Virus record (IMG/VR): IMGVR_UViG_2645727868_000018
From: a virus
Lineage: Duplodnaviria; Heunggongvirae; Uroviricota; Caudoviricetes
Strand: one strand, 5' to 3'
Length of the DNA: 15,264 bases
Shown: piece by piece, positions 1 to 15,264 of the stretch
How positions within the stretch are numbered: position 1 is the first letter of the stretch
Layout: the number at the start of each line of letters is the position of its first letter
The notes under the pieces: generated by a model
The model's database searches: none
The model's input: only the letters and a program-made list of their open reading frames with translations
What the model was told of the DNA's origin: nothing
Position numbers and translations under genes: made by a program

Positions 1-549
1 ATGCAATTTAATATCCCTACGTTGCTTACACTGTTCCGTGTCATCCTTATCCCATTCTTTGTATTGGTCTTTTATTTGCCTGTCACCTGGTCGCCGTTTG
101 CCGCCGCGCTCATTTTCTGCGTCGCGGCGGTGACTGACTGGTTCGATGGTTTTCTGGCACGCCGCTGGAATCAGAGTACCCGGTTTGGTGCTTTCCTTGA
201 CCCTGTCGCAGATAAAGTTCTCGTGGCTATCGCCATGGTGCTGGTAACCGAGCATTACCACAGCTGGTGGGTGACCTTACCGGCAGCAACGATGATCGCC
301 CGTGAAATTATTATTTCTGCGCTACGCGAATGGATGGCGGAGTTGGGTAAACGCAGTAGCGTGGCTGTCTCCTGGATTGGAAAAGTGAAAACCACTGCCC
401 AGATGGTGGCGTTGGCATGGCTGCTGTGGCGTCCGAATATTTGGGTTGAGTACGCCGGTATTGCACTTTTCTTTGTGGCTGCGGTACTGACTCTGTGGTC
501 AATGTTGCAATATTTGAGCGCTGCGCGTGCAGATTTGCTTGATCAGTGA
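1..549 (+). CDS. pgsA: CDP-diacylglycerol--glycerol-3-phosphate 3-phosphatidyltransferase (phosphatidylglycerophosphate synthase)
   Basis: Complete 182-aa ORF from ATG at base 1 to TGA at 547-549. Hydrophobic multi-pass protein carrying the CDP-alcohol phosphatidyltransferase motif region ([10 protein letters not shown] ... DPVADK). Recognised from memory as enterobacterial PgsA; its position upstream of glyW-cysT-leuZ matches the known E. coli gene order. Confidence 0.95.
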
Positions 550-599
550 TCGTTTCGGCGCAATTTTCAGCAAACGATCAAAAGTGGTGAAAAATATCG

Positions 600-627
600 T
601 TGACTCATCGCGCCAGGTAAGTAGAAT
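600..627 (+). promoter_or_regulatory. Sigma70-type promoter of the tRNA operon (TTGACT, 16-bp spacer, TAGAAT) with A-rich upstream tract and GC-rich discriminator
   Basis: Seen in sequence: -35 TTGACT at 600-605, -10 TAGAAT at 622-627, followed by GCAACGCATCG, typical of stringently controlled stable-RNA promoters. About 70 nt upstream of the first tRNA. Confidence 0.5.
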
Positions 628-700
628 GCAACGCATCGAACGGCGGCACTGATTGCCAGACGATAATAAAATCAAGTGATTAACTGATTGCTTGATGAAT

Positions 701-776
<76 letters not shown>

Positions 777-829
777 GTTTAAAAGGCATCGGCGTCAGCG
801 GATGTCTGGCTGAAAGGCCTGAAGAATTT

Positions 830-903
830 GGCGCGTTAACAAAGCGGTTATGTAGCGGATTGCAAATCCGTCTAGTCCGGTTCGACTCCGGAACGCGCCT
901 CCA
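830..903 (+). tRNA. cysT: tRNA-Cys (anticodon GCA)
   Basis: 74-nt sequence GGCGCGTTAACAAAGCGGTTATGTAGCGGATTGCAAATCCG...CCGGTTCGACTCCGGAACGCGCCTCCA. Acceptor stem GGCGCGT/ACGCGCC, anticodon GCA, T-loop TTCGACT, encoded CCA. Confidence 0.95.
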
Positions 904-915
904 CTTTTTTCCCGA

Positions 916-1002
916 GCCCGGATGGTGGAATCGGTAGACACAAGGGATTTAAAATCCCTCGGCGTTCGCGCTGTGCGGGTTCAAGTCCCGCTCCGGGTAC
1001 CA
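916..1002 (+). tRNA. leuZ: tRNA-Leu (anticodon UAA), type II tRNA with long variable arm
   Basis: 87-nt sequence GCCCGGATGGTGGAATCGGTAGACACAAGGGATTTAAAATCCC...GCGGGTTCAAGTCCCGCTCCGGGTACCA. Anticodon loop TTTAAAA gives anticodon TAA; long variable arm, T-loop TTCAAGT, encoded CCA. Third member of the known glyW-cysT-leuZ operon. Confidence 0.95.
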
Positions 1003-1045
1003 TGGGAAAGATAAGAATAAAATCAAAGCAATAAGCAGTGTCGTG

Positions 1046-1070
1046 AAACCACCTTCGGGTGGTTTTTTTG
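1046..1070 (+). terminator. Rho-independent terminator of the tRNA operon
   Basis: Perfect hairpin ACCACC-TTCG-GGTGGT (1048-1063) followed by a run of 7 T. An A-tract lies upstream, so it could act in both directions. Confidence 0.7.
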
Positions 1071-1092
1071 TATCTTCTTTCTCATTTCCGAA

Positions 1093-1127
1093 GATGCGTC
1101 CGAAGATGATTTTTCTCTGGACGCATC
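1093..1127. repeat. Perfect 9-bp inverted repeat GATGCGTCC-N17-GGACGCATC just downstream of the integrase stop
   Basis: Seen in sequence: arms at 1093-1101 and 1119-1127. Lies between the leuZ terminator and the int stop codon (1133-1135, minus strand). Candidate int terminator or att-proximal protein-binding site. Confidence 0.3.
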
Positions 1128-1132
1128 ATCAT

Positions 1133-2149
1133 TCATTTTCTCTGGCCACCAACTACGGGCACTACTTTAACTTTCCGGTCATATGCTGCTGTCTGTCGCG
1201 GGTTCTTATGCCCGGAAATTGCTTGCTTCTCTTCCAGGCTGCCTTCCAGATCAGAGATACCTTTTGCTTTCAGATCATGAAATGTGAAGTCTATTTGCAG
1301 ATGAGGATATTTTTCCTGTGCTGCCGCTTTGACATCACGCCAACGAGAGTTAAAACCATCACGGGTATACTTGCCACCGGTAGTTTGATGAATCACAAAC
1401 AGGCTACTGATTCCCGTTTTTAATGGCAGAGAACGAGCCAGAGCTATCGCTTTCTGCAGACGAGGCGACCAGGCTTTGATTTGCTTAACGCCGGTTTTTC
1501 CCTGACGAATGTAGATCCCGGAATCGAACAGCTGGTCTTTCTGCAATGAAAGTACATCACTCTGTCTGGCCACGCATAAGTAGGCAATCTCCATTGCTAC
1601 GCGAACAACATCAGGAGACACTTCATAAACGGCCTGATATTCTTCATCCGTAATATAACGTTCGCGAGCTTTCTCTTTAAACTGTTTAACTCCCTGACAA
1701 GGATTCCTCTGAACATAACCTCGTTCATAACCCCAACGGAATACCCGGGACATAAAGCTTTTTTCCCTGTTTGCCTGAGTTCGGCTTGATAAACCGCGTT
1801 GATCCATATAGCGCCGAATATGTTCAGGTTTGATTTTATCCGGGTCGATCTTCCCGAAGACAGGCAGAACTTTTCCGGAATATTTTGTGTAGTCTTTCCG
1901 GGTTTCGACTGCCAAATCCATAAAATCAGGGGAGGTCATGAATTGTTCCGTGAGCGCCTGAAAAGTATTTCTTTCTTTTTCGTCACCGACCGCTTTTTCA
2001 TATGCCAGCCATACGGCTGATCGTGGTGCATCCAATGCGCACAGGCGTATCGCTTTGTTATCTTTATTCCTGAATTCGTAGGCCGCTTTGCCCTGGTAAA
2101 CACGAGGCGGCATCCAGTTATCTGCTGGGTTCTTTCTCTTTCCGGCCAT
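1133..2149 (-). CDS. int: Phage tyrosine integrase (lambda Int family)
   Basis: Long minus-strand ORF. The C-terminal catalytic region FHDLKAKGISDL...ISGHKNPRQTAAYDR parallels lambda Int HELRSL...LLGHKSDTMASQYRD (His/Arg box, catalytic Tyr). Start taken at Met11 (MAGKRKNPADNW...) at 2149; the ORF-track start at 2179 is possible. Confidence 0.9.
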   Translation of the reverse strand: MAGKRKNPADNWMPPRVYQGKAAYEFRNKDNKAIRLCALDAPRSAVWLAYEKAVGDEKERNTFQALTEQFMTSPDFMDLAVETRKDYTKYSGKVLPVFGKIDPDKIKPEHIRRYMDQRGLSSRTQANREKSFMSRVFRWGYERGYVQRNPCQGVKQFKEKARERYITDEEYQAVYEVSPDVVRVAMEIAYLCVARQSDVLSLQKDQLFDSGIYIRQGKTGVKQIKAWSPRLQKAIALARSLPLKTGISSLFVIHQTTGGKYTRDGFNSRWRDVKAAAQEKYPHLQIDFTFHDLKAKGISDLEGSLEEKQAISGHKNPRQTAAYDRKVKVVPVVGGQRK

Positions 2150-2381
2150 TAAATATTGCTCCAAAATCAGGTTCATCATCTTTTCGCGTCGTCACCTCCT
2201 GTAAATTGCGAAATTTTATTGGGTTCATGAAATGGCCCCAGGTTGTTTTTGGGTGTCCGTCAGCCCTTTCCATGAAGAAAATTCCAGCCCGGCGAAGAGC
2301 CTCACATTGCTTTGATTTAAGTGGGCTTCCCGTCAGCTCGACCATTTCTTCTCTGGTGATTATGTCGTGATCGCTTTTCAT
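2118..2381 (-). CDS. xis: Excisionase-like small DNA-binding protein
   Basis: 87-aa ORF immediately upstream of and overlapping int. The segment ITREEMVELTGSPLKSKQCEALRRAGIFFMERADGHPKTTW resembles the winged-helix core of phage excisionases. The ribosome-binding site GAGGAAAGACC sits immediately before the ATG at 2381. Family assignment by eye only. Confidence 0.5.
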   Translation of the reverse strand: MKSDHDIITREEMVELTGSPLKSKQCEALRRAGIFFMERADGHPKTTWGHFMNPIKFRNLQEVTTRKDDEPDFGAIFNGRKEKEPSR

Positions 2382-2541
2382 GGTCTTTCCTCATTATGTA
2401 GCTTATTGCGTCATCTGCCTTCTGGCAGGCACGGGCAATATCAGACTCGGTCAAAGTCTGTTTCCTGACGCTGGCCGACAGTCGACCAATTTTGATATCA
2501 AATGCGGAGAGCAGAGTTGCTCCCGGTTGCCATCGCAGCAT
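2317..2541 (-). CDS. Hypothetical protein (74 aa from first in-frame ATG)
   Basis: The ORF-track entry 2317..2571 starts with TTG; the first ATG at 2541 has a good SD (GGAGGA, about 6-nt spacer). Its 3' end overlaps the xis-like ORF by 65 nt in another frame, so one of the two calls or their starts may be wrong. Confidence 0.3.
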   Translation of the reverse strand: MLRWQPGATLLSAFDIKIGRLSASVRKQTLTESDIARACQKADDAISYIMRKDHEKRSRHNHQRRNGRADGKPT

Positions 2542-2590
2542 TGTGATCCTCCGGTGTCTGGTGAATCGCAATGCTAGCGATGGTGAGTTT

Positions 2591-2773
2591 TTATTTCTGA
2601 TTAGGCGTAATCAGTTCTTGTGGGGTGAATGCCGATTTCTCCCGAGTGACCTTAATGTTTTCTGGCAGGTGTAGCCCAAGTTCGCAGCGGCTCCGTGCTT
2701 CAATAATGCCATTGGTACCATCGGCAAGTACCAGGTGAACCGCGTCACCACGCTTTAATGTGAGTTTAAGCAT
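2591..2773 (-). CDS. Small protein with CsrA/RsmA-like sequence pattern (60 aa)
   Basis: SD GAGGA 7-8 nt upstream of ATG; start overlaps the Gp157-like stop (TAATG). Ungapped comparison with E. coli CsrA (61 aa, recalled from memory) gives M1, L2, L4, T5, G9, G33, P37, V42, R44, E45 at identical positions. Assignment by eye, not by search. Confidence 0.45.
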   Translation of the reverse strand: MLKLTLKRGDAVHLVLADGTNGIIEARSRCELGLHLPENIKVTREKSAFTPQELITPNQK

Positions 2774-3342
2774 TAGCGTATCCTCAGTGACCGTTCGCCG
2801 CGTTCCAGATGTGCGCCTGGTACCGGGTTTAATAACTCGGCTGGTGGTGTTTCTCCACGCGCCAGTATTTCGGCGGCAACCGCCTCCGCAGATTCAATCA
2901 CTTCTTTAATGGCTCGCTTGTTTGGTGTAATAACCGTTTCTACATCAACAAGTGACACGCCCTCATACTCATCCGGGATCTTATCTTTGCTATCGATAAT
3001 TACCCGGATAGCCCCCTGTGCATCAGTAAATGTGTTTTTTGCGGTTTTCAGTTTATCCAGGCCAGCAGCTTGCAGGCAGGTGAGCATATGCTTTCGAATT
3101 GCTTTTTCCTTGCCTTCAAAGGACGTCTTACGGGTTGCCAGGCGAGACATTTCTTCAGCGCAGGTATTGGCATTGCCCTGTAAATTACGGCAGATGACCA
3201 TCATGGCGTCCAGTTTGTCTCCCAGTTCTCCTTCCATGCCTTCAAGCGTGTCGGCGATCATCTCTGGCGTCAGTTCATCGGCGGTTTCTAACAGGTCAAT
3301 CAGACTGGCATATTCTTTTGCAATAGCGATAGCAGTGCTCAT
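2773..3342 (-). CDS. Gp157-family phage protein (Sipho_Gp157-like), usually found in recombination modules
   Basis: 189-aa acidic, coiled-coil-rich protein. N-terminus ...LIDLLETADELTPEMIADTLEGMEGELGDKLDAMMVICRNLQGNANTCAEEMSRLATRK... and ...IPDEYEGV... match the recalled profile of the Gp157 family. SD AGGAG precedes the ATG at 3342; the gene is adjacent to a Sak/Rad52-like gene as usual for this family. Confidence 0.6.
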   Translation of the reverse strand: MSTAIAIAKEYASLIDLLETADELTPEMIADTLEGMEGELGDKLDAMMVICRNLQGNANTCAEEMSRLATRKTSFEGKEKAIRKHMLTCLQAAGLDKLKTAKNTFTDAQGAIRVIIDSKDKIPDEYEGVSLVDVETVITPNKRAIKEVIESAEAVAAEILARGETPPAELLNPVPGAHLERGERSLRIR

Positions 3343-5555
3343 GCTGTTTGCTCCTGTGCAGCGGTAAGGGCGGCGAGGCGTTCAGTTTTAATGTCGGTGA
3401 TACGGCGCAGACGTGATCCCAGATACGATGAATATTCTTTATCGCCTTTGGTTTCCGCTGCTTTCCTGTGTACATCCACTTCGCGGGCGATGAGGCCAAA
3501 TACCTTGTTTACTTCGTTGGCGGTTACCGCGGCGGCCAGCGTATTGGCAACGTTGATAAGCTTCTCATCCAGTTCCTTACGCAGACGGGTAGCATCTTCC
3601 GCATTCTCGCTGGCATTCTTGATATCAAACTCAGCTTTATTCCTCTGGCGGTATTCCGGATTGTCGTACAGGCCCATGAAAATATCGGCGCTGAATCCGA
3701 GAGGGGATAGCGCTTTCTTAACAGCATCCGTCCAGGATTTCTTCGGTGCTTCGCCGTCGCTTGTTGGTCCGTATTTAGTGTCGTAGATATAAGGTGTGCA
3801 TCCGTAAGCCTCGGACTCACCGCGTACCCCATTCAATATGTACCAGACTCTCACTTTCATGGTGTGGTGCATTTCACATAGGTACCCGCCAACACCGTCT
3901 TGAATCAGATCCCATTCTATTTTTTCACCAACCTGTTTTTTGCGAACTATTGGTGCGCCTTTATCAAAGCGCTCCTCCAGCACCTCTACCCCCCAGCCAA
4001 TACCAAATGGCCCAAATTCGCGAGTCGCTTTCATCGCTATATAAGTGCCGTTGATGGATGTGCCGCCGCCATTCTGAGAGAAAGCACTGGTGAAGCGCTC
4101 ATCGGTTTTGAATACGTTCTTCCACAATGCCAGGTTATCCGTGTCATCTGAGTCCTTTAACTCCGTTTCGATAGCTGAGATTGCATTCTGCCGCTTGTGC
4201 TCTTCGGCATGGATCCGCTCAACCAGCGCGTCAACGTTCTGCACCAGATCCTTTACCTGCTCGCTAAGTTGTTCTTGTGGAGGAGTCTCTTCTGCCAGGG
4301 TAATAGCTGCAGGTTCCCTCTGTGATACGGCGTTATTTTCAGGTACGTCATACACATGGCGAGGCGTGACAAACTGCTCACGCAACTGCTGCAAACTACG
4401 TTCTCCAGCATTTGCAGCTTCGCTTTTTTCGCCCTGATTTGAGGGTGTTTCTGACATCATCCCATCAATTGAGAATCGTCCGCCGCCGTGGTTGGTGACT
4501 TTTACATCATCCTTGGGTGCTGCTTCCTTTGGCTTCTCTTCAACAGCATTTGCATCACGCTGCCCGTTAGCTTGCAGCCAGTTGTCGATGTGACTGCGCA
4601 GGGATTGTGGGAAGTGGTACGTGTCTTTTGCGGGGGCGCTCTGAATAACACCGAATACTGATGCGCGGTCATAGGCAAGGATCTGATCCGTTGTGCGCAA
4701 GGCCATTGACCAGCGTTTAAAATCTTCCCTGTCCTGACTGATTATTTCGTCTGCCGCTTTCAGGATGCTGGGGGTGATTTTTTCCGGGGCAACAGGTAAC
4801 AGGGCGCAGGCAATTTCACGATCCAGAGTGGCGTGAGTCTGTTTGTAAGGACGTGCGGATGCTGTTTCTGGTTTTACCTCCGGCAGCATTTCATCTCGTT
4901 TACCGGGATTCTCTACCCATTTTTTTATAAATTTGGAGATAGTCCAACTGGTCGGGTTTTGTTCCTGGGTATCGCAACTTGCCAAAATTGCATGTACCAG
5001 ATTATTCAATCCAGCAATATGCATGTACTCGATGGGCTTACACGCCACCATGGCATCAAGAACGATGCGGTTAAACGCGTCAACCTCATCCTCACTGTCA
5101 GTATCACTGTTATCGAGCATCTCCAGGTATTCACGCGTCTGCACAAGCAATTCACTGTCGACTTCGTTGGCGTCGTGGCTGAACAGCAGAACGGCGGCGA
5201 ATCGTTCACGAGCCGGCAGTTTCATCAGGTCGCTAACCTGTGAGATATCTGCTGAACTGCAATCTGAATCAACAGGAGTGTTAACTACCCATTTTTCGCC
5301 ATCAAAACTGTGTTCTGTGGCAAACGTCTCATCAAACTCACCGACGCCTGGGCGCGGTTGGCCCGGGGCATCTTCCCAGATTTTAGGTTTGAAATAGTTG
5401 TCGCCGTGGTCAGGGTAGGCTTCCCACAATTTGCCGATGATGATGTTCTCGGCAACTTTTTTGTTAGGGGCGGCGATGGCGATGGCCAGCGCCGGGATCG
5501 CGCCGTTTTTGAGCGCGCCTTTTTTCGCTTCTAACAAGCCGTTAAAAATGGTCAT
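3339..5555 (-). CDS. Large phage protein (738 aa) with Rad52/Sak-type single-strand annealing domain in its C-terminal half; N-terminal ~450 aa of unknown function
   Basis: Uninterrupted 2217-nt ORF with the motif GAGGAAAGACC-A-ATG at its start. Residues ~480-640 (GGYLCEMHH...APKKSWTDAVKKALSPLGFSADIFMGLYDN) resemble the conserved core of Rad52/Sak annealing proteins (compare Rad52 KKSAVTDALKRSLRGFG and Sak SSALKRCASSGFGIGRYLYDL, both recalled from memory). Acidic low-complexity linker (DNSDTDSEDEVD) and a C-terminal coiled coil. Confidence 0.55.
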   Translation of the reverse strand: MTIFNGLLEAKKGALKNGAIPALAIAIAAPNKKVAENIIIGKLWEAYPDHGDNYFKPKIWEDAPGQPRPGVGEFDETFATEHSFDGEKWVVNTPVDSDCSSADISQVSDLMKLPARERFAAVLLFSHDANEVDSELLVQTREYLEMLDNSDTDSEDEVDAFNRIVLDAMVACKPIEYMHIAGLNNLVHAILASCDTQEQNPTSWTISKFIKKWVENPGKRDEMLPEVKPETASARPYKQTHATLDREIACALLPVAPEKITPSILKAADEIISQDREDFKRWSMALRTTDQILAYDRASVFGVIQSAPAKDTYHFPQSLRSHIDNWLQANGQRDANAVEEKPKEAAPKDDVKVTNHGGGRFSIDGMMSETPSNQGEKSEAANAGERSLQQLREQFVTPRHVYDVPENNAVSQREPAAITLAEETPPQEQLSEQVKDLVQNVDALVERIHAEEHKRQNAISAIETELKDSDDTDNLALWKNVFKTDERFTSAFSQNGGGTSINGTYIAMKATREFGPFGIGWGVEVLEERFDKGAPIVRKKQVGEKIEWDLIQDGVGGYLCEMHHTMKVRVWYILNGVRGESEAYGCTPYIYDTKYGPTSDGEAPKKSWTDAVKKALSPLGFSADIFMGLYDNPEYRQRNKAEFDIKNASENAEDATRLRKELDEKLINVANTLAAAVTANEVNKVFGLIAREVDVHRKAAETKGDKEYSSYLGSRLRRITDIKTERLAALTAAQEQTA

Positions 5556-5585
5556 TGGTCTTTCCTCATTACAGGTCAGTGGTTT

Positions 5586-5906
5586 TTAGTAGGGGAGCTC
5601 ATCGGTATCTGGCGTGTATTCGATGCAAAGTAACTGCTGGATTTTGTCATCGATAGCAGCAATACGCTGTTGGGCGTCGGCGACTGTTTTCTGTTTTTGT
5701 TCACGCAGTTGCTCGACCTGTAAACCGATGATGTCGATTGGCTCGGGCTGGTTAACGGTAATTTCAATTTCGCGGCTTTCCAGAAGGATGTACCTGTCTG
5801 GAAAATTTTTTGACATATCAACAGTCGCAACAAGCAGCTTTTCGTGGCTGAAAGTTGAAGTTGCATAATGAATAAAGAGTGTTACTGGGATGGTGCGCGC
5901 TTCCAT
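5586..5906 (-). CDS. Hypothetical protein (106 aa), first gene of the leftward early operon
   Basis: Strong SD (AAGGAG) 7 nt before the ATG at 5906; its stop lies 30 nt upstream of the 738-aa gene start. No recognisable family; not arginine-rich, so not N-like. Confidence 0.5.
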   Translation of the reverse strand: MEARTIPVTLFIHYATSTFSHEKLLVATVDMSKNFPDRYILLESREIEITVNQPEPIDIIGLQVEQLREQKQKTVADAQQRIAAIDDKIQQLLCIEYTPDTDELPY

Positions 5907-6303
5907 AGCGACTCCTTGGTAATGTATACTCAGAGCCGATCAGCGAATATTGATCAGCTTCCATAGCGTCAGTGTCGTTGGTCTTTCCTCATCACAAGTT
6001 TGGTCACTTGTGATAAATCCGAATGGTTTGGTCGCCGTTCGGGGTAACTGGCCCGCCTTGTGCGGGTCTTTTGCTATCTAAAGGGTGCCGGTTACGTTTC
6101 CGGCGTCGTTATGTTTCCATTACGACCGTACAGGGCTGGTCAGGCCCGGGCTGGTCTTTCCTGTTTTGAGCTGGTCAGGCTCATGGTCAACGCTGGTCAG
6201 GCGTGGTACTTCCTCCGGTCTTTCCCTGGTGTCACGCTGCGGGTTTGGCCTCTCCTGTTGGGGACTCAGGCACAGCGATAAAACCTGGCTGTGTGAAAAA
6301 ATG

Positions 6304-6323
6304 GCCCATCGTGCGGACTGGGC
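6304..6323 (-). terminator. Terminator-like hairpin plus U6 on the minus strand, 3' of the tRNA-like fragment
   Basis: Minus-strand reading GCCCA-gtccgcacga-TGGGC followed by CA-TTTTTT (plus 6296-6301 is AAAAAA). Short 5-bp stem with a 10-nt loop, so only a weak candidate. Confidence 0.25.
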
Positions 6324-6344
6324 AAAGACTAAACACAGCAAATT

Positions 6345-6372
6345 GATGATGGGCGCCCGGAATCGAACCGGG
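6345..6372 (-). other. tRNA-like fragment (T-arm plus acceptor-like 3' strand) inside the leftward leader
   Basis: Minus-strand sequence CCCGG-TTCGATT-CCGGG-CGCCCAT has a perfect 5-bp T-stem and canonical T-loop. No complementary acceptor 5' strand, D-arm or CCA could be found, so it is not a complete tRNA gene. Confidence 0.3.
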
Positions 6373-6769
6373 TAACGGGCAGGGAGTTCCCGTTAAACAC
6401 CTGTTCACCACAACCGGGAGCGCACTCCGCCATTTCAAAATTTAACGACAAAGCTCAAAGTTGAGTCGATGAAGTGCGCTCTCGTGTTGTAGCCAGGACT
6501 CTTCCCTGGTGGTCACACCGTATCGCCTTGATGGTGAATCAATCGCTCATACCTGGCTGTGGCTTGCACATTCCGGCTACCTGCTATGGAGACAACGCGT
6601 TAAGGCTCCGCTTCCATCCAGACCGCTTCGACACATGTGCCATATGCCGGTGAAGTCTTTCCCTCTGTCACCGTGTTGGCGCCGACGCGCAAAATTTGGT
6701 GCCGTCTTTCCGGCTGTCAGAACGTGTTTCTGAACAACTGCCGCTGGGTAAGCGTTGTTGATGAAAGTG

Positions 6770-6798
6770 ACTTTACAATTTGTATTTGTAATGGTCAA
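6770..6798 (-). promoter_or_regulatory. Candidate leftward early promoter (pL-like) with embedded operator motif
   Basis: On the minus strand: -35 TTGACC (rc of 6793-6798), 17-bp spacer ATTACAAATACAAATTG, -10 TAAAGT (rc of 6770-6775). The spacer and flank carry the same ATTTGTA-type motif as the cI/cro operator region (ATAATTTGTA also at 6811-6820). Confidence 0.4.
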
Positions 6799-6916
6799 TG
6801 TGTTTTTAAAAAATAATTTGTAGTGAGGGGCAAAAAAATATTCACTGTGTAAAGGTGTTTTTGTGTTAGGGGAAAGTTGCATGCCAGCAGCGGCTGGCCT
6901 GGAAATTTGAACTGAA

Positions 6917-7345
6917 CTATTTTGTCTGGTTTTTGGCTTCAAGTAGTTCTTTTAGCAGTAGATCGAAGTGCTCTCTTTTTTCTTTTAGCTCATTGATTAA
7001 TTTATTTTTTTCGCTCTCAGGCAGTCCTCTGAATAGTTGCAGTAGAGCCTGTTCTTGCGGGGTTAGTTCTTGATTGTAATTACCCGGGTGTAGTGTGGAT
7101 TCATCCAAATATTCCCCTTCATTCATGAAGAAAAAATGAACAGGGTATCCGGTCACTTTTGCTAGCTTGTCTAATTTATCTTTTCTTGGAGTTACCCCAT
7201 TACACCATGCCTGAACTGATTGAGCCGTAACCCCAATATGGCGAGCTAACTCAGATTGAGACCAGCCTAAGTCTTTTAGAATCCGTTGTAGTCGGCTAGC
7301 AAAAGCCATGTTTTTCGTTTTTGTGTTCATACCGTAAGGATACAA
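6917..7345 (-). CDS. Phage repressor, XRE-family HTH, without S24 peptidase domain (CI/RacR-like)
   Basis: 142-aa ORF divergent from the cro-like gene. HTH motif ...LGWSQSELARHIGVTAQSVQAWCNG... in the N-terminal part; the C-terminal ~60 aa is a charged coiled coil with no Ser/Lys autopeptidase motifs. Start uncertain (Met at 7345, 7330 or 7309); the transcript may be leaderless. Confidence 0.8.
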   Translation of the reverse strand: MYPYGMNTKTKNMAFASRLQRILKDLGWSQSELARHIGVTAQSVQAWCNGVTPRKDKLDKLAKVTGYPVHFFFMNEGEYLDESTLHPGNYNQELTPQEQALLQLFRGLPESEKNKLINELKEKREHFDLLLKELLEAKNQTK

Positions 7346-7428
7346 GGTTTAATTGTAGGGAGCATTGCAAATATAATTTGTAATTACAGTTATTGTTTGT
7401 AATGATGACGCGGACACAAGGAGTCCAT
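7346..7428. promoter_or_regulatory. Divergent immunity promoter/operator region (pRM-like leftward, pR-like rightward)
   Basis: Near-palindromes ATTGCAAAT-ATA-ATTTGTAAT (7364-7384) and ATTACA-N9-TGTAAT (7383-7403). Consensus -10 TATAAT at 7372-7377 on the plus strand; TACAAT (rc of 7352-7357) lies about 7 nt before the repressor ATG on the minus strand. Confidence 0.5.
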
Positions 7429-7659
7429 ATGGATAAACAACTGCAAGACAAAATTCTTTCCGTAATGAGTCAATCCGAGTTAGGGCGGCGATTAGGGAAA
7501 AAACCACAAACGGTAAGCCTCTGGTTCAAAGGACGGGTTCCCGGTGAAGAGGTTTTGCGCACATCTGAAGCTCTTGAATGGCGCGTGACCCCTCATGATC
7601 TTAGACCGGATCTTTACCCAAACCCAGATGACAGCTTGCCTAAAACGGAAGCAGCTTAA
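7429..7659 (+). CDS. Cro-like regulator (YdaS/Cro family HTH)
   Basis: Start placed at the ATG at 7429 with SD AAGGAG 7 nt upstream (the ORF track offers 7393). The translation MDKQLQDKILSVMSQSELGRRLGKKPQTVSLWFKGRVP...DLRPDLYP shows the HTH and the LRPD motif shared with Rac YdaS-type Cro proteins. Confidence 0.75.
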   Translation: MDKQLQDKILSVMSQSELGRRLGKKPQTVSLWFKGRVPGEEVLRTSEALEWRVTPHDLRPDLYPNPDDSLPKTEAA

Positions 7660-7717
7660 CTGTTGGTGAGCCCCAAATCTGATTAAGCGTAATCAATTTT
7701 TAGCGACAGGAGACGCT

Positions 7718-8194
7718 ATGGAAAACCAAGAGGAATTACAAAAAGAGATTTTGACCTGGGCGGCAAGGGCAGGGCAGGAACTCGTCACGATTGAAATCTG
7801 CCGGGCCTGGTTCAGTCAGGGACGCAATGATGAGTTGAGACTACATGAATTTGAGGACGCGGACGGCAACGTGGACTGGAGAGCCATCAACAACAATCGG
7901 CAGAAAATCTTTCGCTGGTTACGTGGCGAGACAACGGCGGCGCGCCGAAAAACTCAGGTGCTGGCCAGTGTGATGAAAGCCGTGCTACCCGCAGAACGGC
8001 GGGCACGTCTGGAGTCGCCGGGCGATCCCGTTTTGCTGGCAACGCTGGCGGCAAAAGAAGGGGTGGAAGCGATTAACGCTGTACATCTCCACTTCGCGCC
8101 AGAGTTAACTATTCAGGAAATTGACGAAGCAATAGCGGCGCTGGTAGCGACGCGAGGAGCAGTGATACGCACTGCGCAAGACCACCATGCATGA
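7718..8194 (+). CDS. CII-like early regulatory protein (YdaT/CP76-like), tentative
   Basis: 158-aa ORF with SD AGGAG, immediately downstream of cro as in the Rac ydaS-ydaT and lambda cro-cII arrangements. The family call rests on synteny and general resemblance only. Confidence 0.45.
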   Translation: MENQEELQKEILTWAARAGQELVTIEICRAWFSQGRNDELRLHEFEDADGNVDWRAINNNRQKIFRWLRGETTAARRKTQVLASVMKAVLPAERRARLESPGDPVLLATLAAKEGVEAINAVHLHFAPELTIQEIDEAIAALVATRGAVIRTAQDHHA

Positions 8195-8233
8195 GCGCCT
8201 GACCAGCGTTTAACTTATACCGAGGAAAGACCG

Positions 8234-8458
8234 ATGTTAAGACATATTGACCGCATTACCTGGCGTAACGGCTGGCACCTGAATGGACGCCCGGCACATG
8301 TTGCAGAGATCCGCCCCATATTCGATGGCCGCGTCGCAGCTGCACGTTCTGTATGGGAAAAGTACGAAGAAGAAAAAGCGAAACTGCGTGAGCAAAATCT
8401 CTCTGGCGCTGCCTATGAGGCTGGCTGTCGCGTTCTCTCAGAGGCTTTGGGCATATGA
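8234..8458 (+). CDS. Hypothetical protein (74 aa)
   Basis: Preceded by the conserved motif GAGGAAAGACC-G-ATG. Its stop overlaps the next start (ATGA), consistent with translational coupling to the replication gene. Confidence 0.45.
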   Translation: MLRHIDRITWRNGWHLNGRPAHVAEIRPIFDGRVAAARSVWEKYEEEKAKLREQNLSGAAYEAGCRVLSEALGI

Positions 8459-9210
8459 ACATCCTCCCGTTACTTGATAGACCCATAGCCTTCCAGAGAA
8501 GTTTTATCCGTCTTGAAATGGGCGTGACTGCCGCATTGTTTCTGTCGCAGTTGACGTACTGGACAAACAGAACAACTGACGACGGCTGGGTATATAAAAC
8601 CCAGGATGAGTGGGAAGAGGAAACAGGGCTTTCACGATACGAGCAGGAGGGCGCGCGCAAAAAACTACGTGGTCTCGGCGTCTTGCTGGAACGTAAACAG
8701 GGCTTGCCTGCCAGGCTGTACTACAAAATCGATAATGATGTGTTGTGCCAGCTACTTACGTCCGCATACAAGGATGCGGAAAAACCACATACAGGTGAGG
8801 GGAAAACCACCAGGCCTGTACGTGGAAAACCAACAAACATTCTTACAGAGAATACTACAGAGATTATTACTGATGGTGAATCGGCTGACGCCGACACCCA
8901 ACAACCTGCCGACCAGAGAATAAATTATCAGGTGATACTCGATACCTATCACGAGATTTTGCCAGAGATGCCACCAGTGAAAATCCTCACTGACGGCAGA
9001 AAAAAACACCTTCGCACTTTCTGGAAAAAATTCAATTTCAATGAGTCCCGTTGGCGGGCCTATCTGGAATTTATCGGTGGCAATTGTCGCTGGATGCTGG
9101 AGGACAGGCCAAATGGCAGGGGAGGATTCTGGCGGCGTAAAAATCTTGATTATCTGATTACCGAACGCTGCTATGTTTCGGTCAAGGAAGAACGCGCAAA
9201 TGATAAATAA
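8455..9210 (+). CDS. Phage replication initiation protein / replisome organizer (lambda O, P22 gp18 functional analog)
   Basis: 251-aa ORF. N-terminal winged-helix-like region (...TQDEWEEETGLSRYEQEGARKKLRGLGVLLERKQG...), central linker encoded by iteron-like DNA, conserved C-terminal region (...RWRAYLEFIGGNCRWMLEDRPNGRGGFWRRKNLDYLI...). Lies immediately upstream of and overlaps a DnaB-family helicase gene. Confidence 0.65.
   Translation: MNILPLLDRPIAFQRSFIRLEMGVTAALFLSQLTYWTNRTTDDGWVYKTQDEWEEETGLSRYEQEGARKKLRGLGVLLERKQGLPARLYYKIDNDVLCQLLTSAYKDAEKPHTGEGKTTRPVRGKPTNILTENTTEIITDGESADADTQQPADQRINYQVILDTYHEILPEMPPVKILTDGRKKHLRTFWKKFNFNESRWRAYLEFIGGNCRWMLEDRPNGRGGFWRRKNLDYLITERCYVSVKEERANDK
8778..8875. 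repeat. Candidate replication origin: three iteron-like direct repeats GGAAAA(A)CCA(C/A)CA at 23-bp spacing followed by an AT-rich tract, inside the replication initiator gene
   Basis: Seen in sequence: repeats at 8778-8789, 8801-8812 and 8824-8835, then the AT-rich stretch ACAAACATTCTTACAGAGAATACTACAGAGATTATTAC. Lambda-type origins sit within the O gene linker in the same way. Confidence 0.35.
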
Positions 9211-10615
9211 CGCGATTGCACTGTACAGCGTTGACGCAGAACAGGCTGTTCTGGGCTGTCTGATGCTGAATACCGACCACGACAGAACCAATGCGGTATT
9301 TGCGTTACTGAAACCGGAAACGTTTTATATCAATGCGCATCAGGTTATCTACCGGGAGATCAAAGGATTATTTCAAGCTGATAAACCAACTGACCTGATA
9401 ACACTGACCGAACTGATGGAATCGAAGGGGCTGTATGAGCGCGTGGGGGGATTCGCATACCTGGCTGAAATGAGTAAGGCGGCGATTCCGGCCTCAATGG
9501 TCAACTACGCGAAAATTGTACGTGAAAAAGCCATTCTTCGTTATGCCGTGGAAAAGTTGAATTCTTGTCTGGAGATTATGATCCAGCCTGCAGATATGAC
9601 TGCTACTGACAGGATCACCGCCGTTCAGCAAGTGATTGGGCAGGTGGCCGAACATTCCCGTACCGGGCATAAGGGCGGTTTGCGTCCGGCAAGTGAAGTC
9701 GTCGATGACTGGATAGATGACCTTGAGCGCCGTTTCAATGATCCAGCACATGCAGCCGGACTAACGCTCGGAATCGAAAGCCTTGATCGCTTAATGGCAC
9801 CAAAGCAGGCGTTAAGAGGTTCATTGGTCGTTATTGGTGCCCGGCCAAAAATGGGCAAGACAGCCGCGTTTAATAAAATTGCGGTGCATTTTGCTCTGAA
9901 TCATCGTTTGCCGACGCTGGTATTTAGCCTGGAAATGACTGACAGAAGTCTCATTGAACGCATGGTTGCGCAGGAAGCAAAGGTCAATTCGGAGATTTTT
10001 TATCTTGGCCCTAACGATGAATCTGAATTGAGTCTCGCAATAGCAAAGGCGGGGGAGATTGCCGAATCCAACATGATGATTGACAGCACGGCAGGTGTAA
10101 CCCTTGCGCATATTGTCGCTGAATGTCGAAAAGTTAAACGGATGCGTGGCTCGGTTGGCCTGGTGGCAATTGACTATTTGACGCTGATGAAGACCGAATC
10201 GGCAGAGCGTAGGGATATTGCGTATGGCGATATCACAACCGGTTTGAAGAACCTGGCAAAAGAGCTGGATTGTGTTGTGGTCCTGCTGACGCAACTCAAC
10301 CGAAAGCTTGAAGAACGTGCCGATAAGCGGCCTAACCCGAGCGACAGTAAAGATACCGGGCAGATCGAACAAGATTGCGATGTCTGGATTGGCCTCTATC
10401 GTGATGCTGTTTATAACGAAAATGCCGACCCAAATCTCATGGAAATGTTGCTACGTCTGAACCGCGAAGGACCATCGGGAACAGCCTATGCCCTGATGAA
10501 AAATGGCTCAGTTATTGATATCAGCGATGAGGAGGTTTATCGCCTTACCAACGACCGCTCAGAAAAAAATAAACGTTATTCCCGTAGCGATAATTCTCGC
10601 ACAAATGAATTTTAA
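9200..10615 (+). CDS. DnaB-family replicative DNA helicase (phage-encoded, P22 gp12-like)
   Basis: Collinear similarity to E. coli DnaB recalled from memory: SVDAEQAVLGCLML vs SIEAEQSVLGGLML, ITLTELMESKGLYERVGGFAYLAEMSK, Walker A GARPKMGKT, LVFSLEM, VAIDYLTLM, LLTQLNRKLEERADKRPNPSDSKDTGQIEQD. Start taken at ATG 9200 (MINNAIALYS...); the ORF track offers 9173. Confidence 0.9.
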   Translation: MINNAIALYSVDAEQAVLGCLMLNTDHDRTNAVFALLKPETFYINAHQVIYREIKGLFQADKPTDLITLTELMESKGLYERVGGFAYLAEMSKAAIPASMVNYAKIVREKAILRYAVEKLNSCLEIMIQPADMTATDRITAVQQVIGQVAEHSRTGHKGGLRPASEVVDDWIDDLERRFNDPAHAAGLTLGIESLDRLMAPKQALRGSLVVIGARPKMGKTAAFNKIAVHFALNHRLPTLVFSLEMTDRSLIERMVAQEAKVNSEIFYLGPNDESELSLAIAKAGEIAESNMMIDSTAGVTLAHIVAECRKVKRMRGSVGLVAIDYLTLMKTESAERRDIAYGDITTGLKNLAKELDCVVVLLTQLNRKLEERADKRPNPSDSKDTGQIEQDCDVWIGLYRDAVYNENADPNLMEMLLRLNREGPSGTAYALMKNGSVIDISDEEVYRLTNDRSEKNKRYSRSDNSRTNEF

Positions 10616-10653
10616 CCACGCCTGACCAGCGTGAAATAACCGAGGAAAGACCA

Positions 10654-11064
10654 ATGACCACCACTCCAGGCAAATTAGAGTACCCGTCGGACAAAGGACA
10701 CATAGACGACGGTAAAAACTATCTCGACGTCATTTTGTGGAATATGAACGTCGGGCCACGTGCGCGCACTCGCGCGGTTTTTGTGCCAAGACCTAAAGCA
10801 GGCAATTTTTCAACCCCTGCTAAGCCTGCCCGTCAGGCATCCGTAGCCGCAGCGCCAGCAGTGAAACGTAAGGGCAAAACGCACACCGGGATCGCGATTC
10901 GCAGAAATGGTGAGCGGCAAGTGAAACTCCACGAAACAGCGACAACCTGGTGTGCCTCACCGCATGAAACTTACGACAAGATAACCGGGCAGCGCATTGG
11001 CGCGCCTGGTCGCTGCCGCCTGCTGCTGAGTTCCATCACTCCGATAGCAAAGAAAGGGGCGTGA
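10654..11064 (+). CDS. Hypothetical protein (136 aa), basic and Pro/Ala-rich
   Basis: Preceded by the conserved junction cassette CGCCTGACCAGCG-N9-GAGGAAAGACC-A-ATG; no recognisable family. Confidence 0.5.
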   Translation: MTTTPGKLEYPSDKGHIDDGKNYLDVILWNMNVGPRARTRAVFVPRPKAGNFSTPAKPARQASVAAAPAVKRKGKTHTGIAIRRNGERQVKLHETATTWCASPHETYDKITGQRIGAPGRCRLLLSSITPIAKKGA

Positions 11065-11065
11065 T

Positions 11066-11302
11066 ATGGCCGGGCAATCAGATTACCTGCCGCCCGGCTT
11101 ACCACACAACCGCGCCAAATGGCCCCAGGAATACCAGCTTAAAGAGCACTACGACATGCGAGCGGCGGCGCTGATCCGCCAACTCTTTGAGAAACGTATT
11201 CCGAGGGGAAGCGTGATTGAGCAAATCGGAATGACGCCAGATACGTACCGGGAATTTTTCAGAGAGCGTCTGAACTACTGGAGAGGGGTGATGGAACAAT
11301 GA
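11066..11302 (+). CDS. Hypothetical protein (78 aa)
   Basis: Starts 1 nt after the preceding stop and overlaps the next start (ATGA); sits in the position of a lambdoid nin-region small gene. Confidence 0.4.
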   Translation: MAGQSDYLPPGLPHNRAKWPQEYQLKEHYDMRAAALIRQLFEKRIPRGSVIEQIGMTPDTYREFFRERLNYWRGVMEQ

Positions 11303-11610
11303 AATACAAACGGTGGGTGCGTGCGGAAGTCGTAATCATCAAACAATGTGCGGGCAGCATGACAGTTGAACGTATAGGGCAGCTTATTGGCAGAACCGGT
11401 GCAGCGGTACGCACAAAAGCGCGCGAGCTGAAAATCTGTATGTATCTGCGGGGTAATTATCACCAGTCAGTGAAATACCTCCAGGAAGATATCGAGCTGG
11501 CAAGGGAATTACATCAGTCGGGTATTAATCGCCAGGATATCGCAGAAAAACTCGAAATGCCGATCGGAGCGGTGAATCAGTTTGTTTATTTTGAGCGGAG
11601 AATTTCATGA
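11299..11610 (+). CDS. Hypothetical protein (103 aa) with two HTH-like segments
   Basis: Segments MTVERIGQLIGRTGAAVRTKAREL and INRQDIAEKLEMPIGAVNQFV look like helix-turn-helix motifs. Start and stop both overlap the neighbouring genes (ATGA). Confidence 0.4.
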   Translation: MKYKRWVRAEVVIIKQCAGSMTVERIGQLIGRTGAAVRTKARELKICMYLRGNYHQSVKYLQEDIELARELHQSGINRQDIAEKLEMPIGAVNQFVYFERRIS

Positions 11611-11831
11611 AAGAACTTTTTCTTGCATTTGTGCCCCGGTTTATTAATGACCAGATCGCACTGACTGATAATGGTGAACAATATGAAATTGCCTGCAGCA
11701 TGGTGGATGTGAATCCTGGCGAACGGTATGACGCGATGTGTGACCTGAAAATATTTACCTGGCTGGGTTGGGCTATTCCGTGTGGAGAACCAACCAATAT
11801 TCGTCCGTTTGAGAGCAGGGAGGCTGTATGA
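11607..11831 (+). CDS. Hypothetical protein (74 aa)
   Basis: ORF translationally coupled to its upstream neighbour; no family recognised. Confidence 0.4.
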   Translation: MKELFLAFVPRFINDQIALTDNGEQYEIACSMVDVNPGERYDAMCDLKIFTWLGWAIPCGEPTNIRPFESREAV

Positions 11832-12018
11832 GTGAATTGAAAATACGTCGCAAGGCAATAGCACGCGTTAAAAATCTATTACCAGTGCCTGTCAAATATC
11901 GTTTTTGTGGTGGGAATGTACGGATTGGTACGGATGTATGGTGATTGCGGAGTGACGTAAAACGAATCGTTGTGGGTGTAATATCGTCAATATCATTGGT
12001 TTCCCGGAGGGAAAGGAC

Positions 12019-12240
12019 ATGTTTGGCGATAAACTGGAGTTACCACGGAACGGGCGGATAGTGCTCTATATTTCAGATTACAAAGTAACCCGGGCTGAGG
12101 TGTTGGAACCGGAAAAACATCTGGTCACGTTACCGGACATTATTGAGTTGTATAAGCGGGTCGGATATGTGGACTTGCATCGCGATGATGTTCCCGTTGA
12201 GTGTATGGAATGTGAACACCGGAGGTTTGAAGTTGATTGA
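12019..12240 (+). CDS. Hypothetical protein (73 aa)
   Basis: SD GGAGGG 8 nt upstream of the ATG; contains the Cys/His cluster CMECEHRR; no family recognised. Confidence 0.4.
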   Translation: MFGDKLELPRNGRIVLYISDYKVTRAEVLEPEKHLVTLPDIIELYKRVGYVDLHRDDVPVECMECEHRRFEVD

Positions 12241-12241
12241 A

Positions 12242-12270
12242 TTGACTTAGAAAAAGTCCGGGGCTATAGT
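12242..12270 (+). promoter_or_regulatory. Near-consensus sigma70 promoter (TTGACT, 17 bp, TATAGT) upstream of the antirepressor leader
   Basis: Seen in sequence: -35 TTGACT at 12242-12247, 17-bp spacer, -10 TATAGT at 12265-12270. Located directly after the stop of the 73-aa ORF. Confidence 0.5.
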
Positions 12271-12330
12271 TTCCGCGCAGCCGCAAAATCGGTTGCCGGG
12301 ATTGGCGTCCCGGATATCTAAGTGACGCAT

Positions 12331-12351
12331 AGCCGCGTTAGCGGTTTTTTT
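12331..12351 (+). terminator. Short intrinsic terminator or attenuator (6-bp stem with one G-U pair, 4-nt loop, U7) about 75 nt downstream of the promoter
   Basis: AGCCGC-GTTA-GCGGTT followed by TTTTT (T-run 12345-12351). Preceded by a perfect hairpin CCGGGA-TTGGCG-TCCCGG at 12296-12313. Together with the promoter this defines a short transcript or a leader attenuator about 160 nt ahead of the antirepressor start. Confidence 0.4.
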
Positions 12352-12512
12352 ATGTGTTAGGCACGGCCACATTCGCATTATGGTGGGCTGTGTGGGGGCT
12401 TCTGTGGAAGCGCCGGGTTCACTTAGCCGGTTACGCCAACCCTGCACAGCTCACCACCAGATGATTGGCGTCGCTGGTGGTGATGAAAAAAACACTAAGT
12501 GAGGCCACTGCG

Positions 12513-13301
12513 ATGACAGTCCAAATATCTGCGGAATCCCTTTCTCCGCTACATCATAACCAACTTCCCGTCATCACTACTGAATTGCTTGCCAGTTTGT
12601 ATGGCACGGAAGTAAATGGTATCCAGCAAAACTTCAAGCGCAACATCGCCAGATTTGTCGTAGGAAAGCATTTTTTTAAGCTGGAAGGTAATGAATTACG
12701 CGACTTCAAAAACAGACTGACAGATAGTCAGTCAGTTGCTAAACATACCCGATCCCTCATTCTCTGGACAGAACGCGGCGCAGCTCGCCATGCCAAAATG
12801 CTGGAAACAGAACAGGCCTGGGAAGTTTTCGAAAAGCTGGAAGATTGTTATTTTAGCCAGCGTCCAGAGAGGCGGAGTACAACTACCGATGACCGTACTC
12901 CCTTGCGTGATGCCGTTAATATACTGGTCGGCAAGAAAGGCATGATGTATCCCGATGCCTACACCATGATTCATCAACGCTTCGCCGTCTCTCACATAGA
13001 ACAACTGTCACAGACGCAAATGTTAGAGGCGATTGAATACATCCACTGCCTGCTACTCGATGAAAATCACCCAACCATTCCAGATTTTTCTTTTATCACC
13101 ACTATCAAAAATGGAAAAGTGACCGGGATGCGCCATGTTGCCAAAGGCGAACATCTGATGACCTTTGACGCTTTCAAAGAGATCGCTGAGCGGGCAGGGT
13201 ATCTGGTGATCCACAGCGACAATCTGCGAAGTATGACACTGGATAAATTGATGGTAATGGGGAAAAAGTCGGCTATATCCGTTGCTAATTCAGCATTTTG
13301 A
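12513..13301 (+). CDS. Phage antirepressor-like protein with ORF6N-type N-terminal domain
   Basis: N-terminal region LPVITTELLASLYGTEVNGIQQNFKRNIARFVVGKHFFKLEGNELRDF matches the recalled ORF6N (antirepressor/Rha-like) pattern. Start placed at ATG 12513 (SD GTGAGG, 8-nt spacer); the ORF-track start at 12465 is a TTG inside a hairpin. Confidence 0.65.
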   Translation: MTVQISAESLSPLHHNQLPVITTELLASLYGTEVNGIQQNFKRNIARFVVGKHFFKLEGNELRDFKNRLTDSQSVAKHTRSLILWTERGAARHAKMLETEQAWEVFEKLEDCYFSQRPERRSTTTDDRTPLRDAVNILVGKKGMMYPDAYTMIHQRFAVSHIEQLSQTQMLEAIEYIHCLLLDENHPTIPDFSFITTIKNGKVTGMRHVAKGEHLMTFDAFKEIAERAGYLVIHSDNLRSMTLDKLMVMGKKSAISVANSAF

Positions 13302-13429
13302 CAGGTTGTTTGGGGCGGAAATACTCTATTTGCGCTTAAAAAGGTATTTGACCACGACCAGCACGAGACCGAATACCTCTGTCAAAGTACCGCCCATATA
13401 AAACAGTTACATATGCACTTGATGACTAA

Positions 13430-13459
13430 GCTGGCACCAGGTTAACACCTGGCGCCAGC
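13430..13459. repeat. 30-bp near-perfect palindrome GCTGGCACCAGG-TTAACA-CCTGGCGCCAGC between convergent genes
   Basis: 12-bp arms with one mismatch around a 6-nt loop, in the 174-bp gap between the antirepressor stop and the lipoprotein stop. No flanking U-tract on either strand, so not a canonical intrinsic terminator. Confidence 0.3.
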
Positions 13460-13475
13460 TTGAAGGAGACTTCAG

Positions 13476-14399
13476 TTATTGGTTTCTGAGGAAAGCGATT
13501 CTTGAAAGGGTCATTTGCGTCTGGCAGTCGACCATTTTCTTGACTTCAGCATCTGTTCCCTGCATTGAAACTTTACCGCACATAGCATCCTTAGTTTTGA
13601 TCCACTGACGCTGAGAAGGCAGCAAATCTTTTTTCTTCGCCGGGGTTAACTTGCTCCAGACGGTACTCAAATCAGAGTCGGCATTCGCAAATGCCATTCG
13701 GGACTGATCAAGGTTGTCAGCTTTTTGCGGCTGAAGTTGTGCCTGTCTCTCTATTTGCTTCTCCGCCTCATACTTAGCCTGTTCTTGCGCCCTGAGTTGC
13801 ACCTGTTGTTCCGCTTCAATTTGACTCTGTTGGGCATCCTTAGCCTGCTGGATTTTCTGCTGCTCAACGATCGGGGTGATAATGGAAAGCGATGTCAGTA
13901 AAGCGGCGCCCACTGATATCGGATTATCAGTAGAGGTTTTTACAAAAACGTTTTTCTGATCGTCGGTCGCCTGCACGGTGTAGGTGATACGTTTTGAAAA
14001 GGCGTTTGCGTTGTTCTCCAAAAACAGGCTTTCCATTTGCTTATCGAGATTACGATTAAAATTCTTTCTGTAAGCATCTGAAAGCTGGACGTACTCGTTC
14101 GCAGATAGAGTCATCGTCACGGTCCCTTCACAAGTTTTCATTGTGCTGCCCGTGTCACTTGATGTTGTGGAGATCTCAGAGATGGCTAGTTTGATCTTGT
14201 CCAGTGTGCTTCGTTTGGTCTGATTAGTGACATCAGGGTATTTATCGACCTGTTCAGAGAGTCCTTCATAAGCAGATTTTTTTAATAAATCCATGAGAGC
14301 TGACTGGGTTATTTCCGAAGAACAACCGATCTCATCTTTTTTGTTATCACAGCCTGTAAGGGCAATGGCGAGTAAGAGTACTGAGTATTTTAATCTCAT
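13476..14399 (-). CDS. Lipoprotein with C-terminal DUF1311 (LprI-like) domain and central Gln/Ala/Glu-rich coiled coil
   Basis: N-terminal signal peptide with lipobox (MRLKYSVLLLAIALTGC). C-terminus ...SQRQWIKTKDAMCGKVSMQGTDAEVKKMVDCQTQMTLSRIAFLRN fits the DUF1311 pattern recalled from memory. 307-aa ORF. Confidence 0.75.
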   Translation of the reverse strand: MRLKYSVLLLAIALTGCDNKKDEIGCSSEITQSALMDLLKKSAYEGLSEQVDKYPDVTNQTKRSTLDKIKLAISEISTTSSDTGSTMKTCEGTVTMTLSANEYVQLSDAYRKNFNRNLDKQMESLFLENNANAFSKRITYTVQATDDQKNVFVKTSTDNPISVGAALLTSLSIITPIVEQQKIQQAKDAQQSQIEAEQQVQLRAQEQAKYEAEKQIERQAQLQPQKADNLDQSRMAFANADSDLSTVWSKLTPAKKKDLLPSQRQWIKTKDAMCGKVSMQGTDAEVKKMVDCQTQMTLSRIAFLRNQ

Positions 14400-15003
14400 G
14401 AATTCCCTTTAGAGTAAGGATTGGTTTTTAAGACGCGGTCTGTAATCAGTCCCGAGAGCTACAGTAAACAACGCTGAGCACTGAACGCATCACAGGTAAG
14501 GTAAAAGGTGATATCGGCAAAGGCTGTGAAACCTTTAATTCAACAGATGGGAACGGTATGCGCAGGATCCTGTAACGACGCTCCCAAAACCGGAAACCTG
14601 TAAGGCATGTTTTCGCTGCTGAACTTAATATACGAACCTGCACTATCATGAACATATTTTATATCGTTATACCCCGAGTGATTGTGCCCGGCAATGGATA
14701 GTGTCCTGGAGGAACTATTTCTACTGTAAAAGGTAGATATTTAATTTCAGTTTTGAATTATTCCCTGCTGTTAATAACAATGGCTGTATATGGCACCGAG
14801 TAGGCATTTTTTCGCTTACTGAAGGGCAGCTGTGAGCGAGGAACAGACTTTCCCTACTTCGTTGAGAGTACACCTAGTACAATCAAGGCTAAATGATAAA
14901 AATATACAAAATATCATATTTATGATATATATAATGGCATTAATCTTATTCTTGGATTACGTTGAAAGGGTAATATTATATTTGTGTAACATAGTTTAGA
15001 TAA

Positions 15004-15264
<261 letters not shown>

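Follow-up and report, generated by a model that had tools for sequence, protein, structure and literature searches.

A 738-aa E. coli prophage protein predicted to join a RecE-type N-terminal module to a Rad52-fold annealing domain, and its Gp157 partner

The best reading of the 738-codon open reading frame (ORF) analysed here, which occupies positions 3339-5555 on the minus strand of a 15,264-nucleotide stretch of viral DNA (hereafter the window), is that it belongs to a nuclease-less recombination cassette made up of a single-strand-annealing protein (SSAP) and Gp157, in which the annealase has acquired the N-terminal adaptor of RecE. Taken as a whole, the data are best explained if the gene encodes a Rad52-fold phage SSAP, which we consider probable, though well short of certain. 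The gene lies in the recombination module, early-left and close to the integrase, of a lambdoid-type prophage located beside tRNA-Leu in E. coli, and its product is a predicted recombinase that is very common in prophages of E. coli and Salmonella and has so far been left unannotated or has been misnamed ("hypothetical", "exonuclease"). The features concerned are the following:

5586-5906, minus strand: gene for a 106-aa protein (phrog_2479), upstream of the 738-aa gene
3339-5555, minus strand: 738-aa fusion protein consisting of a RecE-type N-terminal module (N-module), linker, Rad52-fold domain and helical tail
5277-5555, minus strand: N-module subdomain D1, residues 1-93, small alpha/beta
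4881-5237, minus strand: N-module subdomain D2, residues 107-225, all-helical and acidic (pI 4.5)
4551-4856, minus strand: N-module subdomain D3, residues 234-335, helical (PRK09709, phrog_607, BLASTP)
4149-4550, minus strand: acidic linker, residues 336-469
4455-4487, minus strand: short linear motif GGGRFSIDGMM in the linker, residues 357-367 (family alignments)
3636-4148, minus strand: predicted Rad52-fold single-strand-annealing core, residues ~470-640 (AF2, Foldseek, weak Pfam match, invariant columns)
3342-3635, minus strand: conserved C-terminal helical tail, residues 641-738 (AF2 helices, many invariant columns)
2773-3342, minus strand: Sipho_Gp157 family gene, 189 aa (Pfam PF05565, E 9e-29; phrog_253; synteny)
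2591-2773, minus strand: gene for a 60-aa protein (phrog_2482), overlapping the Gp157 gene (TAATG) and also found in BUCT708

The ORF, which a first-pass annotation made from the sequence alone had reported without giving its strand, proved to be real: it starts with an ATG preceded at 6-7 nt by the Shine-Dalgarno sequence GAGGAAAG, and its stop codon shares an ATGA with the start codon of the Gp157 gene, by which the latter is translationally coupled to it. Its product is named 'hypothetical protein' by PGAP (WP_000151806.1), and no paper on it turned up when the literature was searched for its accession and its Pfam and PHROG identifiers.

The same annotation had proposed a Rad52/Sak-like annealing core in the C-terminal half, and of these two affiliations it is the Rad52 one that is upheld by structure prediction. 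In the AF2 model of this domain (pLDDT 88.1), residues ~470-640 are predicted to adopt the beta-beta-beta-alpha fold of the RAD52 N-terminal domain (NTD), characteristic of the SSAP superfamily of Rad52, Sak, Erf and Redbeta/RecT, with the conserved helical tail following it. When the model was compared with the PDB using Foldseek, the top seven matches were all to the human RAD52 NTD (1h2i, 1kn0, 5jrb, 8bjm and 8rjw), with a probability of 1.00, E-values of 1e-6 to 6e-6, alignments of 169-172 columns and TM-scores (normalised to the target) of 0.46-0.60, and the next match (E 0.011) was to an unrelated protein. Membership of the Sak family, on the other hand, was not supported by sequence, as the family profile aligned to ul36 Sak (ORF252) in hhalign with a probability of 0.4% (E 0.16) over just 26 columns, and more generally the family shows no significant sequence similarity to Sak or RAD52. 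Searching with HMMER against sequences in the PDB, whether with the whole protein, the C-terminal family profile or the 73-aa motif region, likewise recovered no RAD52 and nothing informative. The Pfam comparison suggested at first pass gave a divided answer: residues 559-639 match Rad52_Rad22 (PF04098) with 13.6 bits (E 0.065), below the 20.3-bit cut-off, but weak matches to this model were obtained for 25 of the 29 family members, the best having an E-value of 8.3e-5.

The part of the domain covered by the motif KKSxTDxxKKALSxLGFxxD (residues 605-624), which is invariant in the family, is also where the first-pass annotation had quoted a motif, KKSWTDAVKKALSPLGFSADIF, beginning at residue 605 and lying within its proposed core. 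In family alignments K605, K606 and K614 are invariant and K613 is nearly so, and the invariant KK..TD..KK helix may correspond to the helix carrying K152/R153 in the ssDNA groove of human RAD52. Across 20 diverse fused proteins, 55 columns of the C-terminal part are invariant. The long helices predicted by AF2 at residues 633-675, 679-702 and 706-737, where a coiled coil had been proposed at first pass, form a tail that, by analogy with the C-terminal domains of SSAPs (PMC6393309, PMC13490951), is a candidate partner-binding region.

As was claimed at the outset for known proteins of this type, the short relatives do carry the core first: standalone homologues are 225-325 aa long (typically ~250 aa) with an N-terminal core, which, together with the phage recombination-module context, is a likeness to ul36 Sak. 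They carry Rad52-like or SSAP annotations in phages of Pseudomonas and Pelagibacter, and in HTVC035P the gene for the Rad52-like homologue overlaps a nuclease gene. The 738-aa protein differs in that its core is C-terminal, with ~470 residues before it and a three-helix tail of ~100 aa after it, and while sak of ul36 adjoins an SSB gene, the partner of the 738-aa gene is Gp157.

The Gp157 gene is a near-universal downstream neighbour of the Rad52-like SSAP family, whether the N-module is present or absent. Of the 80 viral loci nearest to this one, all with the fused form in view, 76 have it 3' at a gap of 0 or -3 nt, for the standalone form (~250 aa) it is immediately downstream in 75 of 80 loci, and the pairing of Rad52-like and Gp157 genes is also seen in ZF40, BUCT708, PMG1, PseuP_222 and D96a. 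Gp157-like and Mu-Gam-like genes adjoin erf and sak4 (PMC8093625). Only annotation assigns Gp157 a 'Mu Gam-like' role: by BLASTP it showed no significant similarity to Mu Gam, their PHROGs differ and a comparison of Gp157 with the sequences of solved structures gave no match. In line with the earlier remark that the module has no separate exonuclease gene, none was found in the interval bounded by the integrase and the cI-like repressor.

Once the prophage is induced, the C-terminal domain would oligomerise like Rad52 or Sak, bind ssDNA and anneal complementary strands, which may result in RecA-independent recombination or repair of phage DNA, with Gp157 (annotated by others as providing Mu-Gam-like end protection) presumably working alongside the annealase as an accessory. 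The ssDNA is assumed to be supplied by host nucleases or replication forks, as for P22 and HK620, whose Rec modules likewise lack a nuclease. An arrangement of this kind, with an annealase and an accessory or end-protection-type protein, no phage exonuclease and an int-proximal early operon, is described in PMC12315714 for P22 (Erf/Abc/Arf), HK620 (Sak4) and HK140 (SAP and MuGam). These modules differ from the present one in using annealase and accessory families other than Rad52-like and Gp157, and none of their annealases is reported with a RecE-type N-module.

It is improbable, in our judgement, that the Rad52-like and Gp157 pair serves mainly in phage replication (recombination-dependent restart, origin processing, concatemers) or in superinfection exclusion and not in general homologous recombination. 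Superinfection exclusion is reportedly the phenotype first observed for Sfi21 gp157. Pfam describes Gp157 (PF05565) as phage-resistance-associated, Sak and Sak4 are needed for the replication of some phages (PMC5499656) and the module adjoins replication genes across the immunity region; the gene itself, however, occupies an int-proximal Rec-module position outside the O/DnaB replication block, and such a role would overlap with an SSAP mechanism and not exclude it.

The SSAP reading leaves the long N-terminal region to be accounted for, which at first pass had been given no known function. It is no orphan: profile comparison shows residues 1-345 to be a homologue of the non-catalytic stretch of ~360 residues at the N-terminus of RecE of the Rac/Gifsy type, aligning in hhalign with Rac RecE residues 3-363 at a probability of 100 (E 7.2e-41, 317 columns), with a pairwise identity of only ~16-26%. 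The best-conserved part is D3, corresponding to RecE residues ~262-370, which matches phrog_607, aligns by BLASTP with Rac RecE residues 263-332 and accounts for a match to NCBIfam PRK09709 that is confined to residues 233-336 (E 1.9e-12, 46 bits against a cut-off of 1269). D2 is duplicated in some Salmonella variants. An acidic run, DNSDTDSEDEVD, is located at residues 148-159, and the N-terminal part carries the Pfam tags PF27430 and PF27432.

This module looks non-catalytic, having few invariant columns, an acidic pI and an uninformative fold search. Across the 20 diverse fused proteins only three of its columns (A35, P69 and A249) are invariant and no conserved acidic or histidine residues of catalytic type were found in residues 1-345; the structure model is of moderate confidence (pLDDT 77.5, pTM 0.38), and the search made with the fold gave no informative structural match. 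The initial observation that nuclease motifs are missing from this region agrees with the lack of any nuclease family match in Pfam or NCBIfam. The linker was rightly called acidic (26 D/E in the 134 aa of residues 336-469, pI 4.8). Its motif at residues 357-367 has the family consensus LGxGxFSIDGL and its end is formed by a DDF-QxRA-type segment, which in homologues precedes the annealing domain.

The likeness to RecE extends to this linker, which in RecE is similarly long and acidic and has short motifs in common with some family members, and to genomic position, since the 738-aa gene is found where recE is in Rac, flanked by small early genes and by xis/int and with a tightly linked partner gene 3'. 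The two differ in that the PD-(D/E)XK nuclease domain of RecE (residues 564-866, PMC11611040) is replaced by an annealing-type domain, and in that RecT is encoded downstream of RecE whereas Gp157 is encoded downstream of the 738-aa gene.

When the C-terminal regions joined to this N-module were assigned to classes by seed-profile classification, the partners seen were PD-(D/E)XK exonucleases (RecE), DEDD 3'-5' exonucleases, RecT, a small helical domain and the Rad52-like domain. The RecE-type relatives match DUF3799 (Pfam), and the N-module aligns in hhalign with that of the DEDD class at E 3e-45 and with that of a fourth, P0259-like class at E 2e-53; the possibility that the C-terminus of the P0259-like class is a diverged Rad52-like domain was ruled out by comparison. 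It thus seems that phages have attached the N-terminal region of RecE, as a portable module without catalytic function, to several different recombination enzymes. Lambdoid phages have been described as encoding 'RecE-2' proteins, to which no function is given (Genome Res 2025, PMC12315714); that description fits both the 738-aa protein and the P0259-like class, and the RecE-2 set may include the Rad52-fold fusion or only the class with a small helical C-terminus.

With the module present on an annealase and on three or four other heads, its function is therefore not exonuclease-specific, and an exonuclease-recruiting role peculiar to the 738-aa protein, as had been suggested, is unlikely because the same module is also fused to exonucleases. 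Instead, it may be a non-enzymatic docking or scaffold unit, displayed on flexible tethers around the oligomer, that would deliver the attached enzyme to a shared partner or location, which might be DNA ends or a host protein of replication or repair, and would do likewise when the head is a RecE-type or DEDD-type exonuclease or RecT. A stronger version can be offered only tentatively, as an idea that is possible but has the balance of likelihood against it: the ~350-aa RecE N-terminus would be a portable adaptor that defines a family of phage recombination proteins, whose interchangeable heads would be a 5'-3' exonuclease, a 3'-5' exonuclease, a Rad52-fold annealase, RecT or a small helical domain. 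In the 738-aa protein ~10 copies of the adaptor, held on the flexible acidic tethers of the annealase ring, would make up a multivalent machine, dock on a host factor or on DNA ends and so replace the exonuclease-annealase handshake. Full-length RecE is reported to boost linear-linear recombineering, and such an adaptor, if real, would explain why linear-linear recombination is obtained with full-length RecE and not with the nuclease domain alone. The function of the RecE N-terminus was called unknown in reviews from 2023 (PMC11611040, PMC11610958), and the presence of the module on several heads makes the question testable by domain swaps.

The features of the N-module could also be read in another way, in which the Rad52 fold is mainly an oligomerisation ring and the activity that matters resides in the N-module, for example as an acidic DNA mimic or decoy blocking RecBCD or another host nuclease or defence, making the protein an anti-nuclease or anti-defence factor instead of a recombinase. 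The acidity of the module (D2 in particular), its fast evolution, as at an arms-race interface, the presence in the cassette of a neighbour annotated as end protection and of no phage exonuclease, and the dispensability of the RecE N-terminus for core recombination (PMC11611040) are all compatible with such a factor. We nevertheless give it little credence, as the C-terminal domain is far better conserved and retains the basic KK...KK motif that a DNA-binding groove would be expected to have, the standalone proteins, which lack the N-module, still have Gp157 as partner, genuine nucleases also carry this N-module, and no defence-system (PADLOC) or anti-defence match was obtained for the 738-aa protein or its neighbours.

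The database label 'exonuclease' is wrong for the 738-aa protein and its domain content gives it no support. It is found on phrog_2489, which the protein matches over its full length (E 0, 1318 bits, residues 1-737 against profile positions 1-728), and in RefSeq annotations (ZF40 gp07, E. albertii homologues), with homologues named 'exonuclease family protein' and partial matches to ExoVIII models pointing the same way. That the protein is an exonuclease is, however, very unlikely: its similarity to ExoVIII is restricted to the non-catalytic N-terminal region of RecE, which here has no conserved residues of catalytic type, the Rad52-fold domain sits where RecE has its nuclease domain, and no PD-(D/E)XK (DUF3799), YqaJ or DEDD match was found (no Pfam match at E < 0.1).

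The fusion is also widely distributed. Of 5426 complete E. coli genomes, 464 carry the gene, so that the architecture described at first pass as unusual is so among characterised SSAPs but is by no means rare. The full-length architecture is represented by a cluster of 817 member sequences at ≥90% identity, by ~750-aa Salmonella proteins on thousands of contigs and by the cultured phages ZF40 and BUCT708; it is shared by 78 of the 80 nearest viral contigs, and it comprises 25 clusters at 50% identity, being kept down to ~30% identity. The notion that the long ORF is an artefact, either a pair of genes run together by a frameshift error in sequencing or assembly, as the first-pass annotation had allowed, or a pseudogene decaying within a defective prophage (the element may be a remnant with no structural genes within 15 kb, and in some strains ISEc52 is inserted in the region), has practically nothing left to recommend it and is already refuted because the same uninterrupted frame is conserved in E. 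coli, Salmonella and cultured phages, with 422 of the 464 carrier genomes matching positions 2500-6000 of the window at ≥99% nucleotide identity, the architecture kept in all the sets listed above and no in-frame ATG with a Shine-Dalgarno sequence inside the ORF from which a separate SSAP could be made.

The prevalence of this predicted recombinase bears on estimates of which prophages are recombination-proficient and prone to mosaicism, and the two-gene Rad52-like and Gp157 cassette defined here could be tried as a compact recombineering system. As regards the gene upstream, comparison showed the 106-aa protein to be unrelated to RacC of Rac, and it does not accompany the N-module in general, since the RecE-type, DEDD-type and standalone genes examined have no such gene upstream; it does co-occur with the fused form in BUCT708 and ZF40.

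The window is E. coli chromosome: pgsA and tRNA-Gly/Cys/Leu come first, followed by an integrase of the tyrosine type and an element resembling a prophage. As the first-pass annotation had stated, it includes a 738-aa ORF at 3339-5555, here placed on the minus strand, with an ATG start and GAGGAAAG upstream of it. The stop codon of this ORF runs into the start codon of the following gene (ATGA), which in turn overlaps its own downstream neighbour (TAATG). Of 5426 complete E. coli genomes, 464 carry the surrounding 3.5-kb region, always on the chromosome and with at least 99% identity in 422 of the 464. Full-length homologues are also present in Salmonella, where they measure 746-757 aa and certain clusters reach at least 1000 contigs, in E. 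albertii, and in two cultured phages, Pectobacterium ZF40 and Stenotrophomonas BUCT708. The long ORF is thus genuine, and the joining of two ORFs by a frameshift, earlier named as a possible refutation, can be dismissed. In several E. coli strains (NZ_CP107114.1, NZ_CP107172.1 and others; hits H41-H48) the otherwise identical region is split by a ~1.25-kb IS3-family element, ISEc52.

Neither Pfam nor NCBIfam gave a significant domain for the whole protein. By tblastn against phages, residues ~470-665 match standalone ~180-280-aa proteins of Pseudomonas, Vibrio, Sulfitobacter and Pelagibacter phages, a few of which are annotated as Rad52-like or as single-strand-annealing proteins (SSAPs). When residues 466-738 were aligned with 28 relatives, mostly standalone proteins, the suggested Pfam check for Rad52_Rad22 gave weak matches at family level in 25 of the 29 sequences (best E 8.3e-5), the 738-aa protein itself (residues 559-639 against profile positions 70-144; 13.6 bits, E 0.065) falling under the 20.3-bit cut-off. 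[quoted passage not shown] Yet sequence-only comparison did not recover RAD52 among PDB chains, and Sak from phage ul36 gave no significant match when profiles were compared, ruling out a Sak orthologue; the C-terminal domain is therefore, by its predicted fold, a Rad52-fold annealing-type domain of a distinct sequence family. The Rad52/Sak-like core proposed earlier is thus retained for its resemblance to RAD52 and not for kinship with Sak. Its motif KKSxTDxxKKALSxLGFxxD (605-624) is invariant in 20 fused proteins with a mutual identity of only 30-52%. Strongly conserved too are three modelled long helices (633-737) following the core, where a coiled coil had been suggested.

The ~450 aa preceding the core had been described as free of recognisable nuclease motifs and functionally unexplained; no nuclease domain was indeed found, but the region proved to be the RecE N-terminus. 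ExoVIII models of PHROG and NCBIfam match residues ~232-336, and a direct BLASTP comparison with Rac RecE gives a weak match (26% over 70 aa). The profile-profile comparison (hhalign) of residues 1-345, the N-module, with Rac RecE 3-363 (probability 100, E 7e-41, 317 columns) is decisive for this homology. The RecE nuclease domain is C-terminal, at residues 564-866 (PMC11611040).

Subdomains in the AlphaFold2 model of residues 1-344 (moderate confidence, pLDDT 77.5, pTM 0.38)
D1: residues 1-93, alpha/beta
D2: residues 107-225, helical, acidic
D3: residues 234-335, helical

Only three N-module columns (A35, P69 and A249), none of typical catalytic type, are invariant in an alignment of 20 diverse fused proteins, and the C-terminal part of the same proteins has 55. 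We infer that the N-module evolves fast and serves not as an enzyme but in protein interaction or scaffolding. Among Salmonella homologues (P0006, P0012, P0013, P0014, P0016; columns ~270-375 of the fused-homologue alignment) D2 is tandemly duplicated in some variants, giving proteins of 804-844 aa; P0014 (710 aa) lacks the first copy. The linker carries GGGRFSIDGMM at residues 357-367 (consensus LGxGxFSIDGL). Another short motif, A(A/S)RGE(Y/F)V(E/D)GISDPxDPKW, which the 738-aa protein lacks, recurs in the disordered linkers of Rac RecE (~452-470) and some fused variants (P0017, P0201, P0296, P0300, P0303).

Searched exhaustively by phmmer with residues 1-344, a set of 1.84 billion representative proteins yielded the N-module in only 136 clusters. 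These were sorted by C-terminal part, those outside five classes being mostly fragments.

C-terminal heads of N-module proteins (representative clusters)
Rad52-like domain: 25
PD-(D/E)XK DUF3799 nuclease, true RecE type: 13
DEDD Rv2179c-like 3'-5' exonuclease: 12
Small helical C-terminus, motif YxQQLTIAALQGLCANPA, no Pfam match: ~31
RecT: 1

The whole N-module is common to the DEDD class (E 3e-45) and the fourth, small-helical class (E 2e-53) by hhalign. The module appears to be portable, with at least five alternative heads. Phage HannyBb has the DEDD form alone, directly before xis/int, and SPN3UB and mEp237 have RecE plus RecT. The small-helical proteins (520-760 aa; P0259, P0269, P0272-P0274, P0284, P0288 and others), whose C-terminal domain is unrelated to the Rad52-like one, may be the 'RecE-2' proteins that a survey published in 2025, on lambdoid Rec modules, noted along with DnaQ-like nucleases as distant RecE kin without a nuclease domain and with unknown roles (PMC12315714). 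Compared by description only, the 738-aa protein also fits RecE-2, to which its modelled C-terminal domain would add a concrete function.

The downstream gene belongs to the Sipho_Gp157 family (Pfam E 9e-29). A Gp157 gene likewise follows the fused form in ZF40 and BUCT708, and in Pseudomonas phages PMG1 and PseuP_222 and Vibrio phage D96a it follows the standalone form of ~250 aa; stop and start usually overlap.

Gene order in two IMG/VR samples
80 closest loci: both domains in a single ORF in 78/80; Gp157 downstream in 76/80, at 0 or -3 nt
80 loci found with the standalone profile (ORFs of 225-325 aa): no N-module within 3 kb; Gp157 downstream in 75/80, 66 with a 4-nt overlap

Since Gp157 lies downstream of both forms alike, the conserved cassette is Rad52-like plus Gp157, the N-module being an addition in Enterobacterales-type phages. 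In Pelagibacter phage HTVC035P, by contrast, a nuclease gene overlaps the standalone homologue, a classical exonuclease-annealase pair. In Firmicutes phages, Gp157-like and Mu-Gam-like genes have been described as equivalents next to erf and sak4 (PMC8093625), and PHROGs labels Gp157 'Mu Gam-like end protection', a kinship not confirmed by BLASTP or PHROG assignment. The small genes on either side, phrog_2479 (upstream) and phrog_2482 (downstream), go with the fused form in BUCT708 and to some extent in ZF40, and not with the other N-module classes or standalone genes examined. As first reported, the module has no separate exonuclease gene, none being found between int and the repressor; nuclease-less Rec modules are common (84/246; PMC12315714).

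Building on the demonstrated fold, homologies, synteny and translational coupling, a mechanism may be proposed in which the C-terminal domain would oligomerise and anneal complementary ssDNA, like Rad52 and Sak, with ssDNA supplied by host nucleases or replication forks and Gp157 possibly helping by protecting ends or in some other accessory way. Like the C-terminal domains of SSAPs (PMC6393309, PMC13490951), the helical tail may bind a partner. Long acidic tethers would present the N-module, which could dock the enzyme to a target common to the differently headed proteins; GGGRFSIDGMM may belong to this docking.

Rad52-fold phage annealases, the enigmatic RecE N-terminus and nuclease-less Rec modules were already known separately; the searchable literature yielded no description of the RecE N-module fused to a Rad52-fold annealase, nor of a single N-module joined to five or more different heads. 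Through the fusion, the role of the RecE N-terminus becomes directly accessible to experiment. Databases label the protein 'hypothetical' ('hypothetical protein' in PGAP) or 'exonuclease', the latter wrongly for a Rad52-fold protein without a nuclease domain. What Pfam PF06630 'Exonuc_VIII' describes is the first ~200 residues of RecE and not its nuclease domain; it matches residues ~4-116 of RecE-like proteins, the non-catalytic N-terminus. From it the 'exonuclease' label has spread to nuclease-less Rad52-fold proteins, including standalone 220-260-aa ones (PHROGs 2489, 7838, 607; RefSeq ZF40, PMG1, D96a, pCB2047-C).

Elsewhere in the element, a stretch of ~1 kb (5907-6916) separating the recombination module from the cI-like repressor has no PGAP gene or convincing ORF; its GC reaches 0.55 at 6200-6599, and it gives no RNA signal beyond an RprA-like match at 6294-6404 (-) that stays below threshold (37 bits; gathering score 70). 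The gene in the cII position (7718-8194, +) matches both PHROG 'CII-like activator' and Pfam YdaT_toxin. A replication O-like gene (8455-9210, +) overlaps a DnaB-type helicase ORF (9173-10615, +) by 38 nt, or by ~11 nt with the PGAP helicase start ~27 nt later. Rfam isrK, C4 antisense RNA and its a1/b1 target, all over gathering scores, lie at 12264-12461 (+), directly upstream of an ORF6N-domain anti-repressor gene (12465-13301); together they are a P1/P7 immI-like antisense-controlled anti-repressor switch in a lambdoid-type element. Beyond the anti-repressor, a gene at 13476-14399 (-), which may be a moron, encodes a protein of 307 aa whose N-terminus resembles that of a lipoprotein (LLLAIALTGC) and which carries an LprI lysozyme-inhibitor domain at its C-terminus.

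Follow-up and report, generated by a model that had tools for sequence, protein, structure and literature searches.

The stretch analysed here (the window, 15,264 nucleotides of a tailed-phage genome record) corresponds to the early region of a prophage of the E. coli ST131 type, whose insertion lies beside glyW-cysT-leuZ. The locus is a natural CRISPR target in E. coli. The leftward early transcript begins with a leader of ~850 nt without an annotated gene, and its predicted promoter is flanked by ATTTGTAAT-type operator-like repeats. The main elements of the leader, read in the direction of transcription down to the motif array that is our subject (6133-6228), are as follows.

6770-6798, minus strand: predicted leftward early promoter TTGACC-17-TAAAGT (promoter scan), where the leader starts
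6649-6719, minus strand: two copies of a 22-nt module, UGACAG-hairpin[GAAAGA loop]-CACC (repeat search)
6296-6345, minus strand: RprA-like 3' module (AUUUGCUGUGUUUAGUCUUUGCCC, terminator hairpin, U6), the leader terminator just upstream of the array
6225-6217, minus strand: b1, exact copy of GGAAAGACC
6216-6205, minus strand: degenerate b copy, GGAGGAAGUACC
6204-6190, minus strand: hairpin H1, ACGC[CUGACCA]GCGU, with a loose GACCA between H1 and H2
6183-6167, minus strand: hairpin H2, UGAGC[CUGACCA]GCUCA
6161-6153, minus strand: b2, exact copy of GGAAAGACC
6147-6133, minus strand: hairpin H3, GGGC[CUGACCA]GCCC
6192-6201, 6170-6179 and 6135-6144, minus strand: copies of CCTGACCAGC (sequence match)

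A first-pass annotation had placed five motif copies in this leader, and all five were recovered by sequence match on the minus strand at the same positions. Its two further degenerate copies also exist but were one base off, the true spans being 6703-6711 (GGAAAGACG) and 6654-6662 (GGAAAGACT); its 13-mer CGCCTGACCAGCG in fact runs from 6191 to 6203. The degenerate b copy at 6216-6205 had gone unlisted. In the sense direction, 5' to 3', the motif order is b, b*, a, a, b, a. Both motifs are strongly enriched: with at most one mismatch, GGAAAGACC occurs 14 times against 3.3 expected (none of 200 shuffles reaches 14) and CCTGACCAGC five times against 0.7 (0/200 shuffles). All seven exact copies of GGAAAGACC lie on the locally transcribed strand.

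The longer motif, CCTGACCAGC, turned out to be a hairpin with a constant 7-nt loop, CUGACCA, on variable stems. When the sense array RNA was folded, both the minimum-free-energy and the centroid structures displayed the three CUGACCA sequences in 7-nt loops and left the GGAAAGACC copies unpaired. The fold as a whole is not significantly stable on either strand (z = -0.75 and -1.27), a value that says nothing for or against the array when its elements are short hairpins. All of these hairpins are purely Watson-Crick, so the G.U test cannot tell on which strand they fold. A coding role was rejected: in agreement with the first-pass annotation, no ORF starts at the array, those overlapping it lack Pfam matches, and the segment is missing in close relatives. 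ATGs do follow the GAGGAAAGACC copies of the leader upstream, in a frame that is not conserved.

Known RNA families account for little of this leader. Rfam, at both gathering and permissive thresholds, gave no family for the array or for the predicted small RNA (sRNA) described below. The RprA model (RF00034) matched 6294-6404 with 37.4 bits (E=0.012), below its gathering score of 70, and membership was rejected, as the likeness is confined to the 3' half (UUGCUGUGUxUAGUCUUUGCCC and the terminator); the single-stranded part of this module is conserved where the terminator stems of relatives differ. Upstream of the array and the sRNA there was also a tRNA-Sec-like match. ARAGORN found no tRNA gene in the leader, which has only a T-arm/acceptor-like fragment. 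The prophage does carry a genuine C4/isrK locus, at 12264-12461 (Rfam). The array sits downstream of the strong leader terminator (6304-6330) and would thus be transcribed by read-through only.

The same two half-elements form the ribosome-binding sites (RBSs) of four early genes in the window, in agreement with the first-pass annotation. Both occur at hyp74, which heads the replication genes, and at hyp136, the first gene after DnaB; the shorter one stands by itself before the ATG of a 738-aa exonuclease/annealase fusion and of a xis-like DUF4224 gene.

8193-8236, plus strand: hyp74 RBS cassette; hairpin GAGCGC[CUGACCA]GCGUUU, 10 nt, GAGGAAAGACC, G, ATG
10618-10656, plus strand: hyp136 RBS cassette; hairpin ACGC[CUGACCA]GCGU, 9 nt, GAGGAAAGACC, A, ATG
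5553-5579, minus strand: RBS cassette of the 738-aa exonuclease/annealase fusion; degenerate CUGACC, then AAUGAGGAAAGACCAAUG
2379-2392, minus strand: DUF4224 (xis-like) RBS; GAGGAAAGACC, then ATG directly

Counted from the motifs alone, hyp74 (8198-8236) and hyp136 (10621-10656) have CCTGACCAGC, then 14 or 11 nt, then GAGGAAAGACC-N-ATG, and the string GAGGAAAGACC-(N)-ATG lies at 5557-5567 for the 738-aa gene and at 2382-2392 for DUF4224. In the general plan, a hairpin whose loop contains ACCA (CUGACCA) comes first, and AGGAAAGACC stands after it at the position from the Shine-Dalgarno (SD) sequence to the start codon; the motif takes the form (G/U)AGGAAAGACC here. Where the window copy at the exonuclease/annealase gene is degenerate, relatives have the full hairpin. 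AGGAAAGACC and the CUGACCA-loop hairpin are found at the same four gene boundaries even in phages whose hyp106, the first leftward ORF, is only ~53-59% identical, and over the whole genome of phage BUCT708 the cassette motif occurs at early genes only. Judged by this comparison, the conservation of the cassettes far exceeds what an SD sequence needs. A full-text literature search for GAGGAAAGACC gave nothing relevant.

Across 29 distinct target hairpins the stems vary around a constant loop, with 9 G.U against 3 A.C mismatches in the sense orientation (the hyp74 hairpin alone has two G.U pairs), indicating that the cassette hairpins fold in the sense mRNA. This observation bears on whether the repeats act in DNA, as iterons, operators or recombination sites for a DNA-binding protein. 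A cluster of short direct repeats between genes, close to the immunity genes, would suit such sites, yet the orientation of the repeats strictly follows the direction of transcription, covarying stems with constant loops and tolerated G.U pairs are features of RNA, and the operator-like repeats of this phage (ATTTGTAAT) have another sequence. We regard a DNA-level role as extremely improbable.

The phage group is common: of 5,426 complete E. coli genomes, 475 have it, most of them under ST131-type names, and it also occurs in Serratia. At least 120 viral-contig stretches carry the cassette, while among isolated phages only BUCT708 and BUCT709 have this leader. Every relative examined keeps a basal unit of b, a and a GAAAGA-loop hairpin between two leader terminators. 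The array is a lineage-specific expansion of this unit; such expansions have at least four separate origins (in the window lineage, BUCT708, L023 and L159). Copy number also changes among near-identical prophages: L013, L016, L020 and L021 lost H3 through deletion between two GACCAGCCC repeats, and the colinear prophages L003 and L014, 96-99% identical to the window and with the same gene cassettes, are without the expanded array, showing that the expansion is dispensable. Absence of the array from otherwise identical prophages with unchanged gene content had been named beforehand as evidence against a function; this is what we see for the expansion, whereas one basal copy is kept in every relative.

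Such variation could also mean that the array is functionless in itself, a by-product of recombination or slippage between cassette repeats, which would be the "linker" sequences at module boundaries of mosaic temperate phages, with fragments drifting neutrally in a non-coding leader. The loss of H3, the unchanged gene content of L003 and L014, and the identity of H1 and its flank (CCACGCCTGACCAGCGT) to the hyp136 cassette all fit this idea. On the other hand, the basal unit is retained across E. coli, Serratia and BUCT708 with compensatory changes in its stems, indicating selection on RNA structure; the expansions have several independent origins, and the motif order is unlike a simple cassette scar. 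We therefore consider a functionless array unlikely.

About 60 nt from the array, beside the first leftward gene and on the opposite strand, lies a previously unannotated candidate antisense sRNA gene. Its predicted parts are listed below.

~5936-6077, plus strand: candidate antisense sRNA gene (fold, covariation, terminator)
5924-5929, plus strand: predicted -10 box, TATACT
5938-5983, plus strand: stem-loop SL1 (GAUCAG... pairs with ...UUGGUC)
5984-5990, plus strand: free linker UUUCCUC; the full seed UUGGUCUUUCCUC spans 5978-5990
5991-6014, plus strand: SL2, loop UUGGUC
6019-6042, plus strand: SL3, loop UUUGGUCG
6050-6068, plus strand: predicted intrinsic terminator, followed by UCUUUUGC

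The consensus structure was taken as the consensus of per-sequence folds; RNAalifold on the raw alignment was discarded, having mis-paired the flanks and the terminator. In 22 distinct relatives, 97.5% of the cells of SL1-SL3 are paired, compared with 82.7% in shuffles (0/500 as high), and compensatory changes occur in 15 of the 22 pairs of the stems; sliding the structure by 1-3 columns lowers the pairing to at most 57.6%. Non-Watson-Crick positions comprise 91 G.U on the plus strand and a single A.C, and the fold is accordingly better paired when read as plus-strand RNA (97.5%) than as minus-strand RNA (78.3%). The U-tail of the terminator is conserved in every lineage on the plus-strand side, whereas the minus-strand side has none in the window, L002, L003 and L023/L024 lineages. 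Of the 29 distinct relatives listed, 28 have TATAAT or TATACT as the -10 box and L004 has TATAAA; in relatives the box is often extended as TGnTATAAT; the -35 is weak, and a consensus promoter scan made no call at this promoter. The sRNA core was present wherever a cassette-bearing contig covers the leader. On this comparative evidence, the candidate sRNA is a real structured plus-strand RNA. Literature searches on RprA mimics and on sRNAs of ST131 prophages gave no account of it, and the Pas sRNAs, which are unrelated late-region elements, were rejected as its identity.

Both array motifs are complementary to the parts that the predicted fold leaves exposed, namely the seed UUGGUCUUUCCUC and two loops of sequence UUGGUC. 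We ranked possible targets by computing RNAduplex energies of the seed against every 30-nt window on both strands of the 15 kb, for which the background is -9.4 +/- 3.5 kcal/mol. Behind the cis site, the top ranks belong to exactly the four cassette RBSs: exonuclease/annealase (-32.9 kcal/mol, first among the trans sites of the window, with ~19 nt complementary to the sRNA spanning the SD and the start codon), hyp136 (-31.1 kcal/mol), DUF4224/xis (-29.1 kcal/mol) and hyp74 (-27.3 kcal/mol). The array copy at 6153-6161 scores -22.4 kcal/mol. Among relatives, the complementarity between a cassette and the sRNA of the same phage often reaches 13-21 nt, and own-genome pairs are more stable than cross-genome pairs (-28.4 vs -26.1 kcal/mol; permutation p<5e-5, statistics that ignore kinship). 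When the full-length sRNA was cofolded with the array, the gain over shuffled arrays was modest to marginal (ddG -10.2 vs -5.1 +/- 2.9; 12 of 200 shuffles as good). The sRNA hairpins and the target hairpins fold on opposite strands and share an invariant ACCA/UGGU core. The two upstream leader modules at 6649-6719 correspond to the degenerate copies of the first-pass annotation, and their GAAAGA loop is in turn complementary to the sRNA linker UCUUUC. Across relatives, 34 distinct candidates for this loop were scored, some of the entries being unstructured RBS sites; in the genuine hairpins the stems covary and the G.U pairs fit the sense orientation.

Each array unit, read on the plus strand, also has the layout of the sRNA, a seed followed by a UGGUC-loop hairpin, and a terminator-like hairpin with a U-rich tail lies on that strand at 6132-6158. 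The plus strand might thus be the functional one: if the sRNA terminator were read through, the product would be a longer isoform with extra seeds (GGUCUUUCC) and UGGUCAG loops, and the array would amplify the regulator instead of its target. The purely Watson-Crick, strand-neutral array hairpins agree with this equally well. We find it very unlikely, as the sRNA terminators of relatives are strong (U7), leaving little room for read-through, at the gene cassettes these elements clearly work in sense mRNA, with sense G.U pairs, and the plus-strand fold of the array region hides the motifs in long helices.

Taken together, these features suggest that the array provides extra binding sites, on the leftward leader, for an sRNA that controls the four cassette genes, an interpretation that we hold with about equal belief and doubt. 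The sRNA may dock on a cassette through loop-loop contact and then pair across the SD and the start codon, so that the xis-like DUF4224, exonuclease/annealase, hyp74 and hyp136 genes would be translationally repressed together. The array in the sense leader RNA would display the same two elements, loops shown and GGAAAGACC unpaired, where there is no ORF, which is why we read it as additional sRNA-binding sites. Its most likely role would be that of a decoy that soaks up the sRNA once the leftward promoter fires after induction, thereby releasing the four genes; alternatively, the sRNA may be recruited to the leader, which would then be attenuated or destabilised. What the sequences show directly is the enrichment of the motifs, the covariation of the hairpins, the strand-specific sRNA fold with its terminator, the complementarity and target ranking, and the varying copy number of the array; that the sRNA is made and pairs in vivo, which way it regulates, and that the array is a decoy we infer from them. 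The first-pass annotation had offered a titration site or binding array for a regulator shared with the cassette genes, and that much fits, although the regulator would be the antisense sRNA and not one of the proteins it had named; its other suggestion, a processing signal, gained nothing in support.

The broader model, an "anti-RBS regulon" in which one cis-encoded sRNA gates xis, recombination, the replication module and the post-DnaB gene while expandable leader decoys titrate the sRNA and make lytic commitment switch-like, is more tentative, and we consider it possible but rather doubtful. The cis target and the cassettes could also be paralogous copies of an element that is recognised in some other way, with the complementarity as a by-product.

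One such way is recognition by protein. The hairpins with CUGACCA and GAAAGA loops, together with AGGAAAGACC, may be sites for an RNA-binding protein of phage or host (e.g., an N-like antiterminator, a Com- or RegA-type translational regulator, or CsrA), the array being a binding or titration platform and the antisense RNA acting in cis only, on the leader and hyp106. Constant loops on covarying stems are a classic sign of protein-recognised hairpins such as boxB and coat-protein operators, the GAAAGA-loop hairpins lie ~50-110 nt downstream of the predicted leftward promoter in a nutL-like position, and the leader terminators need some antitermination mechanism. In addition, co-variation between the loops of sRNA and cassette hairpins was looked for across lineages and not found: lineages whose sRNA loop is GUGGUU retain CUGACCA in their gene cassettes, leaving ~5 bp of loop-loop pairing.

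The candidate proteins fare less well. Pfam searches of 19 ORFs in total detected no CsrA-like, N-like or other RNA-binding family, and hyp106 has no Pfam match and an N-terminus that is not arginine-rich. Against a lambda-type nut site stand the lack of an N-like antiterminator at the first leftward ORF and a search for boxA (GCTCTTTAACAA, up to 3 mismatches) that returned 15 sites where 14.3 are expected and none within the leader. As for boxB, a hairpin with a GNRA-like pentaloop, the 7-nt CUGACCA of the array does not resemble it, but separate hairpins with a GAAAGA hexaloop do exist at 6649-6719. A CsrB/CsrC-type sponge for CsrA, a CsrA-like protein being among those that the first-pass annotation had named, was rejected: the array loops lack GGA, which occurs only in the unpaired GGAAAGACC, and Pfam detected no CsrA-family protein among the window ORFs scanned. 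Protein recognition would also leave unexplained why both motif types are complementary to exposed parts of the neighbouring sRNA, why the four cassette RBSs are its best targets and why the complementarity extends over 13-21 nt. We judge it unlikely and retain the sRNA-binding array as our working interpretation.

If this interpretation is correct, a single sRNA coordinates four early functions at the post-transcriptional level in a widespread, unstudied group of temperate phages, by means of purpose-built, identical RBS cassettes and with tuning by the copy number of decoys in a leader. It would also provide a testable account of the start-associated repeats known from other phages. It would add a multi-target, trans-acting layer to lysis-lysogeny control, similar in spirit to C4, P4 or sar and different in design. 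Should the model hold, the sRNA and its cassettes would also be compact orthogonal parts for synthetic translational control.

Among known systems, RNA-based control of early or immunity functions of temperate phages is represented by P4 CI RNA, P22 sar and lambda OOP. In P4, repeated leader sequences (seqA/seqC) are complementary to the small CI RNA, which shares their strand and brings about termination; sar, a cis-antisense RNA, lies across an RBS, and sar and OOP each have a single cis target. To our knowledge, none of the three has a multi-gene set of RBS cassettes or an expandable decoy array.

C4 RNA is processed out of the very transcript that carries its targets, whereas the candidate sRNA here is convergent, on the opposite strand, with its own predicted promoter. 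C4 of P1 and P7 (RF01695, RF03163), which controls icd-ant in immI, is a small phage RNA in which two elements are complementary to paired short repeats; one target motif overlaps the RBS of the regulated gene, and an extra motif pair lies in an untranslated leader without an ORF. The repeated a/b logic of C4 (a1/b1, a2/b2) would correspond to the pairs of hairpin loop and AGGAAAGACC in our phage, in which exposed sRNA elements are likewise predicted to pair with two-part motifs, one of them overlapping an RBS. This is a functional analogy only: C4 has no homology in sequence or structure with the array or the sRNA, a permissive cmscan of 5850-6950 on both strands gave no C4 or a1b1 match, and four dispersed target genes in both early operons are involved here in place of one operon.

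The putative decoy also resembles RNA sponges such as the prophage-encoded AgvB and AsxR (PMC4104026) and 3'ETS-leuZ, in which an RNA that is not itself a productive target carries seed-complementary sites and so sets a threshold of regulation. The array and the 5' leader modules do hold several seed-complementary sites without a regulated ORF. Known sponges usually mimic one target site, while the sponge proposed here would be the phage's own early leader, with several copies of two motif types.

The closest likeness to the cassettes is found in the start-associated sequences (SAS/ESAS) of Cluster K mycobacteriophages, in which a conserved asymmetric motif with an SD core lies a few nucleotides before the ATG of unrelated genes, in one orientation and at non-structural genes only, about half of the SAS sites having an upstream inverted repeat; the authors left undecided whether RNA or protein binds there (PMC3203893). 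The cassettes of our phage have the same layout, with an SD-core motif in one orientation, non-structural genes and an inverted repeat at a subset. The consensus differs (5'-GGGATAGGAGCCC vs (G/U)AGGAAAGACC here), as do the hosts, and copies here also cluster without an ORF; by its layout, the cassette set is an analogue of SAS/ESAS and not a member or homologue. It differs further in that a complementary RNA partner can be predicted in the same genome, which, if the model is true, would be the first concrete RNA partner for repeats of the start-associated-sequence type, whose function has been open since 2011.

Of 5,426 complete E. coli genomes, 475 carry a chromosomal prophage matching the window, with identity of at least 99% in 416; many of the host strains are ST131/O25b, and the insertion site adjoins tRNA-Gly/Cys/Leu. 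The genes of the early region are arranged as follows.

Gene order of the early region
1133-2149, minus: integrase, leftward gene
2118-2381, minus: DUF4224 (xis-like), leftward gene
Between DUF4224 and Gp157: 60-aa ORF, leftward
2773-3342, minus: Gp157, leftward gene
3339-5555, minus: 738-aa protein, leftward, with parts like RecE-type exonucleases and Rad52-like annealing proteins
5586-5906, minus: hyp106, leftward gene
5907-6916: gap of ~1 kb without annotated gene
6917-7309, minus: HTH repressor
Past the repressor, rightward: cro-like gene, YdaT, hyp74, 251-aa protein, DnaB, hyp136, others

Because a sigma-70-like promoter lies at 6798-6770 on the minus strand with operator-like ATTTGTAAT repeats around it, we regard the 1-kb gap as the leader of the leftward early operon. 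ATTTGTAAT/TTTGTAAT-like sequences also lie directly upstream of the cro-like gene, and the ATTTGTAAT-type repeats (6784-6825, flanking the leftward promoter, and 7345-7428, just upstream of the cro-like gene) are probably operators of the repressor. In three related loci (L003, L014 and L013) the immunity region 6768-7676 is exchanged for a different one, with flanks still 96-99% identical. The 738-aa "hypothetical protein" looks like an exonuclease/annealing-protein fusion, as residues ~40-330 resemble RecE/exonuclease VIII-type exonucleases and residues ~440-700 the Rad52-like single-strand annealing proteins of Pseudomonas and Vibrio phages. Across 701-1002 (plus) and 1133-2149 (minus), the integrase lies 130 nt downstream of tRNA-Leu (leuZ), and insertion at this place may dislodge the leuZ 3' external transcribed spacer, an sRNA sponge in E. 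coli K-12.

All motifs described in the first-pass annotation were found, two degenerate copies each needing a one-base correction of coordinates. At up to one mismatch, GGAAAGACC occurs 14 times against 3.3 expected (0/200 shuffles reach 14) and CCTGACCAGC five times against 0.7 (0/200 shuffles). All seven exact GGAAAGACC copies are on the locally transcribed strand, and four of them consist of GAGGAAAGACC followed, after 0-1 nt, by the ATG of DUF4224, the 738-aa gene, hyp74 or hyp136. CGCCTGACCAGCG stands upstream of GAGGAAAGACC at hyp74 (13 nt between) and hyp136 (10 nt between); the claim that the leader motifs are the half-elements of gene-start cassettes is correct.

CCTGACCAGC is a hairpin whose 7-nt loop is conserved and whose stems differ from copy to copy (array: ACGC/GCGU, UGAGC/GCUCA and GGGC/GCCC; hyp74: GAGCGC/GCGUUU). 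We gathered 57 related loci via the neighbouring hyp106 protein, from E. whittamii, four Serratia species, IMG/VR contigs and phage BUCT708, and a pattern scan brought 119 further stretches. Over all gathered loci, 29 distinct versions of the CUGACCA-type hairpin keep the loop (C/A)U(G/A/C)ACCA while the stems are free to vary. Because G.U outnumber A.C (9 vs 3) among their non-Watson-Crick stem positions in sense orientation, these hairpins are predicted to fold in the sense mRNA. The other half-element is kept as the 10-mer AGGAAAGACC at the same four gene boundaries, even where the phage hyp106 is only 53-59% identical, and in the complete BUCT708 genome it occurs at early genes and the leader only; this is more conservation than a Shine-Dalgarno (SD) sequence by itself calls for. 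The same letters recur inside the hairpin loop of a third element, e.g., CCGG[GAAAGA]CCGG. Among 34 distinct candidates scored, the stems of the genuine hairpins covary and contain G.U pairs in sense orientation, and some candidates are unstructured RBS sites. The "degenerate copies" at 6649-6719, which make up a 22-nt direct repeat, belong to this GAAAGA-loop class.

The last 150-180 nt of the leader, aligned from 31 distinct relatives, contain a fixed hairpin series between a terminator and the hyp106 start. The non-Watson-Crick positions of its stems are 76 G.U vs 4 on the opposite strand and almost all A.C on the sense strand. In a consensus structure built from per-sequence folds of 22 distinct sequences, the three stem-loops scored were 97.5% paired compared with 82.7% in shuffles (0/500 as high), with compensatory changes in 15 of the 22 pairs. 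Structures shifted by 1-3 columns reached 57.6% at most. The same cells were 97.5% paired when read as plus-strand RNA and 78.3% when read as minus-strand RNA. Every lineage keeps the U-tail of the terminator on the plus-strand side; the minus-strand side has none in the window's lineage. Among the 29 distinct relatives listed, 28 have a -10 box that reads TATAAT or TATACT (in many cases TGnTATAAT). The -35 is poor, and a comparison of the region with Rfam found no family. These features make it very likely that the plus strand of the window encodes a structured antisense sRNA, with the following predicted parts.

Parts of the predicted sRNA
~5936-6077, plus: predicted sRNA, ~140 nt, antisense to the 3' part of the leader
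SL1: pairing of an invariant GAUC(A/G) with UUGGUC, where the seed begins
Linker: UUUCCUC, free
SL2: loop UUGGUC
SL3: loop UUUGGUCG
Terminator: 3' of SL3

Inside the SL1 loop sits a lineage-specific insertion (5898-5975, plus) in which CGCTTCCATAGCG is duplicated (repeat D1). On the sense strand the insertion gives a second GCUAUGGAAGC, an out-of-frame ATG at 5964; it is missing in L003, BUCT708 and Serratia-type relatives. Only two isolated phages have this leader, BUCT708 and BUCT709 (L002/L058; OM816834.1), both of which are recorded under Stenotrophomonas. Their leaders show ~75% nucleotide identity to those of this E. coli prophage and of the Serratia prophages, and the early regions are fully syntenic.

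The sRNA seed UUGGUCUUUCCUC is the exact complement of GAGGAAAGACCAA, its loops hold UGGU(C), which is complementary to the (G)ACCA core in the target loops, and UCUUUC of the linker is the complement of the GAAAGA loops. When all 30-nt windows on both strands of the 15 kb were scanned for seed duplexes (background -9.4 +/- 3.5 kcal/mol), the best predicted sites after the cis site were exactly the four cassette RBSs, and the predicted pairing spans the SD and the start codon.

Predicted seed duplexes at the cassettes
738-aa gene: -32.9 kcal/mol
hyp136: -31.1 kcal/mol
xis: -29.1 kcal/mol
hyp74: -27.3 kcal/mol

The array copy at 6153-6161 gave -22.4 kcal/mol. In many lineages the complementarity of cassettes to their own phage's sRNA reaches 13-21 nt (e.g., UGUAUCGAGGAAAGACCAACA in the related locus L005), and the sRNA core is also present wherever cassette-bearing contigs reach across the leader. 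An sRNA and a cassette from one genome pair more strongly than partners from different genomes (-28.4 vs -26.1 kcal/mol; 13 seed lineages; permutation p<5e-5, phylogeny uncorrected). Paralogy between the cis site and the cassettes could have produced the complementarity as a side effect, and no co-variation of sRNA loops with cassette loops was found in lineages with GUGGUU sRNA loops. We consider it fairly probable that the sRNA regulates the cassettes in trans.

In most relatives, ~72 nt separate the upstream leader terminator from the sRNA terminator and hold one basal unit, in the order GAGGAAAGACC, 3-5 nt, hairpin[CUGACCA], CUGACAG, hairpin[GAAAGA]. In the window's lineage the two terminators are 221 nt apart, and the motif order is b, b*, a, a, b, a (a, CUGACCA-loop hairpin; b, unpaired RBS-type motif; b*, degenerate b). 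The third hairpin, H3, is deleted between two GACCAGCCC repeats in four relatives (L013, L016, L020 and L021), and independent expansions occur in BUCT708, L023 and L159. In the last, an IMG/VR relative, the ~50-nt basal unit (GAGGAAAGACC, hairpin, GAAAGA hairpin; ~4900-5000, minus) is cleanly duplicated in tandem, so that a multi-copy array can also arise independently in this way. L003 and L014 match the window colinearly (96-99% identity), except that ~100 bp take the place of 6091-6352 (array and upstream terminator). As to absence of the array from otherwise identical prophages, a point raised in the first-pass annotation, the expansion is missing in both while their four gene cassettes are those of the window, but a single basal unit is retained. 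Because copy number varies and these two loci keep a single unit with the same cassettes, the expanded array is dispensable and evolutionarily labile; all relatives compared have the basal unit.

A strong terminator (6304-6330) lies upstream of the array, and in the predicted fold of its sense RNA all three CUGACCA are in loops and the GGAAAGACC copies are unpaired. Cofolding of the full sRNA with the array gave a ddG of -10.2 vs -5.1 +/- 2.9 for shuffled arrays (12/200 as good), a modest gain, by a method blind to loop-loop contacts. The chances that the array is a set of sRNA-binding sites seem about even. Natural E. coli CRISPR arrays (L060 402-433 and L059 402-433) carry 32-nt spacers identical to window 6187-6218 and 5975-6006 (plus); the spacer of strain XH992 matches the array at hairpin H1 and the degenerate b site, and in strain 2020CK-00188 two identical spacers in succession are directed at the sRNA seed and SL2.

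We infer a mechanism in which the sRNA would block translation of xis, the recombination fusion, the lead gene of the replication module and hyp136 by covering their shared RBS cassettes, with loop-loop docking aiding its action, and in which the ORF-less leader copies would bind the same sRNA. Upon induction, leftward transcripts would bring these sites and the perfectly complementary cis region, draw off the sRNA by titration and so relieve the four genes. The leader copies might instead recruit the sRNA, and the leader would be attenuated.

Farther upstream, 6294-6404 (minus; core 6296-6345) resembles the 3' half of RprA, an sRNA of the host, with AUUUGCUGUGUUUAGUCUUUGCCC ahead of a terminator. 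Membership of the RprA family fails on the tested features (37.4 bits, below the Rfam gathering score of 70). Serratia-type relatives have kept the single-stranded part despite different terminator stems, so that a leftward transcript stopping at 6296-6345 would end in an RprA-like module. A phage sRNA made by early termination is described for the Shiga toxin transcript (PMC7547250). Directly upstream of the module, 6348-6428 (minus) holds a tRNA-like T-arm and acceptor fragment, CCCGGUUCGAUUCCGGGCGCCCA, in which ARAGORN calls no tRNA; leaders of other lineages (L030/L031 and L057) have different tRNA-3'-half-like fragments at the same place. The fragment may be a processing handle or a remnant.

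Readings of the array as a CsrA sponge, a lambda-type nut site or DNA-level iterons fail on the tested features. The anatomy of the SAS/ESAS repeats of Cluster K mycobacteriophages is closely parallel to that of the cassettes, and their authors left undecided whether the binder of the repeats is RNA or protein (PMC3203893). In logic, the closest system is the C4 RNA of P1/P7 with its a1/b1 and a2/b2 motifs, with no homology to the sRNA-cassette system. The genuine isrK/C4/ORF6N locus of this prophage sits elsewhere, apart from the array and the sRNA: at 12264-13301 (plus), an RNA-controlled locus of antirepressor type has c4-a1b1 targets, isrK (80.4 bits) and a C4 antisense RNA (75.2 bits) directly upstream of an ORF6N-domain protein, so the prophage would carry two independent antisense-RNA circuits. 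The system described here would belong with antisense-RNA control in temperate phages, a kind already known.

Follow-up and report, generated by a model that had tools for sequence, protein, structure and literature searches.

The region spanning positions 5907-6769 of the DNA analyzed here (the window, a 15,264-nt stretch of a Caudoviricetes virus, IMG/VR record IMGVR_UViG_2645727868_000018) is non-coding and probably constitutes the modular, untranslated RNA leader, read from the minus strand, of the repressor-controlled early-left (pL) operon of a lambdoid E. coli prophage integrated at leuZ. Most likely, this leader acts as an early RNA operon combined with an attenuator, which would give rise to processed stable RNAs.

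Both the composition and the coding potential of the region set it apart. Its GC content amounts to 0.54-0.56 over 6001-6750 as compared with 0.36-0.46 in the flanks, and the ORF list contains only short and mutually overlapping frames, the six longest of which (68-121 aa) matched no Pfam or PHROG family. In RefSeq, the ~1,010 bp that extend from a 106-aa gene to the HTH repressor gene are unannotated, and alignments with relatives show indels of 1, 2, 4, 7, 8, and 17 nt. A decayed ORF is not supported. These results uphold the preliminary description of this DNA, which had recognized a GC-rich gap devoid of any credible ORF; indeed, every feature that it listed was found where it had been placed. 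Its further claim that no N-like antiterminator is encoded also stands, given that the product of the first gene (106 aa, phrog_2479) has no arginine-rich N-terminus and that a comparison of 14 window proteins with PHROGs revealed several matches to families of unknown function and none to an antitermination-annotated family. Megablast of the region against phage genomes yielded no match. An Rfam search, likewise proposed in the preliminary description, returned a sub-threshold match to RprA (37.4 bits) and chance matches only; at both the gathering score and E ≤ 10, the 5' leader, element A, and module C (see below) remained without a match, and neither C4 nor DicF matched inside 5907-6769. 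Syntenic prophages keep the leader, with compensatory changes in its hairpins and terminator.

A promoter and an operator are present at the head of the region. The promoter scan identified TTGACC-17-TAAAGT at 6798-6770 on the minus strand as the sole sigma-70-like site within 5500-7500, in agreement with the pL-like promoter anticipated at about 6770-6798, and its spacer harbors the OL operator TTACAATTTGTATTTGTAA (6773-6791), a perfect TTACAA-N7-TTGTAA palindrome. Three related copies of this palindrome lie in the cI/cro gap (7340-7402), and the operator motif scored five matches versus 0.71 expected. In syntenic relatives, the -35 and -10 hexamers are conserved in position, with different spacer and operator sequences. 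As pL is repressed in lysogens, the leader RNAs may arise only after induction. The 5' leader of the pL transcript (6651..6765, minus strand) is predicted to fold into a UCAGAA/UUCUGA hairpin and two GAAAGA-loop hairpins at 6714-6701 and 6665-6652, whose stems carry compensatory changes in relatives (GCCG/CGGC to CCCG/CGGG and GAGG/CUUC to GCGG/CUGC). With regard to lambda-type boxA and boxB signals, the latter two are covarying 4-bp hairpins with a purine-rich loop, located ~50 and ~100 nt after the start, and no boxA consensus was discerned by eye. Conservation of this 5' portion is limited to the syntenic lineage.

The next module, element A (6487..6650, minus strand), is a structured RNA domain of ~165 nt (150-180 nt across copies) delimited by a covariance model that we termed R1. 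Its helices P1, P2, P4, and P6 are accompanied by the pseudoknots GCACAU:AUGUGC and CACC:GGUG. When the entire window was scanned by unfiltered cmsearch, element A obtained a full-length match of 139 bits, with all helices and both pseudoknot partners, the runner-up scoring 8 bits. Covariance analysis across homologues, which the preliminary description had also suggested, uncovered 13 pairs with two-sided changes, amounting to 99 cells versus 4-25 cells in slid controls; both element A and the adjacent module C show covariation. Since the pairs of element A include 102 G-U cells versus 3 A-C cells, its transcribed strand is fixed as the minus strand, namely the one transcribed from pL. Element A copies of unrelated phages have ~45 near-invariant, mostly unpaired nucleotides in common, and the near-invariant string GGUAGCCGGAAUGUGCAAG is unchanged in 22 of the 23 copies retrieved via an independent motif. 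We also considered whether loop P4 (UUCACCA) might pair with the UGGUGAA that lies at the junction of the modules and rejected this, as covariation (AACC with GGUU) favors an internal partner. Element A is a new RNA family defined by R1, with no Rfam match at E ≤ 10, and full-text literature searches with its sequence strings retrieved nothing relevant.

We identified element A in more than 120 viral contigs and in P1, P7, D6, mEp460, and Stx2 phages including Stx2a_1447; it is unannotated in P1, in the Shiga-toxin phages, and in many other phages of enterobacteria. In most cases it directly follows a gene for a CI-type repressor, and it frequently neighbors tRNAs on the same strand. Genome assemblies contributed 23 loci, 22 of them labeled Enterobacterales and the remaining one on a probably contaminated MAG contig. 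In mEp460 and Stx2a_1447 the order is cI, pL, element A, module C, cargo, terminator, and first gene, and the architecture is common to P1, mEp460, and the Stx2 phages. This recurrence of the core domain after CI genes, together with strand-specific covariation and the compensatory changes in syntenic prophages, supports the long structured leader that had been proposed from the window only.

Such a placement raises the question of antitermination. Element A could be a cis-acting, protein-independent antiterminator, a functional analogue rather than a homologue of put, which would bind RNA polymerase, replace N/nutL in this phage group, and, on the nascent pL transcript, let the enzyme pass the terminator at 6304-6323 and later ones. 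Its promoter-proximal position upstream of a conserved terminator that precedes all early-left genes fits this idea, as does the same layout in mEp460 and Stx2a_1447. Moreover, the same-strand gene immediately upstream encodes Peptidase_S24, the CI/LexA-type autocleaving repressor domain, in 42 of 78 non-redundant cases (HTH_3 in 39/78); at some loci element A starts within ~10 nt of a promoter -10 hexamer; and no family annotated for antitermination turned up either in the window or in the 25 most frequent downstream gene families listed. The ~45 near-invariant unpaired nucleotides and the restriction to Enterobacterales would further suit a conserved host machine. However, element A exists as a single copy with none on the pR side (one each in the searched stretches of mEp460, Stx2a_1447, and P1), its size and fold are unlike those of put, and HK022 is unmatched. 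It also occurs where no operon leader is possible: in P1 it lies ~2.3 kb downstream of Pban, right after trnI and directly before ban with no terminator in between, and in epsilon15-like phages it forms with tRNA-Arg a small unit whose transcription runs against that of the terminase and portal genes. Furthermore, an mEp460-type RNA ending at the array terminator accumulates despite the upstream element A. On this evidence, we consider antitermination by element A unlikely; any molecular role of this domain is one that we infer.

Immediately after element A, module C (6410..6490, minus strand) folds into a long irregular stem around a variable insert, in which ACAAC.CG.AGAGCGCACUUC pairs with GGAGUGCGCUC.CCGG.UUGU (-33.2 kcal/mol, z = -3.5, with none of 200 shuffles as good). 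A downstream complement (dG ≤ -20) to the 24 nt that follow element A was evident in 89 of 118 distinct loci, whereas the mean over shuffled strands attained this value for 4 of 118 loci. In 26 of the 28 same-strand tRNA-Arg genes called by ARAGORN, tRNA position +1 marks the exact end of the 3' strand of module C. In the window, this position is followed by a lineage-specific cargo module (6346..6411, minus strand) that opens with GUGGUG and continues with a 7-bp hairpin and a canonical T-arm, CCCGGTTCGATTCCGGG (CCCGG-UUCGAUU-CCGGG, 6372-6356). The tRNA-like T-arm pointed out earlier is therefore present, though ARAGORN and Rfam RF00005 do not call the module a tRNA; the calls correspond to three host tRNAs at 701-1002, and the sole, weak Rfam match of the T-arm region was to tRNA-Sec (19 bits, E = 0.93). 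Its origin as a piece of the neighboring host tRNAs or of an att core was rejected, the longest common string being 9 nt. BUCT708-type relatives bear a small hairpin in the cargo slot and no T-arm module, while other phages carry there tRNA-Arg or a so-called module B.

These observations bear on a different explanation, according to which element A and module C form a stable trans-acting RNA that RNase P would release as a 5' leader from a tRNA or a tRNA-like RNA and that would bind a conserved host RNA or protein such as the tRNA-processing or translation machinery; placement after pL would then serve early expression only. The association with tRNAs is strictly same-strand (46 of 145 loci, with opposite-strand neighbors in 0), module C adjoins tRNA position +1, and element A, with its complex pseudoknotted fold and invariant loops, appears in very diverse contexts that include independent transcription units. 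Comparable cases are found in T4, whose tRNA cluster includes stable RNAs, and in prophages, with the ROOL and GOLLD RNAs next to tRNAs. Against it, the study that described sRNA-17 in an mEp460-like prophage detected the downstream part only, yet the qPCR amplicon in that work spans element A to the cargo module, so that a precursor does exist. We hold this explanation as possible, albeit doubtful. The same experimental detection of the equivalent 3' part as sRNA-17 (PMC7719688) lends weight to the earlier suggestion that the region is a likely source of a stable ncRNA.

The array ends in a module (6296..6345, minus strand) made up of single-stranded UUGCUGUGUUUAGUCUUU followed by an intrinsic terminator. 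By sequence, this module is homologous to the 3' portion of the Hfq-dependent host sRNA RprA: the Rfam RprA model (RF00034) matched with 37.4 bits and E = 0.017 against a gathering score of 70, only the 3' half being well aligned, and in 5424 of 5426 E. coli genomes the version carried by relatives coincides at 23 of 24 positions with rprA as annotated. For the window copy, the alignment with rprA extends through the CACGA loop of the terminator, and the part of rprA upstream of ~nt 57 has no alignable counterpart in the phages. The shared segment lies mostly downstream of the rpoS-pairing region (~nt 33-62). An RprA seed hairpin for hdeD has been placed near nt 31 (PMC5861431). Because both the rpoS-pairing part and this seed hairpin are upstream of the shared stretch, any seed function of the latter would be putative. 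Activation of rpoS by the RprA-like end was rejected, since in unrestricted duplex predictions with the rpoS leader shuffled seeds reached energies just as good. Literature searches in full text for 'RprA-like' phage RNAs rendered nothing relevant.

On the minus strand, the terminator scan delineated a stem (6323-6304) with its U-run (6301-6296), in line with the terminator-like hairpin originally noted at 6304-6323, and three different compensating variants of the stem in relatives indicate that this predicted terminator is conserved. Across phages, a terminator-like site follows element A within 700 nt in 47 of 117 distinct loci, as compared with 18 when the reverse strand is considered. Given this proportion and the lack of a terminator between element A and ban in P1, an RNA operon with its own terminator is not universal. 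The leader could alternatively operate as an attenuator sensing a ligand or factor, with element A or the tRNA-like module toggling the 6304-6323 terminator by alternative pairing. In the MFE fold of 6407-6296, GCCCAUC (6358-6352), which can pair with the 3' arm of the terminator, does pair with GAUGGGC, thereby replacing the terminator, and element A resembles aptamers in its complex fold and its invariant unpaired positions. Nonetheless, the alternative pairing is limited to the window lineage, the distance and content between element A and the terminator are highly variable, many loci are devoid of a terminator, and no Rfam riboswitch matched, all of which render such a switch very improbable.

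Beyond the terminator, the segment 6080..6295 (minus strand) contains a CACAGC/GCUGUG hairpin and then stacked, ORF-less gene-junction motifs. The repeat array reported in the preliminary description was confirmed as three copies of GCTGGTCAGGC at 6135, 6170, and 6192, read on the minus strand as CUGACCAGC (6142-6135, 6177-6170, and 6199-6192). Two further strings are enriched, namely TGACCAGC with 6 occurrences versus 0.44 expected and GGAAAGAC with 11 versus 0.55; the latter maps within this segment to 6161-6154 and 6225-6218 (minus strand) and doubles as a ribosome-binding site (RBS) elsewhere in the phage. CUGACCAGC and GGAAAGAC motifs also border genuine gene junctions (8195-8236 and 10618-10656). 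We set aside a CsrA-sponge reading of the many GGA motifs, which belong to the junction RBS GAGGAAAGACC-ATG or, elsewhere, to the covarying GAAAGA-loop hairpins.

Two further hairpins separate this segment from the first gene. One is G+C-rich, GGCCCGCCTTGTGCGGGTC followed by TTTTGCT (6048..6075), and reads on the plus strand as an intrinsic terminator in the scan (-17.6 kcal/mol, z = -3.0). Its stem covaries in L093-type relatives (GCCCAC/GUGGGC), where the T-run is longer; the promoter scan offered no convincing promoter on the plus strand from which an antisense RNA could extend to 6075. The other, at 5991..6014 (minus strand), is the perfect palindrome spotted at the outset, a 9-bp hairpin with the loop GACCAA (-14.2 kcal/mol, z = -5.0) directly upstream of GAGGAAAGACC (5990-5980). 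In relatives its arms are wholly different yet complementary (CCGUAGGG/CCCUACGG; ACAGGG/CCCGU-type), and the loop is kept. The initiation region of the 106-aa gene (5907..5990, minus strand) then comprises the RBS GAGGAAAGACC, a 17-nt insertion duplicating CGCUAUGGAAGC, the invariant block CUGAUCGGCUCUGAGUAUACAU, and the SD AAGGAG before the ATG at 5906. The junction RBS is followed by ACG in the window and by ATG in relatives, which have a 37-aa upstream ORF in this region, annotated in BUCT708; in the window, an in-frame 48-aa ORF (5964-5818) has no nearby SD.

Another explanation holds that the whole region, or at least 6080-6295, might be a graveyard of genes lost via recombination at junction sequences, leaving a functionless array. 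In keeping with this, genuine gene junctions (2381, 5555, 8234, and 10654) bear GAGGAAAGACC-ATG and a CGC-CUGACCA-GCG hairpin, the number of repeat units varies among relatives, most of 6080-6295 is deleted in the E. whittamii copy, and the ATG that follows the junction RBS at 5980-5990 in relatives is ACG in the window. Conversely, no ORF fragment matches a protein family, the hairpins of 5991-6075 keep pairing through compensatory changes, and 6296-6769 is left unexplained, its covariation, G-U strand pattern, and spread across phages showing selection for RNA structure. We deem gene loss a possible though not a probable account.

Collectively, the above supports the reading of the leader as an RNA operon with an attenuator, which can be outlined as follows. 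Once the repressor leaves OL, transcription would proceed leftward from ~6763, and the nascent RNA would fold stepwise into the GAAAGA-loop leader, element A, module C, the tRNA-like module, and the RprA-like end. Most transcripts would be expected to end at the 6304-6323 terminator as a ~470-nt primary RNA and to undergo cleavage where module C has its base, which corresponds to the exact RNase P site position in tRNA-carrying relatives and lies, in its equivalent, 3 nt downstream of the 5' end of sRNA-17. The predicted products are a structured 5' RNA containing element A and module C and a ~115-nt 3' RNA with an sRNA-like 3' end, bounded by ~6411-6297 or beginning at 6414 by analogy with sRNA-17. 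Transcripts that read through would cross ~390 nt of junction-type hairpins and continue into the operon, starting with the 106-aa gene and including the RecE-like exonuclease. Stepwise folding, arrest at the terminator, cutting, and read-through would make of the leader both an RNA operon and an attenuator ahead of the early-left genes. The processing sites and the stability of the products are extrapolated from another phage with a non-homologous cargo module (11 nt in common), and we infer the trans action of the products as well as the fraction of read-through.

The way in which lambdoid phages control their early operons is standard textbook matter. Our findings define a large lambdoid set, including Shiga-toxin phages and prophages in many E. 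coli assemblies, with neither N nor put at pL, and show that a conserved RNA array occupies this slot, its first domain displaying hallmarks of functional RNA such as covariation, pseudoknots, and invariant loops. Part of those E. coli assemblies derive from human sources. In P1, whose genome is annotated in depth, element A falls in a gap that lacks annotation. How polymerase passes the terminator before the recombination and excision genes, and what role tRNA-linked structured phage RNAs play, are now testable. The virulence-linked sRNA-17 would represent a 3' end processed from a pL leader, with a structured RNA in the place of its 'promoter', and the host sRNA RprA is tied to a phage-borne module family. 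In its boldest form, element A would be an RNA that binds the host machinery as an N-independent, put-like reprogrammer of E. coli RNA polymerase in many temperate enterobacterial phages, including Stx2-converting phages, mEp460/SfV-like phages, and P1, with the core-genome sRNA RprA sharing ancestry with the terminal module, a proposal that we rate as decidedly unlikely.

Among known systems, the put RNAs of HK022 were suggested first as a counterpart. They promote terminator read-through by binding the zinc-binding domain of the RNA polymerase beta' subunit. They are ~70 nt in length with two stem-loops and come as a putL/putR pair (PMC9378689). Like put, element A is a cis-encoded, folded non-coding RNA located just after an early promoter, upstream of terminators and in the absence of an N gene. 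Unlike put, it is one ~165-nt, multi-helix, pseudoknotted copy, also found outside operon leaders (P1 and epsilon15-like phages). HK022 was absent from the BLAST matches, and R1 scored ≤4 bits in its positions 21000-33000. Membership in the put family is thus abandoned on account of single copy, size, and the unmatched HK022, whereas put-like function is conceivable, if unlikely.

The antisense RNAs C4 (P1/P7) and CI (P4) as well as DicF are regulatory phage RNAs cut from longer transcripts, some of them with tRNA-like closing stems processed by RNase P. The window has a true C4/isrK locus at 12264-12461, and the P1 ban operon contains both a 'dicF-like region' and element A. T4 species 1/2, ROOL, and GOLLD are large structured phage RNAs co-oriented with tRNA genes; unlike them, element A is much smaller and confined to Enterobacterales, with no similarity to them in Rfam. 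StxS, in turn, is an early-terminated PR'-tR' phage transcript that RNase E trims to an Hfq-binding sRNA (PMC7547250). It resembles the predicted leader RNA in being a promoter-proximal transcript that stops at a pre-operon terminator, where in the case of StxS antitermination is decided, and differs in its late promoter PR', constitutive in lysogens, in the absence of element A and tRNA-like modules, and in sequence. With RprA, the window shares the last ~50 nt, which are homologous, that is, UUGCUGUGU(G/U)UAGUCUUUGCCC, the terminator with its CACGA loop, the U-run, and then AACA/CACA. The 5' stem-loops and most of the rpoS-pairing region of RprA are absent, and the module is part of a phage leader, not of an Rcs-controlled gene.

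The closest parallel is sRNA-17 of the mEp460-like prophage of E. coli K1 RS218, a 193-nt RNA defined by RACE and Northern hybridization (Song et al. 2020, PMC7719688). The corresponding primers map to mEp460 L188 3251-3443, that is, the cargo module plus terminator, and the authors' 'promoter fragment' to mEp460 3001-3250, namely element A plus module C, which that work took as promoter DNA and not as RNA (PMC7719688). Homology to the body of sRNA-17, that is, to module B and the terminator belonging to it, is absent from the window, which bears instead the T-arm and the RprA-like end; only the first 11 nt, GTTGTGGTGAA, are in common. Nevertheless, the mapped 5' end of sRNA-17 falls at GUUGUGGUGAA, a string found identically at 6414-6404 of the window, and both RNAs occupy the same slot in the same order of cI, pL, element A, module C, cargo, and terminator.

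The gap at 5907-6769, downstream of pL on the minus strand, is a member of a family of modular RNA arrays carried by enterobacterial phages, a kind of phage leader or non-coding RNA system. The preliminary description had proposed a non-coding structured leader here, and every feature that it listed proved to be present. The region is GC-rich (54-56% GC, between AT-rich flanks), and its terminator-like hairpin, T-arm, GCTGGTCAGGC repeats and 24-nt palindrome were each recovered. Its ORFs are short and mutually overlapping, none of them credible; the six longest (68-121 aa) matched nothing in Pfam or PHROGs, and the numerous indels with respect to relatives have lengths that are not multiples of three. 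The anticipated pL-like promoter (TTGACC-17-TAAAGT, 6798-6770, minus strand) is the sole sigma-70-like site. Its spacer contains a perfect TTACAA-N7-TTGTAA palindrome, three further copies of which lie between cI and cro (5 matches versus 0.71 expected), indicating that pL is repressor-controlled.

The window is one end of an E. coli prophage. Host genes occupy one extremity (pgsA, then the tRNAs glyW-cysT-leuZ at 701-1002), followed by the integrase and a leftward operon whose members include a Mu Gam-like protein, a 738-aa RecE-like exonuclease (phrog_2489) and a 106-aa protein (phrog_2479). Beyond the gap lies a CI-like HTH repressor (6917-7345, minus strand), and then Cro/YdaS-like, CII-like, O-like and DnaB-like replication genes. 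The 1-kb stretch that makes up the gap is unannotated in RefSeq; of 5426 complete E. coli genomes, 475 contain it. The insertion site (701-1002 and 1133-2179) adjoins glyW-cysT-leuZ; in K-12 the leuZ 3' trailer is the sRNA sponge 3'ETS-leuZ, which integration next to leuZ may replace or displace. Elsewhere, Rfam matches to isrK (80 bits), c4-a1b1 (53 bits) and C4 antisense RNA (75 bits) at 12264-12461 (plus strand) lie immediately 5' of an ORF6N-domain antirepressor gene (12465-13301), which indicates that the prophage also possesses an antirepressor locus under RNA control, resembling P1 immI.

BLAST of the region against phage genomes returned just two full-length relatives, the 'Stenotrophomonas' phages BUCT708 (OM816834.1) and BUCT709 (OM816835.1), at 72% identity, together with a ~170-nt match in unannotated DNA of the unrelated phages SPN1S, Tyrion, SopranoGao and P1-like SJ46. 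Both BUCT phages are syntenic with the window prophage across int, DUF4224, Gp157, exonuclease, leader, cI and cro, with ~72% DNA identity, and their assignment to a Stenotrophomonas host looks doubtful. An invariant 19-mer of the ~170-nt block was found in >120 IMG/VR contigs, and alignment of 41 diverse copies revealed four helices and two pseudoknots in the corresponding ~165-nt domain (6650-6487, minus strand), which we call element A. Two of the analyses that the preliminary description had proposed, covariance across relatives and an Rfam search, were run. The fold shows covariation: 13 base pairs carry changes on both sides, in 99 cells versus 4-25 when the 3' partners were slid as a control, and the covariation score was matched by none of 500 shuffles. 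One pseudoknot switches from CACC:GGUG to AACC:GGUU in four of the 41 aligned sequences, and again in additional copies from a genome scan. Paired columns hold 102 G-U cells versus 3 A-C cells, which identifies the folded strand as the minus strand, transcribed by pL. Rfam 15 had no match to element A, even at E<=10.

R1, the covariance model built for element A, scored 139 bits at 6650-6487 and found no second copy in the window. The independent genome scan, which used a motif other than the 19-mer, yielded 23 true copies, with GGUAGCCGGAAUGUGCAAG intact in 22 of them and no PGAP annotation at these sites; 22 copies are in assemblies labelled Enterobacterales. The remaining one, a top-scoring element A (162 bits), comes from a 'Bacillota' MAG, on a contig of 1.7 kb (JAIIAN010000430.1) that is probably contaminating or misbinned. 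By Rfam 15, genome annotations and the searchable literature, element A, the head domain of the RNA-array family, is first defined here.

Phage P1 (NC_005856.1) carries element A at 71010-71215 (134 bits), filling most of the unannotated 286-bp trnI-ban gap within the C1-controlled ban operon; a 'dicF-like region' is annotated in the P1 record at the start of the same operon (68791-68892). Other carriers are P7, D6, cdtI, mEp460, phiV10, TL-2011b and Stx2a/Stx2c-converting phages. The order in mEp460 and Stx2a_1447 is that of the window: cI, pL, element A, further RNA modules, terminator and first early-left gene. Across all loci, the same-strand gene just 5' of element A encodes Peptidase_S24 in 42 and HTH_3 in 39 of 78 non-redundant cases, domains that identify these neighbours as CI-type repressors. 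Downstream, the first genes vary widely, and no annotated antiterminator appears among the 25 commonest downstream families shown. The location of element A behind pL, the conserved terminator preceding the operon and the lack of an N-like gene would suit a cis-acting polymerase modifier working like put. Against this reading, to which we give a rather low probability, stand the single copy of element A, the distance of the P1 copy from the promoter, and the epsilon15-like phages, which carry it in a small tRNA-bearing unit antisense to structural genes. Membership of the HK022 put family, a possibility raised in the preliminary description, was not supported, as the region fails on a defining put feature.

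Same-strand tRNAs occur within -400 to +1000 nt of element A at 46 of 145 loci, either Arg-UCU downstream or Met/Ile2 with a CAU anticodon upstream, and a scan of the opposite strand from -1500 to +2500 nt gave no tRNA call. Element A might, as a tentative alternative, be a stable trans-acting RNA linked to tRNA biology; the trans- and cis-acting readings are compatible and could both hold.

Element A is followed by a long stem, module C (6490-6410 in the window, fold z = -3.5). The 24 nt 3' of element A pair downstream at dG <= -20 in 89 of 118 distinct loci; the mean over shuffled strands attains this energy for just 4 of the 118. Position +1 of the tRNA coincides with the exact end of the module C 3' strand in 26 of 28 ARAGORN-called tRNA-Arg genes (...GCGUU, then GUGGCAU). 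Other loci hold in this cargo slot a tRNA-like 'module B' (GUGGUGAAUGCGC...CCACCAC), and the window a module that is specific to its lineage and has a canonical T-arm. Module B (positions 3253-3390 of the mEp460 locus L188; many loci) comprises two hairpins with loops GGCUGAU and AGAUCAGCA, 6 nt of which are perfectly complementary by eye; its GUGGUG/CACCAC closing stem and putative kissing-loop contact would, on visual inspection of the sequence, produce a tRNA-shaped fold.

A published RNA maps to this part of the array. sRNA-17 of E. coli K1 RS218, encoded in a mEp460-like prophage, is 193 nt long by RACE and Northern blot; ArcA lowers its level, and its deletion results in better survival in blood (PMC7719688). 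The published primers match mEp460 exactly and place sRNA-17 at 3251-3443 of L188, where it comprises module B and the array terminator, with its 5' end at GUUGUGGUGAA, a junction string shared by the window at 6414-6404. The 'promoter' fragment of that study (3001-3250) corresponds to element A plus module C. The published experiments are thus evidence for accumulation of a discrete RNA from the 3' part of a leader of this type, and the mapping also shows that element A was previously unrecognised as RNA.

The array ends with UUGCUGUGU(G/U)UAGUCUUUGCCC and an intrinsic terminator, whose stem exists in three different compensating versions among relatives. This terminal module and the 3' half of RprA, a host sRNA, are homologous: identity to annotated rprA is 23/24, in 5424 of 5426 genomes, and similarity extends through the terminator loop in the window. 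The comparison used E. coli rprA (NZ_CP019629.1, 1770372-1770479) and three phage loci (L002, which is BUCT708, L093 and L106); the RprA 5' hairpins and rpoS-pairing part are absent from the shared segment. GCTGTGTKTAGTC is carried by 28 of 145 phage loci. The resemblance suggests common ancestry, or capture in either direction. Just 3' of the T-arm, GCCCAUC (6352-6358, minus strand) is complementary to GAUGGGC (6304-6310) in the terminator 3' arm. The MFE fold favours this pairing, confined to the window lineage, over the terminator hairpin, and the modelled pairing could serve as an anti-terminator.

Next comes the downstream half (6295-5907). GGAAAGAC occurs in 11 copies in the window versus 0.55 expected, always on the strand of local operon transcription, and GAGGAAAGACC-ATG constitutes the ribosome-binding site and start of real genes at 2381, 5555, 8234 and 10654, two of which have a CGC-CUGACCA-GCG hairpin 12-15 nt upstream. 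These gene-junction cassettes (hairpin, 12-15 nt spacer, GAGGAAAGACC, ATG; junctions 8195-8236, 10618-10656, 5555-5569 and 2381-2394) may mark boundaries at which modules are exchanged, or may be sites for a translational regulator. Both motifs are stacked without ORFs at 6130-6230; their copy number differs between relatives, and the E. whittamii copy lacks most of the segment. In our view this part consists of gene-junction sequence that was left behind or reused. Further on, the palindrome at 5991-6014 and a G+C-rich hairpin at 6050-6068 keep their pairing in relatives despite complete sequence replacement. The latter hairpin, conserved and covarying, forms with a T-run (6048-6075, plus strand) a terminator-like element on the strand opposite pL transcription, as would be expected if a short antisense RNA covered the 106-aa gene leader; no convincing plus-strand promoter for such an RNA was found. 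The junction ribosome-binding site at 5980-5990 is followed by ACG in the window and by ATG in relatives, where it opens an upstream ORF of 37 aa, for which BUCT708 has an annotated CDS. The start region of the 106-aa gene (CGCTTCCATAGCG; 5898-5917 and 5956-5975, minus strand) is present twice owing to a 17-nt insertion, which generates a 48-aa upstream ORF (5818-5964, minus strand) in the frame of the 37-aa CDS. Almost every relative has the block CUGAUCGGCUCUGAGUAUACAU unchanged, with one base differing in each of the E. whittamii and L095 copies.

We favour, as the probable scenario, a leader that folds, mostly terminates and is cut into two RNAs, with read-through expressing the early-left genes. 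Upon induction pL would fire, the nascent RNA would fold module by module, and the majority of polymerases would stop at the terminator (6304-6323). Cleavage of the ~470-nt RNA at the base of module C would then release two products, a structured 5' RNA made up of element A and module C and a ~115-nt 3' RNA bearing an RprA/Hfq-type end, and early-left genes would be expressed from read-through transcripts. Taken as put, full RprA, a tRNA or sRNA-17, the region fails in each case on a defining feature. A mechanistic precedent for the proposed leader is StxS, a phage transcript that terminates early, at the point of the antitermination decision, and from which RNase E trimming produces an Hfq-binding sRNA (PMC7547250).

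What the first reader, a model, noticed from the sequence alone, without database searches (positions are those of the whole stretch)
6345..6372. tRNA-like T-arm and acceptor fragment embedded in the prophage leader
CCCGG-TTCGATT-CCGGG-CGCCCAT on the minus strand is a textbook T-stem and T-loop with an acceptor-like 3' strand, and a hairpin plus U6 lies about 25 nt downstream. No matching 5' acceptor strand or D-arm exists, so it is not a functional canonical tRNA. It could be a relic att site from an earlier integration at a tRNA gene, marking a mosaic junction, or a tRNA-like 3' structure on a phage ncRNA. It differs from the 3' ends of the three host tRNAs in this window.
Basis: seen in the sequence. 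Interest (0 to 1): 0.45.

Follow-up and report, generated by a model that had tools for sequence, protein, structure and literature searches.

The report
tRNA-like module in phage RNA
The tRNA-like hairpin is real and is the remnant of a "tRNA slot" in a widespread, apparently uncatalogued structured RNA of enterobacterial phages, which here is followed by a small RNA that copies the business end of the host regulator RprA.

Summary
The T-arm look-alike (6372-6356, minus strand) and the hairpin+U6 downstream are exactly as described. It is not a tRNA gene by ARAGORN or Rfam. No tRNA with a matching 3' end was found, so an att-site relic has no support.

It lies in a composite non-coding RNA in the early-left leader of a leuZ-integrated prophage, made of:
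- a pseudoknotted core (6653-6486) with strong covariation. It is not in Rfam 15 but occurs in more than 140 phage and prophage loci across Enterobacterales;
- a long covarying helix P6 (6489-6411);
- a 3' slot starting at G6411. Relatives carry a genuine tRNA-Arg(UCU), a tRNA-Ile call, or a tRNA-like domain there;
- a 46-nt RprA-like seed and terminator (6341-6296).

The window's slot is a D-arm-less tRNA-like fold. Its 5' strand GUGGUG (6411-6406) pairs with CAUCAU (6350-6345), so a 5' partner does exist, in a shifted register. The closest relatives lack the T-arm. An E. whittamii copy keeps it and diverges immediately 3' of it.

Best reading: a degenerate tRNA-like module separating the leader RNA from an RprA-mimic sRNA. 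A role as a processing or insulating signal is inferred, not shown.

The parts
6770..6798 (-). Sigma-70-like promoter (TTGACC-17-TAAAGT), the presumed early-left (PL-type) promoter downstream of the cI-like gene
   Evidence: Consensus scan, 9 of 12 matches. Similarity to the BUCT708-type phage leader begins at about 6763, just downstream of it. Its function is inferred.
6678..6696 (-). 5' boundary of the transferable RNA module
   Evidence: E. coli SE11 has a different immunity region and becomes near-identical from about 6696 onward.
6486..6653 (-). Conserved pseudoknotted core RNA. It comprises P1 (6649-6629), P2 plus its extension (6625-6574), the invariant GGUAGCCGGAAUGUGCAAG (6581-6563), an H-type pseudoknot (6542-6516) and the P5 hairpin with a GGAAGAG loop (6509-6493)
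   Evidence: In alignment A2, 95.6% of cells are paired against 29-42% for slid partners. Eleven pairs show compensatory changes, and 0 of 500 shuffles reach the observed covariation. Covariance model R1 scores 138.8 bits here and 111-164 bits in independent species genomes. No Rfam family matches.
6411..6489 (-). P6: a long helix, CAAC..GAGAGCGCACU paired with AGUGCGCUC..GUUG, with a variable apical insert
   Evidence: Cognate strand pairs fold at -21.3 kcal/mol on average against -16.8 for non-cognate pairs, with several distinct compensatory variants. The 199-nt fold containing it has z = -4.0.
6345..6411 (-). tRNA slot holding a D-arm-less tRNA-like domain. Closure is GUGGUG (6411-6406) with CAUCAU (6350-6345). 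An inner helix is GGUG (6401-6398) with CGCC (6355-6352). An anticodon-like hairpin lies at 6395-6373 (7 bp, 9-nt loop). The T-arm lies at 6372-6356
   Evidence: MFE and centroid folds. Relatives hold tRNA-Arg(tct), tRNA-Ile(aat) or tRNA-like domains in the same slot, starting at the same G after GUU. The fold alone is not thermodynamically unusual (z = -1.5).
6356..6372 (-). T-arm look-alike CCCGG-UUCGAUU-CCGGG, the feature in the finding
   Evidence: It is identical in the E. whittamii homolog. It is absent from BUCT708-type and L012-type relatives.
6296..6341 (-). RprA-like sRNA module: seed UUGCUGUGUUUAGUCUU (6341-6325) and an intrinsic terminator with U6 (6323-6296)
   Evidence: 84% identity over 50 nt to the 3' end of chromosomal rprA in 5,424 E. 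coli genomes. The Rfam RprA hit is 37.4 bits, E = 0.013, below the gathering score of 70. The seed GCUGUGUGUAGUC, followed by varied terminators, occurs in 30 of 139 family loci and never on the opposite strand.

Best explanation
The hairpin is the T-arm of a degenerate, D-arm-less tRNA-like domain (6411-6345). This domain fills the 'tRNA slot' of a composite phage non-coding RNA.

The RNA is transcribed leftward from the PL-type promoter. In order, it consists of:
1. a conserved pseudoknotted core;
2. a long helix, P6;
3. the slot, which in relatives holds a real tRNA or a tRNA-like domain;
4. a 3'-trailer sRNA that carries the seed of processed RprA and ends at an intrinsic terminator.

Shown here:
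- the family and its structure;
- the positional equivalence of the slot to genuine tRNAs;
- the acceptor-like closure, kept in different lineages by different 3' sequences;
- the homology of the trailer to the RprA 3' end.

Inferred:
- The compact tRNA-like fold acts as a structured spacer and processing signal. This would resemble a tRNA in a pre-tRNA transcript, or the leuZ 3'ETS arrangement.
- RNase E would cut the AU-rich linker CAUCAAUUU (6350-6342), possibly with RNase P acting at the P6/slot junction.
- These cuts would release the leader RNA and a roughly 46-50-nt Hfq-type sRNA that mimics RprAproc.
For: - Real tRNA in the slot: in 26 of 121 distinct IMG/VR family members, and in ETEC H10407, SPN1S and ST512-KPC3phi13.3, a genuine tRNA-Arg(tct) starts 160-230 nt after the invariant block. 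The window's slot starts at offset 170 and its T-arm at offset 209. Phytobacter has a tRNA-Ile(aat) call at the same junction.
- tRNA-like versions: K. pneumoniae ATCC 13883 has a tRNA-like domain with a D-like hairpin, a T-arm hairpin (GCUGG-UUCGACU-CCAGC) and closure GUGGUG/CAUCAC.
- Shared ends: the first 11 nt of the window's slot (GUUGUGGUGAA) match the generic 3' domain exactly. Its T-arm sits where that domain has its last hairpin, GCCGG-loop-CCGGC.
- Closure maintained by different sequences: the 5' GUGGUG pairs with CAUCAU in the window, CGCUAC in E. whittamii, CAUCAC in Klebsiella and CACCAC in the generic form. The real tRNA uses GUGGCAU/AUGCCGC.
- Strand bias: T-arm-like hairpins outside called tRNAs occur 7 times on the RNA strand of family extracts and 0 times on the opposite strand.
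- RNA strand: the core helices contain conserved G-U pairs (P1 columns 7-23 and 10-20). These would be C-A mismatches on the other strand, so the signal is RNA on the minus strand.
- Family is real: core and P6 covariation, and the covariance-model hits.
- Trailer: homology to RprA, and the conserved seed followed by varied terminators. The last 47 nt of RprA form a functional processed species (PMC9262595).
Against: - The T-arm is lineage-specific. The closest relatives (BUCT708-type and L012-type) have a 20-37-nt spacer without it, yet keep the seed and terminator. The sRNA therefore does not need it.
- The slot fold is not more stable than shuffled sequence (z = -1.5 and -1.3).
- tRNA models score it poorly: 19.3 bits from Rfam. 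ARAGORN calls it only at 90% thresholds, using the P6 3' strand as acceptor. That pairing is lost in E. whittamii.
- Within the roughly 460 carrier genomes the segment is nearly invariant, so selection on the T-loop cannot be measured.
- No expression or processing data were available.
- The function of the core RNA is unknown.
Confidence: 0.6

Rival explanations
1. Neutral pseudo-tRNA remnant. A cargo tRNA once sat in the slot and decayed, losing its D-arm and anticodon arm. The T-arm survives only because it is a stable GC hairpin and has no present function.
For: The slot holds real tRNAs in relatives. The sister lineage manages without the element. The tRNA score is weak. The fold shows no thermodynamic signal.
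Against: Both ends of the slot match the non-tRNA generic domain (GUUGUGGUGAA...CAYCAY), not tRNA-Arg (GUUGUGGCAUUAGC). The closure is preserved by non-homologous 3' sequences in E. whittamii and in the window. The one substitution in the anticodon-like stem keeps pairing, A-U to G-U.
Confidence: 0.2
2. Functional T-loop module or decoy. The T-loop is kept for a tertiary contact inside the large RNA, or to attract or titrate a factor that binds the tRNA elbow. Candidates are RNase P, TruB, TrmA or a tRNA-targeting defence nuclease.
For: T-arm-like hairpins recur at several positions in the family, on the RNA strand only. Other members carry a mimic of 16S rRNA helix 11 (38 bits, E = 1e-7). Many members carry the RprA seed. 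The family therefore tends to display parts that look like host RNAs.
Against: No partner has been identified. The hairpin is absent from close relatives. None of this can be tested with sequence alone.
Confidence: 0.1
3. Relic att site: the 3' part of a tRNA gene left by an earlier integration, marking a mosaic joint.
For: T-arm fragments outside complete tRNAs are common in viral contigs: 94 of 125 occurrences of the 19-mer. A recombination breakpoint lies immediately 3' of the T-stem in the comparison with E. whittamii.
Against: No E. coli tRNA gene matches the 36-nt segment. At this database size, only matches of about 22 nt or more would have been reported. The 20-mer that includes the 3' strand is found only in this prophage. 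No integrase is adjacent, and the prophage's own attachment site is at leuZ. The position is a conserved slot inside an RNA family, and its 5' flank is homologous to that family's domain.
Confidence: 0.04
4. Chance resemblance of a GC-rich hairpin to a T-arm.
For: The first stage scanned many windows. 12 of 200 shuffles of this window contain the 11-mer.
Against: The full 17-nt arm is roughly 60 times rarer than the 11-mer. This estimate rests on three further Watson-Crick pairs at about 1/4 each. It also lies exactly in the slot that holds tRNAs in homologs, and further T-arm-like hairpins occur in the family on one strand only.
Confidence: 0.06

Closest known systems
tRNA 3' external transcribed spacer sRNAs (3'ETS-leuZ of the glyW-cysT-leuZ operon) and pre-tRNA processing
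   Same: A structured tRNA or tRNA-like unit is followed directly by a short trailer that ends at an intrinsic terminator and carries a conserved single-stranded seed. In relatives the unit is a real tRNA.
   Different: Here the tRNA is degenerate. The transcript is a phage early-left leader with a large structured 5' domain. The trailer seed is that of RprA. Processing has not been demonstrated.
RprA (Rfam RF00034), specifically its processed 47-nt 3' form (RprAproc)
   Same: 84% identity over the last 50 nt, covering the seed UUGCUGUGUGUAGUCUUUGCCC and the terminator.
   Different: The full model scores 37.4 bits, below the gathering score of 70. The rpoS-pairing 5' half is absent, with the tRNA-like domain in its place. 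The module is encoded in a prophage leader and has one G-to-U change in the seed.
tRNA-like domains in non-tRNA RNAs (tmRNA, bacterial Y RNA YrlA, MALAT1 mascRNA)
   Same: A T-arm with the canonical loop stacked on an acceptor-like closing helix, embedded in a larger ncRNA. It is plausibly read by tRNA-processing enzymes.
   Different: No Rfam hit to tmRNA or YrlA and no ARAGORN tmRNA call. There is no D-arm mimic in the window's copy, no CCA end, and no rsr or rtcB neighbours.
Large phage-borne ncRNAs associated with tRNAs (GOLLD, ROOL)
   Same: A long, ornate, prophage-encoded structured RNA with tRNAs adjacent or embedded, and of unknown function.
   Different: No Rfam match to either. The host range (Enterobacterales) and the architecture differ: a 165-nt pseudoknotted core, P6 and the slot.
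HK022 put RNA (cis-acting antiterminator in the PL and PR leaders)
   Same: A structured RNA at the start of the early-left transcript of a lambdoid prophage that has no N-like ORF, placed upstream of a terminator.
   Different: No similarity to HK022 putL by eye. The family covariance model finds nothing in the HK022 immunity region. This RNA is larger and is pseudoknotted. It also occurs outside early operons, for example between terminase and portal in Uetakevirus.

Membership tests
tRNA (RF00005; ARAGORN) | T-arm: 5-bp stem with a 7-nt UUCRANY loop | tested here: met
   CCCGG-UUCGAUU-CCGGG at 6372-6356.
tRNA (RF00005; ARAGORN) | 7-bp acceptor stem adjoining the T-stem | tested here: not met
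   With CGCCCAU as the 3' strand, only 4-5 of 7 pairs form in any register. The stable closure is GUGGUG/CAUCAU, with an extra 4-bp helix between it and the T-stem.
tRNA (RF00005; ARAGORN) | D-arm, and an anticodon arm of 5 bp with a 7-nt loop | tested here: not met
   There is no D-arm. The single extra hairpin has 7 bp and a 9-nt loop.
tRNA (RF00005; ARAGORN) | Detection at curated thresholds | tested here: not met
   ARAGORN at default settings calls none here. It calls a 'tRNA-Val' only at -ps90. The best Rfam clan hit is tRNA-Sec at 19.3 bits against a gathering score of 47.
tmRNA | tRNA-like domain plus tag reading frame, as detected by ARAGORN or Rfam | tested here: not met
   Searches give no tmRNA.
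RprA (RF00034) | Full-length covariance-model score at or above the gathering threshold | tested here: not met
   37.4 bits against 70.
RprA (RF00034) | 3' seed and terminator (RprAproc, the last 47 nt) | tested here: met
   84% identity over 50 nt to rprA in 5,424 genomes. Residue-level alignment. RprAproc is defined in PMC9262595.
RprA (RF00034) | rpoS-pairing 5' region and the Rcs-controlled promoter | tested here: not met
   The 5' two-thirds of the model aligns poorly to the tRNA-like domain. The promoter was not examined.
Prophage att-site relic | Identity to the 3' end of a host tRNA gene | tested here: not met
   No E. coli tRNA match. In IMG/VR the 20-mer occurs only in this prophage. 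The test is limited to matches of about 22 nt or more.
Prophage att-site relic | Next to an integrase or a prophage end | tested here: not met
   The integrase lies at 1133-2149, next to leuZ. The element lies 4.2 kb inside the prophage, in the immunity-proximal leader.
   138.8 bits at 6486-6653 (the window is in the seed alignment). Non-seed members score 111-164 bits. Pair statistics.
HK022 put RNA | Sequence and structure similarity to putL or putR | tested here: not met
GOLLD, ROOL, YrlA | Rfam covariance-model match | tested here: not met
   No hit at gathering thresholds or at E <= 10.
Hfq-dependent 3'ETS-type sRNA | Release by RNase E, and Hfq binding | not testable with these tools
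   This needs RNA-end mapping and Hfq co-immunoprecipitation or RIL-seq in a carrier strain.

The most novel reading that the evidence does not exclude
The window carries one member of an undescribed class of enterobacterial phage RNAs. The class has a conserved pseudoknotted core fused to exchangeable modules that copy host stable RNAs: a tRNA or tRNA-like domain, in some members 16S rRNA helix 11, and the seed of processed RprA. On this reading the T-loop is a working part. It would recruit the tRNA-processing or tRNA-modification machinery, or decoy a tRNA-targeting factor, so that the phage can deliver an RprA-mimic sRNA and a stable leader RNA into the host's RNA network.
Probability: 0.3. 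Interest if true: 0.8.

Novelty: new variant of a known kind. Interest (0 to 1): 0.62.

Why it matters
About 8% of complete E. coli genomes carry this prophage RNA, including O25b:H4-ST131 strains. More than 140 related loci exist in phages of at least a dozen enterobacterial genera.

If the reading holds, it would add three things:
- a structured RNA family that public catalogues lack;
- a phage-encoded mimic of the processed form of RprA, a regulator in the Rcs/RpoS stress network whose short form acts by a still unclear route (PMC9262595);
- a natural series running from real tRNA through tRNA-like domain to vestige at one fixed position. That series is a convenient system for asking what tRNA-like elements do inside larger transcripts.

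Tried and rejected
- tRNA and tmRNA gene: rejected.
- att relic: searched E. coli genomes and IMG/VR for the 3' end and found nothing beyond this prophage. The shorter T-arm 19-mer is common in unrelated tRNAs, mostly tRNA-Cys, and in fragments, so it says nothing about origin.
- HK022 put antiterminator: no similarity.
- Known Rfam families for the core: none in the window or in 11 related loci.
- Pas sRNAs of pathogenic E. coli: different loci and unrelated.
- Literature searches by sequence string and by keywords found only RprA itself.
- In-window targets complementary to the seed: none.
- BLAST of a generic 3' domain against E. coli did not recover 16S rRNA genes. The helix 11 resemblance therefore rests on the covariance-model hit and on reading the sequences by eye.
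- An alternative RNAalifold pairing, UGUGCAAGCC with GGUGUGACA, was set aside in favour of the pseudoknot stem CACC/GGUG. The reason is the linked change to AACC/GGUU.

Full report
**Context.** The window is E. coli pgsA-glyW-cysT-leuZ followed by a prophage integrated at leuZ.
- An 801-nt query around the finding matches 473 of 5,426 complete E. coli genomes, always on the chromosome and with no annotated feature.
- The finding lies in a gap of about 1 kb with no annotation (5907-6916). The gap separates a cI-like HTH gene (6917-7309, minus strand) from the first early-left ORF (5586-5906, minus strand).
- A sigma-70-like promoter at 6798-6770 points leftward.

**Observation.**
- The T-arm CCCGG-UUCGAUU-CCGGG (6372-6356), the following CGCCCAU, and a hairpin plus U6 at 6323-6296 are all present.
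- GGTTCRAWTCC occurs once in the window, against 0.06 expected.
- ARAGORN finds only the three host tRNAs. The best Rfam tRNA-clan hit is tRNA-Sec at 19.3 bits, E = 0.72.
- With thresholds lowered to 90%, ARAGORN draws a poor 'tRNA-Val' at 6425-6348. Its acceptor 5' strand is borrowed from another, much stronger helix.

**The hairpin plus U6 is an RprA homolog.**
- Rfam aligns 6404-6294 to RprA at 37.4 bits (gathering score 70), and the 3' part is nearly identical.
- BLAST matches 6341-6292 to chromosomal rprA at 84% identity in 5,424 genomes.
- This portion corresponds to processed RprA, the last 47 nt, which is a functional species (PMC9262595).

**A conserved RNA lies upstream.**
- A distant search of phage genomes with the whole gap found the full leader in 'Stenotrophomonas' phages BUCT708 and BUCT709, at 72% identity starting at the predicted transcription start.
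- It also found a shorter conserved segment (up to about 170 nt) in unrelated phages: Uetakevirus SPN1S, Tyrion and PAT1; Klebsiella SopranoGao and ST512-KPC3phi13.3; and the P1-like phages D6 and SJ46. It almost always falls in unannotated gaps.
- The alignment shows invariant blocks separated by variable hairpins.
- The 19-mer GGTAGCCGGAATGTGCAAG hits at least 120 IMG/VR contigs.
- It also hits 24 contigs from 22 GTDB species-representative genomes, 20 of them Enterobacterales. The genera are Escherichia, Citrobacter, Klebsiella, Enterobacter, Kosakonia, Kluyvera, Phytobacter, Buttiauxella, Pseudescherichia, Pseudocitrobacter, Superficieibacter and Erwinia.

**Structure of the core.** The test set was 23 non-redundant sequences.
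- The proposed helices are P1, P2 with an extension, P3, an H-type pseudoknot (S1 and S2) and P5.
- 95.6% of cells are paired, against 29-42% when the partners are slid. Eleven pairs show compensatory changes, and 0 of 500 shuffles reach the observed covariation.
- A covariance model finds exactly one copy per locus. It scores 111-164 bits in species genomes that were not in the seed alignment, 138.8 bits at window 6486-6653, and nothing in HK022.
- Conserved G-U pairs within the core helices and one-strand-only motifs place the signal on the minus-strand RNA.
- No Rfam 15 family matches the core in the window or in related loci.
- Four literature searches returned nothing on it.

**P6 and the slot.**
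- After P5 comes a long helix, P6 (6489-6411). Its base is always CAAC/GUUG, and its body shows several compensatory variants.
- A 3' domain begins immediately after GUU. In 26 of 121 distinct IMG/VR members, and in H10407, SPN1S and KPC3phi13.3, it is a genuine tRNA-Arg(tct) whose G1 is the last G of GUUG.
- Phytobacter has a tRNA-Ile(aat) call at the same junction.
- In 50 of 121 members it is a multi-hairpin domain closed by GUUGUGG...CCACAAC. Its first and last hairpin loops are complementary (GCUGAU and AUCAGC), like a tRNA elbow made of Watson-Crick pairs.
- K. pneumoniae ATCC 13883 has a version with a D-like hairpin, a T-arm hairpin and closure GUGGUG/CAUCAC.
- T-arm-like hairpins outside called tRNAs occur seven times on the RNA strand of family extracts and never on the other strand.

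**The window's slot.**
- It starts with GUUGUGGUGAA, identical to the generic domain. It folds as closure GUGGUG/CAUCAU, inner helix GGUG/CGCC, a 7-bp hairpin with a 9-nt loop, and the T-arm in the position of the generic last hairpin.
- The stability is unremarkable (z = -1.5).
- An E. whittamii prophage is near-identical from 6766 to 6351, with three substitutions. One of them changes A-U to G-U in the 7-bp hairpin.
- That prophage diverges right after the T-stem plus CGC, and loses the RprA-like module. Even so, its new 3' flank, CGCUAC, again pairs with GUGGUG.
- The nearest relatives that do carry the seed (BUCT708-type and L012-type) have a 20-37-nt spacer and no T-arm. The element is therefore lineage-specific, and the downstream sRNA does not require it.

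**The trailer.**
- The seed GCUGUGUGUAGUC, followed by terminators of different sequence, is present in 30 of 139 distinct family loci and never on the opposite strand. This includes Uetakevirus-like members where it lies downstream of the tRNA-like domain.
- This is the pattern expected of a base-pairing sRNA with a conserved seed. The seed is the same as that of RprA's 3' part.

**att-relic test.**
- The 36-nt T-arm and acceptor segment matches no E. coli tRNA gene.
- The 20-mer that includes the 3' strand occurs in IMG/VR only in identical copies of this prophage.
- The bare 19-mer T-arm is common in unrelated tRNAs and fragments, so it says nothing about origin.

**Interpretation.**
- The hairpin is best read as the T-arm of a degenerate tRNA-like module, sitting in a fixed tRNA slot of a composite phage RNA.
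- The proposed role is inference by analogy with pre-tRNA and 3'ETS processing. It would be a structured spacer and processing signal that separates a stable leader RNA from an RprAproc-mimic sRNA.
- The function of the core is unknown. It is not homologous to HK022 put.

Noticed in passing
window 1892, 2383, 5558, 5981, 6154, 6218, 6655, 6704 (minus strand); 8224, 10644, 15022 (plus strand): GGAAAGAC occurs 11 times against 0.55 expected, always on the transcribed strand. At four genes it ends 1-2 nt before the ATG (starts at 2381, 5555, 8234 and 10654). Five copies lie in the non-coding leader with no start codon after them. The loop of the conserved P5 hairpin (GGAAGAG) resembles it.
   Followed up: partly
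window 6135-6143, 6170-6178, 6192-6200 (minus strand); 8199-8207, 10622-10630 (plus strand): Exact CTGACCAGC repeats. The two plus-strand copies lie 13-16 nt upstream of a GGAAAGAC box and a gene start. This suggests a composite intergenic motif that is also repeated in the leader.
   Followed up: no
window 5988-6075 (plus strand): A terminator-like hairpin GGCCCGCCTTGTGCGGGTC followed by TTTTGC on the plus strand, with weak Rfam hits (Trp leader, isrK, isrB). It could be an antisense sRNA inside the leftward leader.
   Followed up: no
L102 3971-4017 (+) and L098 1953-1999 (-): The 3' tRNA-like domain of some family members contains a 47-nt mimic of 16S rRNA helix 11 (SSU model positions 172-218; 38.3 and 36.7 bits; E about 1e-7). 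Read against the E. coli 16S sequence from memory, it shows compensatory changes. BLAST against E. coli genomes did not recover it.
   Followed up: partly
L008 1855-1940; L098, same region: In ST512-KPC3phi13.3 and relatives, a second P6-like hairpin lies upstream of the core, directly after a promoter-like TTGACC...TAAATT. Its sequence type matches the window's P6 (CAACAUGAAAGCGCAC...GUGCGCUUCCAGGUGUG). P6-type hairpins therefore seem to act as module boundaries.
   Followed up: no
IMG/VR loci L010, L017, L047, L085, L088 and others; 196 matching places on E. coli plasmids: One group of IMG/VR loci carries only the 5' core (P1-P5). There it sits about 60 nt upstream of a 14-codon ORF that overlaps the start of a DnaB-like gene. 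I take these to be P1-like and the gene to be ban, from memory of the P1 map. The E. coli plasmid hits probably belong to the same group, but their context was not examined.
   Followed up: partly
window 6287-6294 versus 6332-6338 (minus strand): The sRNA seed GCUGUGU is complementary to ACACAGC just after the terminator's U-tract. A similar ACACAG follows the terminator in BUCT708-type relatives. Readthrough transcripts could therefore sequester the seed.
   Followed up: no
window 12264-12461 (plus strand): isrK, C4 antisense RNA and the c4-a1b1 target motif, all above Rfam gathering scores. This is a P1/P7-type immI antirepressor control module in the same prophage.
   Followed up: no
L167 (E. 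coli E24377A), 1544-1637: A truncated copy of the core. Only the 5' 95 nt are retained (31.5 bits), and it abuts a long ORF. This is a deletion or replacement variant of the leader.
   Followed up: no

What the first reader, a model, noticed from the sequence alone, without database searches (positions are those of the whole stretch)
8196..8236. Conserved ~40-bp intercistronic junction cassette (CGCCTGACCAGCG-N9-12-GAGGAAAGACC-N1-ATG) reused at several gene starts
The sequence CGCCTGACCAGCGTTTAACTTATACCGAGGAAAGACCGATG (8196-8236, start of the 74-aa ORF) recurs as CGCCTGACCAGCGTGAAATAACCGAGGAAAGACCAATG at 10618-10656, start of the 136-aa ORF. A related form, CCACTGACCTGTAATGAGGAAAGACCAATG, precedes the 738-aa gene (minus strand, plus coordinates 5553-5582), and GAGGAAAGACCATG precedes the xis-like gene (2379-2392, minus). 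The 9-mer GGAAAGACC occurs 7 times in the window (plus 8224 and 10644; minus at plus coordinates 2382, 5557, 5980, 6153, 6217), always in the sense orientation of the local operon. The chance expectation for a 9-mer in 15 kb on both strands is about 0.1. Each cassette starts right after the upstream stop codon. This points to a shared translation-initiation or RNA-level control element, or a conserved linker that promotes modular gene exchange.
Basis: seen in the sequence. Interest (0 to 1): 0.65.

Follow-up and report, generated by a model that had tools for sequence, protein, structure and literature searches.

The report
Prophage start-site RNA cassette, antisense partner
A short hairpin-plus-ribosome-site cassette heads each block of early genes in a widespread family of enterobacterial prophages, and a predicted, undescribed antisense small RNA encoded next to the left early promoter carries its exact complement, which suggests one RNA gates translation of all early phage modules.

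Summary
GGAAAGACC occurs 7 times in the window (0.10 expected), and every copy is sense to its operon. In 73 relatives chosen by protein homology, not by motif, 524 of 524 copies are sense-oriented, and the 9-mer stays exact while the neighbouring protein falls to 50% identity.

The upstream half is an RNA hairpin with a covarying stem and a conserved 7-nt loop, CUGACCA. The downstream half is an extended Shine-Dalgarno element, GAGGAAAGACC. Cassettes head only about six gene families. In the window these are the first genes of translationally coupled blocks: replication, post-DnaB, recombination and xis-int. Start-less copies cluster in the roughly 860-nt untranslated pL leader.

New here: the + strand at about 5935-6075, antisense to that leader, carries a conserved -10 box, three covarying hairpins and an intrinsic terminator. 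G.U pairs favour this strand 52:6, and it folds at -62 kcal/mol (z = -6.6). A segment predicted to be partly single-stranded holds UUGGUCUUUCCUC, the exact complement of the cassette, and two loops read UUGGUC.

Best reading (about 0.45): an antisense sRNA pairs in trans with each cassette and blocks initiation, and the leader copies act as decoys. No transcript or regulation has been shown. The idea of a linker for module exchange is not supported.

The parts
8192..8212 (+). Junction hairpin A: a 7-bp stem (including two G.U pairs) around the loop CUGACCA (8199-8205). It overlaps the ydaT-like stop codon (8192-8194).
   Evidence: Sequence. Fold (about -6.5 kcal/mol; not exceptional on its own). 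The fourth base pair occurs as G-C, G.U or A-U in relatives.
8222..8236 (+). GAGGAAAGACC (extended Shine-Dalgarno) + G + ATG of the 74-aa gene. This gene heads the translationally coupled block 74aa-RepO-like-DnaB.
   Evidence: The ORFs overlap at 8455-8458 and 9200-9210.
10617..10633 (+). Junction hairpin B: CACGC-CUGACCA-GCGUG, starting 2 nt after the DnaB stop codon.
   Evidence: One search gives -6.6 kcal/mol, z = -1.9.
10642..10656 (+). GAGGAAAGACC + A + ATG of the 136-aa gene, which heads the block 136aa-78aa-103aa-74aa.
   Evidence: The 100% hairpin association of this gene family comes.
5553..5582 (-). Cassette before the 738-aa gene: CTGACCT (5579-5573) with no stem in this window, then GAGGAAAGACC (5567-5557), A, and ATG (5555-5553). 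It heads the block 738aa-Gp157-60aa.
   Evidence: Relatives keep a GGCGC/GCGCC stem.
2379..2392 (-). GAGGAAAGACC + ATG of the DUF4224 xis-like gene (heads xis-int). There is no upstream hairpin.
   Evidence: One search finds 0% hairpin association for this family.
5980..5990 (-). Start-less leader copy of GAGGAAAGACC, about 75 nt upstream of the 106-aa gene, which has its own AAGGAG Shine-Dalgarno. Its complement on the + strand is the predicted seed of the antisense RNA.
   Evidence: An exact copy is present at this position in 77 of 77 protein-anchored relatives.
6133..6227 (-). Leader array without ORF starts: GGGAAAGACC (6226-6217); hairpins ACGC-CUGACCA-GCGU (6204-6190), GAGC-CUGACCA-GCUC (6182-6168) and GGGC-CUGACCA-GCCC (6147-6133); and AGGAAAGACC (6162-6153). 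Proposed decoy copies of the cassette.
   Evidence: The same arrangement appears in relatives' leaders.
6655..6714 (-). 5' leader copies: the hairpin GCCG-GAAAGA-CGGC (6714-6701) and GGGAAAGAC (6663-6655). In relatives both are hairpins that present GAAAGA in the loop.
5935..6075 (+). Predicted antisense small RNA of about 140 nt. It consists of HP1, the segment UUGGUCUUUCCUC (5978-5990; UUUCCUC is predicted unpaired), HP2 (5991-6014, loop UUGGUC 6000-6005), HP3 (6019-6042, loop UUGGUC 6028-6033) and a terminator.
   Evidence: Alignment of 54 relatives. Wobble asymmetry. Covariation. MFE -62.1 kcal/mol, z = -6.55, against -41.9 kcal/mol, z = -3.6, for the opposite strand. No Rfam family matches.
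5925..5930 (+). Candidate -10 box TATACT for the antisense RNA. Relatives have TATACT, TATAAT or TATAAA. No good -35 element was found.
   Evidence: The consensus promoter scan did not call it.
6050..6072 (+). Intrinsic terminator GGCCCGCCUUGUGCGGGUC + UUUU. The U-run lies on the + strand in all relatives.
6770..6798 (-). pL-like promoter, TTGACC-17-TAAAGT, which drives the leader and the left early operon.
   Evidence: Operator-like TTACAAAT repeats are visible.
6294..6404 (-). RprA-like seed (UGCUGUGUUUAGUCUUUGCCC) followed by intrinsic terminator t1 within the leader, upstream of the decoy array.
   Evidence: RF00034, 37.4 bits, below the gathering score of 70, E = 0.03. The terminator is called. 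The module is conserved in relatives including Serratia.

Best explanation
The cassette is an RNA-level control site that heads each translationally coupled block of early genes in a family of lambdoid prophages. It has two parts. The first is a small hairpin with a 7-nt loop, CUGACCA. I infer that this is a YUNR-type U-turn loop that exposes GACCA. The second, 9-12 nt downstream, is the extended Shine-Dalgarno element GAGGAAAGACC(AA), followed by the start codon.

The proposed partner is a roughly 140-nt antisense small RNA transcribed from the + strand at about 5935-6075, opposite the 3' end of the pL leader. It carries UUGGUCUUUCCUC in the segment between HP1 and HP2, with the UUUCCUC part predicted unpaired. 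It also carries UUGGUC in the loops of two hairpins, and it ends in an intrinsic terminator.

The inferred mechanism has three steps. The sRNA loops kiss the cassette hairpin. The single-stranded seed then pairs across the Shine-Dalgarno sequence and start codon, with 13-17 predicted base pairs. This blocks 30S binding at the first gene of the replication, post-DnaB, recombination and xis-int blocks, and silences the coupled downstream genes as well. The start-less cassette copies in the pL leader would act as decoys. There are two 5' hairpins, a 3-hairpin array, and the fully complementary cis copy. After induction they would soak up the sRNA and relieve repression.

Shown here: the motif, its hairpin, its gene-head placement and strict orientation, and the conserved, strand-specifically folded antisense element that holds the exact complement. 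Inferred: that this RNA is made, that it acts in trans, the direction of the effect, and the decoy role.
For: The motif is enriched and strictly sense-oriented. The 9-mer is invariant in 77 of 77 protein-anchored relatives, although the adjacent protein diverges to 50% identity, and it is also present in Serratia.

The hairpin stem varies (GCGC, ACGC, GAGC, GGGC, AGGC) while the loop is kept. Of 568 distinct NTGACCA contexts, 86 (15%) have a Watson-Crick stem of at least 4 bp, against 0.5% of random positions.

The cassette heads only about 6 gene families. In the window these are the first genes of overlapping-ORF blocks.

In a complete 44-kb relative, the gene-start and leader copies lie only in the early region; two further 9-mer matches fall inside coding sequence without that context.

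Evidence for the antisense RNA:
- It has a conserved TATACT/TATAAT box and a terminator whose U-run is on the + strand in all 54 distinct relatives.
- HP2 forms an uninterrupted stem on the + strand in 30 of 31 variants (the other has a bulge on both strands), whereas the sense strand shows internal mismatches in about a dozen.
- G.U cells favour the + strand 14:1 in HP2 and 38:5 in HP3.
- Seventeen of 25 pairs show changes on both sides, and the covariation score is 0.436 against 0.208 in shuffles (0 of 500 shuffles reach it).
- The MFE is -62.1 kcal/mol (z = -6.55), against -41.9 kcal/mol (z = -3.6) for the sense strand.
- UUUCCUC is unpaired with mean probability 0.72 in 25 homologues.
- The signature is present in 75 of 77 protein-anchored loci and in 95 of 127 motif-selected loci. 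The cassettes in the other 32 lie close enough to a contig end that truncation could explain the absence, though a few are borderline.

Predicted seed-target duplexes are -32.7 kcal/mol (738aa), -31.3 (136aa), -26.9 (74aa) and -26.4 (xis). The next best of 19 gene starts is -18.2, and the background is -10.5 +/- 3.6.

The order of elements fits antiparallel pairing: hairpin then Shine-Dalgarno on the target, seed then loop on the sRNA.
Against: There are no expression data. The promoter rests on a conserved -10 box only, with no convincing -35 element, and the consensus scan did not call it.

Complementarity between the sRNA and the other cassettes follows automatically from the sRNA being antisense to one copy of a repeated motif. 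The duplex energies are therefore not independent evidence.

No trans compensatory change could be tested, because the 9-mer never varies. Flanking-base covariation was inconclusive.

The UUGGUC part of the seed is predicted to be paired inside HP1 (unpaired probability 0.07).

Loci whose HP2 loop reads GUGGUU keep CUGACCA target loops.

Absolute invariance across genera would also fit an invariant host partner.

The cassette hairpins are thermodynamically weak. The xis copy has no hairpin, and the 738-aa copy in this window has lost its stem.
Confidence: 0.45

Rival explanations
1. The cassettes and leader copies are binding sites for an RNA-binding protein, either phage-encoded or an invariant host factor. 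This follows the logic of T4 RegA (repression at the initiation regions of many early mRNAs) or of CsrA with CsrB (a GGA site on the Shine-Dalgarno sequence plus an upstream hairpin, with a multi-site RNA as a sponge). Under this reading the antisense RNA, if made, only regulates the pL leader in cis.
For: The 9-mer is absolutely invariant across genera, which fits an invariant partner. The motif is displayed both single-stranded at the Shine-Dalgarno sequence and as hairpin loops (G-GAAAGA-C) in the leader, and a multi-copy array sits in an untranslated leader. Both features are typical of protein sponges.
Against: No RNA-binding domain was found in ten early proteins of the window. Conservation extends well beyond the GGA core that CsrA needs, and the upstream hairpin loop has no GGA. 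The strand-specific folding of the antisense element, which displays the exact complement in loops and in a single-stranded segment, is left unexplained.
Confidence: 0.2
2. The cassette is an autonomous cis element with no trans partner. It would be a strong re-initiation site (Shine-Dalgarno plus an optimal spacer) combined with a small hairpin that insulates or stabilises the upstream cistron. It would have been copied to a few gene heads and then kept with those genes. The antisense RNA would act only on its own overlapping leader and the 106-aa gene.
For: The motif contains GAGG 7-11 nt from the ATG, and cassettes occur exactly where cistrons do not overlap. The cassette is stably associated with the same gene families. 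Some hairpins are followed by short U-runs.
Against: This does not explain five or more start-less copies in the leader. It does not explain the invariance of AAAGACC and of the 7-nt loop while stems and proteins drift. It also does not explain why other genes in the same operons use ordinary Shine-Dalgarno sequences (table).
Confidence: 0.2
3. The hairpins are nut/boxB-like or put-like sites for processive antitermination of the early operons.
For: The elements lie downstream of pL and within the pR operon. The leader contains an intrinsic terminator (t1) that must be read through. Some relatives' leaders also carry lambda-like CCCUC-GAAAA-GAGGG hairpins.
Against: No N-like ORF lies in the leader or elsewhere. 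No boxA is present near any copy, with 12 matches found against 11.5 expected. The loop is 7 nt long, not a GNRA-like pentaloop. There are 4-11 copies per phage rather than one per operon, and one half of the element is the ribosome binding site itself.
Confidence: 0.07
4. The cassette is a conserved linker kept because it provides homology for exchanging gene modules between phages.
For: The cassettes sit at module boundaries, and leaders are mosaic. Within the post-DnaB family the downstream protein varies considerably.
Against: The downstream genes fall into only about 6 homologous families. Strict transcriptional orientation, stem covariation and leader arrays are not expected of a recombination linker.
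Confidence: 0.05
5. This is rRNA mimicry. GGAAAGACC equals 23S rRNA positions 2056-2064 in the peptidyl-transferase/macrolide site, so the motif or its antisense complement would engage a ribosome-associated factor or the rRNA itself.
For: The identity rests on the 23S segment 2054-2068, ACGGAAAGACCCCGU, quoted in PMC12887398. That rRNA segment is highly conserved across bacteria (my own knowledge, not tested), which would explain the invariance.
Against: A given 9-mer has a chance of about 3% of occurring somewhere in the rRNAs on either strand (my arithmetic). The identity does not extend into the flanks. No candidate factor is known.
Confidence: 0.03

Closest known systems
P1/P7 C4 antisense RNA with its a1/b1 and a2/b2 target sites (Rfam RF01695, RF03163), and the related P4 CI RNA with seqA/seqC
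   Same: Each is a small structured phage RNA whose exposed segments pair with a bipartite target that covers a ribosome binding site. Extra target-like copies lie upstream in the same leader, and the RNA serves as an RNA layer of immunity. A genuine C4/isrK/c4-a1b1 module lies in this same prophage at 12264-12461.
   Different: The RNA predicted here is transcribed antisense to the leader, whereas C4 and CI are processed from the sense transcript (my own knowledge). It has no similarity to the C4 model. Its targets are dispersed over both divergent early operons, at four or more gene heads, rather than confined to one operon.
Start-Associated Sequences (SAS) and extended SAS of Cluster K mycobacteriophages (Pope et al. 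2011, PMC3203893)
   Same: Both are a short asymmetric repeat that includes the Shine-Dalgarno region, sits immediately upstream of the start codons of a subset of non-structural genes, and is nearly always in one orientation. About half of the SAS copies have an upstream inverted-repeat feature, and the function is unknown.
   Different: The sequence differs (GGGATAGGAGCCC) and so does the host. ESAS arms are 17-bp conserved half-sites with a variable spacer. Here the stem is short and variable and the loop is the conserved part. No antisense partner or leader array has been reported for SAS.
Cis-antisense RNAs of temperate phages: lambda OOP and P22 sar
   Same: Each is a short RNA with its own promoter and an intrinsic terminator, encoded opposite an early transcript (my own knowledge).
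   Different: OOP and sar act on the single transcript they overlap. The RNA predicted here additionally matches repeated sites elsewhere in the genome.
Lambda/P22 nut sites (boxA, boxB, N)
   Same: Both involve small hairpins with a conserved loop and a covarying stem in the early leaders. The P22 boxB sequence GCGCUGACAAAGCGC (quoted from memory) resembles GCGCCUGACCAGCGC.
   Different: There is no N gene, no boxA, a 7-nt loop, many copies, and fusion to the ribosome binding site.
T4 RegA translational repression of early mRNAs
   Same: One factor acts on the initiation regions of many early genes (my own knowledge).
   Different: RegA is a protein with a loose AU-rich site. Here the candidate factor is an RNA and the site is invariant.

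Membership tests
Cluster K mycobacteriophage SAS/ESAS | A short asymmetric repeat that includes the Shine-Dalgarno region, lies 0-8 nt upstream of the start codons of a subset of genes, and has one orientation. | tested here: met
   Definition from PMC3203893.
Cluster K mycobacteriophage SAS/ESAS | Consensus 5'-GGGATAGGAGCCC. | tested here: not met
   The motif here is GAGGAAAGACC.
Cluster K mycobacteriophage SAS/ESAS | [quoted passage not shown] | tested here: not met
   Here the stem is 4-7 bp and variable, and the 7-nt loop is conserved.
C4 antisense RNA system (RF01695 / RF03163) | A match to the C4 or c4-a1b1 covariance models. | tested here: not met
   C4, isrK and c4-a1b1 match only at 12264-12461. 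Nothing matches at 5935-6075 or at the cassettes.
C4 antisense RNA system (RF01695 / RF03163) | Two exposed segments of the RNA are complementary to a bipartite target that overlaps a ribosome binding site. | tested here: inconclusive
   Complementarity and element order fit. No compensatory variation was available to test it.
C4 antisense RNA system (RF01695 / RF03163) | The RNA is processed out of the same sense transcript that carries its targets. | tested here: not met
   The folded strand is antisense to the leader.
Lambda-type nut site | A boxA element (CGCUCUUA-like) next to the hairpin. | tested here: not met
   There are 12 matches against 11.5 expected, and none is near a cassette or in the leader.
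Lambda-type nut site | A boxB hairpin with a 5-bp stem and a GNRA-like pentaloop. | tested here: not met
   The loop is 7 nt, (C/A)UGACCA.
Lambda-type nut site | An N-type arginine-rich antiterminator gene downstream of nutL. | tested here: not met
   No conserved ORF lies in the roughly 860-nt leader, and no Pfam match points to one.
Phage cis-antisense sRNA (OOP/sar type) | An intrinsic terminator on the antisense strand, and a fold conserved on that strand. | tested here: met
Phage cis-antisense sRNA (OOP/sar type) | Its own promoter and a detectable transcript. | not testable with these tools
   Only a conserved -10 box was found. The promoter scan was negative. No expression data are available.
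RprA (RF00034), for the leader segment 6294-6404 | A score at or above the Rfam gathering threshold. | tested here: not met
   The score is 37.4 bits against 70. Only the 3' seed and the terminator align.

The most novel reading that the evidence does not exclude
A family of enterobacterial prophages, including a cryptic one fixed in E. coli ST131, uses a frozen RNA code. One antisense sRNA, encoded opposite the pL leader, gates translation of every early functional module (replication, recombination, excision and the post-DnaB genes) through an invariant hairpin-plus-Shine-Dalgarno cassette. The induced pL leader, which carries tandem start-less cassettes, acts as the sponge that lifts the block. 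The code is identical in phages with different leader and early-gene variants. A resident prophage, even a defective one, could therefore silence the early genes of incoming relatives, giving RNA-based cross-immunity that does not depend on repressor specificity.
Probability: 0.25. Interest if true: 0.8.

Novelty: new variant of a known kind. Interest (0 to 1): 0.62.

Why it matters
If the model holds, it adds a post-transcriptional master switch to lambdoid early gene control. These phages have no N gene and carry a long untranslated pL leader whose role is unexplained. The model would also give a mechanistic precedent for the unexplained start-associated sequences of mycobacteriophages. It predicts repressor-independent interference between related prophages, and a regulatory function retained by a cryptic prophage carried by about 450 of 5,426 complete E. 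coli genomes, mostly of ST131 type by strain name. The model is directly testable with a Northern blot and four reporter fusions with compensatory mutations.

Tried and rejected
- **Phage records.** Megablast of 5500-8500 against phage records found nothing. Blastn of the leader found one full-length relative (BUCT708) and partial hits that turned out to be a tRNA-associated insert.
- **Rfam.** Neither the gathering nor the E-value threshold gave a family for the cassette, the leader array or the antisense element.
- **Literature.** No phage paper contains GAGGAAAGACC or its complement. The prophage sRNAs svsR and PasA-D lie at other loci. Searches on ST131 and leuZ prophages were uninformative.
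- **Trans covariation.** Motif flanks against sRNA flanks were inconclusive. HP2 loop variants are not mirrored in the target loops. The 9-mer never varies, so no compensatory test is possible.
- **Wobble asymmetry of the junction hairpins.** The outer stem extension is uninformative (13 versus 25). Only the G-C / G.U / A-U series at the fourth pair favours the sense strand.
- **Full-length RNA duplexfold.** It gave meaningless long-loop structures and was replaced by a 23-nt seed calculation.
- **Homologue search with the 74-aa protein.** It returned only close relatives, so it gave no route to family members with a changed motif.
- **Scan for boxA.** At chance level.
- **Pfam scan for an RNA-binding protein.** Negative.
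Full report
**Context.** The window is E. coli chromosome. It runs from pgsA and tRNA-Gly/Cys/Leu (701-1002) into a cryptic lambdoid prophage of about 13 kb, and ends in a cheY-like gene start.

The prophage has a leftward early operon. It starts at a pL-like promoter (6798-6770) and continues through an untranslated leader of about 860 nt. The genes that follow are:
- a 106-aa gene;
- a 738-aa gene;
- a Gp157-family gene;
- a 60-aa gene;
- a DUF4224 xis-like gene;
- an integrase.

A cI-like repressor gene lies at 7345-6917. The rightward operon contains:
- cro/YdaS-like and YdaT-like genes;
- a 74-aa gene;
- a RepO-like gene;
- a DnaB gene;
- a 136-aa gene and several small genes.

The same element is present, nearly identical, in about 450-475 of 5,426 complete E. 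coli genomes, largely ST131-type by strain name.

- GGAAAGACC occurs 7 times against 0.10 expected.
- The 11-mer GAGGAAAGACC is exact 5 times, and CCTGACCAGC is exact 5 times.
- The coordinates are right, apart from a one-base slip for the second string (10619, not 10618).
- All copies are sense to the local operon.

The pattern is general:
- In a complete 44-kb phage relative, the gene-start and leader copies are confined to the early region.
- I re-sampled the family through the neighbouring 106-aa protein instead of the motif. All 77 loci had an exact 9-mer within 130 nt upstream of that gene, and 5-11 copies per roughly 12 kb. The protein itself had diverged to 50% identity.
- In the 73 non-redundant loci, 390 copies on the gene's strand all lie in the left operon, and 134 on the other strand all lie in the right operon. 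There are no exceptions.
- Serratia prophages, with 54% protein identity, keep the motif too.

**Anatomy of the cassette.** Listing 423 distinct contexts showed that the upstream half is a hairpin.
- The loop, (C/A)UGACCA, is conserved.
- The flanking stem changes in a compensating way: GGCGC/GCGCC, CACGC/GCGUG, GAGC/GCUC, GGGC/GCCC.
- Of 568 distinct NTGACCA contexts, 15% have a Watson-Crick stem of at least 4 bp. For random positions the figure is 0.5%.
- In the window the hairpins are 8192-8212 and 10617-10633. Each is weak on its own at about -6.5 kcal/mol, so the case rests on covariation.

The downstream half is a Shine-Dalgarno sequence (GAGG) plus an invariant AAAGACC, 0-4 nt from the start codon.

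The cassette heads only about six protein families:
- the 70-74-aa protein;
- the post-DnaB protein;
- the 700-800-aa protein;
- DUF4224;
- two minor families.

In the window each of the four cassette genes (from the first four families) is the first cistron of a run of overlapping ORFs: 74aa-RepO-DnaB, 136aa-78aa-103aa-74aa, 738aa-Gp157-60aa, and xis-int. The cassettes therefore sit where translation must start afresh. They travel with particular genes, which argues against a generic linker for module exchange.

**The leader.** Three exact and two near-exact copies lie in the untranslated pL leader and precede no gene. Relatives share a modular leader. In order, its parts are:
1. Two 5' hairpins that present GAAAGA in the loop.
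2. An RprA-like seed with an intrinsic terminator.
3. A tandem array of cassette-like units, meaning xUGACCA hairpins alternating with (G/A)GGAAAGACC. In the window this is 6133-6227.
4. A terminator-like hairpin.
5. A long hairpin with loop GACCAA.
6. A last GAGGAAAGACC (5990-5980), about 75 nt before the 106-aa gene. That gene uses an ordinary AAGGAG.

**The antisense element.** The terminator-like hairpin has its clean U-run on the strand opposite the leader, both in the window (+ 6050-6072) and in all 54 distinct relatives aligned. Upstream on that strand lies an invariant TATACT/TATAAT box (+ 5925-5930).

Between the box and the terminator, the + strand folds into three hairpins.
- HP2 is an uninterrupted 7-9-bp stem on the + strand in 30 of 31 sequence variants. 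About a dozen of these rely on G.U pairs, which are A.C mismatches on the leader strand. None shows the reverse.
- On a 25-sequence alignment that includes Serratia, G.U cells favour the + strand 14:1 in HP2 and 38:5 in HP3.
- Seventeen of 25 pairs show changes on both sides. The covariation score is 0.436 against 0.208 for shuffles, and 0 of 500 shuffles reach it. The slid controls collapse.
- The window's + strand at 5937-6079 folds at -62.1 kcal/mol (z = -6.55). The leader strand folds at -41.9 kcal/mol (z = -3.6).

I therefore predict an antisense RNA of about 140 nt. No Rfam family matches it. I found no description of it in the literature.

**Link to the finding.** Between HP1 and HP2 the predicted RNA reads UUGGUCUUUCCUC. 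This is the exact complement of GAGGAAAGACCAA.
- UUUCCUC is unpaired with mean probability 0.72 across 25 homologues. The UUGGUC part is predicted to be closed into HP1.
- The HP2 and HP3 loops both read UUGGUC, complementary to the GACCA of the cassette loop.
- A 23-nt seed segment pairs with the four cassette gene starts at -26 to -33 kcal/mol. The best of 15 other gene starts reaches -18, and the window background is -10.5 +/- 3.6.
- The element order matches antiparallel pairing: hairpin then Shine-Dalgarno on the mRNA, seed then loop on the sRNA.
- The signature accompanies the cassettes in 75 of 77 protein-anchored loci. Truncation at a contig end could account for its absence from the 32 motif-selected loci without it, though a few are borderline.

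**Mechanism proposed.** The following is inferred, not shown. The loops kiss the cassette hairpin, whose CUGA fits the YUNR U-turn consensus known from antisense systems (my own knowledge). The seed then pairs across the Shine-Dalgarno sequence and the start codon. Initiation is blocked at the head of each coupled block. The leader copies titrate the sRNA once pL fires.

**Caveats.**
- The complementarity is automatic for any RNA antisense to one copy of a repeat.
- The promoter evidence is a -10 box only.
- The invariance of the 9-mer removes any chance of a compensatory test, and it equally fits an invariant host partner.

**Rivals.** These are:
- a protein regulator with the leader as its sponge;
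- a purely cis initiation and stability cassette;
- nut-like antitermination, which has no N gene, no boxA and the wrong loop;
- a recombination linker;
- rRNA mimicry, since the 9-mer equals 23S 2056-2064, which is probably chance.

**Comparison and verdict.** The closest functional analogues are the C4 (P1/P7) and CI (P4) immunity RNAs with their repeated targets. A true C4/isrK module sits elsewhere in this prophage. The closest descriptive analogue is the SAS/ESAS repeats of Cluster K mycobacteriophages, whose function is still unknown. The element is a member of neither family by sequence or defining structure.

I rate it a new variant of a known kind, namely phage antisense-RNA control. 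The trans-acting mechanism is plausible but unproven.

Noticed in passing
window 12264-12461 (+), with the ORF6N/antirepressor-like gene at 12465-13301: A complete isrK / c4-a1b1 / C4 antisense RNA module, all above the Rfam gathering scores, sits directly upstream of an antirepressor-like gene. This cryptic prophage therefore keeps a second, known RNA-based immunity module.
   Followed up: partly
window 6294-6404 (-): The pL leader contains an RprA-like 3' domain, UGCUGUGUUUAGUCUUUGCCC, followed by a terminator (RF00034, 37.4 bits, below the gathering score). The module is conserved in relatives including Serratia. Termination at t1 would release a phage-made RNA that carries the conserved RprA seed and might act on host RprA targets.
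   Followed up: partly
window 6187-6218 and 5975-6007: Two E. coli type I-E CRISPR spacers match this leader exactly. One is in strain XDL (NZ_CP043033; 32 of 32 nt, with an ATG PAM) and targets the decoy array. The other is in strain 2020CK-00188 (33 nt) and targets the seed and HP2 of the predicted antisense RNA.
   Followed up: partly
window about 6348-6649 (-): An insert is present in this leader but absent from the short-leader relatives. About 170 nt of it are 70-77% identical to unannotated non-coding DNA in unrelated phages (SPN1S, Tyrion, SopranoGao, and the P1-like D6 and SJ46). It is followed by a decayed tRNA-like piece with a perfect T-arm, CCGGUUCGAUUCCGG, that ARAGORN does not call. 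In SPN1S and D6 the homologous stretch lies next to a real phage tRNA gene, so this looks like a mobile tRNA-associated module. Other relatives carry a different insert at the same leader position.
   Followed up: partly
all GGAAAGACC copies: The 9-mer is identical to E. coli 23S rRNA positions 2056-2064, at the A2058 macrolide/Erm site within the TLR13 ligand ACGGAAAGACCCCGU. This is probably coincidence, with roughly a 3% prior.
   Followed up: no
window 2317-2541 (-): An unannotated 74-codon ORF has a good GGAGG Shine-Dalgarno sequence 6 nt from its ATG at 2541. It reads through the xis-proximal motif and overlaps the xis start in another frame. The reading frame is not obviously conserved in relatives.
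   Followed up: no
relatives' leaders, e.g. L007:5480-4900 and L052:8104-8930: Many relatives carry a pair of lambda-boxB-like hairpins, CUUCAG-UGAAAA-CUGAAG and CCCUC-GAAAA-GAGGG, between terminator t1 and the decoy array. The window lacks them.
   Followed up: no
L064:6336-5270: One relative has a small ORF (MTKKDMTDMLIRSHG...) inserted in the 5' leader. It is preceded by its own GAGGAAAGACC-AAT-ATGACCA start cassette.
   Followed up: no
window 5941-5970 (+): The window-type antisense element contains an insertion of about 30 nt that duplicates the sequence around the start of the 106-aa gene (GCTTCCATAGCG). It lengthens HP1 relative to most relatives.
   Followed up: no

What the first reader, a model, noticed from the sequence alone, without database searches (positions are those of the whole stretch)
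12242..12351. Strong promoter followed within about 75 nt by an intrinsic terminator upstream of the antirepressor gene: candidate sRNA or attenuator
TTGACT, 17 bp, TATAGT (12242-12270) is close to consensus. The predicted transcript forms a perfect hairpin CCGGGA-TTGGCG-TCCCGG (12296-12313) and ends at a hairpin plus U7 terminator (12331-12351), well before the antirepressor start at 12513. This looks like either a small regulatory RNA gene or a conditional terminator gating antirepressor expression. Antirepressor genes in other phages are controlled by small RNAs (P22 sar, P1 c4), but this leader resembles neither as far as can be judged by eye.
Basis: seen in the sequence. Interest (0 to 1): 0.6.

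Follow-up and report, generated by a model that had tools for sequence, protein, structure and literature searches.

The report
IsrK/C4 antisense switch guarding antirepressor
The promoter-plus-terminator unit is a copy of the known prophage small RNA IsrK, the leader of a phage-P1-type antisense-RNA (C4) immunity cassette that keeps an antirepressor gene silent; it is real but ordinary, being present in about half of complete E. coli genomes.

Summary
TTGACT-17-TATAGT (12242-12270), the hairpin 12296-12313 and the hairpin+U7 terminator (12331-12351) are all present. Together they delimit a 75-nt transcript, 12277-12351.

This transcript matches Rfam isrK over its full length (80.4 bits, threshold 50). 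The leader itself also matches Rfam c4-a1b1.

The locus is therefore a P1 immI-type cassette, colinear with P1 c4-icd-ant and with the experimentally studied Gifsy-1 isrK-'orf45'-anrP. Its order is:
- promoter
- IsrK, carrying target copies a1 (TTGGCGT) and b1 (CTAAGTGA) and a leaky terminator
- C4, with a' (ACGCCAA) and b' (UCACUUAG)
- a2
- b2, overlapping the Shine-Dalgarno sequence
- an ORF6N antirepressor gene, ATG 12513

Support from 99 distinct modules in viral contigs:
- a'/a1/a2 and b'/b1/b2 co-vary three ways, giving 51 specificity combinations.
- The terminator is kept in 92 of 99 modules.
- The promoter is kept in register in 62 of 66 distinct upstream regions.

Most likely mechanism: C4 blocks ant translation at a2/b2, and terminated IsrK pairs with C4 and counteracts it. 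Expression, processing and the direction of regulation are inferred, not shown.

The claim that the leader resembles neither known system does not. This is an already known kind, of low interest.

The parts
12242..12270 (+). Sigma-70 promoter of the isrK-C4-ant operon (TTGACT, 17 bp, TATAGT). It is the positional homologue of P1 promoter P1c4 (P51b).
   Evidence: Scanned (10/12). It is conserved in register in 62 of 66 related upstream regions. It aligns with the annotated P1c4 promoter of P1 and with the Gifsy-1 isrK promoter.
12277..12351 (+). IsrK-family small RNA of 75 nt: hairpin 1 (12277-12283 with 12290-12296), hairpin 2 (12297-12301 with 12308-12312), a single-stranded spacer and the terminator.
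   Evidence: Rfam RF01394 scores 80.4 bits (gathering 50) over model positions 1-77. Covariation supports the three helices. The Gifsy-1 IsrK locus scores 79.3 bits with the same model.
12302..12308 (+). a1: TTGGCGT in the loop of hairpin 2, an exact complement of a' in C4.
   Evidence: a1 and a2 are both exact complements of a' in 95 of 99 modules across 9 a' types. It contains the Gifsy-1 nucleotides G28 and G31, whose pairing to C162/C159 was shown by compensatory mutations.
12318..12325 (+). b1: CTAAGTGA in the spacer before the terminator, an exact complement of b' in C4.
   Evidence: The longest b1 complement is at least 7 nt in 64 of 99 modules, and rarely so when C4 loops are swapped between modules.
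12331..12351 (+). Intrinsic terminator: a 6-bp stem, GUUA loop and U7. The hairpin is modest (about -8 kcal/mol), so it is probably leaky.
   Evidence: dG -8.1. A hairpin plus at least 5 T is kept at this place in 92 of 99 modules, including P1. Read-through was measured in Gifsy-1.
12376..12461 (+). C4 antisense RNA gene. The mature RNA is predicted as 12382-12458 (77 nt) by alignment to the annotated P1 c4 RNA. b' UCACUUAG (12419-12426) is in the loop of hairpin 2, and a' ACGCCAA (12433-12439) is in the 3' joint.
   Evidence: Rfam RF01695 scores 75.2 bits (gathering 45) over model positions 1-87. The P1 c4 coordinates are and the alignment. The predicted fold is -45 kcal/mol.
12465..12471 (+). 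a2: TTGGCGT, 7 nt after the predicted C4 3' end, in the ant leader.
   Evidence: It holds the same position as the annotated a2 of P1.
12495..12504 (+). b2 (CTAAGTGA, 12495-12502) overlapping the Shine-Dalgarno GAGG (12501-12504), 8 nt before the ant ATG.
   Evidence: The complement to b' is at least 7 nt in 87 of 99 modules. P1 b2 GTTAGTGA+GG is annotated as the site of translational repression of icd-ant.
12380..12502 (+). A 40-codon ORF lying over C4, at the position of Gifsy-1 'orf45'. Its ATG is the AUG of the conserved UUAUGGUGGG and its stop TGA lies inside b2. Its coding status is doubtful.
   Evidence: In Gifsy-1, orf45 translation was detected and was needed for anrP translation. Across the family the ORF from this ATG ranges from 8 to 45 codons or stays open, and is 14 codons in P1. 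No Shine-Dalgarno sequence is seen upstream.
12513..13301 (+). Antirepressor gene (262 aa, ORF6N N-terminal domain), the regulated cargo.
   Evidence: Pfam ORF6N, 8.9e-22. PHROG 4792 anti-repressor, 2.7e-163. PGAP annotates the CDS. Of 83 distinct first ORFs behind such modules, at least 61 and at most 69 carry a domain of these families (Rha 33, ORF6N 18, Bro-N 9, P22_AR_C 6, Derepression 2, AntA 1; the counts are family matches, so two-domain proteins may be counted twice).

Best explanation
The finding is the first third of a P1-immI-type antisense-RNA immunity cassette in a lambdoid prophage integrated next to tRNA-Leu (leuZ).

Proposed sequence of events:
1. A sigma-70 promoter (12242-12270) starts transcription at about 12277.
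2. Most transcripts stop at the hairpin+U7 terminator (12331-12351). This gives a 75-nt IsrK RNA that displays a copy of each C4 target site (a1 in the loop of hairpin 2, b1 in the spacer).
3. A fraction reads through and carries C4 (12376-12461), then a2, then b2 over the Shine-Dalgarno sequence, then the antirepressor ORF.
4. C4 is probably cut out of the read-through transcript as a 77-nt tRNA-like RNA. It pairs through b' and a' with b2 and a2, hides the ribosome-binding site and keeps the antirepressor untranslated, so the prophage stays repressed.
5. IsrK is the same sense as the ant leader and cannot bind it. It offers C4 a longer, nearly continuous complement: 24 bp and -33 kcal/mol as an isolated duplex, against -14.4 and -16.9 for a2 and b2 separately.
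6. IsrK therefore acts as a competitor or decoy for C4, in cis within the long transcript and in trans as the short RNA. The IsrK:C4 ratio sets whether the antirepressor is made.

Shown here: identity of all parts, their register, and family-wide covariation of the pairings.
Taken from studied homologues: read-through, trans-activation by IsrK and the a1:a' pairing (Gifsy-1); repression at a2/b2 and the 77-nt processed RNA (P1).
Inferred for this locus: expression, processing, and the direction and strength of each effect.
For: - Rfam gives three gathering-level, full-length matches in the right order: c4-a1b1 and isrK, then C4. The same triple signature is found at the Gifsy-1 isrK locus, and C4 plus c4-a1b1 at P1 immI.
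- A colinear alignment of window, Gifsy-1, P1 and Stx phage PA28 runs from the -35 to the ATG.
- Exact complementarity in the window: a' ACGCCAA with a1 and a2 TTGGCGT, and b' UCACUUAG with b1 and b2 CTAAGTGA. b2 overlaps GAGG, 8 nt before the ATG.
- Three-way covariation in 99 distinct modules from 120 viral contigs. a1 and a2 are both exact in 95 of 99 across 9 a' types. The b2 complement is at least 7 nt in 87 of 99, with 48 different cores. There are 51 (a,b) combinations. Swapping C4 loops between modules mostly gives only 4-6 nt.
- The terminator is kept in 92 of 99 modules and the promoter in register in 62 of 66. The IsrK fold is supported by covariation.
- The first ORFs downstream are mostly antirepressor-type, namely Rha, ORF6N, Bro-N, P22_AR_C, Derepression and AntA: at least 61 and at most 69 of 83, since two-domain proteins may be counted twice. 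The window ORF is an anti-repressor.
- Gifsy-1 experiments: the isrK promoter drives anrP transcription, but translation is off. IsrK in trans raises translation 139-fold. The compensatory pairs G28:C162 and G31:C159 map onto a1:a', and those nucleotides are identical in the window.
- The P1 record annotates a2 and b2 as the C4 sites that repress icd-ant translation.
Against: - There are no expression data for this locus. Neither the 75-nt RNA nor a processed C4 has been shown here.
- Whole-molecule cofolding predicts no intermolecular pairing, because both RNAs are strongly self-structured. Pairing would need loop-loop initiation, which the program cannot model.
- In Gifsy-1, constitutive co-expression of the orf45/STnc1160 (C4) region with IsrK made growth arrest stronger, not weaker. 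This does not fit a simple 'C4 represses, IsrK sponges' scheme.
- The Gifsy-1 authors explain activation through translation of orf45 rather than through relief of C4 repression.
- Unlike P1, there is no icd-like ORF between b2 and ant here.
- Whether a repressor-controlled second promoter like P1 P2c4 exists was not examined.
Confidence: 0.82

Rival explanations
1. Gifsy-1 'orf45' model taken literally. The short IsrK RNA binds the read-through mRNA, opens the ribosome-binding site of the small ORF over C4 (12380-12502), and ribosomes finishing that ORF 10 nt before the ant AUG re-initiate on ant. C4 as a free antisense RNA plays little part. This overlaps the best explanation, using the same base pairs, and differs in which step is limiting.
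For: A 40-codon ORF starts at the same conserved AUG as orf45, and its stop TGA lies inside b2, 10 nt before the ant ATG. In Gifsy-1, SPA-tagged orf45 was translated, and start or stop mutations lowered anrP activation.
Against: The ORF is not conserved in the family. From the same AUG it runs 8-45 codons or stays open, and is 14 codons in P1. The Gifsy-1 paper itself notes that the nucleotide sequence is conserved but the amino-acid sequence is not. No Shine-Dalgarno sequence precedes 12380. The region matches a structured-RNA model over its full length. In P1 the mature C4 5' end lies inside this AUG, so processing would destroy the start codon.
Confidence: 0.3
2. P4-type transcriptional immunity. 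The C4/CI-like RNA pairs with the upstream (a1/b1, seqA-like) and downstream (a2/b2, seqC-like) sites on nascent transcripts and causes premature termination. The 12331-12351 terminator would then be mainly a C4-dependent attenuator that autoregulates C4 and ant transcription.
For: The Rfam C4 and isrK models also detect P4 CI and seqA relatives (PMC10111431). The Gifsy-1 authors raise the same possibility. b1 lies only 5 nt before the terminator hairpin. IsrK in trans also raised the transcriptional fusion 8-fold in Gifsy-1.
Against: b2 overlaps the Shine-Dalgarno sequence in the window and across the family. That is the signature of translational control, as annotated in P1. The translational effect in Gifsy-1 (139-fold) far exceeds the transcriptional one (8-fold). 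The terminator has a full U7 tract and needs no helper. The element is a lambdoid prophage, not a P4-like satellite.
Confidence: 0.2
3. The RNA is mainly a trans-acting, Hfq-dependent sRNA that regulates host or other prophage mRNAs. Its position before ant would be incidental.
For: Rfam describes isrK as an Hfq-binding RNA. The RNA ends in a terminator hairpin with a U tail, which is typical of Hfq-dependent small RNAs (from general knowledge, not tested here). E. coli genomes carry up to 7 such modules, so cross-talk is possible.
Against: The variable parts of IsrK (a1, b1) co-vary with the adjacent C4 and with the ant leader, not with any fixed host sequence. No host target was sought or found here.
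Confidence: 0.08
4. Chance promoter-like sequence next to an ordinary terminator of the upstream early operon, with no dedicated small RNA.
For: Promoter-like matches in the window are no more frequent than in shuffles, 11 against 18.1. The upstream ORF ends 2 nt before the -35, so upstream transcription may also reach the terminator.
Against: There is a full-length covariance-model match. The promoter is kept in register in 62 of 66 relatives and coincides with the annotated P1 promoter P1c4 (former P51b) and with the Gifsy-1 isrK promoter, which was shown experimentally to drive the operon. The fold co-varies.
Confidence: 0.02

Closest known systems
IsrK sRNA and the isrK-orf45-anrP operon of Salmonella prophage Gifsy-1 (Rfam RF01394; Hershko-Shalev et al. 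2016, PMC4825925)
   Same: The covariance-model score is the same (80.4 bits here, 79.3 for Gifsy-1). Both have a promoter, a three-hairpin ~75-77-nt RNA with an intrinsic terminator, a C4-type region ('orf45'/STnc1160), a2, b2 over the Shine-Dalgarno sequence, and an antirepressor gene. The a specificity is identical (TTGGCGT/ACGCCAA), including the experimentally paired G28 and G31.
   Different: The b specificity differs: CTAAGTGA here against (A)TCACCG in Gifsy-1. The small ORF is 40 codons and stops 10 nt before the ant ATG, instead of overlapping it as AUGA. The upstream gene is a small phrog_340 ORF, not the Q-like antQ; Q lies about 8 kb downstream in this prophage. No isrJ follows ant. 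The antirepressor here is 262 aa against 187 aa for the annotated Gifsy-1 ORF STM2616; the two proteins were not compared directly.
immI operon of phages P1 and P7: c4 antisense RNA with sites a1, b1, a2, b2 controlling icd-ant (Rfam RF01695 and RF03163; Citron and Schuster 1990 and 1992, cited from the reference lists)
   Same: The order and spacing match: promoter, a1, b1, terminator-like hairpin with a T run, a 77-nt C4, a2 directly after C4, then b2+GG as the Shine-Dalgarno sequence about 10 nt before the ATG. Recognition uses two sites, with a' in the 3' joint and b' in the loop of hairpin 2.
   Different: The specificities differ (P1: a TTGACAG, b GTTAGTGA). There is no icd ORF, so the antirepressor starts where icd starts in P1. 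The antirepressor is a single ORF6N protein, not Ant1/Ant2. The host element is an integrated lambdoid prophage, not a plasmid prophage. The P1 leader falls below the isrK gathering score, although it matches c4-a1b1. The C1 operator and second promoter of P1 have no identified counterpart here.
P4 satellite immunity: CI RNA with seqA and seqC
   Same: The RNA families are homologous: the Rfam C4 and isrK models detect CI and seqA relatives. An upstream and a downstream copy of the target flank the regulator gene on one transcript.
   Different: P4 acts by premature transcription termination upstream of replication genes. Here b2 overlaps a ribosome-binding site of an antirepressor, and the element is a full lambdoid prophage with terminase and portal genes.
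P22 sar / ant
   Same: A small RNA controls antirepressor translation at the ribosome-binding site.
   Different: sar is transcribed from the opposite strand across the ant start. Here the regulator is encoded upstream on the same strand and acts through short dispersed sites. The E<=1 Rfam search of 11800-13700 returned no further phage RNA family, and there is no minus-strand promoter-like site near 12513.

Membership tests
isrK (Rfam RF01394) | Covariance-model match at or above the curated gathering score, over the full length | tested here: met
   80.4 bits against 50, model positions 1-77 of 77, E 3e-16. The type locus in Gifsy-1 scores 79.3.
isrK (Rfam RF01394) | Three hairpins, the last being an intrinsic terminator with a U tail, supported by covariation | tested here: met
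   87.9% of cells are paired, against 29-46% in slid controls. 11 of 18 pairs show changes on both sides. A terminator is present in 92 of 99 relatives.
isrK (Rfam RF01394) | Own sigma-70 promoter placing the 5' end at hairpin 1 | tested here: met
   TTGACT-17-TATAGT ends 6 nt before 12277. The same register is seen in 62 of 66 relatives. The promoter activity itself was not measured.
isrK (Rfam RF01394) | Lies upstream of the 'orf45'/STnc1160 region and an antirepressor gene on the same strand | tested here: met
   C4 at 12376-12461 and the ORF6N anti-repressor at 12513-13301. Colinear with Gifsy-1.
isrK (Rfam RF01394) | A stable ~77-nt RNA accumulates, binds Hfq, and activates antirepressor translation in trans | not testable with these tools
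   Needs a Northern blot or RNA-seq, Hfq co-immunoprecipitation and reporter fusions. Known only for Gifsy-1.
P1/P7 immI c4 system (Rfam RF01695 + RF03163) | C4 covariance-model match at or above the gathering score | tested here: met
   75.2 bits against 45, model positions 1-87 of 87. P1 c4 itself scores 68.8.
P1/P7 immI c4 system (Rfam RF01695 + RF03163) | Two C4 segments (a', b') complementary to a2 and b2 in the leader of the regulated gene, with b2 at the Shine-Dalgarno sequence | tested here: met
   There are 7-nt and 8-nt exact complements. With G-U pairs and flanks these reach 11 bp each (-14.4 and -16.9 kcal/mol). b2 overlaps GAGG.
P1/P7 immI c4 system (Rfam RF01695 + RF03163) | Second copies a1 and b1 upstream of c4 (c4-a1b1 motif) | tested here: met
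   RF03163 scores 52.9 bits against 46.7. a1 is at 12302-12308 and b1 at 12318-12325, both exact.
P1/P7 immI c4 system (Rfam RF01695 + RF03163) | Regulator and targets co-vary between elements of different immunity specificity | tested here: met
   There are 9 a' types and 48 b2 cores. a1 and a2 are exact in 95 of 99 modules. The b2 complement is at least 7 nt in 87 of 99, and rarely so with swapped loops.
P1/P7 immI c4 system (Rfam RF01695 + RF03163) | The regulated unit is icd followed by translationally coupled ant1/ant2 | tested here: not met
   The ATG behind b2 opens the 262-aa ORF6N antirepressor directly, with no icd-like ORF. About a quarter of related modules do have a 73-83-aa first ORF.
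P1/P7 immI c4 system (Rfam RF01695 + RF03163) | C4 is processed from the operon transcript to 77 nt (by RNase P according to the literature, recalled from memory) | not testable with these tools
   By alignment to the annotated P1 RNA the mature form would be 12382-12458, also 77 nt. No processing data exist for this locus.
P4 CI / seqA-seqC immunity | Element is a P4-like satellite, and the regulated genes are replication genes controlled by premature termination | tested here: not met
   The host element is a lambdoid prophage with cI/cro-like genes, a replicative helicase, Q, lysis genes, terminase and portal. The gene behind the sites is an antirepressor.
P22 sar | Antisense RNA transcribed from the opposite strand across the ant ribosome-binding site | tested here: not met
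   The E<=1 Rfam search of 11800-13700 returned only isrK, C4, c4-a1b1 and one chance-level snoRNA match. There is no minus-strand promoter-like site near 12513.
Lambda PR' 6S-RNA / Q-antiterminated late leader | Short terminated transcript immediately downstream of the Q gene, upstream of lysis genes | tested here: not met
   In the identical E. coli record, Q lies about 8 kb downstream of this locus and is followed by holin genes. The upstream neighbour here is a 73-aa phrog_340 ORF.

The most novel reading that the evidence does not exclude
Short IsrK is a dedicated anti-antisense RNA (a sponge) for C4, and the Gifsy-1 'orf45' is the C4 gene rather than a protein gene. On this reading the IsrK and P1-c4 literatures describe one switch whose output depends on the IsrK:C4 ratio, which is set by terminator read-through. 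The two recognition sites vary independently: at least 51 (a,b) combinations occur in 99 modules, and E. coli genomes carry up to 7 modules. They could then form a combinatorial address code. Co-resident prophages sharing one or both sites, as this prophage and Gifsy-1 share 'a', could cross-repress or cross-induce each other's antirepressors.
Probability: 0.35. Interest if true: 0.45.

Novelty: already known. Interest (0 to 1): 0.15.

Why it matters
For this window it matters mainly as annotation. PGAP leaves about 680 nt blank (11832-12512) in the identical E. coli record. The last 270 nt of that gap hold two RNA genes and four target sites that probably decide whether the prophage's antirepressor is made, and hence whether this ST131-associated prophage is induced without the classical repressor-cleavage route.

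More generally, the comparison shows that the isrK locus of Gifsy-1 and immI of P1 are the same cassette. The experimentally proven IsrK pairs are the a1:a' pairs of P1. The cassette sits in front of antirepressor-type genes in about half of complete E. coli genomes. None of this is new in kind: Rfam already holds all three models, and the link of isrK and C4 to P4 seqA and CI is in print (PMC10111431).

Tried and rejected
- Whole-molecule duplex and cofold energies did not help. RNAduplex of full IsrK or the full leader against C4 gives large energies that shuffled sequences partly reach (27 and 3 of 500). RNAcofold predicts no intermolecular pairs, because both RNAs are strongly self-folded. 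I relied on site-level complementarity and covariation instead.\n- The single-sequence MFE of IsrK (z -2.3) differs from the family consensus. It pairs the 5' AGCCGC with the terminator's 3' arm. That alternative is not conserved in relatives and was dropped.\n- The MAFFT alignment misplaces some terminator arms by 1-2 columns, so helix 3 is an underestimate. Per-sequence folding was used for the terminator.\n- I looked for an isrJ-like RNA after ant, as in Gifsy-1, and found none.\n- I tried to read the primary P1 papers (PMC312442, PMC196329, PMC523184). They are not held. P1 facts therefore rest on the GenBank annotation, on secondary sources and, where marked, on memory.\n- I considered a lambda-type PR'/Q leader, P22 sar and a P4 satellite. 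Each fails a defining feature (see the membership test).\n- The first strict promoter pattern search found only 34 of 99. The register-based scoring showed this was a pattern artefact.
Full report
**Observation.**
- TTGACT (12242-12247), a 17-bp spacer, and TATAGT (12265-12270).
- The hairpin CCGGGA/TTGGCG/TCCCGG (12296-12313).
- A terminator, AGCCGC-GTTA-GCGGTT (12331-12346), running into seven T (12345-12351).
- An antirepressor ORF whose ATG is at 12513. This start agrees with the PGAP start in an identical E. coli record and with a PHROG anti-repressor profile that aligns from residue 1.

A start 7 nt after the -10 gives a 75-nt RNA, 12277-12351. Consensus matching alone would not make this significant: promoter-like sites are no more frequent in the window than in shuffles, 11 against 18.1.

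**What it is.** An Rfam scan at curated thresholds settles the identity.
- 12277-12351 is a full-length match to isrK (RF01394; 80.4 bits, gathering score 50).
- 12264-12316 matches c4-a1b1 (RF03163; 52.9 against 46.7).
- Only 25 nt after the terminator, 12376-12461 is a full-length match to the C4 antisense RNA (RF01695; 75.2 against 45).

I compared it with the two studied systems.
- In the P1 GenBank record, the immI leader is annotated with promoter P1c4 (former P51b), sites a1 and b1, the 77-nt c4 RNA, sites a2 and b2 ("repression of icd ant translation"), then icd and ant1/ant2.
- In Gifsy-1, the region between the Q-like gene and the antirepressor-like STM2616 gives the same triple Rfam signature: isrK 79.3 bits, C4 69.0 bits and c4-a1b1 48.1 bits.

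A four-way alignment of window, Gifsy-1, P1 and Stx phage PA28 is colinear from the -35 to the start codon.

**Anatomy in the window** (coordinates checked).
- IsrK has hairpin 1 (12277-12283 with 12290-12296) and hairpin 2 (12297-12301 with 12308-12312).
- The loop of hairpin 2 carries a1, TTGGCGT (12302-12308).
- A spacer carries b1, CTAAGTGA (12318-12325), followed by the terminator.
- C4 has b', UCACUUAG (12419-12426), in the loop of its second hairpin. It has a', ACGCCAA (12433-12439), in the single-stranded joint before the closing stem. These are the same places as in P1.
- By alignment to the annotated P1 RNA, the mature C4 would be 12382-12458, again 77 nt.
- a2, TTGGCGT (12465-12471), follows at once.
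- b2, CTAAGTGA (12495-12502), overlaps the Shine-Dalgarno GAGG (12501-12504), 8 nt before the ATG.

The P1 equivalent, GTTAGTGAGGCC...ATG, is strikingly parallel. As isolated duplexes, the interaction energies are as follows.

| Pairing | Base pairs | Energy (kcal/mol) |
|---|---|---|
| C4 with a2 | 11 | -14.4 |
| C4 with b2 + Shine-Dalgarno | 11 | -16.9 |
| C4 (b'-a') with IsrK a1-b1, nearly continuous | 24 | -33.0 |

**Is it more than chance? Comparative evidence.** A pattern built only on invariant C4 stem residues retrieved 120 viral contigs. These gave 99 distinct modules with enough flank.
- The 7-nt a' occurs in 9 versions, and both a1 and a2 are its exact complement in 95 of 99 modules.
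- The b' loop is hypervariable, with 48 different b2 cores. It has a complement of at least 7 nt at the b2 position in 87 of 99 modules and at the b1 position in 64 of 99.
- Pairing a module's targets with another module's loop mostly gives 4-6 nt.
- There are 51 (a,b) combinations.
- A hairpin followed by at least five T lies between b1 and C4 in 92 of 99 modules, P1 included.
- A promoter of at least 8/12 with its -10 ending exactly 6 nt before hairpin 1 is present in 62 of 66 distinct upstream regions.
- On 46 diverse IsrK-like sequences, the three-hairpin structure is 87.9% paired against 29-46% with slid partners. It has 105 cells changed on both sides against 15-37, and no shuffle reaches the observed covariation score.
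- Of 83 distinct first ORFs behind b2, Pfam matched Rha in 33, ORF6N in 18, Bro-N in 9, P22_AR_C in 6, the Derepression family in 2 and AntA in 1. These counts are family matches, so a two-domain protein may be counted twice and between 61 and 69 of the 83 ORFs have a hit. Most of the remainder are short icd-sized ORFs.

The window's ORF is an ORF6N anti-repressor (Pfam 8.9e-22, PHROG 2.7e-163).

**Context.** The window begins with tRNA-Gly, -Cys and -Leu, followed by an integrase. The identical E. coli record shows a lambdoid prophage with the following parts: cI/cro-like genes, a replicative helicase, small nin-region ORFs, this cassette, a moron region, Q, lysis genes, terminase and portal.
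- The exact locus is in 488 of 5426 complete E. coli genomes.
- Recognisable relatives of the 244-nt cassette are in 2626 of 5426 genomes, with up to 7 copies per genome. They are usually unannotated or lie under genes labelled 'ash family protein' or 'Rha family phage regulatory protein'.

**How it most likely works.**

*Shown here:* the parts, their order, and family-wide covariation of the a and b pairings.

*Taken from Gifsy-1 (PMC4825925):*
- The isrK promoter drives the antirepressor transcript by read-through of the IsrK terminator.
- That transcript is translationally silent.
- IsrK supplied in trans raises anrP translation 139-fold and transcription 8-fold.
- The compensatory mutations G28A/C162U and G31A/C159U prove a helix between the middle of IsrK and the 3' part of 'orf45'.

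Mapping those numbers onto the Gifsy-1 sequence shows that they are the a1:a' pairs of the P1 nomenclature. The same nucleotides are present in the window.

*Taken from P1 (reviews):* C4 represses synthesis of the antirepressor by binding a2/b2 at the ribosome-binding site.

*Combined reading, which is inferred:* C4, released from read-through transcripts, occludes b2 and the Shine-Dalgarno sequence and keeps the antirepressor off. IsrK has the same sense as the ant leader and so cannot bind it. It pairs with C4's b'-a' segment, in cis within the long RNA or in trans as the short RNA, and relieves the block. The leaky terminator sets the IsrK:C4 ratio.

*Points that do not fit neatly:*
- Cofolding of the whole RNAs predicts no intermolecular pairing, so loop-loop initiation would be required.
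- In Gifsy-1, extra STnc1160/orf45 expression enhanced rather than reduced IsrK toxicity.

**Rivals.**
1. *The literal 'orf45' model.* A 40-codon ORF (12380-12502) starts at the conserved AUG and stops inside b2, 10 nt before the ant ATG, so coupling is conceivable. However, the ORF is not conserved across the family (8-45 codons or open; 14 in P1) and it lacks a Shine-Dalgarno sequence. In P1 the mature C4 5' end falls inside that AUG.
2. *P4-type control by premature termination.* The RNA families are shared and b1 abuts the terminator. Against it, b2 sits on a ribosome-binding site, the terminator has a full U tract, and the element is not a satellite.
3. *A host-directed Hfq sRNA.* This is not excluded, but the variable parts of IsrK track its own C4.
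4. *Chance.* This is excluded by the evidence above.

**Comparison with the known and novelty.** The locus meets every sequence-testable criterion for isrK and for the C4/a1b1 system. It fails only the P1-specific feature of an icd gene before ant. It is not a sar-type, lambda PR'-type or P4-satellite arrangement. It differs from Gifsy-1 in four ways:
- b specificity (CTAAGTGA against TCACCG);
- the upstream neighbour, which is not Q;
- the absence of isrJ;
- antirepressor length (262 aa here against 187 aa for the annotated Gifsy-1 ORF STM2616; the proteins were not compared directly).

All three RNA models are already in Rfam. The c4-a1b1 motif dates from 2010 (PMC2864571), and the equivalence of isrK and C4 with P4 seqA and CI is stated in PMC10111431. 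A 2025 review still lists IsrK and c4 as separate systems, so stating their identity explicitly has some tidying value, but it is not a discovery.

**Verdict.** The claim of dissimilarity to P1 c4 was wrong. The kind is already known and interest is low.

Noticed in passing
window 12019-12240 (+) and 12513-13301 (+): The 73-aa ORF whose stop abuts the isrK -35 is homologous to residues 197-238 of the antirepressor. Both hit phrog_340, and they align at 32% identity over 41 aa, E 3e-5. It looks like a free-standing copy of the antirepressor's C-terminal module just upstream of the RNA cassette.
   Followed up: partly
window 13427-13462: There is a strong 15-bp palindromic hairpin (-26.7 kcal/mol, z -6.5) between the convergent antirepressor gene and the LprI-family gene 13476-14399 (-). 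It is a likely bidirectional terminator marking the end of the isrK-C4-ant operon. The + strand has no T run.
   Followed up: partly
window about 5907-6916: About 1 kb upstream of the cI-like repressor gene has no annotated gene in the identical E. coli record. It contains a cluster of four or five terminator-like hairpins on the + strand at 6050-6158. No Rfam family matched there at gathering level.
   Followed up: no
window 701-1002 and 1133-2179 (-): tRNA-Gly, tRNA-Cys and tRNA-Leu(taa) are followed directly by a tyrosine integrase and a DUF4224 gene. This is the left end of the prophage, integrated at or next to leuZ.
   Followed up: no
L017 4677-5418 and L026 9712-10450: Two viral contigs each carry two isrK-C4 modules about 660 nt apart, with different a/b specificities. 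Each module is followed by its own Rha/antirepressor-type ORF. These appear to be tandem heteroimmune cassettes in one element.
   Followed up: no
L126 (Gifsy-1) 34131-34214 (-): The 'orf45'/STnc1160 region of the published Gifsy-1 isrK operon is a full-length Rfam C4 match at 69 bits. The paper's compensatory pairs G28:C162 and G31:C159 are the a1:a' pairs of the P1 nomenclature.
   Followed up: yes
E. coli complete genomes: Relatives of the 244-nt cassette occur in 2626 of 5426 genomes, with up to 7 places per genome; 93 of the 4569 places in all are on plasmids. PGAP usually leaves them unannotated, or they lie under genes labelled 'ash family protein' or 'Rha family phage regulatory protein'.
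   Followed up: partly
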